Positions 1-64,000 of a stretch of DNA of 64,000 nucleotides are shown here, piece after piece; positions within the stretch are counted from its first letter, which is position 1; the number at the start of each line of letters is the position of its first letter. The stretch is taken from contig JAHHIM010000001.1 of NCBI GenBank assembly GCA_019358915.1, positions 160,001-224,000 on the forward strand. The letters run 5' to 3'. The notes below the pieces were generated by a model, which saw nothing but the letters and a program-made list of their open reading frames with translations, made no database searches and was not told where the DNA came from. Position numbers and translations under genes: made by a program. This stretch comes from Trichormus sp. ATA11-4-KO1 (lineage in GTDB: Bacteria; Cyanobacteriota; Cyanobacteriia; Cyanobacteriales; Nostocaceae).

Positions 1-1
1 G

Positions 2-493
2 GAAGTTCATTTTTGGATTCCCCTGTCTTTAGAAATCTACAGACAGCCAATTGAAGCAGCAATTAAGCGTTACGGTTTACAGGCTACAGTCGTATCAGGT
101 CAACAAAAAGAAGTATTTGCCGCAGCTGATTTTGCTATTACCAAATCTGGCACTGTCAATTTAGAACTGGCTTTGTTAAATGTGCCGCAAGTTGTGGTTT
201 ATCGCCTCAATCCCATCACAGTTTGGATTGCTCGGAAAATTCTCAAAGGTTCTATACCTTTTGCCTCTCCACCTAATTTAGTGGTCATGAAGCCGATTGT
301 GCCAGAGTTATTACAAGAGCAAGCCACACCAGAAAATATTACCCAAGCGGCGATGGAATTACTGCTAAATCCTGAGCGCCGACAGCAAACTTTAGCAGAT
401 TATGCACAAATGCGGCAAAATTTGGGAGAAGTAGGAGTATGCGATCGCGTTGCTCAAGAAATTTTGCAAATGCTACCGGGTATTGGGGAATGA
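2..493 (+). CDS. lpxB: Lipid-A-disaccharide synthase, C-terminal part (gene starts before the window)
   Basis: The frame is open from base 2 and reads ...AADFAITKSGTVNLELALLNVPQVVVY...PNLV...IVPELLQ, the conserved LpxB C-terminal motifs. Confidence 0.9.
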   Translation, partial: EVHFWIPLSLEIYRQPIEAAIKRYGLQATVVSGQQKEVFAAADFAITKSGTVNLELALLNVPQVVVYRLNPITVWIARKILKGSIPFASPPNLVVMKPIVPELLQEQATPENITQAAMELLLNPERRQQTLADYAQMRQNLGEVGVCDRVAQEILQMLPGIGE

Positions 494-499
494 GGAGTG

Positions 500-522
500 T
501 ACTTCGACTGCGCTCAGTAACC
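500..522. repeat. Small dispersed repeat (CTTCGACTNCGCTCAG core)
   Basis: TACTTCGACTGCGCTCAGTAACC; a related copy CCCTTCGACTTCGCTCAGGGCCAG lies at 44693-44716. Both sit within STRR heptamer tracts. Confidence 0.6.
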
Positions 523-604
523 GGGGAGTGGGGGGACAAGGGGAAATTACTAAATATTAAGTTCTTTCCCTAATCCCTCTCAACCTAATTCTTTGAGAGG
601 TGTT

Positions 605-1870
605 ATGGCTTATGAGTTGAGAAAACAACGGCCGATCGCAGTTGATTTATTTGCCGGTGCAGGTGGTATGACCCTTGGCTTTGAACAAGCTGGCTTTGAT
701 GTGTTGGCATCTGTGGAAATTGACCCTATCCATTGTGCAACACATGAGTTTAATTTTCCTTTCTGCTCAGTGTTGTGTAAAAGTGTTGAAGATACCACAG
801 GAGAGGAAATTCGGCATCGTTCACAGATTGGCGATCGCGAAATTGATGTGGTGCTTTGTGGCTCACCATGTCAAGGCTTTTCGCTCATGGGCAAACGGAT
901 TTTTGATGACCCGCGAAACTCTTTGGTATTTCACTTTCATCGGTTGGTTTTGCAGCTACAACCGAAATTTTTTGTCATGGAAAATGTCCGGGGTATCACA
1001 GTTGGTAAACACAAACAAATTCTGCAAGCCTTGATTAGCGAGTTTAAAAATAATGGCTATCAGGTAGAAGAAAATTATCAAGTTCTCAACGCTGCCCATT
1101 ATGGAGTTCCACAGTCCCGTGACAGATTATTTCTCTTAGGAGCAAGAGCAGATATAACATTACCTAAATATCCTCAGCCAATTACCAAACCTGCAAAGCC
1201 AAATGCTCTCCAACAGACAAATTCATCTATACTTCCTGATAGCCCAACAGTATGGGAAGCGATCGCAGATTTGCCAGAAGTAGAACAATATTTAGAGCTA
1301 CTAGAGAAGGACTGGGTAGTAGTAGAATATGGCAAGCCTAGTGATTACGCCTGGAAACTTCGCGGTATCAGCACTTTAGCTGATGATTATGCGTATATTC
1401 GCCAATTCGATTCCCGAATTCTCACTTCCAGTCTCCGGACAAAACACTCAACGGCAACTGTTCAACGCTTTGCTAAGACAAGTCAGGGAGAAAGAGAACC
1501 GATTAGTCGTTTCCATAAATTACATCCTGCTGGCGTTTGTAACACTCTACGAGCAGGTACTGATAAATATCGAGGTTCTTTTACCTCTCCTAGACCAATT
1601 CATCCTATTACACCCCGTTGCATCACAGTGAGAGAAGCAGCGAGATTACATTCTTATCCCGACTGGTTCAGATTTCATGTCACCAAATGGCACGGATTCC
1701 GCCAAGTTGGTAACTCTGTACCCCCCCTACTCGCAAAAGCTGTGGCAGCAGAAATTATTCGCAGTTTAAATATTCTACCTTTTAAGCCTAGTTTTCAATA
1801 TCAGTTGGGAACAGAGGCGCTATTAAAACTTACGATGTCGCAAGCAACACAACGTTATAGTAATTCGTAA
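605..1870 (+). CDS. Orphan C5-cytosine DNA methyltransferase
   Basis: Motif I DLFAGAGG, catalytic motif IV GSPCQGFS, motif VI ENV, motif VIII QSRDR and motif X QVGNSVP are all present. ATG 605 chosen as start. No adjacent restriction endonuclease. Confidence 0.93.
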   Translation: MAYELRKQRPIAVDLFAGAGGMTLGFEQAGFDVLASVEIDPIHCATHEFNFPFCSVLCKSVEDTTGEEIRHRSQIGDREIDVVLCGSPCQGFSLMGKRIFDDPRNSLVFHFHRLVLQLQPKFFVMENVRGITVGKHKQILQALISEFKNNGYQVEENYQVLNAAHYGVPQSRDRLFLLGARADITLPKYPQPITKPAKPNALQQTNSSILPDSPTVWEAIADLPEVEQYLELLEKDWVVVEYGKPSDYAWKLRGISTLADDYAYIRQFDSRILTSSLRTKHSTATVQRFAKTSQGEREPISRFHKLHPAGVCNTLRAGTDKYRGSFTSPRPIHPITPRCITVREAARLHSYPDWFRFHVTKWHGFRQVGNSVPPLLAKAVAAEIIRSLNILPFKPSFQYQLGTEALLKLTMSQATQRYSNS

Positions 1871-1893
1871 TTCGTAATTCAGAAGTTTGTTTA

Positions 1894-2847
1894 TTAAGTC
1901 CAGGCGCGAAAGAATGTACTATCTTCCCAGATACTAGCTGTACGTTGAGCGATCGCAGTTAATTCTTGCTCACTTAGAGGCTGAAAAGCACGGGCTATCT
2001 TGACATTACTCTCTAATTGTGCAGTTGTTTCAGCCGCAATCACGCAGCAATGTACCCCTGGTTGAGACATGGCGTATCCTAAAGCTTGTTGCATACCTGT
2101 TAACCCACCGGGTTTAAACAACCGACCATAAGCCGGGACTTTCATGGCAATTACCCCAATATTCTTTTCTTGAGCAACTGGCATGACTACGGGAAGAAAC
2201 GGACGCGGGTGATGTTTGTCGGCGGCATTCACAGGAATTAGTGTAGCGTGAAAGGGATAGCGGCGCAGTCCTTCGGCAATTATTTCTGGGTCATGATGTC
2301 CGGTAATACCTGCGAACTGGACAAGTTTTTGCTGTATGGCTTCTTCCAAGGCTTGAATTGCCCCAGATGCACTAAAGATAGTGTCAAGTTCTTGGTTAAA
2401 AGAAACGTGATGTAACTGCCATAAATCAAGATAATCTGTATTTAGACGTTTAAGCGATCGCTCTAATTCTCGCCATGCACCATCCCGGTCTCTTTTATCA
2501 GTCTTGCTGGCTAGAAACAGCTTTGAGCGATGAGGTCGCAGAACTTTTCCCAAATAATCTTCACTGGGGCCATAACTAGCCGCCGTATCAAAGTAGCGGA
2601 TACCTAGTTCCAAAGCTTTTTGAATAATTGCCTCTGCATCACGTTCTCTACCATTCCAGGATAGGGGTGTTTGTCCTGCTCCTCCTAAACCGAAAATAGG
2701 AAGTTTTACATTTGTGCGTCCTAGTACTCGTTCTGGCATGGTTGCGGTTGGTTTAGCCGCCTGTTGCAAGGCAGTAGTTGCTGTAATACCACCAGCGACA
2801 GCAACAGTGGTAAGTAAAAAATTGCGCCGTGTCTGTTTTTCTGTCAT
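1894..2847 (-). CDS. Aldo/keto reductase with Tat-like signal peptide
   Basis: AKR motifs GIRYFDTAASYG, LASK and SLKRLNTDYLDLWQLH; N-terminal TRRNFL twin-arginine motif followed by a hydrophobic stretch. Confidence 0.88.
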   Translation of the reverse strand: MTEKQTRRNFLLTTVAVAGGITATTALQQAAKPTATMPERVLGRTNVKLPIFGLGGAGQTPLSWNGRERDAEAIIQKALELGIRYFDTAASYGPSEDYLGKVLRPHRSKLFLASKTDKRDRDGAWRELERSLKRLNTDYLDLWQLHHVSFNQELDTIFSASGAIQALEEAIQQKLVQFAGITGHHDPEIIAEGLRRYPFHATLIPVNAADKHHPRPFLPVVMPVAQEKNIGVIAMKVPAYGRLFKPGGLTGMQQALGYAMSQPGVHCCVIAAETTAQLESNVKIARAFQPLSEQELTAIAQRTASIWEDSTFFRAWT

Positions 2848-3106
2848 GGTCGCTTCAGCGAAATTGCTTCTTTTATGTTAACGAGAGATAGCTTGATAAA
2901 AATGCCCGGCATTTAAAATCTCCTTCCACAAACTACCTTTGAGCCTGGTCGGTTCAAACCCGATTTAATGATCGCCTGTGGACACGAATGAGAGAATCCA
3001 TACTACCCTTAATCCTTAAAGATTTTCTCATTTAGGTATGATTTGGAGAGTAAACGAGGGATAACTAAAGATAGTTCCATTTCAAGTGACTTTTCGTAGT
3101 TGCTAT

Positions 3107-3838
3107 ATGACCTATTGTCTCAGAATTGCCGATATACCCACAAATGAGCGTCCACGTGAGCGTTTAATGACCCACGGTCCCAAAATTTTAGCCACAGCTG
3201 AGTTAATAGCAATTCTCTTAGGCACTGGTCAAGGGCCGGGAAAGCTTTCAGCTGTGGGATTGGGACAGTATCTGTTGCAACAATTGGGTCAACATCAACG
3301 TGACCCATTGGCAGTTCTGCGAGAAGTCACCCCTGCTGAATTAATGCAGATTCCTGGTATTGGCCCAGCGAAGGCAACAACTATCCTAGCAGCGATTGAG
3401 TTGGGCAAACGTACCTTTCAATTTCGTCCTTTAGATAGCACACCAATTGATAATCCAATTGTTGCTGCTGCTGCACTCAGTCAAGACTTAATGTGGCAGA
3501 CACAAGAACGTTTTGCTGTGTTGCTATTAGATGTGAAAAATCACTTGTTAGGAACAAAAATAATTACTATTGGTACTGCGACGGAAACCCTTGCATCTCC
3601 CCGTGAGATTTTTCGGGAAGTCATTCGTCAAGGTGCAACACGGGTAATAGTTGCCCACAATCATCCCTCTGGTAACCTTGAACCCAGCCAGGAAGATCAA
3701 GAATTAACACGCCAGTTATTATTGGGTGCACAGTTTTTGGGCATTCCGTTGTTAGATCATTTAATTTTAGGCAACGGCAATCATCAGAGTTTGCGTGAGA
3801 TTACGACCTTATGGAATGAGTATCCCCAGGGTGATTAA
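3107..3838 (+). CDS. radC: RadC (JAB domain) protein
   Basis: ERPRERL N-terminus, HhH motif GIGPAKA, and JAB motif AHNHPSG...PS.ED...LLDH. Confidence 0.93.
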
Positions 3839-3849
3839 TCAGGTATTGA

Positions 3850-3968
3850 TTGACGCTCTCCCAACTAGAAGTAAGGAGATTCACAAAGCATTGCTTATCC
3901 CTCATTTGTCACTTTGGGAGAATCCAATCGCTCAAATGGTTACGGTGCTTTAGTTTCCACTTTTCGTC
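3850..3968 (-). mobile_element. Probable IS200/IS605-family right-end relic with no transposase or TnpB gene
   Basis: The minus strand ends GAATCTCCTTACTTCTAGTTGGGAGAGCGTCAA, a subterminal hairpin followed by TCAA, resembling cyanobacterial IS605-type right ends. The extent of the element is approximate. Confidence 0.5.
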
Positions 3969-4030
3969 TATGAATTTTAGTTTCTGTTAGGAAATAAAGC
4001 CTCTTTTCCTTCTGGGCTGACTGATCCGTC

Positions 4031-6514
4031 TTAAGTCAAAATTGCTCCACCCATTAACCGTTCATAGCGATACTTCAACTCTGCTTTCATTAATTGCCAA
4101 CGTTCCAGAGTAGCATCCATTTCTATCACTTTCTCTGCCGCTTGTCTGGCTAACAGTAAAATTTCCTCGTCTTCGACTAAACTTGCTAAAGTAAAATCAG
4201 GTACACCCGATTGACGAGTTCCTAGTACTTCCCCAGGGCCACGAAAACGCATATCCATTTCTGAAATGAAAAAGCCATCTTGAGATTGTTCCAGTACTTT
4301 CAGGCGTTGTTGAGCATCAGGACTGCGAGAACTACTCATTAATAAACAATAAGACTGAGCGGCACCACGTCCAACACGTCCGCGTAATTGGTGGAGTTGA
4401 GATAAGCCAAATCTTTCAGCATTTTCAATGAGCATTACTGTAGCATTAGGTACGTCTACACCCACTTCTACAACTGTAGTAGAAACTAATATTTGCGTTT
4501 GATTGTCGCGGAATTTGGTAATTGCTTCATCTTTATCAGCCGAACTCATCCGACCATGCAGTAATCCTACTTGAAAGTCTGGAAAAATACTTTCTTGTAA
4601 CTTTTGATGTTCCTCTACAGCCGATCGCAAGTCCAATTTTTCTGATTCTTCTACCAGGGGCAAAACTATATAAACTTGTCTTCCTTGAGCAATTTCCCGA
4701 CGCATCAAATCGTAAGCCTGAGGCCGTTGCTGTCCTGTTAATACAGTTGTCTGAATTTTTTGCCTTCCTGGTGGTAATTCATCAATTTGGCTAACATTCA
4801 TATCCCCATGTATAGTTAATGCCAATGTCCGGGGAATGGGGGTAGCTGTCATAGTTAATACATGCGGTTGTTCACCTTTTTGCTGCAATAGCGCTCTTTG
4901 TTTGACACCGAAGCGATGCTGTTCATCAATTACCACTAATCCCAATTGCTGAAAGTTTACAGGGTCTTGAATTAAAGCATGAGTTCCCACTAACAAAGGT
5001 AATTCACCAGTTAGTAGCTGAGAATGTATTTCTCGCCGTTTCGCTGTTTTGGTGGAACCTGTAAGTAATTCCACAGGTAAATGTAACAGATTAAACCAGC
5101 CAACTAACTTACGATAATGCTGTTCTGCCAAAACTTCTGTAGGAGCCATCAAAGCAGCTTGGTAGCCTGATTGAATAGCGGCGAGGATCGCAATTACCGC
5201 CACCACAGTTTTACCTGAACCCACATCGCCCTGTACCAGACGATTCATCGGTGTAGGTTTTTGCAAGTCGTTGAGAATATCGTTAAGAACTCGTTGCTGA
5301 GCGCCAGTGAGTTGAAAAGGCAGGATTTTGGAGAATTGTTCAATTAGCTGACCTTTGGGAGCTAAAATAGCGCTGGTTTGGATAGCCTTGGCTTGCTGTT
5401 GACGTTGCAATAAACCGAGTTGCAGGTAAAAAAATTCATCAAAGACTAAACGACGACGAGCAATTTGTAAGGTAGCACTATCATCAGGAAAATGAATATT
5501 AGCGATCGCATCTTTCAATTCCATCAAATTATACTTTTCCCGCAAACCTCTGGGCAGGGGGTCTTTGAGGTGAATTGTCGCTGGCAAAACGGCAGTTACG
5601 GCTTGTCTCACCATGTTTGCCATCACACCCTCAGTTAAGGCATAAATTGGTACTACTCTACCGATAGTCAACGAATCAATCGTATCGCCTGGATGTGCTA
5701 ACACTTCCAGTTCTGGATTATCCAGAGTCAAGCCGTATTTACTTCCTTTCACCAACCCACAAGCCGCCAAAATGCTACCTACTGGGTAACGACGTTTTAA
5801 ACTCTCCTGCCAAGCACGACTAGTAAAACGCGCACCAGCAGAAAAGCGACTAATTTTAATTTGACCCGTATTATCTTTAAGTATTAATTCTAAAATTGAT
5901 AATTTCTTATTCTTAGGGCTAGTAAAACAATTACAACGCTTTACACTAGCAACTATTGTCACTGTTTCACCAGCTTGCAACTCCCGGATATTCACTTGAC
6001 GGGCATAGTCAATATGATCTCGGGGATAATAAAACAGCAAATCCCGCACAGTGTATACATTCAACGCTGCCAATTTATCAGCCTTGCGGATGCCTATTTC
6101 TGGTAAATCGCTGAGTCTTTGGTCAATGTTTGGCGCCAGTCTCCGGCTCACTTCAGCAACAATAGGCGATTTGGGATTGATGATTTGGGATTGATAAATT
6201 CTTTTTTGCGCCTCTGTGCTTCGGCTCCTCGGCTCCTCTTCCTCTTGCTGTAATTGGTAGAGATACCTACGAGTTTCAGCTACTAAGTGCTGTCTTTCTT
6301 CTAGTTCCAGATGGGGATAATCAGCAAATTGTACCGCTAGTTCTTGCCAACGGCGGCGCTCGATTGGGGGCAAAGCTGTGGGGAATTTACCAAAAGTCAG
6401 GCTGAGAAATTCACTGAAACGGTATTGTTTGCCCACCAAATCCGTAAAGCCTTTATCAGCCTCTATCGCTAAGGCTTTATGCAATCGTATCCAATCTGGT
6501 TTGTCATTATTCAT
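4031..6514 (-). CDS. recG: ATP-dependent DNA helicase RecG
   Basis: QGDVGSGKT, DEQHRFG, MTATPIPRT and QLHQLRGRVGRG motifs. Confidence 0.97.
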   Translation of the reverse strand: MNNDKPDWIRLHKALAIEADKGFTDLVGKQYRFSEFLSLTFGKFPTALPPIERRRWQELAVQFADYPHLELEERQHLVAETRRYLYQLQQEEEEPRSRSTEAQKRIYQSQIINPKSPIVAEVSRRLAPNIDQRLSDLPEIGIRKADKLAALNVYTVRDLLFYYPRDHIDYARQVNIRELQAGETVTIVASVKRCNCFTSPKNKKLSILELILKDNTGQIKISRFSAGARFTSRAWQESLKRRYPVGSILAACGLVKGSKYGLTLDNPELEVLAHPGDTIDSLTIGRVVPIYALTEGVMANMVRQAVTAVLPATIHLKDPLPRGLREKYNLMELKDAIANIHFPDDSATLQIARRRLVFDEFFYLQLGLLQRQQQAKAIQTSAILAPKGQLIEQFSKILPFQLTGAQQRVLNDILNDLQKPTPMNRLVQGDVGSGKTVVAVIAILAAIQSGYQAALMAPTEVLAEQHYRKLVGWFNLLHLPVELLTGSTKTAKRREIHSQLLTGELPLLVGTHALIQDPVNFQQLGLVVIDEQHRFGVKQRALLQQKGEQPHVLTMTATPIPRTLALTIHGDMNVSQIDELPPGRQKIQTTVLTGQQRPQAYDLMRREIAQGRQVYIVLPLVEESEKLDLRSAVEEHQKLQESIFPDFQVGLLHGRMSSADKDEAITKFRDNQTQILVSTTVVEVGVDVPNATVMLIENAERFGLSQLHQLRGRVGRGAAQSYCLLMSSSRSPDAQQRLKVLEQSQDGFFISEMDMRFRGPGEVLGTRQSGVPDFTLASLVEDEEILLLARQAAEKVIEMDATLERWQLMKAELKYRYERLMGGAILT

Positions 6515-6589
6515 TGGTTGTTGGGCATTGGGTATTAGAAATTAAATTTTTCTCCTTATCCCCCCATCCCCTTGTCCCCACTCCCCATT

Positions 6590-7432
6590 TTATTCAAACC
6601 AACTAGCACGCCATGCGGCTTCGGCTTCGGCAACTGAGCGTTCTCGTTGCTTTTTCTGATACTCTCGCCCTAGCTTGTTTAGCTGAACTAAAACATTGCG
6701 AATTTGCCTCCGGGCAGATGCAAGGGTCGCGTCGGCAAATTCAATTTCCCCCAATCTGAGGTTAATAGCCATAATTTGCGTCAGGCTTGAGTCTTCTGCA
6801 TCCTGTTCATTTTCAATTTCAATGACCAAGTTTAAGAGGTTGGGTGGTCCTGGCATGACCTCGGCAGATGCTTCTGATACAGCCGCAGCTGCTTCTAAAA
6901 CGGGTTCTGGTAATTTCTTAGGTAAAATACTAGCTTTTTGTAGTAAAAGATTAGCTTCGTGGGAGACATTTTTCAGAACCTGTTGTGTCATCTCTTCCAG
7001 GCTTTGTTGCCACTGTGCTAGTTCTATTGGGTTGGAGGGATCAGGGGTAAAAATTTTGGGAAATGAAGTTATCCGAGGTAAATTAGATGCGTCAGATAAA
7101 AAATATGTGACTACCTGATCTTCTTCATCTTCTTCATCTTCCTGATTGTTCTCACTCTTGATACAAGTAAGTAATAGTTCAGCCGCCTGTTGACCCAAAT
7201 TGCGGATGGCTTGTTGCAATTGTTGGCGCTGATTTAAAGATAAACTCAGGAAGTTTTCGGGATATCCTTGGGTACAAAGATGGTAACTGGCTAAAACCAG
7301 CTGTTTTTGCAAGGCTTGTCCTAAAGTCGTTAAATAACTGGCATAAGCACTGTAGAGTTCTGCTGCGATCGCCTGGATTGCTTCTTGCAGCGCTGCAATA
7401 TCCCGCTCAATTAGGTCAATTGCTCTGGCCAT
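6590..7432 (-). CDS. Hypothetical helical/coiled-coil protein
   Basis: 280-aa ORF with native codon usage and HIP1 sites, co-oriented upstream of recG; no recognisable motif. Confidence 0.75.
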   Translation of the reverse strand: MARAIDLIERDIAALQEAIQAIAAELYSAYASYLTTLGQALQKQLVLASYHLCTQGYPENFLSLSLNQRQQLQQAIRNLGQQAAELLLTCIKSENNQEDEEDEEDQVVTYFLSDASNLPRITSFPKIFTPDPSNPIELAQWQQSLEEMTQQVLKNVSHEANLLLQKASILPKKLPEPVLEAAAAVSEASAEVMPGPPNLLNLVIEIENEQDAEDSSLTQIMAINLRLGEIEFADATLASARRQIRNVLVQLNKLGREYQKKQRERSVAEAEAAWRASWFE

Positions 7433-7704
7433 ATCTTCTCTTCTTAACTGCCCATCTAATAGCGTTGCGTCGCGTAAGTCATACCTTATTATGGTACAAA
7501 TGTACGCATCTATTTTAAAAAAATTATCTTCAGGATTTTAGATTTTACGAACTTTTTATATTTACAACGTTTTTCAATCAATTAAACTACACAATGACCT
7601 AACTCGCCACTCCTAACTGTGGTCTATTAATAAAACACAGGCCAGCTGATTTTAACTGACCTGTGATGACAGAAGTGATGAGTTACAAAGCAGACTTCTC
7701 TCTA

Positions 7705-7830
7705 ATATCATGTCCGGTTAATCAAACTAAATAAAAATGTTTGCTTGTAGTCAGGACTTTAGTCCTGTCTGTAGGGACTGAAGTCCCTACTACAAACTGT
7801 TTATTATAGGTGATTTGGCGGACATCATAT
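7705..7830. mobile_element. MITE-like repeat
   Basis: Imperfect terminal inverted repeats ATATCATGTCCGGTTAATCA / TGATTTGGCGGACATCATAT around an internal palindrome TTGTAGT-AGGACT...AGTCCCTACTACAA. Confidence 0.55.
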
Positions 7831-7852
7831 AACTCCTAACTTCTTACTAAAG

Positions 7853-8797
7853 TTACTTGCTACCCATTTGTGCGGCAACTTCTTCAGCAAAATTACTTTC
7901 TTGCTTCTCAATGCCTTCACCGAGGATATAGCGCACAAAGCGACTGACTTGGATGTCTTCGCCTAGTTGTCCCTTAACTTGTTTGACCAAGTCTTCCACA
8001 GAGATGCTTTGATCGCGAATGAAAGGTTGATCTAGCAAAGTCAATTCTTTCAGACGTTTTTCAATTCGTCCCTGAACAATCTTTTCTTTGATGTTATCTG
8101 GCTTATTGGCCAAATCATCTCGCCCCATTTCAATGTCTTTTTCTTTTTGGGCGATTTCGGCAGGGATTTGGTCTACACTTACATACTCGACGTTGGGGCA
8201 AGCTGCAACTTGCATAGCAGTGTTCCGTGCCAAGGTTTGAAACTCTTCTTTCCCAGCTGCTGACTCAGTTTGGGCATTCAGTTCTACCAAAACACCAACT
8301 CTACCACCAGTGTGAATGTAACTGTCTACTATACCCTGCTGGCCTTCTGCGAGGGCAAAGTTGATAAAGCGACGCACCTGAATATTTTCACCTAGCTGGG
8401 CAATGGTTTGCTTGATGAACTCTTCTACAGTCGTGCTTTGATCTTCAATGTAGGGTTGAGCCAATAATGACTCAACACTATCAGCCGTCGCTGCTTGCTG
8501 GGCTAGATTCTTGACTAGAGCTTTAAAAGCTTCGTTACGGGCTACAAAATCGGTTTGGCAGTTGACTTCTATGAGTACACCTACCCGACCGCCGGGTTGA
8601 ATGTAGGTATCTACTAGACCCTCTGCCGCAATGCGATCGCTTTTTTTACCCGCCGAGGCGATGCCTTTTTGTCGCAGCCATTCGATAGCTGTTTCTATGT
8701 TGCCATCAGTTTCTTTCAGCGCTTTTTTGCAGTCCATCATGCCTGCACCAGTTTTTTGGCGTAGCTCTTGGACGAGTTTTGCAGATATTTCCGCCAT
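7853..8797 (-). CDS. tsf: Elongation factor Ts
   Basis: [16 protein letters not shown] and [10 protein letters not shown] motifs; lies downstream of rpsB. Confidence 0.98.
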
Positions 8798-8994
8798 GTT
8801 GCCTCAATTCCTAACTTGACCTTGAGTTGTAATCGCTCACGGGTGTTGAGTATTTCTATCTTACTCAGGGCTGGGGAAGAAAAAGCGATGAAGTATGAAC
8901 TGTAAAGAATTGAGTATGAAGTGTGAGCTTTTTCGTCTCCATACTCATTGCTAAGTGCAGTACTTAGTATTGAAGTACTTGGTACATACTCCGC

Positions 8995-9100
8995 ACGCCA
9001 GTTACTCCACAGTTGGAAACTAAATGCCCCTTTGGGTGATGCCTCCGCCACACCAAGGGTGGTAAGGCCAAAACAGGGGCTACCTCACTGCATTGCTCCC
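8995..9100. repeat. Nested small dispersed hairpin repeats in the rpsB-tsf spacer
   Basis: An ACGCCAG...GGAAAC / CACTGCATTGCTCC frame resembles the reverse complement of the 46-bp element at 28197-28242. It is interrupted by a GCCCCT...CCCTTTGGGTG...CACCAAGGG...AGGGGC stem-loop. Confidence 0.45.
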
Positions 9101-9136
9101 ATAGTGGGCGGTCTTTTCATCACCGCACTCTATCAT

Positions 9137-9931
9137 TTAGTTTTCTGGCTCTTCATCGTCAGACGACGATTCAGCGTACTCGCTTTCGTCGTAGTCTTCG
9201 TCATACTCAGCACCATCGTAATCTTCGTAATCTTCTTCTGTATCCAACTGACCGTGACGACCTTCATAAATTGCATCCGCCAATTTGCCAACTATTAACT
9301 TAATTGAGCGAATGGCATCATCATTAGCGGGGATGGGAATATCTACTACATCCGGGTCACAGTTTGTATCTAGCATAGATACTATCGGCAGTCCGAGTTT
9401 TTGGCATTCTTGAACTGCGTTATACTCCCGCCTTTGGTCTACAATTACTACCACATCGGGAACTTTGCGCATATTCTTAATACCACCAAGGTATTTTTGC
9501 AGCTTCGTCATCTCGCGACGCAACATGGAAGCTTCTTTTTTGGGCAATAAATCTAGTGCGCCATTTTCTTCCCGGCGTTCTAAATCTTTGAGGCGGTCGG
9601 CTCTGGTTTTGATGGTGGCCCAGTTGGTGAGCATTCCACCCAACCAACGCTGGTTAATGTAGTGAGAACCACAACGTGCTGCTTCTTGGGCTATAATTCC
9701 GGCGGCTTGGCGCTTGGTACCAACAAAGAGGAATTTTTTCCCCTGCTCAGACTGCGATCGCATATAGGCATAAGCATCTTCCATTAACTGGGCAGTCTGC
9801 ACCAAGTCGATGATGTGTACACCATTGCGGGAAGTATAAATGTAAGGAGACATTTTTGGGTTCCACCGCCGGGTTTGATGCCCAAAGTGAACCCCTGACT
9901 CCATCATTTGAGCCAATGAAACGACTGGCAT
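9137..9931 (-). CDS. rpsB: 30S ribosomal protein S2
   Basis: [27 protein letters not shown]; the start is ATG 9931 with an upstream AGGAG, not the ORF-track start at 10066. Confidence 0.98.
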
Positions 9932-9944
9932 ATATTTTTCTCCT

Positions 9945-10012
9945 ATTCGGGTTAAACCTCCATCCAGTTGTATTTCCCTAAAAGGAAACACCCGAATTAC
10001 TGGATGTGCGAG
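9945..10012 (-). ncRNA. rpsB 5' leader (t44/S2 autoregulatory RNA-like)
   Basis: Minus strand GCACAUCCAGU-aauuCGGGUG-...-ACUGGAUGGAGG-uuuAACCCG forms an outer stem, with a CGGGU/ACCCG pseudoknot pairing and the UGGAGG motif typical of rpsB leaders. Confidence 0.75.
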
Positions 10013-10097
10013 ATTAGACAACCCTTCTAGCTTACCATAGGAACTTGCTGATTTAAACCAAGACATTTCCTCAAGATAAATTTTCCCACGCCCTCAT

Positions 10098-11060
10098 CTA
10101 ATTACCTTTTGACAGCCCCGTTGCTTCTGCATAAGCTGCATAAACTCCCTGGACGTTGTACCAGTTGAGAAAAATTCGGGCAACTTCCAAAGCTAACTGG
10201 GGTTTACCTAAATTAATGAGCCATCGCAAGAAGGGAGCCATTGTTCGCTCATTCAGTGTGCCGTTGAGTGAGAGGATACCCCAAAGTAAGCGATGTAACC
10301 AAGTCATTTGAATCATCATTCGCACTTCCCAAGTGGAGTGCTTTTGATAAAATAAGACTCCCATACGTCCGCGTTGTATTTCTTGATCAATCAAGCGGGG
10401 TATTTGCTCTAAGTTAAATGGGGGATGCCAGTGATAGCCAACGGCGGCTGGACATTTGATGAGTTGTAGCCCCAGTTTTTTCAATCTGACACCTAATTCC
10501 AAGTCTTCCCAACCATAGAGTTGAAAGCTAGTGTCAAACAGTCCGGCCTTCTCTAGCCAATGTTTGGGGATGGCGACATTACCGGTGGCAAAAAAAGCAG
10601 CGGAAAAGTCTGTGAGTTTATAGGGTTCAGCCGTGGGGTGGTCGAAATTGCAAGTATTAATTACTGCACCGTAAGTGAAGAAGCGATCGCTTGCTAATTT
10701 CTCTCTTCCCTGGAGGAGCGCGTCTGCATGAGCTTGTAAGAAATTCTTCAGCACCACCAAATCACTATCAATAAAGATAATTGTGTCACCCAATGCCTTT
10801 TCTACCCCCAAATTGCGCGCCGCCGCCGGGCCTGCGTGGTCTTGTTGAAACCATCGGACGTGGGGAAATTCTTCTTTGTGTGCTGCTAACCAATCTAATG
10901 TGCGATCGCTAGAACCGTCATCAACCAACACAATCTCATAATCAGTAATTGAACTAGATGCACTTAACTCCTGTACCTCCAAAGCTCGGAGGCACTTTTC
11001 TAAAATCGGCTGGCGATTATAAGTCGGTATAACAACGCTGAAAAACACAGTCTCACCCAC
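10098..11060 (-). CDS. Glycosyltransferase family 2
   Basis: SVVIPTYNR, VDDGSSD, GPAAARNLG, FIDSD and YGWEDLELG motifs. Confidence 0.92.
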   Translation of the reverse strand: MGETVFFSVVIPTYNRQPILEKCLRALEVQELSASSSITDYEIVLVDDGSSDRTLDWLAAHKEEFPHVRWFQQDHAGPAAARNLGVEKALGDTIIFIDSDLVVLKNFLQAHADALLQGREKLASDRFFTYGAVINTCNFDHPTAEPYKLTDFSAAFFATGNVAIPKHWLEKAGLFDTSFQLYGWEDLELGVRLKKLGLQLIKCPAAVGYHWHPPFNLEQIPRLIDQEIQRGRMGVLFYQKHSTWEVRMMIQMTWLHRLLWGILSLNGTLNERTMAPFLRWLINLGKPQLALEVARIFLNWYNVQGVYAAYAEATGLSKGN

Positions 11061-11633
11061 AACAGATATTACCCATCTCCAGGATAGGACAGCAAGGAAC
11101 TAAACACTGTTCCTTCGTGATTCAAATGCTCAAGTATGATGTTAAAATCAATGTTTTCGTATCTGTAAATAGCCCTAATTTTATTATTAAATTTGTATAG
11201 TTTTATACATCTAGGTTATTTTTTTGTATTCTCAATCTCAAGGATGAAAAATCATGTTAAATATCATTATTTTTTTAATAAATCAAGTCTAATTTTAGCA
11301 GTTTTTATTACAACTTAATTAAAAATGCTCTATTAGCCTATTTCTAATAGAAACAATTCACATAAAATACTAATCACATAAAATACTAAAAATGTATGAA
11401 TTAATGTTCATGCATAAAAATATGATACTAAACAATTAATTTTAAATTGATAAAATATAGCAATAATTAAGATGCTATCATTAGCATTAGCCCCACACCA
11501 TAAAAGCTTGTAAAGCTTTTTGTATAAGCGTTAAAGTCTCTTTTTGGATTCATGATATCTCCCCATAATAGTAGTTATATCGTCATAGTAAAATATATAA
11601 TTTTTCTCAATTAAATTTGCTTGATAAATTGAA

Positions 11634-11663
11634 ATTAATCAATATATAACCTATTGTTAACAA
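11634..11663 (+). promoter_or_regulatory. Pho-box-like site (SphR) upstream of phoX1
   Basis: ATTAATCA-ata-TATAACCT-att-GTTAACAA: three 8-mers with 3-bp spacers resembling the cyanobacterial CTTAACCT consensus. Confidence 0.65.
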
Positions 11664-11889
11664 TTGTTACTTAAATTGAAACAGAAACAACAAAGCTTGG
11701 ATCAAGTAAACAAAATTGGTCAATCTTATTAGTTATTCACTACGAATGATTGACTGGAGAAGATATGAGACAATTCAACAAATATCTGAATAAATTGCGC
11801 AAATTTGTCGAATTTTTCTAATCTTTTCTGAATTTAAAAACTGAACTAAGTAGTAAATCTGTCAACATTCATTCAATTGAGTACTCAGA

Positions 11890-14049
11890 ATGAAAAGTCA
11901 CCTTCATCCCAAGAACGACATAACAATCAACCCATCCGGTAACGAATCAATTCGTGACGTGATTGAACGCGTCAGTATGAAGCGCAGACGTTTCATCATG
12001 ACAGCAGTAGGAGCCTCGGCGGTAACTGTATTAGGTGATGTCACTATTGGTGGCATACTCCAAACTGTTGCAGCATCTACTGTTCCAGCTGGACTGGGAT
12101 TTGCTGGTATTGGCTTCGAGAGCGTCGAACCAAATCTACTCAATCCAGCAACAGGAATACTAGAAAAGGATCTTGTTACTGTTCCTCAAGGCTACAAAGC
12201 CCAAGTATTAGTTGCTTGGGGCGATCCCATCATGCCTGGTGCGCCAAACTGGTCATCAGACGCTTCCCAAGATGCGGCGGCACAAGAAAAGCAGTTCGGG
12301 ATGAATGCTGATGGTATGCACTTCTTGCCTATACCGGGACGGAGTTATCACAGACGGACATCAGGATTACCAGTGCCAGTTGAAGGTCGCGCATTTAATA
12401 CTCGTGGGCTACTGTGCGTTAACCATGAGTTTACCCAAGAGCAGTTCCTCCACCCCGAAGGTCTGAACCCAGTCACAATTCAAAAAGTACGTAAATCTCA
12501 GGCTGCTAACGGCGTATCTATCCTAGAGATATCCAAAGACAGATTCGGTAATAACTGGAGTGTTAATCGCAATTCTCGTTTTGGTCGTCGGATCACTGGC
12601 AACACCGAAATGCGAGTAGCTGGGCCTGTGGCAGGTAGCGATTTTGTGAAGTCGAAGAAATTTGACATCACACCCGATGGCTCCTTTGAAATCGGGGTGA
12701 ACGACGGTTACACCGCTTACGGTACAGTTAACAACTGCGCTCACGGTGAAACTCCTTGGGGTACTTATTTAACCTGTGAAGAAAACTGGAATGGCTACTT
12801 CCAAAATGCTACCAGAACTGTAGTTTCAGTTCCTGGGGTAGAAGATGCCGACATTTTGCAAGGACAAAATCGTTACGGTATTCCCACATCAAGTCGCTTC
12901 GGTTGGGCAAGTGTTGATCCACGTTGGGATGCCAGCACTAACCCACTGGAACCACATTTATTTGGTTGGGTAGTAGAGATTGATCCATACGATCCTCAAA
13001 GCAAGCCAGTCAAACGTACTACCCTGGGTCGGTTCAAGCACGAAAGCGCTCAATTTGTGGTTGATGACAACAACCGTCTGGCTTTCTATATGGGTGACGA
13101 CGAGCGTAACGAGTATATCTACAAGTTTGTTTGTTCCAGACCCTTTAATCCCAACGTTCGGGGCGCTAACCGTGATTTACTGGATTACGGTACTTTGTAC
13201 GTTGCTAAGTTCAATGACAATGGTACTGGGGAATGGCTACCTTTGGTCTATGGTCAAGGTGGTCTGACACCAGAAAATGGTTTTAGAAGCCAAGCGGAAG
13301 TGCTGGTTAAAACCAGACAAGCTGCTGACAGAGTAGGCGCAACCATGATGGATCGTCCAGAGTGGACTGCTGTTCGCCCTCGCATCGGTGGATTCAATGA
13401 AATTGAAGTCTATTGTGCGTTAACCAACAACAATCGTCGTGGAACAGAACCAGAATCTGTAAATGAAGCAGATGGTTCCACCATAAGTGGAAGTTCACGT
13501 CCTCCTGTTGATCCTGCTAACCCACGTGAAGATAACCGCTACGGTCACATCATCCGTTGGCGTGAAACAGGACGTAGCGTGGCCGCTACCAGTTTCAACT
13601 GGGATATTTTTGTCGAGTGTGGCGATAAACAAGATCCTGATCCAAATCATGTTGGCAATATCAACGGTGATGACCTCAGTTCACCTGATGGCCTTTGGTT
13701 CGACGACTTTGGTCGCCTCTGGATTCAAACTGACCATGCTGGTACTGGTACTGGTGATGTCGTCAATATTGGTAGTAACACCATGTCATGTGCTAACCCC
13801 AATAATCCTAGAGAAATTAAACGCTTCCTCACCAGTCCAACAGACTGTGAGGTAACCGGTGTGATCACTACACCAGATGGTAGAGCGATGTTCATTAATA
13901 TCCAGCACCCAGGTTCTCGTGGAAGTACTGAGAATCCTACTAGCAGAAGCAACTGGCCACACAGCCAAGGTTATGGCCCTGCTGGTCGTCCACGTTCTGC
14001 AACGGTGGTAATTACCCGTGATAACGGTGGCATTATTGGCGCTATCTAA
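11890..14049 (+). CDS. phoX: PhoX-family alkaline phosphatase (DUF839), Tat-exported, copy 1
   Basis: Tat-like KRRRFI; LCVNHE, NNCAHG.TPWGTYLTCEEN, GRFKHE, MDRPE, SPDGL, CEVTG and NIQHPG motifs. Confidence 0.93.
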   Translation: MKSHLHPKNDITINPSGNESIRDVIERVSMKRRRFIMTAVGASAVTVLGDVTIGGILQTVAASTVPAGLGFAGIGFESVEPNLLNPATGILEKDLVTVPQGYKAQVLVAWGDPIMPGAPNWSSDASQDAAAQEKQFGMNADGMHFLPIPGRSYHRRTSGLPVPVEGRAFNTRGLLCVNHEFTQEQFLHPEGLNPVTIQKVRKSQAANGVSILEISKDRFGNNWSVNRNSRFGRRITGNTEMRVAGPVAGSDFVKSKKFDITPDGSFEIGVNDGYTAYGTVNNCAHGETPWGTYLTCEENWNGYFQNATRTVVSVPGVEDADILQGQNRYGIPTSSRFGWASVDPRWDASTNPLEPHLFGWVVEIDPYDPQSKPVKRTTLGRFKHESAQFVVDDNNRLAFYMGDDERNEYIYKFVCSRPFNPNVRGANRDLLDYGTLYVAKFNDNGTGEWLPLVYGQGGLTPENGFRSQAEVLVKTRQAADRVGATMMDRPEWTAVRPRIGGFNEIEVYCALTNNNRRGTEPESVNEADGSTISGSSRPPVDPANPREDNRYGHIIRWRETGRSVAATSFNWDIFVECGDKQDPDPNHVGNINGDDLSSPDGLWFDDFGRLWIQTDHAGTGTGDVVNIGSNTMSCANPNNPREIKRFLTSPTDCEVTGVITTPDGRAMFINIQHPGSRGSTENPTSRSNWPHSQGYGPAGRPRSATVVITRDNGGIIGAI

Positions 14050-14114
14050 ACACAGTTATCAATAAAAGCTTATTAGTTTAGCGCACCTCAATTACTACAA
14101 GGTTAATAACAGCT

Positions 14115-14162
14115 AATCACTTGCTTATTTGCCTATATTTAAGGTCAAAAAAGCAAGTGATT
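14115..14162 (+). terminator. Stem-loop after phoX1
   Basis: AATCACTTGCTT...AAGCAAGTGATT inverted repeat followed by a T-rich tract. Confidence 0.5.
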
Positions 14163-14213
14163 TATTAGCAAAATTAATCCTATAGCAATACATAAATTTA
14201 TGAATTAATTTAT

Positions 14214-14243
14214 GTTAATCGCTACATAACCTAACGTTAATAC
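14214..14243 (+). promoter_or_regulatory. Pho-box-like site upstream of phoX2
   Basis: GTTAATCG-cta-CATAACCT-aac-GTTAATAC aligns position for position with the phoX1 box, including the downstream TAAATTGA. Confidence 0.65.
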
Positions 14244-14303
14244 TACTTATCTAAATTGAGTTCGCCATGATAATTTTTGTACTTTTACCAGTATTTGGAC
14301 GAG

Positions 14304-14322
14304 CTTAACCTGTTATTAACCA
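14304..14322 (+). promoter_or_regulatory. Second Pho-box-like site upstream of phoX2
   Basis: CTTAACCT-gtt-ATTAACCA: one exact consensus unit plus one near-consensus unit at 11-bp spacing. Confidence 0.65.
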
Positions 14323-14435
14323 CGGGTTATTATCCCTGAAAAACTGGCAAATAATTAAGTTTTTTATTTACCAAGTTACTCATCGCAATTGATAACCGAA
14401 CAGCAAATTTCTCAACCTTAAATGGAGAACCGAGA

Positions 14436-16601
14436 ATGAAAGGTCTTTCTCACCCTAAGAATAATGTAACGCTTAACCCATCAAGTAACGAGTCAATCCG
14501 TGACGTGATCGGGCGTGTGAGTATGAAGCGTAGACGCTTCATCATGACGGCTGTAGGTGCTTCAGCGCTAACCGTATTAGGTGATGTTACCATCGGTGGC
14601 TTGCTGCAAACTGTTGCGGCTTCTCCAGTTCCCCCTGGACTTGGATTTGCTGGCATTGGCTTTAAGAGCATCCCACCAAATCTGTTGAACCCAGCTACGG
14701 GACTCCTAGAAAAAGACCTAGTTAGTGTTCCTGAAGGTTACAAAGCAGAAGTCATCCTGGCTTGGGGTGACCCCATCATGCCCGGTGCGCCAAACTGGTC
14801 ACCGGATGCTACCCAAGATGCCGCAGCCCAAGAAAAGCAAGCTGGGATGCACCATGATGGAATGCACTTCTTCCCACTACCAGGGCGGCAGTTTTTAAGC
14901 CGTCCATTAGCTTCAGCATCTGCTTATCAAGGGCAGACATATCGTCGGGGGCTACTGTGCGTTAACCATGAATACACTCATGAAGAAATCCTTCATGGGT
15001 CTGAGGGTTTAACCCCAGTAACGATTCAAAAAGTACGTAAATCTCAAGCTGCCCACGGTGTATCGATTGCAGAAATAGCTAGGGCGAGATTTGGCAATAG
15101 CTGGAGTGTAGATCGCAATTCCCGTTATGGTCGCCGCATCACAGGTAATACAGAGATGCGAGTTGCTGGGCCTGTTGCTGGTAGTGCCTTTGTGAAGTCG
15201 AAGAAGTTTGACATTACACCCAACGGCTCAATTGAAATTGGTGTAAACGACGGCTACACCGCTTACGGTACGCTTAACAACTGCGCCCACGGCGTAACTC
15301 CTTGGGGTACTTACCTTACCTGTGAAGAAAACTGGAACGGCTACTTTGGCAAAAACAATCCTTCAGAAGGTGTAGCCTCGGTTCCAGGGGTTGAAGAAGC
15401 CGATATTGTAGCATTACAGAATCGCTACGGTATAACCAGCACAGGTTTTAACTATCGTTGGCATGAAGCTGACCCACGCTTTGATGCTAACACCAACCCT
15501 CTGGAGCCGCATTTGTTCGGTTGGGTGGTTGAGATTGATCCCTACAATCCTCAAAGCAAACCAGTCAAACGCACGACTATGGGTCGGTTTAAGCATGAAA
15601 GCGCACAATTTGTTGTGGATGATAACAATCGTTTAGCTTTCTATATGGGTGACGACGAACGTAACGAGTATATCTACAAGTTCGTTTGCTCCAGATCCTT
15701 CAATCCCAAGATTCGTGGTGCTAACCGTGACTTGTTGGATGACGGTATTTTGTACGTTGCTAAGTTCAGCGACAACGGGACTGGTGAGTGGATTCCCCTA
15801 GTTTATGGTCAGCGTGGTTTGACACCAGAAAACGGTTTCAGCAGCCAAGCTGAAGTTTTGGTCAAAACTAGAATGGCTGCTGATAGAGTAGGCGCAACCA
15901 TGATGGATCGTCCCGAATGGACTGCTGTGCGTCCTCGGATTGGTGGATTCAAGGAAATAGAGGTCTACTGTACGTTGACAAACAACAATCGTCGCGGAAC
16001 GGGGGAAACCTCTGTGAATCAGCCAGATGGCTCAACACGTTCTGGTAGTGCGCGTCCTCCTGTGGATGCGGCTAACCCACGTCCTGATAACCGTTATGGT
16101 CACATCATCCGTTGGCGAGAAGATGGACAAAGAGTTACAGCTACTACTTTCACATGGGATATTTTTGTTGAGTGCGGTGATAGTCAGAGAACTGAACCAA
16201 ATCTTGTGGGTAACATTAATGGTGACGACCTCAGTTCACCAGATGGTCTCTGGTTTGACGACTTCGGCCGCCTCTGGATTCAGACCGACCACTCGGGCAA
16301 TGGTCTTGGTGATTTGGTAAACATCGGTAGCAACACCATGTCGTGTGCGAACCCCAATGATCCCAGAGAAGTGAAGCGCTTTTTAACTAGTCCCACTAAC
16401 TGTGAAGTAACGGGTGTCATCACCACACCAGATGGTAGAACGATGTTTATCAACATTCAGCACCCAGGCGAAGGTGCGCCCGCCTCAAACCCCACCCAAT
16501 CCAGCAACTGGCCAAGCACTCAAGGCTATGGCCCATCTGGTCGCCCACGTTCTGCAACAGTTGTGATCACCCGCAATGATGGTGGCATTATTGGTGCTTA
16601 A
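14436..16601 (+). CDS. phoX: PhoX-family alkaline phosphatase, Tat-exported, copy 2
   Basis: Same motifs as copy 1, and colinear and highly similar to it over the full length. Confidence 0.93.
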   Translation: MKGLSHPKNNVTLNPSSNESIRDVIGRVSMKRRRFIMTAVGASALTVLGDVTIGGLLQTVAASPVPPGLGFAGIGFKSIPPNLLNPATGLLEKDLVSVPEGYKAEVILAWGDPIMPGAPNWSPDATQDAAAQEKQAGMHHDGMHFFPLPGRQFLSRPLASASAYQGQTYRRGLLCVNHEYTHEEILHGSEGLTPVTIQKVRKSQAAHGVSIAEIARARFGNSWSVDRNSRYGRRITGNTEMRVAGPVAGSAFVKSKKFDITPNGSIEIGVNDGYTAYGTLNNCAHGVTPWGTYLTCEENWNGYFGKNNPSEGVASVPGVEEADIVALQNRYGITSTGFNYRWHEADPRFDANTNPLEPHLFGWVVEIDPYNPQSKPVKRTTMGRFKHESAQFVVDDNNRLAFYMGDDERNEYIYKFVCSRSFNPKIRGANRDLLDDGILYVAKFSDNGTGEWIPLVYGQRGLTPENGFSSQAEVLVKTRMAADRVGATMMDRPEWTAVRPRIGGFKEIEVYCTLTNNNRRGTGETSVNQPDGSTRSGSARPPVDAANPRPDNRYGHIIRWREDGQRVTATTFTWDIFVECGDSQRTEPNLVGNINGDDLSSPDGLWFDDFGRLWIQTDHSGNGLGDLVNIGSNTMSCANPNDPREVKRFLTSPTNCEVTGVITTPDGRTMFINIQHPGEGAPASNPTQSSNWPSTQGYGPSGRPRSATVVITRNDGGIIGA

Positions 16602-16651
16602 ATCCTCACCATTATCTGTGTTGAAAGTCAATAATTAAGGCGATTTATTTC

Positions 16652-16688
16652 AGATCCCCTACTTCTTGAAGAAGTAGGGGATCTTTTT
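16652..16688 (+). terminator. Intrinsic terminator-like hairpin after phoX2
   Basis: AGATCCCCTACTTCTT-g-AAGAAGTAGGGGATCT followed by TTTT. Confidence 0.65.
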
Positions 16689-16714
16689 ATTCGTGTTGGA
16701 AGTTTTTTCTGTAT

Positions 16715-16744
16715 CTTATTCTGTATTTTACCTTTTCTTAAATT
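16715..16744 (+). promoter_or_regulatory. Pho-box-like site upstream of the CDF transporter
   Basis: CTTATTCT-gta-TTTTACCT-ttt-CTTAAATT at 11-bp period, with a CATAAT -10-like hexamer at about 16760. The match is degenerate. Confidence 0.45.
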
Positions 16745-16996
16745 AACTAGAAAGCGTTTCATAATACTGTTATATGTGTTCTAATGTTCAACCATTCCCA
16801 TATTGAAACTCACTTATCTCCATAAAAGTTCTTGAGTCAGTTTCTCAAAATTATGGGATAGAAAATCTAACCCATCGCTGCATCAAAGATATTCTTTGAT
16901 GGGCAATATTTCCATACTCTATGGAAAAATTCAGCTTGCCGTAAATTATTGTGTTGGTGAGTACTTTTTAAGCTGCTACTAATAAGGTTTTGGATA

Positions 16997-17977
16997 ATGC
17001 TTTCACTACAATGGTGTAAATGTGGCTGTGCAGATGATTCTCAAAAAATGCTGCAAAGTCAGCAAAAAACCAAGATTTTATGGTTAACAACAAGCTTACT
17101 GACTTGTTTCTTTGTCGCTGAATGGGGCGTAGGTCTGTGGAGCCAAAGTTTATCTTTACAGGCGGATGCGGGACACATGTTTGCCGATATTACAGCTTTG
17201 GTAATATCACTATTTGCTAGTTACTTAGCACAGCAACCAGCAAAAGGTAAGGCAACATTTGGGCATCAGCGAATTGAAGTTTTAGCAGCTTTGTTAAATG
17301 GATTGAGTTTACTAGCGATCGCCACTTTTATCACCTACGAAGCCATCCAACGCTGGCAACATCCAGGGACAATTTTAGGCTTACCAATGTTGCTAGTGGC
17401 AATTACTGGTTTAATTGTCAATTTGCTGAACATTAGTCTATTGCATCCCCATTCTCACAATGATTTAAATTTGCAGGGAGCCTTGTTACATATTATCGCT
17501 GATACTGCTAGTTCGGTGGGTGTAATTATTGCAGCTGTGATGATTCATCTATGGAATTGGTGGTGGGCTGATGTCGCCATTAGTTTAGTAGTGGCAACTT
17601 TTACAGGTGTGAGTGCATTACCTTTAGTCCAAGAAAGTATCAAGATTTTTTTGGAATATGCACCCAAATCAATTGACCCCGTGGAAGTAGAAAAATTAAT
17701 TAAATCTTTTCCCGGAGTTGTACAAGTAGAAAAACTGCATATCTGGACAATTAGCACCAATAAAGTCATGCTTTGTGCCAATTTGACTGTGGAATGTGCC
17801 ACCAATCAGGAACGCGATCGCCTACTTCATAAATTGCAAACTCACCTCCAAGAAACCTTTAGGATTACCGAAATAACTTTGCAATTAGCCAGTCCGCAAA
17901 AACCTGGCAAAATCTCTCTGCATACGTTGTTTAACCAAGATTTATCTCTGATGTTAGCTGTCAATAAATCAAAGTAA
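16997..17977 (+). CDS. Cation diffusion facilitator (ZitB/CzcD-like Zn/Co/Cd exporter)
   Basis: SLSLQADAGHMFAD (HxxxD), TFGHQRIE, His-rich loop HPHSH, LHIIAD, and a C-terminal domain with LHIW. Confidence 0.92.
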   Translation: MLSLQWCKCGCADDSQKMLQSQQKTKILWLTTSLLTCFFVAEWGVGLWSQSLSLQADAGHMFADITALVISLFASYLAQQPAKGKATFGHQRIEVLAALLNGLSLLAIATFITYEAIQRWQHPGTILGLPMLLVAITGLIVNLLNISLLHPHSHNDLNLQGALLHIIADTASSVGVIIAAVMIHLWNWWWADVAISLVVATFTGVSALPLVQESIKIFLEYAPKSIDPVEVEKLIKSFPGVVQVEKLHIWTISTNKVMLCANLTVECATNQERDRLLHKLQTHLQETFRITEITLQLASPQKPGKISLHTLFNQDLSLMLAVNKSK

Positions 17978-17985
17978 ATATCAAC

Positions 17986-18082
17986 AGGACTTACGCACAG
18001 GTAATGGGAAAACGTTCGCATAGCGTCTCGAAGAGAAGTACACGAAGAAATAAGAGTTTGAGAGAGTTTTTGCGTAGGTCCT
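17986..18082. mobile_element. MITE-like element with a nested small repeat
   Basis: TIRs AGGACTTACGCA / TGCGTAGGTCCT. The internal GTTCGCATAGCGTCTCGAAGAGA recurs in reverse complement at about 23160-23183. Confidence 0.6.
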
Positions 18083-18196
18083 AATCAATTTTAAATTCAA
18101 ATTTACACATAATGCTTATTGGCTTTTTTAAATAGTCAAAGCATAACATCACCAATTTATCAATTGGTTGCTACTTACTACGAGGTCTCTTAATCG

Positions 18197-20308
18197 ATGA
18201 AAGATATTTCCGGATTCGGGTCTGTTTGGACTCGATGGCAAACAGCAGGGGTAGTACTGCTACTAGTGTTACTCTGCTGGCTGGTGACTACAGTCCCGGC
18301 TCGTTCCCAGTCCTTGGGGGGCGCAGAGGTGAGAATTTGGCCGACCAATAATTCCACTCTACTGGTAGACCAACGTTTTGATTTACGGGTAGAAAGTTTA
18401 TTCCCGGCTGAATCTGGTCAGGAGCCTTCCTTGACTTCTATTAGAATTAATGGAGTAGACTTCACCAATTCTTTTAGAGAAGGTATCAACCAACAGCTGC
18501 AATTGCCTGGTGGTGAACTGGAAGTTGGTAAGCCATTCGAGTCAACACTCTTTGGTCAGACACTGCGGAACTACTCATTTGATAGCCCCGGTGTTTACGA
18601 CGTAGAGGCCAGGGTAAATATTGATGGTAAAGACTTTGTTGCCCGTAACACTTACAAAGTGCAACGGTTTCAAACCTCCGGCAACCTCAATCGGATTATT
18701 TTCTATGTCGGTGATGGTATGGGGGTTCCTGTGCGGACTGCTGCACGCATCATGGAGTATGGCGTGCGTGATGGTCAGCCTGGTGGTCGCCTGCAAATTG
18801 AGCAGATGCCAGAACTGGGCTTAATGTCTACCCATTCTTTGAATAGCATTATTCCCGATTCTGCTAACACTGCTGCTGCTTGGGCTTCGGGAACTAAAAC
18901 CATCAATAATGCAATGAACGCCTTCCCAGATAATACACCAGGGAATCCTTTCGATAATCCCCGCATTGAAACCCTGCCGCAGTACATGAAGCGGAAGTAC
19001 AACTGGGGAATTGGCTTAGTTACCACTGCGTTTACTACCGATGCGACACCAGCAGCTTTTGGTACTAACATTATCGCTCGTGGGCAGAATCCAGCGATCG
19101 CTCAAACATATTTGGACTTTTTTAATGATGAGTATACCCTACCAGCCACTGGTTACCAAAGTTGGCAAGAACTAGCCCAACCAGTCGATGTGATTTTAGG
19201 GCCTGGCGCACGGAACTACGTACCCCAAGGACGGATTGCTGAATTTAGAGATACTGCATCTCGTCCAGATGGTCAAGACCTAAGCGAGGTGGCAAAAGGT
19301 TTAGGCTACACCATTGTCAAAGACTTAAGCGAGCTGAATAGCGCTCCTAACAACCGTCCTATTTTAGGGTTATTTTTGGGAGATTTCCGTCAGGGTTCGG
19401 CTTTAGGAGCTTCCAACACTCCGTCTGAACTTGACCTATTAATTGCTAGAGGTCAGGCCACAATTGAAGGACGTGGCGCTAATGAACTCGATCCCCCTAT
19501 CCCACCTGAATTTGTTAACATTCCGACGCTAGCAGAAATGCATCAGAAGGCCATTGCCGTTTTAGATCAATTGCATCCCAATGGCTGGATTATGCTCGTA
19601 GAATCTTCTCAAATTGATAAACTTGCCCATCCCCTTGATACTGACCGCACGCTATACGAAGTTTTGGCACTTGATGAAGCCGTGGGACGCGGACGCGAAT
19701 ATGCTAGACGTTCAGGTAACACACTGTTAGTTGTGACTTCTGACCATGCCCAAGGTCAAACTGTTGGTGGTACCGTAGATAGCGTTGGTATCCGTGAAGG
19801 TCGGGTTGACCTCAGAGATGCTATGCGTTCCTTCGGTGGTGCTGGCTTTACTAACTACGTTGATGCCGATCGCAACGGCTTCCCCGATGATGCAACTCCG
19901 TCCAGTAAATTAGCCATTGGTGTTTCTGCTCGTCCAGTTTTCCGCACTGATTTCTTGACTGACGACCTGAACAGAGCACCAGCCATAGGAAACGATGGTA
20001 CTCAAGTCAATCCTCTACGCGATCCCAATGGACTACTGTTAACTGCTGACTTGCAGCGTTCCACCACAGTTGCTAACCATACTGCTGATGACGTAGCGAT
20101 CGCCACGGAAGGGCCAGGTAGCACATTATTTAATAGTGCGATTGACAACATTGAAATTTTTCAGCGTATGGCGGCGGCGATTTCTGGCGTTCGCGATCGC
20201 AATAATTTAGCTGAGTTATTCAGCGATACCAGACCAACACCACCAGTTCGTCCCGTGCGTCCGGTTCGTCCTGAGCCTCCAGTTCGTCCCGTGCGTCCGG
20301 TTCGTTAA
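18197..20308 (+). CDS. phoA: PhoA-type alkaline phosphatase with N-terminal accessory domain and PVR-repeat tail
   Basis: Sec signal peptide; VGDGMG, catalytic PDSA, DATPAAF, ESSQIDKLAH, TSDH and NHTADDV motifs. Confidence 0.88.
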   Translation: MKDISGFGSVWTRWQTAGVVLLLVLLCWLVTTVPARSQSLGGAEVRIWPTNNSTLLVDQRFDLRVESLFPAESGQEPSLTSIRINGVDFTNSFREGINQQLQLPGGELEVGKPFESTLFGQTLRNYSFDSPGVYDVEARVNIDGKDFVARNTYKVQRFQTSGNLNRIIFYVGDGMGVPVRTAARIMEYGVRDGQPGGRLQIEQMPELGLMSTHSLNSIIPDSANTAAAWASGTKTINNAMNAFPDNTPGNPFDNPRIETLPQYMKRKYNWGIGLVTTAFTTDATPAAFGTNIIARGQNPAIAQTYLDFFNDEYTLPATGYQSWQELAQPVDVILGPGARNYVPQGRIAEFRDTASRPDGQDLSEVAKGLGYTIVKDLSELNSAPNNRPILGLFLGDFRQGSALGASNTPSELDLLIARGQATIEGRGANELDPPIPPEFVNIPTLAEMHQKAIAVLDQLHPNGWIMLVESSQIDKLAHPLDTDRTLYEVLALDEAVGRGREYARRSGNTLLVVTSDHAQGQTVGGTVDSVGIREGRVDLRDAMRSFGGAGFTNYVDADRNGFPDDATPSSKLAIGVSARPVFRTDFLTDDLNRAPAIGNDGTQVNPLRDPNGLLLTADLQRSTTVANHTADDVAIATEGPGSTLFNSAIDNIEIFQRMAAAISGVRDRNNLAELFSDTRPTPPVRPVRPVRPEPPVRPVRPVR

Positions 20309-20470
20309 TCTCAAAATAATTCGTAATTGATAACTCATAATTGCCAGCAGTGGATTTAAGCTCCTACTGATTGAAGATTACTGAAACTTTAATTCAGTAA
20401 GGGTTTGTACCCATTTTTGTAATTACGAATTACGAATTAGTAATTATTCACTAGTTAGTAGGTGCAAAAT

Positions 20471-20920
20471 ATGTTGAGACTGAAACTTCCGCCTAATTTT
20501 TGGAGCTTCCGTTCCAAGCAACTGCGACGATTCCTTGGTGGCTTGTTAGTCATGACCACGGCGATCGCCGCGATCGCGATTCAACAGCCTGCTATGGGTT
20601 TCTGGAACCAACCCCAAGGTGATAGTGTAATTTTCGGTAAACTTGCCGATACCCATCTATGGAATGGTATACCAGGAAAAGACTTGGTGAATAACGCTAA
20701 AGTCACCATCAACACCCTCCCACCCCAAACCACTCGTACTGATGAACAGGGTAACTTCTGGTTCAAAAACTTACCAGACGCTGATTATCTGCTCAAGGTA
20801 AAGTTACCTTACGAATCCAAGAAAGAGTACACCTTTAGAACTCAGGTTCATGGTAAGACAGGTGCATTCTTAGATGTGGCGATGGATGAGGCGCACAACC
20901 TCAAAGAAATCGATTACTAA
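20471..20920 (+). CDS. Secreted small protein with carboxypeptidase-regulatory-like (transthyretin-like) domain
   Basis: Signal peptide; AKVTI...TTRTDEQGNFWFKNLPDADYLLKV matches the TDxxGxFxFxxLxxGxY pattern. Confidence 0.7.
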   Translation: MLRLKLPPNFWSFRSKQLRRFLGGLLVMTTAIAAIAIQQPAMGFWNQPQGDSVIFGKLADTHLWNGIPGKDLVNNAKVTINTLPPQTTRTDEQGNFWFKNLPDADYLLKVKLPYESKKEYTFRTQVHGKTGAFLDVAMDEAHNLKEIDY

Positions 20921-20934
20921 ATGCTTTGAGATGC

Positions 20935-20966
20935 AATTAGAGTAGGCGATCACGCTTACTCTAATT
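20935..20966 (+). terminator. Hairpin after the phoA operon
   Basis: AATTAGAGTAGGCG-atca-CGCTTACTCTAATT, followed by a T-rich tract. Confidence 0.55.
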
Positions 20967-20978
20967 CATTTCTTTAAT

Positions 20979-21050
20979 TAACGTGAATTTGATGAACCTG
21001 ACCCCAACCCCTCTCCGACACGGAGAGAGGCAAAAATCTCCCTGGTTTTC
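20979..21050 (-). mobile_element. Truncated copy of the 28141-28342 MITE (one end only)
   Basis: Near-identical to the reverse complement of about 28271-28342 (TAACGTGAATTtGATGAACCT...CTCTCCGACACGGAGAG...AAAATCTCCCT). Confidence 0.75.
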
Positions 21051-21127
21051 AATGAAGTCAAATGCACCCTAATTTATCGTATCTGGGACTTGCATAGATG
21101 GAAATAAAAACCAAAAATTTCTCTTTT

Positions 21128-21146
21128 ATTAATCTTTACTTAACCT
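21128..21146 (+). promoter_or_regulatory. Pho-box-like site in the long intergenic region
   Basis: ATTAATCT-tta-CTTAACCT-aaa, containing one exact consensus unit. Confidence 0.55.
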
Positions 21147-22108
21147 AAATTATTCACAGTGGATGGGAAAGTTAAATTAGTTTAATCAAATTAACTCAAA
21201 AATTAATACATACGTTTGCTTACTTATTTGGAAATAATAATTAATATTTACAACCTTAATTAAAATTTTATTAGTTTTTCTTGATTGTATTGAAGTTTAC
21301 TCGAATATTTTTAATCTTTATAAATCACACACAGTTAATCTAACTATTATTTTGTTGAATCTAATACGAAAAATCGCCCTAATACCCTAAATTCGCAAGA
21401 GATAACTAACTGATTTTCCACCAATGAAAAGGATTTTGGACTTTTAAATAAGTACTCAGATAGAATTAATTACACACATTATTTTCCTATTCTCTGTTTC
21501 CATAAACGAATTTAATTTTGCCCAACTGCTTATATTGACTTTAATCAAGTAACTCTATAGATAAAGATTACCGTCTCTCAGATAAAATATCTAAAGTTAA
21601 GCTATTTTTAGCTAATTTATATTAAATAGTTTAAACATAACTACTAAAAAGTAAATTTTAAACCCCTTGTCGTATAAGGGTTTGATGTTTTTGATATCAT
21701 TTTTTTTCTTTCATTTATTGTGGGTGTGTAATCGCGCAAAGAGCGATTATATCTTGCACCAGCAGCAAAAACCGCCTGATGTTAGAAACATAGGGCTGCA
21801 AATCAAAGGTTTTTTTAGAGGACTAAATCTCTGGGCTATTAGCCAAAAAACAAATTTCTTGGCGGAAGTTTGGGCAAGTGCAATATTAAAGCTAAGTAAT
21901 TTATAACTAACAACACCAATCTAGTGAATTTTTTATTTAAATTTCAAAAAAAAATGAAATGTTTACTTTATTTTCATTTTAAAATAAGGTTAAATGCAGT
22001 TAGTTGATTGCTGGAATAAGTTGTTATTTTCAATTGATTTTTAACTACTTGACTAAGTAATTGCTTTTAAGTAATATAACTCTGTCATAAGATTTACGCA
22101 CTGCAAGT

Positions 22109-22147
22109 TTTAACCGAAACTTAACCTAAATTGTGCTTAAGTATAAT
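22109..22147 (+). promoter_or_regulatory. Pho box plus -10 element upstream of the 140-aa secreted protein
   Basis: TTTAACCG-aaa-CTTAACCT-aaa followed by TATAAT at 22142-22147. Confidence 0.7.
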
Positions 22148-22316
22148 GTTATTTCACTTCAGATACTGAAGAGTAACCACACCTTAAACTCAACAAACTC
22201 TGTTGACTAAATCACTTGCTCTAACAGTAACTGAGATAGTGAAATTGCTCACAGCACAGATGCAAGATGCGTACATCACAAGTACATTGAAGTTTAAATA
22301 ACAGGAATAGAAGTCG

Positions 22317-22739
22317 ATGAAATTCAACAAAAAAGTAGCGATCGCGTTAGTTGCAGTTTCTGCTAGTGTATTTGGCTTCGGTTCTGTAGCCTCTGCTGGT
22401 GAAGGCGGCGCGGCTGGAGCTGTAGCAGCTACACTTGACGCTAATGGTTTGGTAACTGAACTAGCTGCTGCTGGTGCTGTTGGTAAAAATGATGCAGCTG
22501 CTGTAGCTACCGGTAACTTTGGTATTGTCTCAGCTTCTGCTTTGGGTAGCGCTGGTGTAATCGAATTACTCAGTGATAACGGATTTTATTCCTTCTCAGA
22601 CTCCGATTTCTCTGAAAGCGAAGTTTACAACAACGTTACTATCTCAGGTAGCGCAGATACTGCTTTAGGAGAAAGCCAAGCTAACTCTATTGCTACCTTT
22701 ACCGAAACTCCTATCGGATCTATTGAAACCGGATTCTAA
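22317..22739 (+). CDS. Secreted Gly/Ala/Ser-rich acidic small protein, function unknown
   Basis: Sec signal MKFNKK-hydrophobic-ASA, giving a mature N-terminus GEGGAAGA. AGGA RBS. Codons are strongly biased to GCT/GGT/TCT/ACT/AAC/TTC. Confidence 0.85.
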   Translation: MKFNKKVAIALVAVSASVFGFGSVASAGEGGAAGAVAATLDANGLVTELAAAGAVGKNDAAAVATGNFGIVSASALGSAGVIELLSDNGFYSFSDSDFSESEVYNNVTISGSADTALGESQANSIATFTETPIGSIETGF

Positions 22740-22866
22740 TTTGTCAATAACTTACAAGTTCAAGAAGATGATTAGGGCTTCAAGAATGTAAACCCATTAA
22801 TATCAGGATTCAGACTGATAAAGGGCTAAAATTCTATCTACCCTAAAATCTTGAGTGTTTATCTGT

Positions 22867-22893
22867 TAGAGACACGATTGCCGCGTGTCTCTA
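22867..22893. repeat. Palindromic hairpin between the small secreted gene and the beta-barrel gene
   Basis: TAGAGACACG-attgccg-CGTGTCTCTA. Confidence 0.6.
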
Positions 22894-23021
22894 GCTTATT
22901 ATATCAATGAAAAAAATTTATCAACAGGCTAAACGTCAAATAATAGCAATAGCACGTTAATACGATTCTCTACATAAGAAAAATTCCTAACTTTTAACAG
23001 TAAATTTTGAATCCTTGTTAA

Positions 23022-23216
23022 GTAAGTAGGCAGTCATAAATCAAATCAGATTAAGCAATACAAAATTATTTAAACTAGTTTTTAGTAAGGGCTTTAGCCC
23101 TTTTTATAAAGCCCTGCGGGCATGGCTGCGCTTACCGCGCAACTTCCCGTTGGTGCAGCCTCTCTGCGAGACACTATGCGAACACTACAAATGTGTACTT
23201 ATTTACGCCGACTTAC
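23022..23216. mobile_element. Degenerate MITE-like element with nested small repeats
   Basis: Ends GTAAGTAGGC... / ...ATTTACGCCGACTTAC resemble the TIRs of 50625-50755. GC-rich inserts at about 23109-23183 sit in an AT-rich background. Confidence 0.45.
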
Positions 23217-23227
23217 AACTATTTATT

Positions 23228-25633
23228 ATGATTCGGCTTAACAAAAACTTAAAGCTTGTATTTGTATTATTGTTTAGCACATCAACAATATTTTTTTCCA
23301 AAACAGCCTGTGCTAGGATACAAGAAAATACAACAAAATTAAATAATTCAAATAGTGCTAGTAAATTAGAATTTTCAAAAACTTCTGAAAAAAAGAATAA
23401 TTCTTTACTAATTGCTGACCTAGAACCTTTAGATATTTCGCCAGAATCAGAAATAGCACCCCTAGCTTATGTTCTGGATGATATCGAAAACACAAAGGTG
23501 GCAGATTTAGTACAAAAGAATATAAAATTTAAGTCTTGTACTCCTCAAATCATCAAACAAGCTAAATTTACAGAAATATCAGATTTAGAACAACAAAATA
23601 ATCATTCTCAACCTTGTAATCCTCATATAATTCAATTAGCAGAATCTACTACTAAACAAATTGACCCACAACCTCAAGTTGATGAACTTGATATTAACCC
23701 AATATCTCCAATTCAAAAGCCTCCACAAGCAGACAAAAACTATATCATCCCGCCTAGACTTGCTGATAAGAAAAAAATACGCCCACTAACAACTACAATT
23801 CCACTAAATGGTATACTAATCAACCATTTAACTGAAAGACAATTAACTGTAGGTGCAGGCTTTGGTGATAATCAAAATACTACTTTTAATGTGAATGGGA
23901 TTATCAACCTTAATAGCCAAATTAAAGAAAATTTGACAACAAATAATATTTTCACCGTAGACCAAACTGGAGAGTACTTGCAACTACAAACAGTGAGAAA
24001 AAGCAGAGAAATCACTGTTAGTGTCAGAGAACCCCAGACTGTATTGGGTACAGAACTACAATTAAGCTTAACTGCTTCCTGTATTTTGCCGGGTACTAAC
24101 CCAGAAGATATATGCACATATACTCCTGGCTTAGTATCTGCCGATATCAATCCTGATACCTTCACACCAACTCGGATTAACCAAACTAGTAACGTTGGTG
24201 ATGTAGTGACAGCCGAAACATTAGCAGCAATTCAACAGCCTGGTTTTCAATCAGGAGCAAATGGTCAAGAGATTGGGATAGATTTATTATTACCTAATAC
24301 AGGTTCATTTGTGGGTAATAGTACAGGAAACCAACTTTCTATTACTAGAAGAGAAGAAATAGAAAATACACCCACAGCAATTTATTCTAGAATTAGGCAA
24401 ATTGTCAAAGTCAACGACCGCGAAGCTGTTTTAGGGCGCACAATACGCGGTTTTGGAATAATTCTCAATGACGATAATACTTTATTAAATACAGCCTTGC
24501 AAATAGGATATAATTTGTTTCCAGATGTTGAACCTAGTATTGCAGGCTCATCGAATCGAGTTAACTCAAATGTAAACAACAATTTGTTTTTAGCTGCGAA
24601 TAATATCCGGCTACCTGCTAATAGTTTTACTGCTTATTATGGAGGAATCGGACGCGCGCAAAGTGTTCCTCCCAAAGCAACAAATTTAAGGCAAGTACCT
24701 GCTGCTAATTTTAATGGTATCTGGCTAGGTGCGTCGCCTGTAATCAAACGTAGTTCTAATATTAATACTCGGTTTGAACAAGTTGGCCCTCCAACAATTG
24801 TATCTGAGGGCGGTGGAGAAGGGGGATTTGACTCTAATATAAGTTTTGTTTCTAATATTAATAATCAAAATTTTTCTACAGCAAATTTGCAAAATTTTCA
24901 TACTCAAGTCTACGTTACAATTTTAAACCAAGAAGTTAATAATGTAACAGCTAGTAGATTTAGGGAAGAAACCAATTATGCACCGCATCTTAGTTTCACT
25001 GGAAATATTACTAGGACAAGCGATGTTTTAAGATATTACACAGGTGTAATAGGTGCAGATGAAATTAAAATTTATGGCGGGGCAGATTTTACCAGAAATA
25101 CTGCAAATGGCTGGACTTTTTCTGGAGGTTTAACGGGTTATATTAATCCAGATGCTGACTACTATAGTCAAGTAATAGGTAGTGTTACTAGACGTATATC
25201 TTTTAGTAGAAATAATAACTTGATGCTATCAACTGCGTTTAATTATGCTTTGGATAGAGAAACTCGTCCCAATGATTTTGTAAATTCACTTACATTCAGA
25301 GCAAGAGTGAATTTAGGTAATGTTTGGTTTGGTTTAACCAACTTTTTTGGAGATATTATACCTGATTCTATTAATAATACTCTGGTAACAAGTTTCGGCA
25401 TTCAAGTTAATAGAAACTTGGCGTTATCAGGCTATTATACTCCTATAAATGAAAATGCCGGACGCTCTGTCTATGGTGCCTCAGCAAGATTTACACTCGG
25501 TAAAAATCAGAATAGCCCAGTACTCAGCTTGTCTTGGAGAAATAATCAGTTTGACAATGGCACAGATATTTTTGGCAATGGATTAGGGACAAGTGAGAAT
25601 GTGTTCAGCGTGTTTTTGCAAGGTAATTTTTGA
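23228..25633 (+). CDS. Large exported protein with predicted C-terminal outer-membrane beta-barrel
   Basis: ATG 23228 is followed by a signal peptide ending ACA and a low-complexity linker. The C-terminal ~230 aa has alternating aromatic/polar strands (GWTFSGGLTGY, LTFRARVNL, YGASARFTL) and ends FSVFLQGNF with a terminal Phe. Confidence 0.75.
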   Translation: MIRLNKNLKLVFVLLFSTSTIFFSKTACARIQENTTKLNNSNSASKLEFSKTSEKKNNSLLIADLEPLDISPESEIAPLAYVLDDIENTKVADLVQKNIKFKSCTPQIIKQAKFTEISDLEQQNNHSQPCNPHIIQLAESTTKQIDPQPQVDELDINPISPIQKPPQADKNYIIPPRLADKKKIRPLTTTIPLNGILINHLTERQLTVGAGFGDNQNTTFNVNGIINLNSQIKENLTTNNIFTVDQTGEYLQLQTVRKSREITVSVREPQTVLGTELQLSLTASCILPGTNPEDICTYTPGLVSADINPDTFTPTRINQTSNVGDVVTAETLAAIQQPGFQSGANGQEIGIDLLLPNTGSFVGNSTGNQLSITRREEIENTPTAIYSRIRQIVKVNDREAVLGRTIRGFGIILNDDNTLLNTALQIGYNLFPDVEPSIAGSSNRVNSNVNNNLFLAANNIRLPANSFTAYYGGIGRAQSVPPKATNLRQVPAANFNGIWLGASPVIKRSSNINTRFEQVGPPTIVSEGGGEGGFDSNISFVSNINNQNFSTANLQNFHTQVYVTILNQEVNNVTASRFREETNYAPHLSFTGNITRTSDVLRYYTGVIGADEIKIYGGADFTRNTANGWTFSGGLTGYINPDADYYSQVIGSVTRRISFSRNNNLMLSTAFNYALDRETRPNDFVNSLTFRARVNLGNVWFGLTNFFGDIIPDSINNTLVTSFGIQVNRNLALSGYYTPINENAGRSVYGASARFTLGKNQNSPVLSLSWRNNQFDNGTDIFGNGLGTSENVFSVFLQGNF

Positions 25634-25850
25634 TGTGGACTTCCTGAAAATGATTTGCTGAATGTGAGTTTTAGGTGTTGCACAAGGATAAATCATATAG
25701 GAGAAATTAGAAAGTTAGTTGAGTATTTTTTGTTACTTAGCAAAATTATTTGAGATTAATGAGAAAATAGGATAATTTTTAAAGCAAATATACATAGGTT
25801 AGTTAGATATAATAATGACTCATTCTTTGTTTTTCTAACTGGAGAAACCA

Positions 25851-27053
25851 ATGGGTCGCGCCAAAAAGGTTGTTCTGGCATATTCTGGCGGAGTAGATAC
25901 CTCAGTTTGCATTCCCTATCTCAAAAATGAGTGGGGTGTAGAAGAGGTAATTACCCTCGCAGCAGATTTAGGTCAGGGAGATGAATTAGAGCCAATCCGA
26001 GAAAAAGCTCTAAAATCGGGTGCTAGTGAGTCCTTAGTGGCTGATGTTAAAGATAGTTTTGTGAAAGATTACGCCTTTCTGGCGATTCAAGCAAATGCCC
26101 TCTATGAAAATCGCTATCCTCTAGGAACTGCCCTTGCTCGTCCATTAATTGCCAAAGTATTAGTAGAAGCTGCCCATAAATACGGTGCTGATGCGATCGC
26201 TCACGGTTGCACTGGTAAGGGTAATGATCAAGTCCGCTTTGATGTCTCCTGTGCTGCACTTGATCCCCATCTCAAGATCCTTGCACCAGCAAGAGAATGG
26301 GGAATGAGCCGTGAGGAAACCATCGCCTACGGTGAGCAATTTGGCATCCCCGTACCAGTGAAAAAATCTTCTCCCTATAGCATTGATAAAAATTTACTTG
26401 GGCGCAGTATAGAAGCTGGTGTACTGGAAGATCCAGCAGCTGAGCCACCAGAAGAAATTTATGAAATGACCAAGGCGATCGCTAATACCCCCAATGAGCC
26501 AGAGTATATCGAAATCGGTTTTCAAGGAGGTATTCCTACAAGTCTCAACGGTACATCTAAAAATCCAGTAGAACTGATTGCAACGCTCAATCAGATGGCT
26601 GGAAATCATGGCATTGGGCGGATCGACATGATAGAAAACCGCTTGGTAGGGATTAAATCCAGGGAAATCTATGAATCACCCGCGATGTTAGTGCTAATTC
26701 AGGCACACCGGGATTTAGAAAGCCTGACTTTGACAGCAGATGTCAGCCACTACAAGCGGGGTATTGAAGAAACTTATACCCAAATTGTTTACAACGGTCT
26801 TTGGTACAGTCCACTCAAAGGCGCACTCGATGCCTTTATTCAAAAGACACAAGAACGAGTTGTGGGAACTGTACGAGTGAAACTTTTCAAAGGTAACGCC
26901 ACCATAGTCGGGCGTTGGAGCGATAATTCACTTTACAGCCCTGACTTAGCAACCTACGGATCTGAAGACCAATTTGATCACAAGGCGGCTGAAGGCTTTA
27001 TTTACGTTTGGGGATTACCAACTCGCATTTGGGCACAGCAAGTGAGAAGTTAG
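25851..27053 (+). CDS. argG: Argininosuccinate synthase
   Basis: [25 protein letters not shown] and [14 protein letters not shown] motifs. Confidence 0.98.
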
Positions 27054-27077
27054 GGAGTGAGGGAGTGGGGAGTGGGG

Positions 27078-27250
27078 TAGGGCTGTTTCATTCGCTTGTG
27101 TTGGAGATTTGTCAAGAGGATAATCTCACGCAAAGGCGCAAAGACGCAAAGAAAAATCAGGTATTTCGGACTGAAGATGCCAAAATTTTTGGTCTTAATT
27201 GTGGATTTGCCCTTGCAATTTTAACCCTTTTAGGGAACGAATCAGCCCTG
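27078..27250 (+). mobile_element. 173-bp MITE, copy 1
   Basis: TIRs YAGGGCTGTTTCATTC / GAACGAATCAGCCCTG; near-identical copies at 34324-34496 and 42527-42699. Confidence 0.9.
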
Positions 27251-27325
27251 GGGGGATGGGGGGATGGGGGGATGGAGAGAAAGTTTGGCTTTAATTTTTC
27301 TTGTCCCCTTGTCCCCTTGTCCCGA

Positions 27326-27955
27326 TTATTCTTCGGCTACATGCTTAACTTGGCGAGATTCCCACCACAGGGGTATGGCAATTAAAGCCACAAGGATTAG
27401 TAAGGCCGCGATCGCAAACTCACTTACCCAAGCAACCAATTGTTCCAGGGAGACAACTCTGCCAGCAAAAAAAGCTAACGTCACCATTACACTCGCCCAA
27501 GCGCTTGCTCCTGCTAAGTTATACACAAAGAATTTTCTGAAAGGCATTTCTGCTATACCTGCTAGTGGTGCAGCAAAAATCCGCAGCAATGCGAAAAAGC
27601 GACCAAAAAATACAGCCTTAGTGGCGTTTTGACTAAATTGTTCTTTAATATTCAGCAATCGTGCTTCGGAAATCCGAAAGATTTTACCTACTTGCAGTAA
27701 GAAAGGCCAGCCACCCAGTTTACCAATCCAATATCCACAAGCACCCCCAATGACAGCACCTGCAACAGCATCACCAAGAACTAACCAGTAACTCAGTTCA
27801 TCACTGCCAGCAAGAAACCCACCCACCAGGGTTACGGTTTCACCAGGAAGGGGAATGCCCAAATTTTCTAGCAAAATTCCCAAAAAAATTGCCCAGTAAC
27901 CATACTGGTGGGCAAATTCTTGGATGTTTTCTAGTGAAATCAGCTCAAGAGACAT
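27326..27955 (-). CDS. DedA family membrane protein
   Basis: LENLGIPLPGE, GYWIG and FFGRFFALLR...AG motifs. Confidence 0.92.
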   Translation of the reverse strand: MSLELISLENIQEFAHQYGYWAIFLGILLENLGIPLPGETVTLVGGFLAGSDELSYWLVLGDAVAGAVIGGACGYWIGKLGGWPFLLQVGKIFRISEARLLNIKEQFSQNATKAVFFGRFFALLRIFAAPLAGIAEMPFRKFFVYNLAGASAWASVMVTLAFFAGRVVSLEQLVAWVSEFAIAALLILVALIAIPLWWESRQVKHVAEE

Positions 27956-28140
27956 CCCGCACCGCCACCTTTACAATTTTTTACCTTTCATATATCTTGA
28001 CTCTTCTATGGTTGAGGTGTCAATCAAGAAAGTGCTGAGTGCCTTTCTGAGTGCTGAGTGCTGAGTAGGGGAGCAGTAATATTAATTTTTGGAGTTACCT
28101 AACATAAGTTTTTTCTCCTCTGCCCCATGCTCAACTTAAA

Positions 28141-28342
28141 TAACGTGAGTTCGACAAGTGGAAAAAACCCCTCTCCAAACCTCTCCCCTGCCAGGAGGAG
28201 CCACTGCGTTGCGCGGGTTCCCCGCGTTGTAGCAAGTGGCGTAGAGGCTTTGAAACCTTGATTTTTAGTTCAAAACTAGGGAGATTTTTGCCCCTCTCCG
28301 TGTCGGAGAGGGGTTGGGGTGAGGTTCATCGAATTCACGTTA
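28141..28342. mobile_element. 202-bp MITE carrying a nested 46-bp palindromic element
   Basis: TIRs TAACGTGAGTTCGA / TCGAATTCACGTTA. The insert GGAGCCACTGCGTTGCGCGGGTTCCCCGCGTTGTAGCAAGTGGCGT at 28197-28242 splits the CCTCTCCCC...AGAGG hairpin. Confidence 0.75.
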
Positions 28343-28714
28343 AAGACTTAATTTTTCGTGTCTAGACTATCTATCTATTTAGATATTGACTATTGACTGT
28401 TCACCAGTTATTACCACAAATGCATACTTGCTCATACTAATCAATAAATTTTTATAAAAAATTTATAAGAATCCTATTTAAATATAAAATTTTCGTAAAA
28501 GATACGGTTGATACCGAAATCCTGAGGCGGTTATGCCTATATTTAGGAAAGTTAACATAAATTATACGACATGAATACTGAGGTCAATTATCTGCACAGC
28601 AGGGCTGTAAGTTACCAAATTTGTGAATAAAATGGCAATCTTGCTGTAGAAATTGAACTAGTATTGATGTTAAATTTCTGTTCTGTTGCGTGTTTCAACT
28701 ACTTAGTTAAATTC

Positions 28715-29068
28715 ATGACTATCTCACAAGAATTGCAAGTGGTTTTATTCAAGCCCCACGGCAGCATAGACTTGCAGGGTGGAATGACTTTGAGCGAGCA
28801 GATGGTTGAAGTAATGCCCCAACCTAATCAACTGTGGGTGATTGATTTATCAGAAGTGGATTTCATGGATAGCTCAGGATTAGTCCCTCTAATCAATGGA
28901 CTAACATCTGCACGTCAAAATGGTTGTCGCCTAGTTCTGTGCAACGTGCAAGCTCCGGTAAAATTAATTTTGGAACTGACCCAACTAGACTCTGTGTTTG
29001 AAATTTTCGATACTTACGAGGATATTTTTACCAACACTAATGATGCAAATCTAGCGATCGCCAGCTAA
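28715..29068 (+). CDS. STAS-domain anti-sigma-factor antagonist
   Basis: IDLSEVDFMDSSGL with the phosphorylatable Ser, and LELTQLDSVF. Confidence 0.9.
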   Translation: MTISQELQVVLFKPHGSIDLQGGMTLSEQMVEVMPQPNQLWVIDLSEVDFMDSSGLVPLINGLTSARQNGCRLVLCNVQAPVKLILELTQLDSVFEIFDTYEDIFTNTNDANLAIAS

Positions 29069-29446
29069 TTTACCCACCTAATATGGTGATCGCCGGAAAT
29101 AGTTGTAATTTTCATAATTATCCCCAGTTCCTTATTATCGCCTGCGATCGCCGTCTCATGCTATCAGAATAGAAATGTAGTGAGGTCAAGTAATAAGCAG
29201 TATCGATAGCATGGTGCTGACGCTAGCTCAAGCAGCAATCACAAATTGCACACACCAAAACTCATGAAAAAGAGGTTAGGAACTGGGGACTAGTATTTTT
29301 TTATCAGCACAGACTATAAGCCCGACTATACCCGTAGGGCTTTACAGCAATTAGTTTAATAAATGTTACCAGAATAAACCACTTACTTTAGGAAGTGGTT
29401 TATTATTTTGAGTATTTTGTGCCCTTTACAGTGGGCAATCTCCAAA

Positions 29447-30007
29447 TTAAGCGTTTTGCACAGTAGAAATATTATTTTGGTCAGATTCTGGGCGAGGAAA
29501 ATTCGGCAAATCAATGCCACTATGACTAGCAGTGCGGGTTTTTATTGCCAAACGGTAGCTCACACTTTGCAGTTCCGCCTGAAGCTTGCGGTTTTCCCGT
29601 TGTAACATTGCCACTTTTTCTCTGACTGGAGCCATGCGCTCCTCAAACTTACGACGGTAAATTTGAGGTAATTCCTGTACTACTTGCTCCAACATCCGAC
29701 TGCGATCGGTTAGTTCTTGCACTGACTGCCTTAGTTGGTAAATTTCGGCATCACGAGTGGTAATTTGCTCTTGGTAGAATGTTACCTGCTGCTCAACAGC
29801 TTGCAATTGTTCTCGTAACGCCTGCAACTGACTTGTGTCTTGTTCAGGCTCAGAGCGTTGGGGCATAAAGTTAGTATTGCCCTTCACTAGCCGAAAGAGT
29901 TCTTGAGATAGCTGCTGCACTAATTGATCACGAAGCTGCAACTCTTGGCGCAGCTGTGATACTTCGGTAGAGAGAGCTTGGATGTTGGGTGTGTCAGTTT
30001 GGCTCAC
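29447..30007 (-). CDS. Coiled-coil protein (possibly Npun_F5560 family)
   Basis: Gln/Leu/Glu-rich heptad repeats throughout; GTG start; downstream of rpsF. The family name is from recall and is tentative. Confidence 0.7.
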   Translation of the reverse strand: MSQTDTPNIQALSTEVSQLRQELQLRDQLVQQLSQELFRLVKGNTNFMPQRSEPEQDTSQLQALREQLQAVEQQVTFYQEQITTRDAEIYQLRQSVQELTDRSRMLEQVVQELPQIYRRKFEERMAPVREKVAMLQRENRKLQAELQSVSYRLAIKTRTASHSGIDLPNFPRPESDQNNISTVQNA

Positions 30008-30203
30008 AGTGGCTTACAGCTCCCATTGACGAAATGCTTGTCGAATCTTAGGTATAACTGCGATAGTACTGCTTTTAGCAGGTACTTGTTAATTTAGCAT
30101 TCCCAACCAAATCTCGAAAAAGGCAAAAGGTAAAAAATTTTTTTGGATTTACTTTTATGAGTACTGAGTACTGAGTTAGAAAACTCAACACTCAGTACTT
30201 TCC

Positions 30204-30551
30204 TTAGGCTGTTACAGCGACTGTTTCTGCTGTTTCTGCTGTTTCTGCCTTTTCTTCTGGTAGATCCTGCTTAATAGTCAAGTAACGGATTACTTCCTCG
30301 CTTAAACGCATAGCACGTTCCATCGGAGCGATCGCGCTTCCAGGACAGGTGTAGTTCATTTGAATATAAATGCCGTCCCGGTGCTTTTTAATTTCATAAG
30401 CTAGACGACGTTTACCACGATTTTGGATTTCGATATTCTCGGCACCTTGTTCTTGGAGCAAGTTCTGGTATTTAGCTATCGCTTGCTCTACCTGCTCATC
30501 TCCTAAATCAGGACGCAGGATGTAGATTGTTTCGTAAACTACTGTGGACAT
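30204..30551 (-). CDS. rpsF: 30S ribosomal protein S6
   Basis: [19 protein letters not shown] and EEVIRYL motifs. Confidence 0.97.
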
Positions 30552-30561
30552 AATTTTAAGT

Positions 30562-30653
30562 CTCCTTATGGACTAAAGGGCTGCTGATGAAAATTTATAC
30601 CAAAAATTTAATAGACGTTCTCAGTACTAATCAACATCGAAGCAACAAGGAAC
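30562..30653 (-). ncRNA. rpsF 5' leader (S6:S18 autoregulatory RNA-like)
   Basis: Minus strand UUCCUUG-UUGCU...AGCAG-CCC-UUUAGUCCA-UAAGGAG. The 5' end pairs with the Shine-Dalgarno, an inner hairpin forms and the CCC stays unpaired. TAAGAT -10-like hexamer just upstream. Confidence 0.55.
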
Positions 30654-30833
30654 TATAATCTTACCAGTTTTCAATTTAAATCATCAGCGAAATCCGTCAA
30701 AATTAGTTACCGCTTAACTTTAGGACATAAACTAAACATAAAACACGGACATCAAGAGAATTTTCCCCTGTCCCCTGCTATAGCTATCTGCTAACAGCTT
30801 TCAATCGCAGACAAAAGGATATTAATCAAGGTT

Positions 30834-31607
30834 ATGGCGCAGCGCTATGTGCGAGTTCAAAATCTAGAAGGTAAAATTTACTATGGATTGCTACAACTAT
30901 CCCTGAACGTGCAGGTGCTAGATGCTCCACCCTGGTTGCAAGGGCAACCCACAGACTTAATTCTAGAACCAGATAATTACCAAATTTTGACTCCCTGCTC
31001 TCCCTCAAAAATTGTAGCGGTGGGTAAAAATTATGCAGATCATGCAGAAGAAATGGGTACTACAGTCCCCAAAGAACCATTAATTTTTCTCAAGCCGCCG
31101 ACATCTATTATTGCCTCGGAAACTGAAATCAAGTATCCTCCCCAGTCGCAACGCGTAGACTACGAAGGAGAATTAGCATTAGTAATTGGCGATCGCACTT
31201 GTGACTGCACACTAGAAGAAGCCCAGACCAAAATTTGGGGCTATACCATCGCTAACGATGTGACAGCGAGGGATTTACAACAAAAGGATGGTCAATGGAC
31301 TCGTGCTAAAGGTTTTGATACATTCTGTCCCCTAGGTCCTTGGATTGTTCGAGAATTAAATCCTGGAGCTAGGTTACAAACTTTCTTAAATGATGAAGCA
31401 ACTCCCGTACAATCTGCTTGTATTGATCAGATGGTGTTTCCTCCCGATGTGCTAGTGTCCTATATCAGTCAAGTGATGACACTACTACCAGGAGATATAG
31501 TATTAACGGGTACGCCATTGGGTGTAGGGCCATTGCAAATAGGCGATCGCGTCCGCGTCGAAATTGAAGGCATTGGTCGCTTAGAAAACACCGTAGCGGC
31601 CCGTTAA
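30834..31607 (+). CDS. Fumarylacetoacetate hydrolase family protein
   Basis: KIVAVGKNYADH, DYEGELA, NDVTARD, AKGFDTFCPLGP and GDIVLTGTP motifs. Confidence 0.93.
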   Translation: MAQRYVRVQNLEGKIYYGLLQLSLNVQVLDAPPWLQGQPTDLILEPDNYQILTPCSPSKIVAVGKNYADHAEEMGTTVPKEPLIFLKPPTSIIASETEIKYPPQSQRVDYEGELALVIGDRTCDCTLEEAQTKIWGYTIANDVTARDLQQKDGQWTRAKGFDTFCPLGPWIVRELNPGARLQTFLNDEATPVQSACIDQMVFPPDVLVSYISQVMTLLPGDIVLTGTPLGVGPLQIGDRVRVEIEGIGRLENTVAAR

Positions 31608-31610
31608 CTG

Positions 31611-32087
31611 CTAGCGGACTTGCATATAAACTGCATCAGAAATCGCCGGAATTTCTGCGTAACGTCCAAAGAGGGACTGAGCAACAGAATATACAACCGC
31701 TACCACTATGCCTAAAAAGATAGTGTTGGCGATCGTTTCTATGGCAAAGTCAGCACCAGGAATCGGCCCCACAATTTGCAGCAATATGGAACACAAAAAT
31801 ATTACAATGTTCAAAAGAATTGCTTGCATAGTGTTGAAACGAATGAAGTGACTGATTTTTTCGTTTCGCACCACTAAGAGGAATAAGGCAAAGAAAATAA
31901 TCAGGCTGGCAAAAGGAACAGTCCGATAAATTAGCAGTATGGGACTCAAAGGGATAAATAGCACTGTGAGAACTGGAAACTGTCTCAACAGATAGCTACC
32001 GAAAACTAAACCCTCAATCAAGGGTAGCAAATAAGGTAAACAAGCAAAAATCCGGTCAGAAACCGTTGTAGACCCGCGCCAAGTCAT
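31611..32087 (-). CDS. Tic20/Ycf60 family membrane protein
   Basis: DRIFACLPYLLPL, VVRN...FIRFNTMQAILL and EIPAISDAV motifs. Confidence 0.88.
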   Translation of the reverse strand: MTWRGSTTVSDRIFACLPYLLPLIEGLVFGSYLLRQFPVLTVLFIPLSPILLIYRTVPFASLIIFFALFLLVVRNEKISHFIRFNTMQAILLNIVIFLCSILLQIVGPIPGADFAIETIANTIFLGIVVAVVYSVAQSLFGRYAEIPAISDAVYMQVR

Positions 32088-32165
32088 TATGCGTTCTCCT
32101 GTGGCTAAAATTCAAGAGTTCTTGAGCCTAGGATAACGCAGTTGCTTGGTTTTGCTGATAGTTTC

Positions 32166-32366
32166 TCATGATTCTACATACGCGATCCGGAAGCCCATCA
32201 TACATTCGTATTGCTCTGGTTGGTGAGCAGTCAGTTTGCGAATGGCTTGACCACACCGCAGTTGACCGCCACGCCATCGAGGTTGACCGCTCTCATCGGC
32301 AAGTAAACAAGATTGACAAACTTGCGCGGGGGCAAGAATTTGCTCATCCATTAAAATAACTAACAT
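32166..32366 (-). CDS. Small Cys-rich hypothetical protein
   Basis: ATG 32366 with an AGGAGG RBS; CxxC...C...C pattern suggests metal binding. Confidence 0.65.
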   Translation of the reverse strand: MLVILMDEQILAPAQVCQSCLLADESGQPRWRGGQLRCGQAIRKLTAHQPEQYECMMGFRIAYVES

Positions 32367-33025
32367 GCAATTCCTCCTGTAAATCCTCACTATTGACCCC
32401 TTTTTTCCAGGAAAGACACACTTGATGAGTAGCCAAAATGCAACTAAAGCTAGATTGAGCTGAAGCTGTGCATTGAAACTATTGTGATTGTGTGATGGCG
32501 ATCGCTAATCACGCTTAAGCGCATTCTCCTACGCAGTCCCAATGAAACGAATTTCATTGCCAAAAGACTAAGGACTGGTGAATGGGATTTTTACTCAACA
32601 CATTCAAGTCAGTGGGTGGCAAATCTGGGGCTAGTAACAAAAAATTTCAAGTGAACTTTAATTTATTGTATGTTGTGTATCTGAGATAGCGATTGTTTCG
32701 TCACAACTCATATATAAATTTTGACACCAAGGTTTTAGCAGAGATATTTATCAAGTATCCATTGCATCCCTGCAAAGTTAGCATTGGGAGTATGAAGAGT
32801 GCTGAGTTAAAAGTGCTGAGTAAGGTAAAATTTGAGATTCAGGAATAAAGCTTGATCATCATTAATGCATTAGTTAGGTTGGCATCTAATAATAAATAAG
32901 TCAGCACCAATAAACATCAATAAGTCAGCAGTCAAAAAAAACACAGACTATTGACCGTGAACGTTTACTGAGGTGCTGCTTCACCAAAATCTCCCGTTGT
33001 GCAAATTTCCATAAGGATAGTTGAA

Positions 33026-34309
33026 GTGACTAGGAATAATTCAGACTTTCTGGCTGACTCTGATCCCGCGATCGCTCTGTTAATTAACCAAGAACTACAG
33101 CGTCAACGCGACCACTTAGAGTTGATTGCTAGTGAAAACTTTACCTCGGCTGCTGTACTGGCAGCACAAGGTTCAGCACTGACAAATAAATACGCTGAAG
33201 GATTGCCTGGTAAACGCTACTATGGCGGTTGTGAATTTATCGATAAAATCGAGCAACTAGCGATCGACCGTGCTAAACAATTGTTTGGTGCGGCTCATGC
33301 GAATGTACAACCCCATGCTGGCGCTCAGGCAAATTTTGCAGTTTTCCTCACATTACTGGAACCAGGTGACAAAATCATGGGCATGGATTTGTCTCATGGG
33401 GGACATCTCACCCACGGTTCGCCAGTGAATGTTTCCGGTAAGTGGTTCCAAGTTTGCCACTACGGCGTGAGCCAACAAACAGAACAGCTAGACTATGACC
33501 AAATTCGGGAGCTGGCGCTGAGGGAGCGTCCCAAGCTCTTAATTTGCGGTTATTCAGCTTATCCCCGTGTGATTGATTTTGCCAAGTTTCGCAGCATTGC
33601 TGATGAAATTGGTGCTTACTTACTAGCTGATATTGCTCATATCGCTGGTTTAGTTGCGAGTGGTCTTCATCCTAACCCCATCCCTGACTGTGATGTAGTC
33701 ACAACAACAACTCATAAAACTCTGCGTGGCCCTCGCGGTGGTTTGATTTTGACCCGCGACGCAGAACTGGGCAAAAAGCTAGACAAATCAGTGTTCCCTG
33801 GCACTCAAGGTGGGCCTTTAGAACATGTGATTGCGGCTAAAGCAGTAGCTTTTGGAGAAGCACTGAAACCAGATTTTAAGACTTATTCTGCTCAAGTGAT
33901 TGATAATGCTCGTGCCTTGGCTCATCAACTCCAAAACCGTGGTTTAAAATTAGTATCAAATGGTACTGATAATCATTTAATGCTAGTAGATTTACAGAAT
34001 ATCGGACTCACAGGTAAGCAAGCCGACCAGCTGGTGAGTGGTGTAAATATTACCGCCAACAAAAATACGGTTCCCTTTGATCCGCAATCACCATTTGTCA
34101 CCAGTGGTTTGAGGTTAGGTTCTCCAGCCATGACCACAAGAGGCTTGGGAGTAGCAGAATTTACCGAGATTGGCAATATTATTGCCGATCGCCTGCTTGA
34201 TCCCGATTCGGAGACAGTCGCCCAAGATTGCCGACAACGGGTAGCAGCATTATGCGATCGCTTCCCCTTGTATCCTCATTGGGAAATTCCTGTACCAGCT
34301 TTAGTGTAG
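33026..34309 (+). CDS. glyA: Serine hydroxymethyltransferase
   Basis: [15 protein letters not shown] and PLP-lysine motif [17 protein letters not shown] start at 33026 after AAGGA. Confidence 0.98.
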
Positions 34310-34323
34310 GCAGGGGAGCAGGG

Positions 34324-34496
34324 CAGGGCTGATTCGTTCCCTAAAAGGGTTAAAATTGCAAGGGCAAATCCACAATTAAGACCAAAAATTTTGGCATCTT
34401 CAGTCCGAAATACCTGATTTTTCTTTGCGTCTTTGCGCCTTTGCGTGAGATTATCCTCTTGACAAATCTCTAACACAAGCGAATGAAACAGCCCTG
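34324..34496 (-). mobile_element. 173-bp MITE, copy 2 (inverted)
   Basis: Reverse complement of 27078-27250 with about 2 differences. Confidence 0.9.
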
Positions 34497-34605
34497 CCCC
34501 ATCTCCCCATCCCCACTCTCCATGCTGATTAAAGCCGGAAATGTAGTAAATATTAAATAGCAACGTCCCTCGTTTGTCTTAGCAAACTACTTATTGAAAA
34601 TACCG

Positions 34606-35655
34606 ATGCCTGCTCAGATTTATCATCTGATCGCTTTCCTCATTGCCGCAGTAGTCGTCCTCTGGACTACGCCTGATGTTAAAAACATTGGTATAAAAAG
34701 TGGACGTGTGGATCAACCTGGCGATCGCAAAGTCCATAAACGTCCGATGGTACGTTTGGGGGGAGTTTCTATCTTCGCAGGTACTATCGCCTCCTTACTA
34801 ATTATCTGGTGGTTGGGCGGATTCGGAAATTTACCACCTGACAAAGAATGGCAAATCTGGGGTGTTACCTTAGGTGGTCTTGGCTTTTTTCTCATTGGTT
34901 TAGCAGACGATTTGTTAAACCTATCTCCCTTAACACGCCTAATCATGCAAATTATTGTGGCAGCTGGTGCTTGGAAAGCGGGAGTAAGCATAGATTTTAT
35001 TACCATTCCCACAGTCGGGATAGTTGACCTCAATTGGCTCAGTTTGCCCATCACAGTCATTTGGTTGGTAGGGATGGTCAACGCCATTAACTGGATTGAC
35101 GGTTTAGATGGATTAGCTGCTGGGGTATCAGGAATTGCTGCTGTAGTGATGCTGCTTGTGTCTCTGTTGATGCGGCAACCAGAAGCAGCCCTGATTGCCG
35201 CCGCCTTGGCTGGCGCTTCCCTAGGATTTCTGCGTTACAATTTCAACCCAGCACAAATCTTTATGGGGGATGGCGGGGCTTATTTTATGGGATTTACCCT
35301 AGCGGCTGTGGGTGTAATCGGGCTGGTAAAAATCCCTGCTTTTACTGCTGTGATCTTGCCTTATCTAATTTTGGCAGTACCAATTGTAGACATGTCAGCA
35401 GTAATTTTGGCACGAATTTTTAGTGGTAAATTGCCCTGGGTTGCAGATGGACATAGCCATCTACACCATCGACTATTAAAGGCTGGTCTATCCCATCGAT
35501 GGACTGTTTTGTTCATTTACTCTTTAACCCTCTGGGTTGGGAGTCTGGCATTGGCTATTGCTGGTATTCCCAGTGGCATGATTTATGCCAGTGCCACAAC
35601 CTCGCTGCTAAGTTACGTTACCTGGCGAGTGTGGAAACTCTCTCAGCAAAAGTAA
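34606..35655 (+). CDS. WecA/TagO-like undecaprenyl-phosphate GlcNAc-1-phosphate transferase (MraY family)
   Basis: RKVH, RLGG, GLADD, NAINWIDGLDGL, NFNPAQIFMGDGG and HLHHRL motifs. Confidence 0.92.
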   Translation: MPAQIYHLIAFLIAAVVVLWTTPDVKNIGIKSGRVDQPGDRKVHKRPMVRLGGVSIFAGTIASLLIIWWLGGFGNLPPDKEWQIWGVTLGGLGFFLIGLADDLLNLSPLTRLIMQIIVAAGAWKAGVSIDFITIPTVGIVDLNWLSLPITVIWLVGMVNAINWIDGLDGLAAGVSGIAAVVMLLVSLLMRQPEAALIAAALAGASLGFLRYNFNPAQIFMGDGGAYFMGFTLAAVGVIGLVKIPAFTAVILPYLILAVPIVDMSAVILARIFSGKLPWVADGHSHLHHRLLKAGLSHRWTVLFIYSLTLWVGSLALAIAGIPSGMIYASATTSLLSYVTWRVWKLSQQK

Positions 35656-35757
35656 ATAGTGGTTTTCTAAGTGCTTTTCTGAGTGCTGAGTGCTGAGTGC
35701 TGAGTAAAAAATACTATTCCCCATTCCCTATTCCCCATTCCCCACTCTCTTAATTAC

Positions 35758-37017
35758 ATGAGTGCAGAAATTATTTGTGTTGGTACTGAACTACTGCTAG
35801 GAGATATCCTCAACAGTAATGCTCAATTTTTGGCGCAACAATTAGCGCAACTGGGGATTCCTCACTACTATCAAACAGTAGTTGGGGATAACCCAGAACG
35901 ACTGAAGCAAGTTATAGAAATTGCTTTATCAAGAGCGCAAGTTCTGATTTTTACAGGTGGTCTTGGCCCTACACCTGATGACCTGACCTGTGAAACCATC
36001 GCTGATTTCTTTGATGTTCCCTTGGTAGAAAGCCCAGAAATTATCGAAGACATCACTCAGAAATTTGCCCAACGCGGTCGGGTAATGACCCCTACAAACC
36101 GCAAACAAGCGTTGATTCCCCAAGGTGCAAACATTTTACCCAACCCTACTGGTACAGCACCCGGTATTATTTGGCAACCTCGTCCTGAAATCACAATTCT
36201 CACTTTTCCTGGTGTACCGTCAGAAATGCATCGGATGTGGGATGAAACAGCAGTACCTTTTCTCAAAAGCCAAGGTTGGGGCAAAGAAATTATTTACAGT
36301 CGGAGTTTGAAGTTTTGGGGTATTGGTGAATCTGCTTTAGCAGAGAAAGTTGCTCCCTATTTTAATTTGCCTAATCCCACAGTAGCCCCTTATGCAGGTA
36401 AGGGTGAAGTTAGACTGCGTATTTCAGCTAAGGCTGCAACAGATGCAGCAGCTGAGGCTTTGATTGCGCCGATTGAGAAACAACTCAAAGACATTGCGGG
36501 ATTAGATTATTACGGTGCTGATGATGACACTTTGGCTACCGTAGTTGGTCAATTGTTGCGTGTATCAGGAGCCACGCTGTCAGTAGCAGAATCTTGCACT
36601 GGTGGTGGACTAGGGCAAATGTTGACTGATATTTCTGGAAGTTCTGATTACTTTTGGGGTGGGGTAATTTCTTATGACAACTCGGTCAAGGTGGGGTTAC
36701 TGGGAGTGAACCCAGACGACTTAGATAAATTTGGGGCGGTGAGTGCTACTGTTGCAGAACAAATGGCGATAGGGGTAAAAACTCGCCTGGCAACTGCTTG
36801 GGGATTAAGTATTACTGGTATTGCTGGTCCCACTGGTGGAACGGATACTAAACCAGTGGGTTTAGTTTATATTGGTTTAGCTGGGCCAAAAGACGAAGTG
36901 AAAAGTTTTGAGTATCGGTTTGGCACAATGCGGGGGCGTGCTTTAATTCGTTATGTGAGTGCATGTACAGCTTTGGATTTGCTGCGACGAAGATTGTGCA
37001 AAGCGAAGGAAGAATGA
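35758..37017 (+). CDS. cinA: Competence/damage-inducible protein A
   Basis: GTELLLG and GGLGPTPDDLT (MoCF-like domain), plus AESCTGG and SITGIAGP (PncC domain). Confidence 0.95.
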   Translation: MSAEIICVGTELLLGDILNSNAQFLAQQLAQLGIPHYYQTVVGDNPERLKQVIEIALSRAQVLIFTGGLGPTPDDLTCETIADFFDVPLVESPEIIEDITQKFAQRGRVMTPTNRKQALIPQGANILPNPTGTAPGIIWQPRPEITILTFPGVPSEMHRMWDETAVPFLKSQGWGKEIIYSRSLKFWGIGESALAEKVAPYFNLPNPTVAPYAGKGEVRLRISAKAATDAAAEALIAPIEKQLKDIAGLDYYGADDDTLATVVGQLLRVSGATLSVAESCTGGGLGQMLTDISGSSDYFWGGVISYDNSVKVGLLGVNPDDLDKFGAVSATVAEQMAIGVKTRLATAWGLSITGIAGPTGGTDTKPVGLVYIGLAGPKDEVKSFEYRFGTMRGRALIRYVSACTALDLLRRRLCKAKEE

Positions 37018-37304
37018 AGAAATTATATGGGGATTGAGACCCCACCTTTATAGGTGCTGCTGAATCAAAAATTTAGCACTTTACTCTTACCCAAGCTTCC
37101 TTTGGTCGCGATTCGTCAGAGGATCATCCGTCTTCCGTCTGACTTGAAAGTGCTGAGTGCTAAGTGCTGAGTGCTGAGTAAAAATCCCAGTCCCCATTGC
37201 CCCTTATCCCCAGAGGGGGCACCGAGTTCCCCAGTCCCTAGTCCCTCTTTCATACTTGGCTGTGAAACTCGTTTCATTGGGACTTCCCTCTGAGTTCGTT
37301 GAGG

Positions 37305-38357
37305 TTAAGAGAATTCTATAGTCTCCACAAACTCTAAGATATTCTCCTTCATCTCCTCGGCTTCTTCTTCAAGAGAATCTGGTGTTTCACCATTAAAAAA
37401 GCTGTGCTGGCTGCTAACTATATACAAATAGTTAGTATTCATAAATGCGAGAAGCCCTCGGTATGCGTCCAATCTTATGGCAGTACCGTTATTTCCTGGC
37501 TGGGAAATTGTTGAACCCTGAGGCATATCGACTAAAGCAAAGTAAGATCCTTCCATCGTGTCTGCCAAATATTCAGTATATTTCACTTCCGCATTGGGTA
37601 CATTAGTATAAATTGCTTGTGGTAGATACTTATTTATGAGAATTGATTGAAGATATTCTTCCTGTCCAATAGATTCCAATTCCTCTAACTGTTCTGAGGG
37701 TATGGGATAATAATGGATTCTCAACAAAGTGCCGAAGTCATCAGAAAAGCCAACTAACCCTTCTTGACTTTGTACCTTCCCGCCTTGCTGTGGATCTACT
37801 GGAATTGGGACTGAAAAATTACCTAAGGGCGATTCATATACCTCATCGCCATAATCTGTAACGACTACTGTGTCTTCTTCGTCATCTAGGTATTCTTCAT
37901 TTTCTGCTTCTTGAAAGGCGGCTATTACCTCCTGGATAATTTCTTGTGCTTCTTCATCCTCAAGTTCCAAGGCTTGCTGTAATTCTTGGAGGTAAGGTTG
38001 TTTCTGTTTGGGGATCACTAGTTCTTCTTCATCGATTACTACGATTACCCCTGTGGCAAAAGCATCTAACACTAGGTCATCTGTGAGGCTTTCACTGGCA
38101 ACATTAAACAGGTATCCTAGTCCCTCAACTTCTGCCATACCTATGAGTCTATCGACTATTTGGGCAATCTCATCTTCTGAGTATTCCTCAAAAACCTCGA
38201 ATTCCCAAAGGATACTCGCTAAAGTTTCTGCATCCACCTCTTCAACAGAAGAATGAGCGATCGCCGTTGTCACCGCGATCGCTGCTACTGCTTCTTCTGG
38301 ACTCAGTGATTCTTCTGTAACCTCTGATGAATTAAAAATCTTGTCATATTTAGTCAT
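37305..38357 (-). CDS. Very acidic two-domain protein with a TerB-like N-terminus
   Basis: LSPEEAVAAIA... resembles cyanobacterial TerB-family starts; extremely Glu/Asp-rich; GGAGG RBS. Confidence 0.6.
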   Translation of the reverse strand: MTKYDKIFNSSEVTEESLSPEEAVAAIAVTTAIAHSSVEEVDAETLASILWEFEVFEEYSEDEIAQIVDRLIGMAEVEGLGYLFNVASESLTDDLVLDAFATGVIVVIDEEELVIPKQKQPYLQELQQALELEDEEAQEIIQEVIAAFQEAENEEYLDDEEDTVVVTDYGDEVYESPLGNFSVPIPVDPQQGGKVQSQEGLVGFSDDFGTLLRIHYYPIPSEQLEELESIGQEEYLQSILINKYLPQAIYTNVPNAEVKYTEYLADTMEGSYFALVDMPQGSTISQPGNNGTAIRLDAYRGLLAFMNTNYLYIVSSQHSFFNGETPDSLEEEAEEMKENILEFVETIEFS

Positions 38358-38886
38358 AATTACTACCTCCTTTTTTTTGCTAGTACTAACAGATTAAAAG
38401 TAACAATGGTCAGTTTAGTAATGTAGCGAACCTCCTACAATGAAGGTTTGCTAATATCTGGCTGACTCAATGTCCCTCAGAATATCTCCAGTGCTAATTA
38501 ATTTTTACTGAAATTTGCTTGTAGTCAAGTCTTTAATTTACCCTATCCCGAATGTCAAACATACAGAGAGCGAACAGTAATATTTTTATAGGAACTGGGA
38601 TTTATTGAGTAACCTTGATATCCTGAGTATCCCTAGGATGCCTGATATTTCATTTCAGCGTTAATATTTACTTTACAGTTCAATTACCCTAGCAGTACTC
38701 ATCTTGTGCTGGGAACTTTTAGTGAATATAGTACACATCAGGGTAGAATTATAAACTAGCTCAAGATAGATTTTTATACCAAACGAAGGATGACATAATC
38801 CCGTTGTTTGTAGCGATACATAATACTGAGTAAGACTGTACTCATAGTTTGAGCAACCCTAACTTTATAAAACTTTGCTACTTAAT

Positions 38887-40815
38887 ATGGTGAAAAATCC
38901 TCCATCCCAGTTCTCAGAAAATCAATATCAAGTAGATTCTCCTAGTGCAGAAGTAGAATCTCTGATTCAAGTAACATCATTAGATACTGAGATTGACCTA
39001 GAGTTTCTTTACACCAGAGATATTGAATTTCGTCAAGAAACAATTTATTTTCTTGTAGTTGATCGCTTTTATGAAGGTGATCCGGATAACAGCAAAGGTG
39101 CTAACTCAAACCTTTACGATCCGACTGGACAAGATTGGGGTAAGTACTGGGGTGGCGACTTGCAAGGTGTCATCGATAAATTGGACTACCTCAAAAATAT
39201 GGGAGTGACGGCTGTCTGGTTAACTCCCCTGTTTGAGCAAGTAGAAGATTTACTGATTAGCAATGCAGCAATGCATGGTTATTGGACAAAAGACTTTAAA
39301 CGCATTAATCCACGCTACATTGCTCAGGGAGAAAATCCTTCCCTAAATGAAACCCAGGAAACCAAAAACACTACATTTGATCGGTTAATAGCCGAACTGC
39401 ACAAGCGCAACATGAAACTGGTGCTGGATATTGTTTGCAACCACAGTACCCCTGATACCAACGGTAGCAAAGGTGAACTATATGATGATGGAGTCAAAAT
39501 TGCTGACTTCAACAATGATGTCAATCACTGGTATCACCATTATGGTGAAGTGCAAGACTGGGAAGACGAATGGCAAGTGCAAAACTGTGAACTAGCAGGT
39601 TTAGCAACCTTCAATGAAAATAATGCTGAATATCGACAGTACATTAAGTCTGCAATTAAACAATGGCTAGACCGGGGTGTGGATGCACTACGTGTAGATA
39701 CTGTCAAACATATGCCTATCTGGTTTTGGCAAGAGTTCACTGGTGATATGACCAATCACAAACCAGATGTGTTTATTTTTGGAGAATGGATTTATAGCCA
39801 TCCTGGGGACGATCTCTCCGTTGAATTTGCCAATCACTCAGGTATGACCATGCTAGACTTTGGGCTATGCATGGCGATTCGGGCTGCATTGGCGCAAGGT
39901 TCAGACAATGGATTCCAAACAATTCAATACATTTTTGACCAAGACTATCGTTACAGTGGAGCAACAGAGTTAGTTACCTTCATCGATAACCATGATATGC
40001 CCCGCTTCCAATCGCTGAATCCTGATCCAGCGATGCTGAAAGTGGCGATCGCTCTAATTATGACAGCTCGTGGTATTCCCTGCATCTATTACGGCACAGA
40101 ACAGTATCTACATAACGATACCAATGGTGGTAACGATCCGTACAACCGCCCCATGATGGAAAAGTGGGATACTGAAACTGAGATTTATCGTTATATCAGA
40201 TTGCTGTCTGGCTTACGGCGATTGAATCCGGCCATTTCTATGGGTAGCCACTGGCAAAAATACCTCACACCTGACGTTTACTGCTATATCCGTCGCTATG
40301 GGGACTCTGTATGTTTTGTAGCACTGAACCGGGGAGGAGAGGTTACTTTACCAGAAGTAGACACAGAACTACCTGATGGGGAACATACCTGTGTAGTGAC
40401 TCGCAATAAGTATGAAATCCAAGACGGGAAAATTTATGATTTGCGAATCGAAGAACGTGGGGTGATTGTTTTAAGCCGCGTTGGGGAAAGGGTCAAAGGA
40501 CAAACTCTCGTCCGGGTACAACTCAATGGGGTACATACCCAACCAGGTGAAACCATCGTCGTGACTGGAGACTGTCCAGAATTAGGTAACTGGGATATCA
40601 GCAAGGCTTATCCCCTAGAGTACATCAACTCCAACACCTGGTTTGCAGAGATTCCCTTTGATGAAAGTGCTGGTAACTTGATTAGTTATAAATATGCCAT
40701 GTGGCGTGAAGGGCGATCGCCTCTGCGGGAAAATCTAGTCAACCGTCGTTGGGTAATCGCTAAAGAAGGCACTGTCAAATGGCGTGACACCTGGGCACCA
40801 GGACGGGAGTCATAG
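38887..40815 (+). CDS. GH13 alpha-amylase / CGTase-like enzyme with C-terminal CBM20
   Basis: GGDLQG, HGYW, DIVCNH, RVDTVKH, GEW and FIDNHD motifs; CBM20 motif GDCPELGNWD. Confidence 0.92.
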   Translation: MVKNPPSQFSENQYQVDSPSAEVESLIQVTSLDTEIDLEFLYTRDIEFRQETIYFLVVDRFYEGDPDNSKGANSNLYDPTGQDWGKYWGGDLQGVIDKLDYLKNMGVTAVWLTPLFEQVEDLLISNAAMHGYWTKDFKRINPRYIAQGENPSLNETQETKNTTFDRLIAELHKRNMKLVLDIVCNHSTPDTNGSKGELYDDGVKIADFNNDVNHWYHHYGEVQDWEDEWQVQNCELAGLATFNENNAEYRQYIKSAIKQWLDRGVDALRVDTVKHMPIWFWQEFTGDMTNHKPDVFIFGEWIYSHPGDDLSVEFANHSGMTMLDFGLCMAIRAALAQGSDNGFQTIQYIFDQDYRYSGATELVTFIDNHDMPRFQSLNPDPAMLKVAIALIMTARGIPCIYYGTEQYLHNDTNGGNDPYNRPMMEKWDTETEIYRYIRLLSGLRRLNPAISMGSHWQKYLTPDVYCYIRRYGDSVCFVALNRGGEVTLPEVDTELPDGEHTCVVTRNKYEIQDGKIYDLRIEERGVIVLSRVGERVKGQTLVRVQLNGVHTQPGETIVVTGDCPELGNWDISKAYPLEYINSNTWFAEIPFDESAGNLISYKYAMWREGRSPLRENLVNRRWVIAKEGTVKWRDTWAPGRES

Positions 40816-40840
40816 CTTTGGTGTCAACAGTAGCTAGAAA

Positions 40841-41761
40841 TCAGCCACTCACTTGGGCCATCACAGTCCGATGACGTGGGGTATTGCTAGTGATTGTGGG
40901 AACTTGAAAACCAGCCTCCACTAAAACCTGCTCAATATCTAAGGCAAAATATTCATCTAAATAAGGTTCTGTACTTTTGAGCAGCGTCAAAATATATGGA
41001 GGCATTTTCTTGTAAACTTCAGATTGGGGATTCATGTCCATAATTGCCAAGTGACCACCCGGACGCAGCACACGCCGCATTTCTCCAAAAATCTTGCGAG
41101 TTGCTGACTGAGGTAATTCGTGGCACATCAAAAAAATTGAGACTAAATCAAACGAGGCATCTGGTAAGCCAGTAGATTCAGCTGTGGCATGAAGCCAATT
41201 AATCTTAGCTTGACGCTGTTGGGCGCGGTAGTGGGCAACAGCTAAAAAGTAAGGCGATAAGTCTAAGCCTGTAATCTGAGACTGGGGATAAACCTCTTGT
41301 AGGGCAAAGGTACTTAAACCAACGCTACATCCCACATCCAGAATATCTTGCGGATTATAGGAAAGCGAGTCTCTGAGAATATCGTGGTAACTTTGACGTA
41401 GTTTGGCATCACCTTGGGCTTCAGCATCCTGCCAAATTTTAGCGTGAACAGCATGAGCAGCAGGTTTTACTTCAAATGCAGCTTGCCAACTAAGATTACC
41501 AGTTTCGTAAGCATGGAATGAGGTGAGGTAATAGTCTGGATAAGAAAGTTGAGAATTCTTAACTTGAGCTAATTCTTGCGTCCAATCACGCGCCTGTAAT
41601 GCTTTTACTTCCTGTGTCCAAGGAACGCCAATTTTTTCAGCTCGTTTAATCATCATTTGTCTAGCTTGATGCTTGGCTAGATCGGCTAAAGGTTTAATAG
41701 CCAATATGCCATTTACCAAACGAGATGCTAAGCCAGGAGGAGTTGTTACAACAGCAGTCAT
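40841..41761 (-). CDS. Class I SAM-dependent methyltransferase
   Basis: ILDVGCSVG, GLDLSP, FDLV and RVLRPGG motifs. Confidence 0.9.
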   Translation of the reverse strand: MTAVVTTPPGLASRLVNGILAIKPLADLAKHQARQMMIKRAEKIGVPWTQEVKALQARDWTQELAQVKNSQLSYPDYYLTSFHAYETGNLSWQAAFEVKPAAHAVHAKIWQDAEAQGDAKLRQSYHDILRDSLSYNPQDILDVGCSVGLSTFALQEVYPQSQITGLDLSPYFLAVAHYRAQQRQAKINWLHATAESTGLPDASFDLVSIFLMCHELPQSATRKIFGEMRRVLRPGGHLAIMDMNPQSEVYKKMPPYILTLLKSTEPYLDEYFALDIEQVLVEAGFQVPTITSNTPRHRTVMAQVSG

Positions 41762-42019
41762 AAATCAGTTTGGGTTTAACAGCCTATTCTACTTATGACA
41801 CAATTAGGGAACAGGTGATAGGTGACAGGGAACGAAAGGTTATATGCGTTTCTTTCATTCCCAGCAGGTGGGGCACTTTCAATCAACACATTTAAATTTT
41901 TGTATTCTGGCCAAAGTGGGATGCTCCATTGGTCTAAGATTTGTAGTATTCCGATAACTTAGCCACACCAAAAAGCTGAGTAAGGTTTAAAAAACTACAA
42001 AAATTCTTGATAGTCAAGT

Positions 42020-42454
42020 ATGGCCAGAGTAAGAAGAAGAGCCAACGGCTTTTTAAGAGATTTTAAGGAATTTGCCCTTCAAGGCAATGTATTAGACTTA
42101 GCGATCGCAGTCATCATTGGTGCTGCTTTTGGTAGAATTGTCACTTCCTTTGTTGAGGATGTGATTATGCCATTCATTAATCCCTTGGTTGCTGTGACTG
42201 GCGAAGACTGGAGAACAATTACTGTTGGCCCAGGAATTAGAATCGGTAGTTTTCTCGGCGCGATCGTTGACTTTATCATCATTACCCTCATCATATTTGT
42301 AGCAGTACGAGCCTTACAAAGATTCAAAAGACAAGAAGAAGTCGCCGATGAACCCCCACCACCAGATCCTCATCTTGTCGCTCAGGAAAGACTAACTGGC
42401 GCGTTAGATAGGCTAACTGAAACCTTGGAATCTCACAATACTCAGGTTTTGTAA
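42020..42454 (+). CDS. mscL: Large-conductance mechanosensitive channel
   Basis: FKEFALQGNVLDLAIAVIIGAAFGRIV. Confidence 0.95.
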   Translation: MARVRRRANGFLRDFKEFALQGNVLDLAIAVIIGAAFGRIVTSFVEDVIMPFINPLVAVTGEDWRTITVGPGIRIGSFLGAIVDFIIITLIIFVAVRALQRFKRQEEVADEPPPPDPHLVAQERLTGALDRLTETLESHNTQVL

Positions 42455-42526
42455 GCATATTGGCAAAGAACCCAGAAACGCAAAGAGGACGGAGGAGCAA
42501 ATTGATAATTATTCCCCCTGTCCCCC

Positions 42527-42699
42527 CAGGGCTGATTCGTTCCCTAAAAGGGTTAAAATTGCAAGGGCAAATCCACAATTAAGACCGAAAATTTTGGCAT
42601 CTTCAGTCCGAAATACCTGATTTTTCTTTGCGTCTTTGCGCCTTTGCGTGAGATTATCCTCTTGACAAATCTCCAACACAAGCGAATGAAACAGCCCTA
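42527..42699 (-). mobile_element. 173-bp MITE, copy 3 (inverted), flanked by 10-bp direct repeat CCTGTCCCCC
   Basis: Reverse complement of copy 1 with about 1 difference; bases 42517-42526 equal 42700-42709. Confidence 0.9.
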
Positions 42700-42748
42700 C
42701 CTGTCCCCCTGTCCCCTTGTCCCCTTGTCCCCTTGTCTCCCACTCCCT

Positions 42749-44437
42749 CTATTTTGCAGTTTTCGGTTTCAGAGCTAACAACATCTCTAATTGACTGGTG
42801 GATTTGTCGGGACTGGTGGCGGTGACACCAAAACCACGAATGGAACTTAGGACTGTGTTGGCTTCAGATGGGATAGGTTGCCTTTTGGCCACAAAGCTAT
42901 TTAATAAAGATACAGTTTTTTCCATATCTAAGTAAAAGTAGCCAGCATTGGGCTTTTGCAATGAACCAGTTACAGCTTTGAAGGTGTCGCTACTATCAAG
43001 TTTGGGACTATTGGAAGTGGCGATCGCTTCAGCTACAGAACCACCTATTGCTAAAAATACAGTATTTTTATCTAGCCAACCGTGGGAAAATAACGCGCCT
43101 TGTCGGGGGATTTGCCACTCAGTTACGTCTTTACCGCCAATATTTCTTTTACTAATATTAATTTGTTGGGTTTTGGCGAGGTTATCTAGTTTACTCAAAG
43201 TCGCTTCTGCTGTTTGGCGATCGCTGGTTTCAAATATTAATGCTCCTCCAAAACCCACACTCGCCAACATACCTTGATTTGAGGGAATAGTACCAAAGGC
43301 GAATTCCTGATCCATCCACCCGAAAACGTCTTTATCTAGGTCAATATTGACAAACTTCAGTTGCCCCCGCACTTGCTGTATTATTTGGTTAAATTCAGGA
43401 TAATCTTTGGACTGTTCGACTAAGGTTGACCAACTCCGGCTGATACCATTACCAGTAATTAAAGCAAAGGTATCTGAGGGTAATTGTTTAACTATGTTTG
43501 CCGGAGTTGTTTGATACTCGAATTTATTCAGTTGCGGATCTAAATTAGCGATCGCTTTTAGCCGCACTCCCTGATCATCAATACCCACACGCGCCACCAA
43601 AGATTTTACTTGTTTCAACTGGGTCAAACTTTGTGGAGGTAGTTCCCTAGCCTGGGGACTTGCGGCTATCAATTGCTGTATCATGCCCCCGTAGTCTGGT
43701 ATGTAAACTTGTGCCAAGGTGTTTTTGACATCTGAACTTGCGGTAAGAATCGTATTGGCACCTTCTTGATTGGCAAAAGAGGGCTGTCCTTTAAAGGTGT
43801 CAATAGCCTTTTCTACAGCTTGCTTTTCAGGAGCTAATACTAAATGGTTATTATTGATAACTACGCTATATGTCTGTCTGCCATTTTCTGTAGTTTCCGT
43901 AATTTTTTCACCTTTGTAATCAGATTCCTGGCTTTTGACACCTTTTTGCCCTTTCCACTTATTAGCAAAATTTAAAGCGTTGAGTTTATCTTTGATGCCT
44001 ACTACCATCAAGACATTAGGTTCTGGTTGTACTTTGGTAGCAGAATTAGGCTCTGTAGAAGGCTTATTCGACTGTGCAAGTTTAGTAGGATTAGGCGGTA
44101 GCATAGCAAACATCACACCACCCACCCAAGGCTTGATATCTTTTTCGTAAGAAATATCACTTTCACTAAAAAAATCTTCGTTAAAATCTTCTAAGCCTTT
44201 TGCGATTAACTTTTGTGTTTCTGGAGTGCCAAACTGTTGTAATTTTGCCCAAGCTTGTGGGTCAGTTGTAATATAAGTTGCCATCAGCGCTGTGGAAGGG
44301 ACTAATTTAGCACTACCTAAAGCGCCTGAGCTATCACCAGATAGACCTTTAAAATATATATAAGCAGCTACACTTCCTGCTATGACTACAGCAGCACCAA
44401 CAGCAGGAATTAACAAATTTGATTTACGTTCAGGCAT
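42749..44437 (-). CDS. Membrane-anchored DUF3352-like protein
   Basis: Single N-terminal TM helix and a duplicated alpha/beta body (YEKDIKPWVG / LDKDVFGWMD). The family assignment is from recall. Confidence 0.75.
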   Translation of the reverse strand: MPERKSNLLIPAVGAAVVIAGSVAAYIYFKGLSGDSSGALGSAKLVPSTALMATYITTDPQAWAKLQQFGTPETQKLIAKGLEDFNEDFFSESDISYEKDIKPWVGGVMFAMLPPNPTKLAQSNKPSTEPNSATKVQPEPNVLMVVGIKDKLNALNFANKWKGQKGVKSQESDYKGEKITETTENGRQTYSVVINNNHLVLAPEKQAVEKAIDTFKGQPSFANQEGANTILTASSDVKNTLAQVYIPDYGGMIQQLIAASPQARELPPQSLTQLKQVKSLVARVGIDDQGVRLKAIANLDPQLNKFEYQTTPANIVKQLPSDTFALITGNGISRSWSTLVEQSKDYPEFNQIIQQVRGQLKFVNIDLDKDVFGWMDQEFAFGTIPSNQGMLASVGFGGALIFETSDRQTAEATLSKLDNLAKTQQINISKRNIGGKDVTEWQIPRQGALFSHGWLDKNTVFLAIGGSVAEAIATSNSPKLDSSDTFKAVTGSLQKPNAGYFYLDMEKTVSLLNSFVAKRQPIPSEANTVLSSIRGFGVTATSPDKSTSQLEMLLALKPKTAK

Positions 44438-45003
44438 TATTACTGTCCTCTTTTCTTCAAATTGTCACCGAGGCGAGTACAAACGTCATTGTAGAGTTCT
44501 CGGAATTGTTCGTAATTTTCACTAATTTATGCGGTAAATACTGACAAAATTAGTGAATTTACACATTCTGGCTCAAAAAACGCTACAAACAATACTTCAA
44601 TCAGGTGAGATGCAAATCCGCACGACAAGGGGACAAGGGGATAGGGGGACAAGGGGATAAAGGGATAAAGGCGAATTCTTGACTCAGCACTCCCCTTCGA
44701 CTTCGCTCAGGGCCAGCGCACTCAGCACTCAGCACTTTTTCCCTTCTTGATAGTGGCAAGCTATTCTAAACTATAGGAAGACTTGGGAGTATTTGTACTC
44801 AATGGAAATTTAACGAGATGTAAGAAACTCTTGATCCGATCACAAAAAGGCACACGATATCAGCCCAATCAAATTTGCTAGGTAGAGATAAGATTAATTC
44901 TCACCTGCCAAGAGCCTTTTTAATTTGGGCAATAAACCAGATAGTGTGATTTTTGGAATACATCTAGGTAGACTTTTCAGGATTAAAAGGTTAGTAAGCA
45001 TCA

Positions 45004-47589
45004 ATGTTGCAGTCTTATTTTGATACAGAGAATAACGGTCACAAATCTTTTGAGTTACCAGGCTCAAGACCACACTATAATCCCGATCGCCCTGGACAGG
45101 TAGAGCATATTTTTCTCGATCTCAGCTTGGATATTCCTCACCAAAGTTACCACGGTAGTTGCAGCATTCGCCTATTGCCCGTTCGCAGTGGTATTGATCG
45201 TTTGACTTTGGATGCTGTCAACTTAAATATCCAATCTGTGCAGGTAGACGAGGTAGAACAAAATTTTGATTACAATGGCGAACATCTGGCGATTAAACTT
45301 ACTCAACCAACGCAGATTGGCAAACGGCTATTAATTGCGATCGCCTATGCTGTGGAAAAACCCCAACGCGGTATCTACTTTGTTCAACCAGACCAACACT
45401 ACCCCAACAAGCCTACCCAAGTCTGGACTCAAGGCGAAGACGAAGACTCGCGTTTCTGGTTTCCCTGTTTCGATTACCCAGGACAATTGTCTACTTCGGA
45501 AATCCGCGTTCGTGTTCCTAAACACCTGGTAGCTATTTCCAACGGCGAACTCATTGACACCCGAAAAGATGGTGATCATAAAATCTACCATTGGTCACAA
45601 CAACAAGTTCATCCTACGTATTTGATGACTTTAGCGGTAGGTGATTTTGCGGAAATTCGTGACGAGTGGCAAGGTAAACCTGTTACCTACTACGTAGAAA
45701 AAAGTAGAAAAGATGATGCTAAACGCAGCATGGGCAAAACTCCCCGCATGATGGAGTTTTTGAGTGAAAAGTATGGTTATCAATACGCCTTTCCCAAATA
45801 TGCTCAAGTTTGCGTGGATGACTTCATCTTTGGGGGAATGGAAAATACTTCCACAACTCTATTAACAGACCGATGTTTGCTGGATGAACGCGCCACCTTA
45901 GATAATCGCACTACAGAAAGTTTAGTTGTCCACGAATTAGCACATCAGTGGTTTGGTGATTTGCTGGTAATTAAGCACTGGTCTCATGCTTGGATTAAGG
46001 AAGGTATGGCTTCCTACTCTGAGGTGATGTGGACAGAACATGAATATGGCGACCAAGATGCAGCATACTATCGTTTATTAGAAGCCCGGAGTTACTTCAG
46101 CGAAGATAGCAGCCGTTACCGTCGGCCGATGGTAACTCATGTTTACCGGGAAGCGATCGAACTTTATGATCGCCATATTTACGAAAAAGGCTCTTGTGTT
46201 TATCACATGATCCGAGCAGAATTGGGAGAAGAATTATTTTGGCCAGCAATTCAAACTTTTGTTCAAGATAATGCTCACAAAACTGTAGAAACAGTAGACT
46301 TACTACGGGCTATTGAAAAAGCAACTGGACGTAATCTTGCTTTTCTCTTTGACCAGTACGTTTATCGTGGCGGTCATCCTGATTTTAAAGTAACTTACTC
46401 GTGGGATGGCGATGCTAATTTAGCAAAAGTTACAGTCACTCAAACCCAAGCCGACAAGAATAATAGTCAGGATTTGTTTGACCTGAAAATCCCCATTGGT
46501 TTTGGCTACGTTCAACAGGGTGAACCTGCACAACTCAAAACTTTTACTGTACGGGTACATGAACGCGAACAAAGCTTTTACTTCCCACTCACAGAAAAGC
46601 CCCAATTTATCAGCTTTGATGTAGGCAATCATTTCTTGAAAACTGTGTCTTTAGAGTATCCCGTACCAGAGTTGAAAGCACAGTTAGAATTTGACCCTAA
46701 CCCAATTTCTCGCATCTATGCAGCAGAAGCTTTAGCAAAAAAAGGTGGATTAGAAGCAACTAAAGCACTATCGGCTGCACTCAAAAATGATTCATTTTGG
46801 GGTGTACAGGTAGAAGTAGCTAAACAACTGGCAGAAGTTAAATTAGATCAAGCCTTTAATGGGTTAGTTCCTGGGTTACAAGACCAAAATGCTTTTGTGC
46901 GGCGTGCTGTAGTGGAAGCATTGGCAAAAATTAAAACCTATGAAAGCTATAAGGCTGTAAAAGAGTTAGTGAAAAATGGTGATCCTAGTTACTACGTGGA
47001 AGCCGCCGCTTCTCGTGCTGTGGGGGCGATCGCTGCTGCTAACTTGGATGAAAAACCCAAAGAAGAAAAGGTCATCAAGCTGCTGCAATCTGTGTTAGAA
47101 GAAAGAGCAGGTTGGAATGAAGTCGTGCGTAGTGGGGCAATTGGCGGTTTAGCTGAACTCAAAACCTCGGAATCCGCTTTAAATCTGTTGCTAGAATACA
47201 CCAAACTTGGTATTCCTCAACCATTGCGTTTAGCAGCAATCCGGGCTTTAGGCAAGATTTCTGTAGGTCAAAGTCCGGTTAATTTAGAACGGATTTTAGA
47301 TAAATTAGCAGAACTAGCCAAAGAAACCTTCTTTTTAACCCAAATGGCAGTAGTAGCAGCATTGGGACAAATGGAAACACCCAAAGCCATCGGCATTTTG
47401 CGATCGTTAGCCGACCAAACCGCCGATGGACGTGTGCGTCGTTCTGCTGATGAACAAATTGCCAAAGTGCAAAAGAATGTCGGTACAGACAAGGCGTTGC
47501 GTCAGTTGCGAGAGGAACTCGACCAACTCAAACAACAAAATCAAGAACTCAAAAGCCGTTTGGCAGATTTAGAAGCTAAATCTCGGTAA
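45004..47589 (+). CDS. pepN: M1 aminopeptidase with HEAT repeats and C-terminal coiled coil
   Basis: GGMEN, HELAHQWFG...WIKEG (HExxH-x18-E) and YEKG motifs; HEAT-like repeats towards the C-terminus. Confidence 0.92.
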   Translation: MLQSYFDTENNGHKSFELPGSRPHYNPDRPGQVEHIFLDLSLDIPHQSYHGSCSIRLLPVRSGIDRLTLDAVNLNIQSVQVDEVEQNFDYNGEHLAIKLTQPTQIGKRLLIAIAYAVEKPQRGIYFVQPDQHYPNKPTQVWTQGEDEDSRFWFPCFDYPGQLSTSEIRVRVPKHLVAISNGELIDTRKDGDHKIYHWSQQQVHPTYLMTLAVGDFAEIRDEWQGKPVTYYVEKSRKDDAKRSMGKTPRMMEFLSEKYGYQYAFPKYAQVCVDDFIFGGMENTSTTLLTDRCLLDERATLDNRTTESLVVHELAHQWFGDLLVIKHWSHAWIKEGMASYSEVMWTEHEYGDQDAAYYRLLEARSYFSEDSSRYRRPMVTHVYREAIELYDRHIYEKGSCVYHMIRAELGEELFWPAIQTFVQDNAHKTVETVDLLRAIEKATGRNLAFLFDQYVYRGGHPDFKVTYSWDGDANLAKVTVTQTQADKNNSQDLFDLKIPIGFGYVQQGEPAQLKTFTVRVHEREQSFYFPLTEKPQFISFDVGNHFLKTVSLEYPVPELKAQLEFDPNPISRIYAAEALAKKGGLEATKALSAALKNDSFWGVQVEVAKQLAEVKLDQAFNGLVPGLQDQNAFVRRAVVEALAKIKTYESYKAVKELVKNGDPSYYVEAAASRAVGAIAAANLDEKPKEEKVIKLLQSVLEERAGWNEVVRSGAIGGLAELKTSESALNLLLEYTKLGIPQPLRLAAIRALGKISVGQSPVNLERILDKLAELAKETFFLTQMAVVAALGQMETPKAIGILRSLADQTADGRVRRSADEQIAKVQKNVGTDKALRQLREELDQLKQQNQELKSRLADLEAKSR

Positions 47590-47869
47590 GTGGAATGGGG
47601 GACTGGAGAGGCGACTTCTACCTAGTTCCCAGTCCTCTTGTCCACTACGAAAAAGTTGTACTTTTATAAAGTATAATTAAGAAAAAGATAAAAAAATCTG
47701 GGTGATAAGGTAGGCTAAAACCGCAGAAAATATTACCCGGAACAGATTTAAGTTTAATAGTTTTCTATAAAAAACTAAAGATATTCTCAACTTGCAATTA
47801 ACCTTGTAGGTTGGAGAACAAAAAACAACCATCAATGTAGATTTCCCAGTTGAAGAGGCAAATAAAGGC

Positions 47870-49576
47870 GTGGGTCAGTATCAACCTGCTCAGCTAAGGC
47901 GCTACAATCCAGATGCGATCGCTCGTTACTATCGTTACCGTCCCTGGCTGGCTTGGGGACGAGTGCTAAAAATTATCTGGTCTTTTGCTGGATTTATTTT
48001 TAGTCTCAAGTGGGACGAATGGCAAGACCAAGTTGAGCAGAACAGGGGTAAACGTGCCATCCAATTACGAGAATTGCTCACTCGGCTTGGCCCTACTTTC
48101 ATTAAAGTGGGTCAAGCACTATCCACTCGCCCAGACTTAGTACGTAAAGATTTCTTAGATGAACTAATCAAGCTGCAAGACCAGTTACCACCTTTTGATA
48201 ATGCGATCGCTTATCAAATTATTGAAAACGAGTTAGCTCGTCCAATTAAGGAAGTTTATAGTGAGTTGTCACCTAGTCCAGTAGCAGCCGCTAGTTTAGG
48301 TCAAGTGTATCGTGGTCGTCTACTCAGTGGCGAAGAAGTGGCGGTGAAGGTGCAACGTCCCTACTTACGCCCAGTCATCACACTCGACCTTTATTTGCTG
48401 CGTTGGGCGGCTAGTTGGTTAGCACCTTGGCTACCCCTGAATCTCGGTCACGACCTGACTTTAATTGTGGATGAGTTTGGCATCAAGTTATTTGAGGAAA
48501 TTGATTACATCAATGAAGGTCGGAACGCGGAAAAATTTGCTCACAATTTTCGCAACGACCCGCGCGTGAAAGTTCCAGCTATTTACTGGCGTTATACTAA
48601 CACCCGTGTTTTAACTCTGGAATGGATTCACGGCTTCAAACTCACAGATACTACAAGAATCAAGGAAGCAGGTTTAGACCCAGAAGGTATTATCCAAATC
48701 GGTGTGACTTCTGGTTTACAGCAACTATTGGAACATGGTTTCTTCCATGCTGACCCCCATCCGGGAAATTTGTTCGCTATGCCAGATGGTCGTATGGCTT
48801 ACATTGACTTTGGCATGATGGATCAGTTGGAGGAAAATACTAAGGAAACTTTGGTAGATGCTCTAGTACATCTAGTTAACAAAGAATACGCTGATTTAGC
48901 CATAGACTTTGTGAATTTGGGTTTTCTGACTCCAGACACAAATATTTGCCCAATAATTCCGGCATTAGAGTCAGTATTGGGAAATGCCATTGGTAAAAAC
49001 GTCGGGGAATTTAACTTCAGAACCATCACTGATGAGTTCTCGGAACTGATGTATGAATATCCTTTCCGAGTGCCGGCGAAGTTTGCCTTAATTATTCGTT
49101 CTCTAGTGACTCAAGAAGGTATTGCCCTCAGCCTCAACCCTAATTTCAAAATAGTTGAGGTGGGTTATCCCTACATAGCCAGGCGATTACTGACTGGAGA
49201 ATCTCCCGAATTACGGCGACGCTTACTGAACGTGCTATTTAAAAATGGTAAATTCCAGTGGCAGCGCTTAGAGAATTTAATTGCGATCGCTCGTACTGAT
49301 GGCAACTTTGATGTATTACCCACAGCACAGATGGGGTTGCAATTTTTGTTATCTGATGAAGGGAAATTTCTCCGGCGACAGTTAGTGCTAGCACTTACCG
49401 AAGATGACCGTCTGCATACCGAAGAAGTTCAACGACTTTGGGATTTAGTCAAAGATGACATCAAGCCGACTCGTTTATTCAACGTAGCGATCGGCATGTT
49501 AACAGAGTTATCTAGAGAAGGTGTATCTGCCATCTTGCCAAACTCTAGTTTTTTCGTTCCTTCCATTAAAAAATAA
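47870..49576 (+). CDS. ABC1/AarF/UbiB atypical kinase
   Basis: LGPTFIKVGQ, AAASLGQV, VAVKVQ, FFHADPHPGN and DFG motifs. Confidence 0.95.
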   Translation: MGQYQPAQLRRYNPDAIARYYRYRPWLAWGRVLKIIWSFAGFIFSLKWDEWQDQVEQNRGKRAIQLRELLTRLGPTFIKVGQALSTRPDLVRKDFLDELIKLQDQLPPFDNAIAYQIIENELARPIKEVYSELSPSPVAAASLGQVYRGRLLSGEEVAVKVQRPYLRPVITLDLYLLRWAASWLAPWLPLNLGHDLTLIVDEFGIKLFEEIDYINEGRNAEKFAHNFRNDPRVKVPAIYWRYTNTRVLTLEWIHGFKLTDTTRIKEAGLDPEGIIQIGVTSGLQQLLEHGFFHADPHPGNLFAMPDGRMAYIDFGMMDQLEENTKETLVDALVHLVNKEYADLAIDFVNLGFLTPDTNICPIIPALESVLGNAIGKNVGEFNFRTITDEFSELMYEYPFRVPAKFALIIRSLVTQEGIALSLNPNFKIVEVGYPYIARRLLTGESPELRRRLLNVLFKNGKFQWQRLENLIAIARTDGNFDVLPTAQMGLQFLLSDEGKFLRRQLVLALTEDDRLHTEEVQRLWDLVKDDIKPTRLFNVAIGMLTELSREGVSAILPNSSFFVPSIKK

Positions 49577-49640
49577 AAATGTCAAATTTTTTACTGTCTT
49601 GCTTGTACCTGTGATTTTTTAATATCAATCCGGAGTTTTC

Positions 49641-50009
49641 ATGTACTATTACCCTGCACAACCGCCCTCTTTGCTGCTAATTATTGGTTTGTTGATCGCA
49701 TTAACTTCTGGTTTTGCTTTATCTGGCACGCTGAAAGTCATCGTGCAGCAATGGCAAAAAAATAGTACAGAAGACTCTAAATCTCCTTCCTCACTGAGAC
49801 AATTATTTGTGCCATTTCTAGGAATAACTGGCGGTGTTTGTCTATTTCTCTGCTCAGGTTTAGAGATATTTGGCTTTCCGTCTTTCTTAGCTTTAGCAGT
49901 TGGATTGCCAATTAGTTTTTTAACTTGCTTATTGGTGTGGTTGCAATTAGGAAGTATGCTGACTTTTGCCCAACGCCAAGGAATGCAATCTCTAGATTTA
50001 GATTCTTGA
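49641..50009 (+). CDS. Hypothetical membrane protein
   Basis: Three hydrophobic segments; GGAG RBS. Confidence 0.7.
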   Translation: MYYYPAQPPSLLLIIGLLIALTSGFALSGTLKVIVQQWQKNSTEDSKSPSSLRQLFVPFLGITGGVCLFLCSGLEIFGFPSFLALAVGLPISFLTCLLVWLQLGSMLTFAQRQGMQSLDLDS

Positions 50010-50134
50010 TCTGAGACGAGGATCAGATGTTTGCCTCTACTTTGCATACCTGTGCAAAGTTCTTCATCCTAGCTTTATCTGGTATGAGCTAAATTACTGA
50101 TGGATAGTGATAGCCATCAAGTCAGGAATTGATT

Positions 50135-50542
50135 ATGACTCAAAATGAGAATAGTAATCCATCAAATACCAATGTAGTTTCTTCACATTCTGGTGAACGA
50201 CATTGGGGTACGGTAGAAGTGATAGAGGAAGGGGAAAGCTATAGAATTAGTCGTGTTGAAATTAAGCCCAGACACGGTATTAAGCCACAAATCCATTATC
50301 ACCGTAATGAACATTGGGTTGTCGTCTCCGGTGTAGCTAAGGTAACTTGTGGAGAGGAAGAAAAATTATTGAATCGCAACGAATCAACTTTTGTCCCCTC
50401 AGCAACTTTGCATAAGGTAGAAAACCCAGGACAAATTCCGTTAGTGATTCTGGAAATTCAAAATGGTGAATACTTGGGTGAAGATGATATTGAACGACCT
50501 TATGAACTCAATGTGGTCAAGCCTGTCAATGAAAACCAGTAA
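50135..50542 (+). CDS. Cupin protein, mannose-6-phosphate isomerase type II C-terminal domain
   Basis: RHWG, HYHRNEHWVVVSG and EIQNGEYLGEDDIER motifs. Confidence 0.9.
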   Translation: MTQNENSNPSNTNVVSSHSGERHWGTVEVIEEGESYRISRVEIKPRHGIKPQIHYHRNEHWVVVSGVAKVTCGEEEKLLNRNESTFVPSATLHKVENPGQIPLVILEIQNGEYLGEDDIERPYELNVVKPVNENQ

Positions 50543-50624
50543 GTGATAATTGCAATAAAGTAAGCTAAATAATTTGTTATCCAGTGCCAAATTATTTAGC
50601 TTCTACCTAATTATTATGCCAGAG

Positions 50625-50755
50625 TAAGTAGGTGGGTGGGAAAATTTATCGCTAGGATAAGGCAGAAGGCAGAAGGCAGGAGGCAGAAGGGAAGAGGGTT
50701 TTAAGCTGATTCATTTTTCTTTACATAGTTGATTTTATTTGTGCCTACCTACTTA
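50625..50755. mobile_element. MITE-like element
   Basis: TIRs TAAGTAGGTGGG / CCTACCTACTTA with GAG on both flanks (possible 3-bp TSD); internal (AGGCAGA)n heptamers. Confidence 0.65.
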
Positions 50756-50774
50756 GAGCAAGAGTATTTACTAC

Positions 50775-51533
50775 TTAAAACCATCCCTCTTGTTCCAGAG
50801 TTTCAATTAGCTGTAACCCACGAGGATCACCTACGCCTAACAGTGAGGCTTTGGCATCTTCTCTTACTCCCAAATCTTGGTCTTCGGCAAAGGCTTGAAT
50901 CAGCGCATCAATCGCCGTGGCATAAACAATATTAGAAGGCAATTCCCGACACAACTGGCCAATTGTCCAAGCGCAATTACTGCGCACGGCTGCTACTGGG
51001 TCTTGGACTAAGGCTTCAATTAGTGGGGGTATGGCTCCCACAACGGCTTCATAGCCCACGTCTGCCATTTGTGCTAAGGCACTAGCAGACCATAAACGTA
51101 CTGCGGAAATATCGGTTCTTAAGGCATCTGCTAAAGGTGCTAAAGAACGGCGATCGCGGCAGTTTCCTAAAGCCCAAACTACACCTTTACGTACATAGCC
51201 ATTCCAGTCTTTGTGGAGTTGAATAATTAACGGTTCCACTGCTTCTGGACTGGGATTGCGCCCAATGCCGTAGGCTGCACTCACTCGCACTAAGGGACAG
51301 GTATCAGTTAACAGGCGAATTAGATGGGGGATAGCTCGTGTATCTTCAATATCGCAAAAAGCACGAGCTGCTAACATCCGTTGCTGGGGTTGGGAATTTT
51401 CCAAAAGAGCTAGCATCACTTCTGGGTCGGGCCTTGCCACTTCTGACTCAGCAGTTAGCGGCTTTATCTTATCTAGGGGGCTTTCTAGCTCTTCCTCAGC
51501 ATCGAGTAGGCTTAGGTCTTCTTCGTCATACAT
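50775..51533 (-). CDS. HEAT-repeat (PBS-lyase-like) protein
   Basis: Repeated units LVRVSAAYGIG, YVRKGVVWALG, AVRLWSASALA and AVRSNCAWTIG. Confidence 0.88.
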   Translation of the reverse strand: MYDEEDLSLLDAEEELESPLDKIKPLTAESEVARPDPEVMLALLENSQPQQRMLAARAFCDIEDTRAIPHLIRLLTDTCPLVRVSAAYGIGRNPSPEAVEPLIIQLHKDWNGYVRKGVVWALGNCRDRRSLAPLADALRTDISAVRLWSASALAQMADVGYEAVVGAIPPLIEALVQDPVAAVRSNCAWTIGQLCRELPSNIVYATAIDALIQAFAEDQDLGVREDAKASLLGVGDPRGLQLIETLEQEGWF

Positions 51534-51711
51534 ATTTCATTTAAATGCCCGAGTGGGATTTACACATAACCCCCCGTGCTAATAAGTCAAAGCTTGATAG
51601 GTATCAGCTAGATTATTGTACACTTTATCATCCACATCATTGACTGTTAGCAGCAGGGCAAATATTGTAGCTAACGCGCTACAGGATGCTTCTTTTATCC
51701 ACTAGATTTAT

Positions 51712-52233
51712 TTAAAGTGATTTTACCATCCATAGGGATTGGGTTTGATAACCAAGCTGACTGTAAAGACTGAAAGCGGCTTGATTGGATGGAAAAACTT
51801 GTAAGCCAATTTGGCGATCGCCTCTTTGAGTCGCCCAATTTTCGACATACTTCATCAAAGCTGTACCAATACCCCGCCGTCGATGTTCTGGATTAACGTA
51901 CAGGAGAAAAATATGAGCATGGCGATCGCCTTGTACTTGGTCTATGGCGTTTCCTATCCAGAGGCAGGCGATGGGGGGATGGGGGGATGGGGGGAAAAAA
52001 GTTATATTATTACTCTCCCCTGCTCCCCTGCTCCCTTGCTCCCCTACTCCCATATCCACCCACCATAAGGGTGTGTCTTTAGAGAAGTATTGCTCGACGG
52101 TTTTGGCTAAATGGGCAAAATCTTGCTCTGGAAATAAATCCTGGTAAGTTCGCTGCATGAACTTTACCAGCATTGCCCGATCCAATGTTGAGCCGCGACG
52201 AATGTAGTACCCAGGTAGAAGTTGCTCAGACAA
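51712..52233 (-). CDS. GNAT family N-acetyltransferase
   Basis: LYVNPEHRRRGIGTAL acetyl-CoA motif and N.AA.SLY..LGY. Confidence 0.9.
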   Translation of the reverse strand: MSEQLLPGYYIRRGSTLDRAMLVKFMQRTYQDLFPEQDFAHLAKTVEQYFSKDTPLWWVDMGVGEQGSRGAGESNNITFFPPSPHPPIACLWIGNAIDQVQGDRHAHIFLLYVNPEHRRRGIGTALMKYVENWATQRGDRQIGLQVFPSNQAAFSLYSQLGYQTQSLWMVKSL

Positions 52234-52251
52234 ACCTTTTTGTATTTACTT

Positions 52252-52485
52252 CTATGATTGTTTTGTCTCTAGGGAAAGCATGGAGCAAGATAAAAGCGGA
52301 GGTTGTGAAAAGGCAAACAATTCTTCCTCCCCATTTTCCCATCTGCCAATTCCCCCATCTTCCTCAATGGGTGCGGGTGCTGCCATATCAGAGGGTAAAA
52401 AGATGCGAGCGCTGACTGCTACCAGAGCAAATAAAAATACTAATACTACAAGCAAGGGGGCGATGTACTGACGAAATATAGCCAT
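52252..52485 (-). CDS. Small single-TM hypothetical protein
   Basis: RQYIAPLLVVLVFLFALVAVSARIFLPSDMAAPAP followed by an STRR-derived tail. Confidence 0.6.
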   Translation of the reverse strand: MAIFRQYIAPLLVVLVFLFALVAVSARIFLPSDMAAPAPIEEDGGIGRWENGEEELFAFSQPPLLSCSMLSLETKQS

Positions 52486-52578
52486 ATTTGAATTGCCATC
52501 GGCTAGATTTTGTATTTGAGAACCTAGCTGAAGATTTGTGAAGTTTTCTTGAACTATTTTAAAACTTTTTCGGGCTAC

Positions 52579-52980
52579 TTAACGTTGATCGCGTTCTAAG
52601 TCATCAAGTACTCGTTCGCAATACCAATTCTCTGGCATCCCCGGATAATTCTGTTTTGCCTGCTCAATTAACCGCTCGGCTGCGGCCACATCACCTGCTA
52701 ACTTAGCAATTAGCTTGTTTTTGAGATGGCTATCGGCTATTTGCTCGTTTGCTTGTTCGGGTCTTTCTTCTGTTACTACCTGAGACTGTTCTCTTCTCAA
52801 CTGCCAGAATAAAACGTAATAAAGAGTACCAAAAATTAAAATTAGGCTAAATGTGCCAAAAAGAGTTAGGAGATTAAAAGTCAAAAATCCTAAAACTAAC
52901 TGTGAGAGAACGTAGCCGAGTAACAAGCCAATGAGTAAGAGAATAAATGTGCCGACGATAATAACTACTTGGTTCCCCAT
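52579..52980 (-). CDS. Hypothetical membrane protein
   Basis: Two TM segments plus a helical C-terminal domain; overlaps the ampG stop, suggesting translational coupling. Confidence 0.7.
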   Translation of the reverse strand: MGNQVVIIVGTFILLLIGLLLGYVLSQLVLGFLTFNLLTLFGTFSLILIFGTLYYVLFWQLRREQSQVVTEERPEQANEQIADSHLKNKLIAKLAGDVAAAERLIEQAKQNYPGMPENWYCERVLDDLERDQR

Positions 52981-54257
52981 AAATCCTCTTCGTCTTCCTC
53001 AATTCCTGGTCTGGATATTGCCACTGGTTTAGGGTTCCAAGGGGCAAAGAATGGTAACAGGAGTAGTCCTGGGATAGCGGCGACCATACTAATGATGAAA
53101 AATAAGGGCCAACCTGTACTTTTTGCTAAAGAGCCAGCCGGCGCAACTAGAATATCACGACTGACAGCCATAAAACTAGAAAGTAAAGCATACTGGGTAG
53201 CAGAAAAGCGCTGATTACACATATTCATCAAAAAGGCCACAAAAGCTGCTGTCCCCAACCCAGCACAAAAGTTTTCGATGTTGATTGTCAATACTAAAGC
53301 CTGATAGTTTTTACCTACTTGAGCCAGTAAATAGTAAGCTAAGTTACTGACTGCTTGCAAAGCACCAAATAACCAAAGTGAGCGATTGAGACCCATTTTA
53401 CTCAAAAATGCTCCCCCGGCTAAGGTGCCAACAATGGTAGCAATCAGTCCCATACCGCCTTGAATTGCTCCAATATCGGTTTGAGTGAATCCAGTTTGTA
53501 GCAAGAAGGGTGTAGACATGTTGTTCACAAAAGAATCGCCCAGTTTATACAAGACGATGAACAACAAAATTAAAAAGGCTTGAACTACACCTTGGCGCTG
53601 GAAAAATTCCCCAAAAGGTAGAATTACGGCAGCAGCTAAAGATTCTGGGGGACTAGTTTCTTTGGGTTCTGGTGCCAATAAGGTGGCAATAATGCCAATT
53701 ACCATGCCAACTGCCATCAATAAGTAAACTGATGACCAAGATATTCTATCAGCCAGGATTAATGCTAAAGACCCTGTAAGCAGCAATGCTACCCGATAAC
53801 CTAAGACGAAAACTGCTGCACCCGCTCCCAATTCTAATTCTGCCAAAACATCGGTGCGGTAGGCATCAGCAGCAATATCTTGTGTGGCACTGAAAAAAGC
53901 GATCGCTACAGCGTTGATCGCTAATAATTGTAGTGCTTGTTTGGGTTGTTGAAAAGCCATGAGAGCGATCGCAATTAACAACCCAATTTGAATTGTAATT
54001 AACCAGCCGCGTCGCCTACCCAAAATGGGTATGGCAAACCTGTCCAACAAAGGCGACCAAAGAAATTTTAATGAGTAAGGCAAACCCACAAGGCTAAATA
54101 AGCCAATGGCTGTTAAATCTACCTGTTCCACCGTCATCCAAGCTTGCAAGGTTCTACTAGTTAAGAACAAGGGTAAACCGGAGGAAAAACCGAGTAGTAA
54201 TAATGCTGCCATTTTCCGGCTACCGAAAACTTGCAGCAGCGATCGCACTGGATTCAT
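52965..54257 (-). CDS. ampG: AmpG-family muropeptide MFS permease
   Basis: GFSSGLP, LKFLWSPLLD, GRRRGW, SATQDIAADAY and SATQYALLSS motifs. Confidence 0.93.
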   Translation of the reverse strand: MNPVRSLLQVFGSRKMAALLLLGFSSGLPLFLTSRTLQAWMTVEQVDLTAIGLFSLVGLPYSLKFLWSPLLDRFAIPILGRRRGWLITIQIGLLIAIALMAFQQPKQALQLLAINAVAIAFFSATQDIAADAYRTDVLAELELGAGAAVFVLGYRVALLLTGSLALILADRISWSSVYLLMAVGMVIGIIATLLAPEPKETSPPESLAAAVILPFGEFFQRQGVVQAFLILLFIVLYKLGDSFVNNMSTPFLLQTGFTQTDIGAIQGGMGLIATIVGTLAGGAFLSKMGLNRSLWLFGALQAVSNLAYYLLAQVGKNYQALVLTINIENFCAGLGTAAFVAFLMNMCNQRFSATQYALLSSFMAVSRDILVAPAGSLAKSTGWPLFFIISMVAAIPGLLLLPFFAPWNPKPVAISRPGIEEDEEDLWGTK

Positions 54258-54431
54258 TTTGTGAAAATTCCTCTCATATCAAATTCTGATAATTTAGTCT
54301 TTCAGAGTCTTTGGGCTAGAAGCTTAGGATTATACAAACAAAACCATGACTAGCGTATTGAGCCACTGAAGATAGGCTTGGCAAGACACAATAACATACA
54401 CCTGATAAAAATATTGAAAAATTTCTTCCCC

Positions 54432-55886
54432 CTACTCCCCCAAACTGTAAACTTGATGACCTCTAATTTCTACCCCATGTGCAGCAAGGCATTTTTCCCA
54501 ACCTGCACGAGTACCGATTTCGCTTTTGAGTTTAAGTAGTCCTAATTGCTGTTCTTGTTGCGTGAGTTTAGCAAATTCTTCGTAGCGTGGGTAGTTCGCA
54601 GTAACAAAAGTTTCTTTGCGGTGTAATATTGGCGGATTAGCCCTATCTGCATAATCTCTGTGTGTAATGTATAAAGTTTTTAAGTCAATCGTGATACTAG
54701 CTTTTAAAGCTGGATGGGGGTCATGATCAAAATCTGGGTAAAACAAATAGGATATTTGCGGTTTATCAGTATAGTATTTAATTAATGTAGCGCCATCGAC
54801 ACGCCCAATGGTGCGGCTAGCACAGCCTTCATAAATTCGTAGTAACGGGTCAAGTGCTGCTAATGCCGAAACATGGATATAAAGCGCACCGCGTGTATGT
54901 TTGCCAATTTTGCTTTTTTGGCAAGTAGTCTGCACAACTTCTGGTTTACCTAAACTGAAAAGCTTTTGGTCGGCGACTTGACAAGCTTCTTCATAGCTAC
55001 CAAAAAAGGCTTTGATGTCGTGGCGCATTTCTGGTGCTAGTTTGTGCCATGTAGGACGTTGATCAAGATGAGTTAGAGCAAGATAAACTTGAATATCTAG
55101 GGAACGACGATAAGCGATCGCATCCCATTCTGCTTCTTCAGTAGCTTGTAATATGACATTAAAGGCGCGGCGAAAGTTACCAAATTCACTGAGTAATTCT
55201 AGTTGATTGGCTAATTCACCTTTTACGGGTAATCTGCCACGTTTGGTAAAAAAGTCCATCAGTGGTTGCAGTTGTTCTTGGTAGTCTTCAAACCGCTTGC
55301 TGGGGATGCGAACTCTGGGTGTAGCAGTGCTAGAAAAGAAGCGAATGGCTTTAAAACTTTCTTTTTGGGCATCATCACGAAAAACAAAATATACTCCTAA
55401 AGCTACGGGTACTGCATCTACATTAAGTACCTCATCAATGTAAGTTTTAAGTTCTTGTTGTTCGTAATATTTCTGAAAAGTATTGCGGCGAGTGACGATA
55501 CCATCGCTGTAAGCGATTTGTGTTTTGCTAGAAGCATTAATTAATACTTGCGCAGCCACAATTAAAACTTTTTGGGTAATTTCCCAAGCTTTAATTAGAC
55601 TTTGGCGGCGTTCCTCTTGGTCTTCGATGACATTGAGGACATAACCCAAATTAACCACATCGGCAGATGTAATCGACTCATGGGGGAAGTAATAAGGGTC
55701 CCAGCCAGCGCTGGTATAGCCTAAATTACCGACTCGCTGCACATCACCACCGTAGCCACAGCCGTAGTCAAAAAATGAGGTATCCTGATTGAGGATGGCC
55801 CATTCTATTGCCAGGCGCACCGGGCGAGATATATCATTGCGAGCGATCGCAGCTCGATGACGCTCAATTTCTAAAGCTTCGGCCAT
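54432..55886 (-). CDS. DNA phosphorothioation-associated putative methyltransferase
   Basis: RHRAAI.R...SRP, FDYGCGYG.D, GWDP, DVVNLGYVLNVIE, TFQKYY, Y.DF..DPHP and NPPILHRKE motifs; directly downstream of dndE. Confidence 0.85.
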   Translation of the reverse strand: MAEALEIERHRAAIARNDISRPVRLAIEWAILNQDTSFFDYGCGYGGDVQRVGNLGYTSAGWDPYYFPHESITSADVVNLGYVLNVIEDQEERRQSLIKAWEITQKVLIVAAQVLINASSKTQIAYSDGIVTRRNTFQKYYEQQELKTYIDEVLNVDAVPVALGVYFVFRDDAQKESFKAIRFFSSTATPRVRIPSKRFEDYQEQLQPLMDFFTKRGRLPVKGELANQLELLSEFGNFRRAFNVILQATEEAEWDAIAYRRSLDIQVYLALTHLDQRPTWHKLAPEMRHDIKAFFGSYEEACQVADQKLFSLGKPEVVQTTCQKSKIGKHTRGALYIHVSALAALDPLLRIYEGCASRTIGRVDGATLIKYYTDKPQISYLFYPDFDHDPHPALKASITIDLKTLYITHRDYADRANPPILHRKETFVTANYPRYEEFAKLTQQEQQLGLLKLKSEIGTRAGWEKCLAAHGVEIRGHQVYSLGE

Positions 55887-55924
55887 AATATTCAGTTAAC
55901 AGCCAACAGTTAACTAATATCCTT

Positions 55925-56311
55925 TCAATTTTTCACCGCTAGTTCAACTAAATCTTCAATTTTCTTGATATTGGGATCACCTGCTAAGTAACCAATACCA
56001 CGATGTAAGTGCAGACGAAATTGGGTAGCTAGGGTGTCTTTATCGGTGGGATAGCCATCATTATGACAGCGTTGCTTCAGGGCGAGGAGAAGAATATCAG
56101 ACATGTCACCCCCAAACACACGCCAAGTCATTTCGACATTACTATCCTGGAGAATTGGGACAGGGGAAGGTGCGATTGCTTCTGCGAGGGAGCGACAAAA
56201 CGCCCAACGACATAAGATATTCCATTGGTCAATTTTAGTATGGCGTTTAAGTTTGAGAAGTTGGTCTTTGGCTGTTTGGGAAAGTCTAATTCTTTCAATT
56301 GGTGATTCCAT
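55925..56311 (-). CDS. dndE: DNA sulfur modification protein DndE
   Basis: IRLSQTAKDQL.KLKR, WNILCRWAFC.SL and FRLHLHRGIGYL motifs; genomic context. Confidence 0.9.
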   Translation of the reverse strand: MESPIERIRLSQTAKDQLLKLKRHTKIDQWNILCRWAFCRSLAEAIAPSPVPILQDSNVEMTWRVFGGDMSDILLLALKQRCHNDGYPTDKDTLATQFRLHLHRGIGYLAGDPNIKKIEDLVELAVKN

Positions 56312-56343
56312 AATTTTTATCAATATCGAATTTTATCTAAAAG

Positions 56344-56691
56344 TCATAAACCCAAACAGTAACGAACCGCAGCTTCAACTTCAAGCATCTTAGAATCAGA
56401 AATCTTGCCAGTTGAGTCATTAGGAAAGCGATTTGTATCTACAGAACGAATTTGAAAACACAAAAACACTGTTTCTATCAGCAACCTGCTGTCATTAGGT
56501 GAGACTCTGATATTAGTTGGATAATCACGTTTAATATTGCTACCTTTTGTCCCTACAACTACAGTCACGACTAAAGGTAATTGGTTAATAGCGTCTACAG
56601 ATAAGACTAAAACTGGTCTTGTTCCTGCCTGTTATCGACCTATTACTGGATTAAGATTGACAAAATAAATTTCTCCTCTTTCTATACTCAC
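56344..56691 (-). pseudogene. mazF: MazF/PemK toxin with premature stop at codon 20
   Basis: From GTG 56691 it reads MSIERGEIYFVNLNPVIGR*QAGTRPVLVLS...QIRSVD..RF, with an in-frame TAA at 56634-56632. Confidence 0.85.
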
Positions 56692-56696
56692 TTTTG

Positions 56697-56942
56697 TTAT
56701 AAACCATCCATTTCAGTAATTGCAAATTCCTCATTAATAGACGATATTTCTGTTTGTATATCTAAATCAACAGCCATTGCAATTAATTGTTCCTGCACCC
56801 ATTTCATATTTAGTAATTTATCTGACGTTTTCTGCCTTTCTTGCACTTGTTTTTGAATACGTTCTAAGAGCCATTTTAGTTCTTCTAATGACAAAGCACG
56901 TAGGTCACGCTCAATTTTTAGTAAATTTGGTGAGTTCATCAT
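56697..56942 (-). CDS. Putative antitoxin
   Basis: Small ORF ending 5 bp before the mazF start, with an acidic C-terminus (EEFAITEMDGL). Confidence 0.65.
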   Translation of the reverse strand: MMNSPNLLKIERDLRALSLEELKWLLERIQKQVQERQKTSDKLLNMKWVQEQLIAMAVDLDIQTEISSINEEFAITEMDGL

Positions 56943-57031
56943 TGCTTATCTAATTTCCAAAGGTCGTTATATATATTGTAAATATCTAGAGTTGGAAAAA
57001 CCGCGCTCCGCCAATTTTTTAACAATATCTA

Positions 57032-59017
57032 CTACCAAAAATATCCTGACTGTATAGTAGTTTGGCGGGTTGAAGAATCGTATTTGAGGAGATATTCGCG
57101 GGCGATCGCTTCATTTGCTCGCAGTGTTTCCACTTCTTTCTTTCCAATCTCCGTATCGGTGGAAAGCAAAATTACTTGATGGCTAGCAGACGGAAAGTAG
57201 CGTTCAATGAGGTTTCCTCGGTGGGATGAGTCTAGTCTACCGAGGGGAGTGTCTATGGCTACTGGTAGGCGGTGTCCAGAGACTTTGGCTAAACCCCAGA
57301 GAAAGGCGATCGCAAGTAATTGTTTTTCACCTGCTGATAAACGATGTTTAGGAACAGGTTTACCATTTAAATCATAAAGCAAAAGGCTGAAAGTCTTGGT
57401 GTCAATGGTAATGCGATGTACTAAGTCTGATTTATGGAGAAGATAAAGGAAGCAGTTTTTAACTTCCTCTTCTAATTTATTGAGTTTTCGCAGAGTTAAT
57501 TTTTCACGAAAAATTTTGAGTGTATTTTGAACTTTAGCCGCAGAGGTAATAATATGTTCGCTATTTTTATGTTTAATATTTTCTACAGTATAATCATTTA
57601 ATTCTCTCTTTGACTTAGTAATAATAGTTTCTAATTCAGCTAACCGACGGCGGATTGTTTCGTAATTTGCTTTAGCTTCAACAACTTGGTTTTGTGCCGA
57701 TTCTAGTGCGTGACGCAGTTTTGTATAATCTTCTGGTGCTGCTGCTGTTTGTACTTGTCTTTCCAGAGTATGAATTTCTTCTTGTTTATTTTTGAGAATA
57801 GCTAATTTCTCTTTTGCAGAAAGTTTAGAATTTTGTAAGTGATATATGAAATTATCTAGCTGACTTAAAGTTTCATCATCAGCTAATAACCAAGGTGCTT
57901 CTGTCTGGAGAGTCTTTGCATATAAACTATTTATATCTTGGATTAAAAATGATTGAATTTTTTCAAGTTGTATTGGAGAAATTTCTACTTGATTTAACCA
58001 AGTTAGTAAACGCTGATCTCTCTCAATTAACAAATCTTTAGAAATTTGTACTTGTTGATGGCGAAATTCTTTTTCTCCCTGTGTTTGCGCCTGATTAAGC
58101 AAATTGGAAATTAAGGACAGAGGTAAAACATCAGCCGCCAATTCACACATTGACTGACGTAATTGTTCAATTTCCGCAGTTTTTGTATCCTGTTGTAATT
58201 CTAGTTGAGTGCGTTTTGCTGCAATCTTCCCACCTTCAGAAATGAATTTATCAAAGGCTTCTTGCTGCTTTTTTTCTAACTCTTCTACCTGATTTTTGAG
58301 AGTTTCTAATTTCTCTAATGTTGTTTGATAATCTTGTTGTTGTTGGGTTAGCTTAGTTTCAATTTCCTCTAGATTTACTAAATCCTTAATATTACCAACT
58401 TCTTTAATTTTACGGTTAACTAAAATATCTAAATCAAGTGCTAAACGGTCTGCCAATTCTAGTCCTAAAAGCCCGCGAATTGCATCTACTACAACTGGTG
58501 GTGGTGTTTCCTGTTCTGCAAGCTCTTTAACTTGTTCACCATCAAATAGAAATAAGTTGGAAATCCCTAATGGCAGAAGATTTTCAATATATTCATCCCA
58601 GATATTAACTAAAGCATCAGGCCATGTATCACTGTCACCTAAAATACCTAATGTATCTTTACCGTCTTTAGGATTTTTTGTCCAACTACGCACAACACGG
58701 TATTTTATTGGCTTGTCGTTTTCAATATGTTCAAAAAGTAATTCAATCCGGGTATCTGCAACTGGATCTATTTTACTGTTAACACATTGATTGAGAAAAT
58801 CGCCATAACTTAAATTACCACGAGTAGAACATTGGGCACGAGCGCCATAAAGGGCGAGACGAATGGCATCCATAAGGGTGGTTTTTCCACCGCCATTCAT
58901 ACCACCTAATAAGATAATTGGGTGTGAGGTTTCCTCATCAATTTTTGGGTTAAGGTTGATTATCTGTTTTCCACTATAGGGGCCAAAGTTTTGTAGAACG
59001 AGTTCAAGAAATATCAT
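57032..59017 (-). CDS. dndD: DNA sulfur modification protein DndD (SMC-like ATPase)
   Basis: Walker A GMNGGGKTT, FLFDGEQ, long coiled coil, signature LSAGEKQ and IDTPLGRLDS.HR. Confidence 0.95.
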   Translation of the reverse strand: MIFLELVLQNFGPYSGKQIINLNPKIDEETSHPIILLGGMNGGGKTTLMDAIRLALYGARAQCSTRGNLSYGDFLNQCVNSKIDPVADTRIELLFEHIENDKPIKYRVVRSWTKNPKDGKDTLGILGDSDTWPDALVNIWDEYIENLLPLGISNLFLFDGEQVKELAEQETPPPVVVDAIRGLLGLELADRLALDLDILVNRKIKEVGNIKDLVNLEEIETKLTQQQQDYQTTLEKLETLKNQVEELEKKQQEAFDKFISEGGKIAAKRTQLELQQDTKTAEIEQLRQSMCELAADVLPLSLISNLLNQAQTQGEKEFRHQQVQISKDLLIERDQRLLTWLNQVEISPIQLEKIQSFLIQDINSLYAKTLQTEAPWLLADDETLSQLDNFIYHLQNSKLSAKEKLAILKNKQEEIHTLERQVQTAAAPEDYTKLRHALESAQNQVVEAKANYETIRRRLAELETIITKSKRELNDYTVENIKHKNSEHIITSAAKVQNTLKIFREKLTLRKLNKLEEEVKNCFLYLLHKSDLVHRITIDTKTFSLLLYDLNGKPVPKHRLSAGEKQLLAIAFLWGLAKVSGHRLPVAIDTPLGRLDSSHRGNLIERYFPSASHQVILLSTDTEIGKKEVETLRANEAIAREYLLKYDSSTRQTTIQSGYFW

Positions 59018-59210
59018 TGATTTTTAAGATTAACATGAGTTCGACAGCGATCGCAGAAGCAGAAAGTTTGTGATGAAAGGAATCAGATAAAATTAATTAG
59101 ATAGCTTTGTCTGACGCATTGAGAAAAAATATTGTCTATGAAATATAGATAATACCATCACTAACTGTTAAGAAATGCGATTGTATCTGTCTCGGTGTTG
59201 GTAAGCGTGG

Positions 59211-59831
59211 CTAGATTTGCACACCTCCAGCTTGAAAAATCTGTTCGGCGGTTAAATTCAATTCTGGGAAAGTAGGGGAGACAATATGGGTATCGCCTCT
59301 AAATTGAGTAACTTGGTACTCACCATCAATTAATTCATAAATGGATATAGTAGGCAGTTTAGGATTGCCAATAAACTTCCTAGCACCTATAGCCGCGTAA
59401 TCTATAATCCAATATTCTGGAATACCTATAGCTTCATAATCGGCTAATTTTTTATAGTAATCATCTCGCCAGTTAGTACTAACAACTTCAATAACCAATG
59501 GAATAGATGCAGCTTGAGATACAGTTGATTCTTTTTTCCATAAAGGCTCATTCACTAAATTTGGTCGATTGATTATTAAGATGTCTGGTGAATAAGCTGA
59601 TTCACCTTCAAATGGCTTGACTAATACAGTTTTTGGAATGTAATAAGGTAAATTTAGACGCTTGATATCAGCAGATATTTCTAGTGCCAAAAAACCAACA
59701 ACATCCTCATGATCTCCCACTGGTTGAGCCATTTCAACAATCACACCATCATGTAATTCGTATCTCCCACCCTCAGGCCGCCAAGCTGCAAAATCTTCAA
59801 AAGTTACTAGTTTGTGTATGGCTTGAATCAT
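59211..59831 (-). CDS. Uma2-family PD-(D/E)xK nuclease-fold protein
   Basis: YELHDG, PD, LVIEVVS and DY..K...Y...GIPEYWIID motifs. Confidence 0.92.
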   Translation of the reverse strand: MIQAIHKLVTFEDFAAWRPEGGRYELHDGVIVEMAQPVGDHEDVVGFLALEISADIKRLNLPYYIPKTVLVKPFEGESAYSPDILIINRPNLVNEPLWKKESTVSQAASIPLVIEVVSTNWRDDYYKKLADYEAIGIPEYWIIDYAAIGARKFIGNPKLPTISIYELIDGEYQVTQFRGDTHIVSPTFPELNLTAEQIFQAGGVQI

Positions 59832-59906
59832 AGAACCTCGCTTGTTTTAAGATAACCCAACTTTGTCAAGCGTTCTTTAAGTAGTTTGGTTGACTCCCGT
59901 CTTCTA

Positions 59907-61529
59907 TTATTCTGAGTTTTCCTTTTTAAATTTCATACTTGCCCAAGTTACCTGTTCATCATTTTCATTTTCACCTTTATCTACTTCATTGATGGCTGCA
60001 ACATCACCCAAAGTCATCTGCTTGACTTTTGCAACATCACCTTGACTAACTGCTTCACTTAATTCACGTTTTAAACGAGCATTTTTAATTGCATCTTCTG
60101 GAGAACGAGAACTCGTATTAAAACATTTTTCTAGGGTTTCGTATATCCCCACGCGACGAGTCTTTTTGCGATACTGGCGTTCTGTGTCTAACAATTTCGC
60201 CATGAGTTCCAAGTGCATCGCGTCGCCTTCACAAATTTCTTCTAGTACTATCCATTCATCACGACCTAGTAGGCTATAGTCAGCACCAGGACGGGGGTCT
60301 ATGAACTCTTCACCAGTCACTTCTTGATAAATCCGGGGTAAGCTATCATCAAATTCGTGTTTGTCTTCTAGCCAAATGCGGCGAATTTCGCTCATTTCTT
60401 CTAGAGTAATAAGGGTGATATCGCACATATTTTCTGGTGCTGTAAGACGGGTTTTTGTTTGCGCTTCTAGTAATCGTCTGAGCCAATGTTCACGCCAATA
60501 TTTAGTATAGGGGCCAGGTATTGGTTCAACAGAAATTTCCCCTTTTTTATTACGTTCAAATAGTTGGACATCTCCCCAAATTCTTCTAAAGTCTCTCTTG
60601 TCTCGATCATCTTGAATATCTAGTTCATTACGAATATCTAATAGAGGCTGCATCCATTCTTTTTCTTCATCATTTTGGATCATCGCTTCCATTGATTTAT
60701 CCTTATTCACTAGTGTGCAAACCCAGCAGCCAAATCGGGAATCACCACAACTAGGAGTAGAAGTATCAACAACTAGTGGGCATTCATTATCGGCTGTTGC
60801 ACCTCGATACATAGCAAATAATTCTTTATTGCTTTGTCCCCAAGGATTATCCCACTGATTCAGGTATATCCAGACATCGTTATTACTCCAATCTTCAATA
60901 GGGGTATAGATTAAAGAGTTGGGTAGGCTGGCATTAGGACTCAGGCGATCGCGTACTCGATCAACTTGATGCTTTTTCATTGTGGCAGCACGTTTGGCGC
61001 TTTCTGCTTTGCGAGTACCCAATACAAGTATTGTTTCACCGTTAGCTCTAACTATTTCACGGATGAATTGATTGGCAGGATTAATTTTTAAGCGTGGTGT
61101 ACACCAGCGAAACTGGTTACGAGGTGCTGGATATCCCTTACCAATAAGATTTACCCAAAATGTGTCTTCAATTACTGGTTGCAGTAGATGTGGATCAATT
61201 GGCATCCCCTGTTTTTTAGCAGCTACTTTGAGATTCTGCAAGGATTTGCGAACCCAAGCAGACACTACAGGATTTTCTACCTGAGTATCGGTTGTAATTA
61301 CATATATAGTTTTAGTTCTTTTTTCTGGAGGAAGAGCAGCGATCGCATTCCACACAAGCTGCAATACTGTGCTAGAATCCTTTCCCCAAGACACGCCTAA
61401 AACCCAAGGTATCTCATCTAAACAATACAATTCTTGAATTTCAATGGTGAGAGCTTGGATGTAGTCCACTAACTCTGCTACAGTACGTGTTTGCTGACCT
61501 TTATTTTCTGCTTGTTGTGCTGTAGTCAT
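59907..61529 (-). CDS. dndC: DNA phosphorothioation sulfurtransferase DndC
   Basis: PP-loop SWGKDS, DT.VENP, GKGYPAP, FRWCT.RLKI.P and CGDSRFGCWVCT motifs. Likely start ATG 61529 after AGGAG. Confidence 0.95.
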   Translation of the reverse strand: MTTAQQAENKGQQTRTVAELVDYIQALTIEIQELYCLDEIPWVLGVSWGKDSSTVLQLVWNAIAALPPEKRTKTIYVITTDTQVENPVVSAWVRKSLQNLKVAAKKQGMPIDPHLLQPVIEDTFWVNLIGKGYPAPRNQFRWCTPRLKINPANQFIREIVRANGETILVLGTRKAESAKRAATMKKHQVDRVRDRLSPNASLPNSLIYTPIEDWSNNDVWIYLNQWDNPWGQSNKELFAMYRGATADNECPLVVDTSTPSCGDSRFGCWVCTLVNKDKSMEAMIQNDEEKEWMQPLLDIRNELDIQDDRDKRDFRRIWGDVQLFERNKKGEISVEPIPGPYTKYWREHWLRRLLEAQTKTRLTAPENMCDITLITLEEMSEIRRIWLEDKHEFDDSLPRIYQEVTGEEFIDPRPGADYSLLGRDEWIVLEEICEGDAMHLELMAKLLDTERQYRKKTRRVGIYETLEKCFNTSSRSPEDAIKNARLKRELSEAVSQGDVAKVKQMTLGDVAAINEVDKGENENDEQVTWASMKFKKENSE

Positions 61530-61726
61530 TTCTCCTTCTCTCTGGAAACACTGGCGTAATATTCGGGCGAATAGAATGATGCCTCCGGCACGCCAAGGGC
61601 GAACGCGGCTACACAGACAAAACCCACCTGAGTGGGTTGAAAAACAGTTTTTAAAAACTTTACTACTAATATCCAATTTTTTGGATAATTAAACGACATA
61701 ATCTTATTCTGTTTTTAAAATTTAAC

Positions 61727-63325
61727 ATGAAAGATAGTGCATCTGACCCAACGACTGACATCGCTAGAGAATACCTGGAACGGGAAAACAAGGAAAAACA
61801 GGTACTATCTTTACTCTTAGAGAAGTTTTTAGGGAGAAAAGATCAAATTCTCGTTCAAAAAACCGAGATGGGTGGTACTGAGGCTTATGTTAGCTCTGTT
61901 ACCTTGGAATGGTTTGCAGGTCGGGTTCACTTCGCCTCTGGCTTACCTCTGTTTCAGAAAAAATACAATCCAGAGACTGAAAATGTCGAGATTGACGCGG
62001 ATAGTATTGATGAAATTCAGCAACGTCCCCTTGATTGGTCACGTCAAGCACCGCTAGTGCAGTATTTAGCAGCTAGACACAACCACAAGTTTCCGCCAGT
62101 ACTGGTAGTAATTAATCAACCGTGGGTGGATAATCCCAAAGCTGCTGAGTGGGATAGCGAAGGACGCGCCACCAAGTCTACTACTGATTTTATACCCTTA
62201 GATAAAGACGCTAAAGTAGGTCTACTAAATATTTCTGAGGATGATGTGACTATTTATGCATTAGATGGTCAACACCGACTCATGGGTGTACAGGGATTGA
62301 TGGAGTTAATTAAAACTCGTAAACTCCAGCGATATAAAAAAGATAAAGCTGCTGATGACAGTTTTATTACAGTCAATGACTTGATAGAAAAGTATCAAGT
62401 AGACCTTGCTTACTTGCAAAACTTACCCAAGGAAAAAATTGGTATTGAGTTCATCTGTGCGGTAGCGGCTGGGGAAACTCGCACCGAGGCAAGGCGGAGG
62501 GTGAGATCGATTTTTGTTCATGTCAACCTGATGGCTGCACCGTTGACTAAGGGTCAGCTAACACAGTTGAATGAAGATGATGGTTTTGCGATCGTTGCTA
62601 GAAAAATTGCCGTTACACATCCACTATTGGAACAACGACAAGACCGTAAACCCCGTGTTAATTGGAATAGTGCAACAGTGGCTTCCAATTCTACCGTTTT
62701 GACAACATTGCAAGCTCTGCAAGATATGTCTGAGCGGTATTTGGCTCAAAAGTTTCCTCACTGGAAACCCTTGGAGAAAGGGTTAATTCCTATGCGTCCA
62801 GAGGATGGAGAACTTGAACAGGGAATTGAGGAATTTAAAAAGCTATTTGATAATTTGGCTAGTCTTTCTAGTTATAAGATTTTAGAACATGAGGATACAC
62901 CAGCTTTACGGCGCTTCAGCTTTGAGAAAGATGGAGGTGAAGGAAATATGCTTTTCCGTCCAGTTGCTCAAGTTGCTTTAGCGCAAGCTTTGGGAATTTT
63001 GGTATTTAAAAAAGGTTTTTCCCTGGTAGATATTTTTAAGAAACTGCGGAAGTTTGATCAGCAAGGCGGCTTTAGTGGTATGGAATATCCTCAATCTCTC
63101 TGGTACGGGGTTTTGTATGACCCAAATAAAAAGCGAGTGCAGGTTGCTGGACGAGATTTAGCGGCGAAGTTATTGGTTTACATTCTGGGTGGAATTCAGG
63201 AACAGATGGAACGTGCTGAACTTCGTAAGGCTTTGGCGGATGCTAGAACTGTGGAAGATAATACCGTCGGTTTTGATGGCAGCCTAGTTGAACTCAGGCA
63301 GGTTGGGCTTCCATCTCTTTTATAA
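61727..63325 (+). CDS. DGQHR-domain (DndB/ParB-like) protein
   Basis: QRPLD, FPP, ALDGQHRL and IFVHVN motifs; divergent from dndC. Confidence 0.9.
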   Translation: MKDSASDPTTDIAREYLERENKEKQVLSLLLEKFLGRKDQILVQKTEMGGTEAYVSSVTLEWFAGRVHFASGLPLFQKKYNPETENVEIDADSIDEIQQRPLDWSRQAPLVQYLAARHNHKFPPVLVVINQPWVDNPKAAEWDSEGRATKSTTDFIPLDKDAKVGLLNISEDDVTIYALDGQHRLMGVQGLMELIKTRKLQRYKKDKAADDSFITVNDLIEKYQVDLAYLQNLPKEKIGIEFICAVAAGETRTEARRRVRSIFVHVNLMAAPLTKGQLTQLNEDDGFAIVARKIAVTHPLLEQRQDRKPRVNWNSATVASNSTVLTTLQALQDMSERYLAQKFPHWKPLEKGLIPMRPEDGELEQGIEEFKKLFDNLASLSSYKILEHEDTPALRRFSFEKDGGEGNMLFRPVAQVALAQALGILVFKKGFSLVDIFKKLRKFDQQGGFSGMEYPQSLWYGVLYDPNKKRVQVAGRDLAAKLLVYILGGIQEQMERAELRKALADARTVEDNTVGFDGSLVELRQVGLPSLL

Positions 63326-63458
63326 GTATTAAAATATAACAAAGAGTGTTTCTGTTTTGACAAGTTATGATAAACAACACTTGCTAGGCAGAAACACTCA
63401 AAAATGATATATTTAAAGTATCTGTTTTCAACTTAAGTTGAACGTACTCTTATGAAAA

Positions 63459-64000
63459 TTACCCGATTAATCGAATTCCCGTTTGCTTATCTATTTCTTT
63501 TAAAGCAACGTTAAAAGCCTTGTCCAAGGCTGCCATTTGTGTGACAATCTTTTTATTACCTTCGTCATCAACTAAAACAACATTATTTTGCCACAGTTTT
63601 GAGTCTCTTGTGTAATCAAGATTGGCAACAGCTTTAATCAATTGGCTTCGCTCTTCATCGGTAAATTCTTTTCCAAAGAAGATAAGATGTCCTAACTTAC
63701 TAATTATTTGAAACCCTACAGAGTTAAAGTCTATCCTCTGTTGTCTTAAAGTGTACAAATCAAGATTTGCTGTTTCTGATGCAGGCTTTAGGAGGGGTTT
63801 CCAGGCATCATTATTTTGACAAAATTCCGCGTAAAAGATTCTTGCTTTTGCTAAAAGAAGACTACTTTCTCCCTTTTTTTGATTAGACCGAGATTCTATT
63901 ACTTGTTTTCGAGATGAGCCAAATAAGAACTCAGCAGTACAAACCTTTAATTGGTTCATAGTAAACAGATAATTTGGATCTTTGCCAACTGTTCTTGATA
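63459..64000 (-). CDS. C-terminal part of a probable DndB/DGQHR-family protein (starts beyond the window)
   Basis: The frame is open to the window edge: ...SRTVGKDPNYLFTMNQLK...LRQQRIDFNSVGFQII..LG...DY.RD..LW, resembling DndB C-terminal regions; genomic context. Confidence 0.6.
   Translation of the reverse strand, partial: SRTVGKDPNYLFTMNQLKVCTAEFLFGSSRKQVIESRSNQKKGESSLLLAKARIFYAEFCQNNDAWKPLLKPASETANLDLYTLRQQRIDFNSVGFQIISKLGHLIFFGKEFTDEERSQLIKAVANLDYTRDSKLWQNNVVLVDDEGNKKIVTQMAALDKAFNVALKEIDKQTGIRLIG

Follow-up and report, generated by a model that had tools for sequence, protein, structure and literature searches.

Organization of the locus and predicted structure of its products

The locus lies in a window of 64,000 nucleotides from Trichormus sp. 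ATA11-4-KO1 and holds two co-oriented genes for exported proteins, with a Pho box and a -10 element in front and a hairpin between them (Table 1). The genes phoX and phoA neighbour the pair in the window. The preliminary description had proposed a phosphate-regulated surface system here, and the sequence features on which it was built were all recovered: the Pho box with a single mismatch, TATAAT at its 14-nt gap, the 12-bp hairpin after the small gene and the long open reading frame downstream.

Table 1. Features of the two-gene locus (positions are those of the window)
Feature	Position	Strand	Description
Pho box (two half-sites, 11-bp period)	22109..22127	+	likely SphR site standing in for a -35 element
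-10 element TATAAT	22142..22147	+	14 nt after the Pho box
Small exported protein, proposed major fibre subunit	22317..22739	+	140 residues, of which 1-27 are the leader and 113 form the mature chain; all-beta by prediction
12-bp hairpin with T-rich tail	22865..22895	+	z = -3.7; 0 of 200 shuffles equally stable
Exported 801-aa protein, proposed export/assembly platform	23228..25633	+	residues 168-801 a predicted closed outer-membrane beta-barrel
First long outer extension (predicted)	23999..24379	+	residues ~258-384; invariant Cys285/Cys296 pair at far end
Second long outer hairpin (predicted)	24734..24982	+	residues ~503-585; conserved GEGG (24815-24826) towards tip

The leader of the small protein was judged by eye to be of the Sec type. 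Its mature chain consists of 45% Gly, Ala and Ser, with 14 Asp/Glu residues against a single Lys/Arg and no Cys, and among about 4,000 crude open reading frames of the genome a codon indicator placed the small gene at the 99th percentile and the large gene at the 18th, bearing out the composition and contrasting codon usage originally described. A structure model (pLDDT 83.8) was all-beta and helix-free, and showed an open four-strand meander of Ala, Gly and Ser, a long hairpin and an unpaired, extended tail of 29 residues; as a monomer, the sheet remained open and lacked a hydrophobic core. Within the family the core keeps invariant small residues and the inserts vary, the clade of the present protein carrying a longer, acidic and aromatic hairpin. 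Searches of Pfam and NCBIfam gave no significant match for the small protein, and a comparison of 128 subunits with Pfam likewise found no significant family, with curlin absent even at E 0.1. The 128-subunit profile, run against PDB sequences up to E 10, made one match, which was unrelated and not to the CT pilin. By fold, Foldseek gave nothing significant (best E 2.2 in the PDB and 0.46 among viral models), and only four of 48,161 chains reached a Z of 2.0-2.2 with the model, an absence of matches that does not in itself establish a new fold. The nearest entries in the ESM Atlas were unnamed cyanobacterial clusters.

In the large protein, residues 30-167 are unconserved and variable in length among homologues, and the remainder (residues 168-801) was modelled by AlphaFold with a pLDDT of 90.8 as a closed barrel with strands of up to 43 residues. 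By our own count the modelled barrel has about 20 strands, a number for which there was no solved structure as of 2018 (PMC6340704). Counting strand parity backwards from the terminal Phe would place the long extensions on the outer side; together they hold about 300 more residues than those of OprD/Occ porins. In the model a helical loop may close off the lumen. The terminal Phe had been taken as a mark of an outer-membrane barrel, and it is present in this protein but not a constant of the family (23 of 65 divergent full-length homologues).

No significant match to the large protein was found in Pfam or NCBIfam, the local copy of Pfam being one without PF28436. The latter, an unnamed Pfam entry covering the barrel, is precomputed for all 120 barrel homologues among the matches listed. 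Neither protein matched a PDB sequence. Fold searches with the barrel returned many barrel families at middling scores, the best structural neighbours being solute channels of the OprD type (Z 16.1, rmsd 3.9, 275 residues aligned). Foldseek matches had TM values of at most 0.28 and rmsd above 20, with TonB-dependent receptors in the top rows (E 3e-7, TM 0.25, rmsd 25); the ushers FimD and PapC gave TM of at most 0.28 and rmsd above 30 with Foldseek, and Z 9.6-11.3 in the other fold search. The closest ESM Atlas entries to the barrel were unnamed barrels from other phyla; DUF6029, at 0.91, serves as a lead only. The closed model and the lack of any porin family by sequence thus agree with the earlier view of the protein as a barrel that is not a known porin.

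Co-occurrence of the two genes and phosphate control

Of 401 cyanobacterial genomes, 22 contained the small gene; each of these also belonged to the 23 in which the barrel was matched strongly, and in 21 the two genes lay within 4 kb. Over 78 named loci, the two genes were at most 8 kb apart in 65, in four gene layouts. Nine of the 13 misses have a flank shorter than 3 kb on one side; at the other four, which have long flanks, the small gene was not nearby, and two of these carry a broken barrel gene. In one genome (G273) the barrel is present and the small gene was found neither in 18 kb nor by profile. The co-occurrence on which the preliminary description had staked its proposal is confirmed, and the two-gene module is real.

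The pair also occurs, together with a second small exported gene, on Cereibacter plasmids and metagenome contigs, and it was present in 14 of 19 metagenome loci (about 10 distinct); a plasmid search with the small protein itself gave no match. Comparison of the proteobacterial upstream protein with the cyanobacterial subunit by hhalign scored 23.0 against 12.5 for the best of 40 column shuffles, at a probability of only 14%, and the assignment leans on synteny. The second proteobacterial small protein resembled the first weakly (13.0 against shuffles of up to 10.5), and hhalign detected no homology between it and the cyanobacterial subunit; when six of the small proteins from proteobacteria and two divergent barrels were compared with the family libraries, none had a significant match. 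Tandem paralogues of the small gene occur as well. Genes for RTX, DUF4347 or cadherin surface proteins were seen near 35 of the 78 loci (three checked by Pfam), and filamentous, sheath-forming genera predominate in the match list. A phosphatase scaffold as the function of the family was rejected: phoX adjoins 11 of the 78 loci, all in a single clade. A search of openly accessible papers found nsp12890, nsp12900, NSP_RS05775, PF28436, Riv7116_5444, apha_00783 and WP_011331345 in no paper, and topic searches of the same scope found no description of the pair.

The Pho-box-like direct repeat is one of only eight sites in the genome within one mismatch of a stricter pattern, and another of the eight precedes the second phoX. 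Among small genes with at least 65% identity, 16 of 17 promoters carried a Pho box with at most two mismatches between -198 and -224, most of the close relatives having TATAAT or a near variant downstream of it at similar spacing; none of 55 more distant promoters carried one. Published RNA-seq of Nodularia spumigena CCY9414 (PMC9846622 supplement) showed that both orthologues rise when phosphate is withheld: the small one, NSP12900, by log2 +7.3 and +5.6, and the barrel, NSP12890, by log2 +4.6 and +3.6, i.e. up to about 160-fold and 25-fold. In the absence of phosphate, NSP12900 accounted for 0.42-0.60% of transcripts, similar to cpcB (0.40-0.67%) and above pstS (0.23-0.33%), and the barrel orthologue for 0.005-0.0066%. 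The small transcript, at the level of phycocyanin, was thus 70-100 times that of the barrel, which bears out the abundant subunit and scarce barrel at the level of mRNA, a ratio that need not equal that of the proteins. These data come from a relative rather than the present strain. Neither gene was found in the parts of the main text of the N. spumigena phosphate-stimulon paper that the search covered. In strain UHCC 0039 the small gene, the barrel gene and the neighbour BMF81_01241 were unchanged between phosphate and methylphosphonate growth, a neutral result. The single RNA run found had no barrel coverage, and the metagenome contigs attest to presence only.

With its Pho box, and with an induction in N. 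spumigena of the size of pstS and phoX, the pair resembles members of the cyanobacterial Pho (SphS-SphR) regulon, but this membership is restricted to one clade. Since the Pho box and the phosphatase neighbours are confined to the clade of Nodularia, Anabaena, Anabaenopsis and Umezakia, phosphate control appears to have been added locally rather than to be a core trait of the module; the best PhoB site before the proteobacterial operon had 5-7 mismatches of 14 in eight loci. The original idea of a phosphate-regulated system is therefore supported for this clade but not as a trait of the family.

Comparison with known export systems and relation of subunit to barrel

The curlin repeat motif QxGxxN was found in six of the 128 subunits, and curlin repeats with an Asn/Gln ladder were not seen. 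Likewise, the Pfam search with the large protein, a single 801-aa barrel chain, returned no CsgG match. Curli (PMC13721041) combine a Sec-exported beta subunit of about 13 kDa with a dedicated outer-membrane pore and a nucleator (CsgA, CsgG and CsgB). The present pair shares the small, Gly/Ala/Ser-rich, Sec-exported beta subunit and the outer-membrane pore, and the second proteobacterial small gene could correspond to the nucleator. It differs in that its subunit is a predicted meander with a hairpin and not a solenoid, its pore is one chain of 800 residues whereas that of curli is a nonamer of four-strand protomers, and its recurrent neighbours include none like CsgE, CsgF or CsgC.

In Pseudomonas, the Fap operon encodes the major subunit FapC, the minor subunit FapB and a dedicated barrel, FapF, of 12 strands. 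Subunit genes and a dedicated barrel stand together in both systems, but the barrel modelled here is larger than FapF and there is no peptidase gene; the Fap repeat motif was present in none of the 128 subunits. Chaperone-usher systems share a single-chain outer-membrane barrel as the proposed platform and a subunit with an unpaired terminal strand. They seem to differ in that an usher has 24 strands and in that the present subunit is not predicted to be an Ig fold; no usher matched in Pfam or NCBIfam and no chaperone in Pfam, and the 40 neighbour clusters that recur most often over the 78 loci include no chaperone gene. Pfam and NCBIfam likewise gave no match to POTRA domains, the Omp85 barrel or the plug and barrel families of TonB-dependent receptors. 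As for OprD and OprB porins, Pfam, NCBIfam and PDB sequences gave no match; OprD/Occ channels are the best structural match to the barrel wall, but at 7-10% identity and without the obligate small partner gene. The preliminary description had drawn its parallel with curli and Fap on layout. Its statement that no recognized family is involved agrees with the sequence comparisons, which were negative for curli, Fap, chaperone-usher, Omp85 and CT pili, but has to be qualified by PF28436.

The two proteins have the tetrapeptide GEGG in common, which opens the mature small chain (residues 1-4) and occupies residues 530-533 of the large protein; it had been noted as a possible chance match. It recurs in both families, EGG being invariant in 109 large homologues and GEGG present in 101 of 128 small ones, but comparison of the profiles around it was not significant (best of 59 windows P ~0.02, uncorrected). 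Homology of subunit and barrel was rejected, with a whole-profile probability of 1.2%. An apparent fusion of the two (P0148) was also discarded: it sits on a contig of 661 nt, its terminus is the last residues of the barrel, and we read it as an assembly chimera. Complex prediction for subunit and barrel scored 0.48 against 0.00 for the best control, with runs agreeing in at least 57% of contacts and a partner pLDDT of at least 39. Of 157 solved complexes, 116 attain the mark used, as do 2 of 215 mismatched pairs; scores up to 0.60 comprise 18 of the 157 and both mismatched passes. The prediction hence lends weak support to an interaction, and a pass of this class is more often wrong than right unless the pairing is likely beforehand.

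A predicted surface-fibre export pathway and its alternatives

We favour, at a probability of roughly 0.55, the interpretation that the gene pair is a dedicated surface-fibre export pathway of no described family. Phosphate starvation would induce both genes, as was seen for the N. spumigena orthologues, presumably through SphR at the Pho box. The intergenic hairpin, likely a partial terminator or an RNA stabilizer that sets the ratio of subunit to barrel, would hold barrel mRNA at the 1-1.5% of subunit mRNA observed for the orthologues. Judging from the leaders and the terminal Phe, Sec would carry both proteins across the inner membrane and Omp85 would insert the barrel. Subunits would finish folding by packing against each other into a fibre, ribbon or tube, for which, more speculatively, the outer hairpins of the barrel might serve as the first template, possibly with the second small exported protein in proteobacteria. 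Given the OprD-type neighbours and the possible lumen-plugging loop, passage of protein through the barrel remains a prediction. The core job of the fibre is probably adhesion, aggregation or matrix building; the longer hairpin of the clade might, speculatively, bind cations, minerals or enzymes.

The barrel could instead export a soluble or loosely surface-bound flat beta-sheet that binds mineral, metal or ice and forms no polymer. We consider this unlikely: an acidic, Cys-free, flat sheet of small residues would suit such a cargo, and a plentiful cargo served by few exporters is just as compatible with it, but the open sheet without a core and the unpaired tail speak against a finished monomer, the conserved core with variable inserts, the tandem paralogues and the second proteobacterial gene suit a polymer better, and simple export leaves the very long outer hairpins unexplained. 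More improbable still, the barrel might serve as a receptor or channel for solutes, which in the clade would be phosphate compounds, with the small protein as lid, plug or periplasmic partner. The OprD family and other solute porins as top structural neighbours, the TonB-dependent receptors in Foldseek and the strong induction beside phoX and phoA all point that way; the mRNA ratio misfits a stoichiometric lid, the Foldseek superpositions are poor, and most lineages have adhesin-type neighbours in place of the Pho box and phosphatases. The subunit might also build a two-dimensional surface layer, a coat or sheath for which the barrel is the anchor, rather than a projecting fibre, as its very high expression, its acidic, Lys/Arg-poor composition and the sheath-forming genera would allow. 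We give this little credence, as Pfam detected no SLH or other anchor family and an open beta-meander of 113 residues is on the small side for building a lattice.

Kinship to the CT pilus of Microcystis aeruginosa, whose pilin MrpC (PDB 9BTQ) is small, rich in beta-hairpins and of a new fold (PMC12397347), appears the least probable of these readings. The CT cluster, too, combines a pilin with a pilin-like gene and an outer-membrane porin (PMC12397347), and 9btq_A is one of the four chains scoring at least Z 2 against the modelled subunit (Z 2.0, rmsd 6.0, 64 aligned). That Z is background, however, and the subunit profile missed the CT pilin. The latter has two long hairpins and ends in a helix-turn-helix, in a family for which predictions are unreliable (PMC12397347), whereas our model is helix-free. 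The homologue table of that paper lacks the orthologue accessions, its Nodularia homologues being other proteins of 125-178 aa, and neither an O-GlcNAc transferase nor FkbM was among the recurrent neighbours or beside the genes in the window. The taxonomic spread differs as well. As a cyanobacterial small beta pilin clustered with an outer-membrane porin, the CT system is nonetheless the nearest precedent for what the fibre might look like.

The predicted fibre-export pathway may amount to a new appendage class, which we put forward tentatively, at somewhat less than even odds: a minimal pathway of two or three genes in cyanobacteria and proteobacteria, in which a ~20-strand barrel would export a beta subunit of new fold and seed its assembly on the barrel's own outer hairpins, the GEGG tip mimicking the first strand of the subunit, and which in bloom-forming Nodularia-type cyanobacteria would be among the strongest responses to phosphate starvation. 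Few protein-fibre pathways are known in Gram-negative bacteria, and curli, Fap and CT pili each gave a new fold and a new assembly rule; here, the strand number of the barrel may itself lack a structure as of 2018. Because the module is small, responds to a known trigger and is found in the culturable N. spumigena CCY9414 and Cereibacter sphaeroides 2.4.1, it is testable at once. In a bloom former of the Baltic, the transcript of the subunit reaches the level of phycocyanin under phosphate starvation and yet is listed merely as hypothetical; the subunit may be what lets starved filaments aggregate, attach or collect particulate phosphorus.

The locus and its promoter

Every element listed in the preliminary description was found in the sequence. 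The direct repeat upstream of the small gene departs at a single position from the Pho pattern of that description and is presumably a Pho box, with TATAAT 3' of it; under a stricter pattern allowing at most one mismatch, only eight sites occur in the 5.97-Mb genome, one of them preceding the second phoX. The claims on composition and codon use also stood, as the mature subunit (113 of 140 residues) is 45% Gly/Ala/Ser with 14 acidic residues, one basic and no Cys, and the codon indicator lies at the 99th percentile for the small gene vs the 18th for the large gene. Each gene is single-copy in the genome, and argG lies downstream of the pair.

Upstream, the Pho-box-like matches in the 1.4-kb gap are followed by no plus-strand ORF of at least 35 aa for 500 bases, and could mark either a small RNA or an additional promoter. 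The leader of the small gene (about 160 nt) has a more stable fold than its shuffled versions (z = -2.4; 4 of 200) and may stabilise an abundant mRNA.

Features of the locus (window positions)
Feature	Position	Strand	Remark
Phosphate-scavenging cluster	11890-20920		two tandem phoX, CDF metal transporter, phoA-type phosphatase with long N-terminal extension, 152-aa carboxypeptidase-regulatory-like protein; N. spumigena orthologues all induced without phosphate
Short intergenic elements	20960-21040; 23099-23140		some tens of similar genome copies
Pho-box-like matches	21124-21152		overlapping, 1-2 mismatches
Direct repeat (presumed Pho box)	22109-22127
TATAAT	22142-22147
Folded leader	22150-22299
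Subunit gene	22317-22739	+	140 aa, predicted exported
Hairpin	22865-22895		more stable than 200/200 shuffles
Barrel gene	23228-25633	+	801 aa, predicted exported

Linkage and spread of the gene pair

In an evenly spread sample of 401 cyanobacterial genomes, this one included, the large protein matched 24, of which 23 strongly; the weak match (G074) covered only 97 residues (E 7e-5). The subunit profile matched 22 genomes from 12 genera, all among the 23 with a strong barrel match, and the genes lay at most 4 kb apart in 21, so that the proposed pairing was borne out; no P value is attached to it because kin genomes are not independent. The remaining genome (G395) carries the two on separate contigs, and in G273, which has the barrel, no subunit gene was detected. 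The pair is patchy within genera (6/19 and 1/8), and the subunit gene may be upstream, downstream, convergent or divergent relative to the barrel.

Among 78 named loci kept out of 113 matches, a small gene was located within 8 kb of the barrel in 64, or 65 using a wider profile. Nine of the 13 without one have less than 3 kb on one side; the other four have long flanks, two of them with a broken barrel. Two or three tandem subunit genes occur in some Nostoc and Nodularia loci. Five loci (L084, L086, L096, L101, L102) have the barrel gene split into two ORFs, reflecting decay or assembly error, and an 875-aa library protein (P0322) with subunit-like sequence joined ahead of a barrel could be either genuinely fused or an artefact of sequencing.

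When 1.84 billion representatives were searched with a profile, 175 clusters matched. Twenty divergent members were looked up and seven were named, from Cereibacter sphaeroides, other Rhodobacteraceae and Thiomargarita nelsonii. The barrel is present on ten Cereibacter plasmids; on the two opened, it is preceded by a 169-175-aa Ala/Thr/Gly-rich exported protein, with a 121-123-aa exported protein 3' of it. Nineteen metagenome loci (about ten distinct) have the upstream gene in 14 and the downstream gene in 16, the five without the former having less than 600 bases upstream. The upstream proteins scored 23.0 with the cyanobacterial subunit profile vs 12.5 or lower in 40 column shuffles, at a probability of only 14%; intermediate forms were seen in two loci (L098, L026).

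On plasmid p.A of C. sphaeroides EBL0706 (L109:1-11394) the three-gene operon and a bcsA (cellulose synthase) cluster are divergently oriented; on pC of strain 2.4.1 its surroundings include a BLUF gene, H-NS genes and a Wzi-family gene. The second small exported protein of the former (L109:11029-11394) carries GEGG in a turn, with a related motif in L108; this resembles the barrel tip and the start of the cyanobacterial subunit, a likeness that was not confirmed as homology by profile tests. One contig from a viral collection (L110:1-5932) carries a barrel homologue beside primase-like and terminase-like ORFs, and is probably host DNA at a prophage edge.

Induction and transcript ratio in an orthologue

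The PMC9846622 supplement gives transcripts (TPM in percent) of N. spumigena CCY9414 after 7 and 14 days without phosphate. The barrel orthologue, NSP12890, shares 77% identity across residues 170-801. NSP12900 was taken as the subunit orthologue on three grounds: its adjacent accession, its length of 423 nt and its identical neighbours. Both were induced as had been proposed, NSP12900 by log2 +7.31 and +5.57, to 0.42-0.60% of transcripts, and NSP12890 by +4.64 and +3.63, to 0.005-0.0066%; the resulting ratios of about 69 and 97 agree with an abundant subunit and a scarce barrel. In the same samples cpcB accounted for 0.40-0.67%, pstS for 0.23-0.33% and phoX for 0.10-0.34%, and argG was unchanged (PMC9846622). 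A near relative's small gene is covered by a 655-nt metatranscriptome contig, which indicates presence only and may be DNA.

Where the subunit shares at least 65% identity with that of the window, a Pho box (at most two mismatches) was found at -198 to -224 in 16/17 promoters; at the same placement it was found in 0/55 promoters of more distant subunits, with 11 genes of unclear start, and short or duplicate upstream regions, being left out. The box is seen in relatives' promoters, and the CCY9414 induction is known from transcripts. The one close relative without it (L005) is located some 220 bases after phoX. Boxes with at most one mismatch, sought anywhere within 450 bases upstream, occur at scattered positions in three distant loci. 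The phosphatase neighbourhood is limited to the clade of the window (Nodularia/Anabaena/Anabaenopsis/Umezakia): phoX is adjacent in 11/78 loci, all within the clade. RTX/DUF4347 surface-protein genes are adjacent in 35/78 loci and an ECF sigma gene in 9/78; among Microcoleus and Tychonema loci (L065-L078), an ECF-type sigma-70 gene stands directly 5' of the small gene in eight, and a DUF4347/RTX gene between subunit and barrel.

Predicted folds and proposed function

The barrel claim was upheld by modelling, residues 168-801 being predicted at pLDDT 90.8 (pTM 0.77). Both ends of the model aligned to closed barrels in a wide structural search, including OccD2 (Z 16.1, rmsd 3.9, 275 aligned), Mdm10 (Z 15.5) and VDAC1 (Z 14.1, 257/283 residues). 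From the secondary-structure string and alternating hydrophobic pattern we infer 20 membrane strands, a helical third loop and two outer extensions, one of about 125 residues and the other of about 80; according to PMC6340704, a bacterial barrel with 20 strands had yet to be solved as of 2018. The Cys pair of the first outer extension (Cys285/Cys296), Trp332, Pro419 and the glycines of the GEGG tip of the second outer hairpin are kept in 65 divergent homologues. Barrel homologues carry the Pfam accession PF28436; LptD, Wzi and TIGR03016 occur on homologues as single automatic labels, which are mutually discordant and lack profile-match backing. The model of the mature subunit (pLDDT 83.8) consists of four short strands followed by a long hairpin and ends in 29 unstructured residues; it yielded no significant match in fold searches. 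In the core, alternate positions are occupied by Gly, Ala or Ser in almost every member. The hairpin has a median of 33 residues (6 acidic, 4 aromatic) in 42 close relatives vs 19 (2 acidic, 0 aromatic) in 86 distant members.

An abundant exported protein, a scarce obligatory barrel, an open-sheet monomer and a free tail have the look of a polymer subunit and its platform. Curli and usher features from PMC13721041 served as guide. The roughly hundredfold excess over an obligatory barrel, the open sheet, the free tail and a core of small residues that is conserved beneath variable inserts make export of the subunit and its assembly into a fibre the favoured reading, to which we assign a probability of roughly 0.55. 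Set against the same features, export of a soluble protein through the barrel is unlikely, a solute channel with a partner more doubtful, and a surface lattice improbable. The predicted complex of barrel and subunit lends weak support (0.48 vs 0.00 for the best control; contacts agreeing to 57% or more, with a partner pLDDT of 39 or above), in a score band reached by 18/157 solved complexes and by both passing mismatches out of 215.

The layout is like that of curli, Fap, chaperone-usher and CT pili, and the system failed the sequence tests for each, while fold comparisons neither tied it to them nor set it apart. That it is a distant CT pilus is very improbable; the Nodularia homologues in the table of PMC12397347, as far as available, are proteins other than subunit and barrel. 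Our search of the open-access literature found no paper naming these genes. With fibre assembly as the preferred reading, the subunit would be exported through the barrel and polymerise, assembly may be templated at the GEGG tip, and the product might have some role in phosphorus capture. Known from genes, transcripts and models, this putative fibre system is made of undescribed parts, and its logic is familiar.
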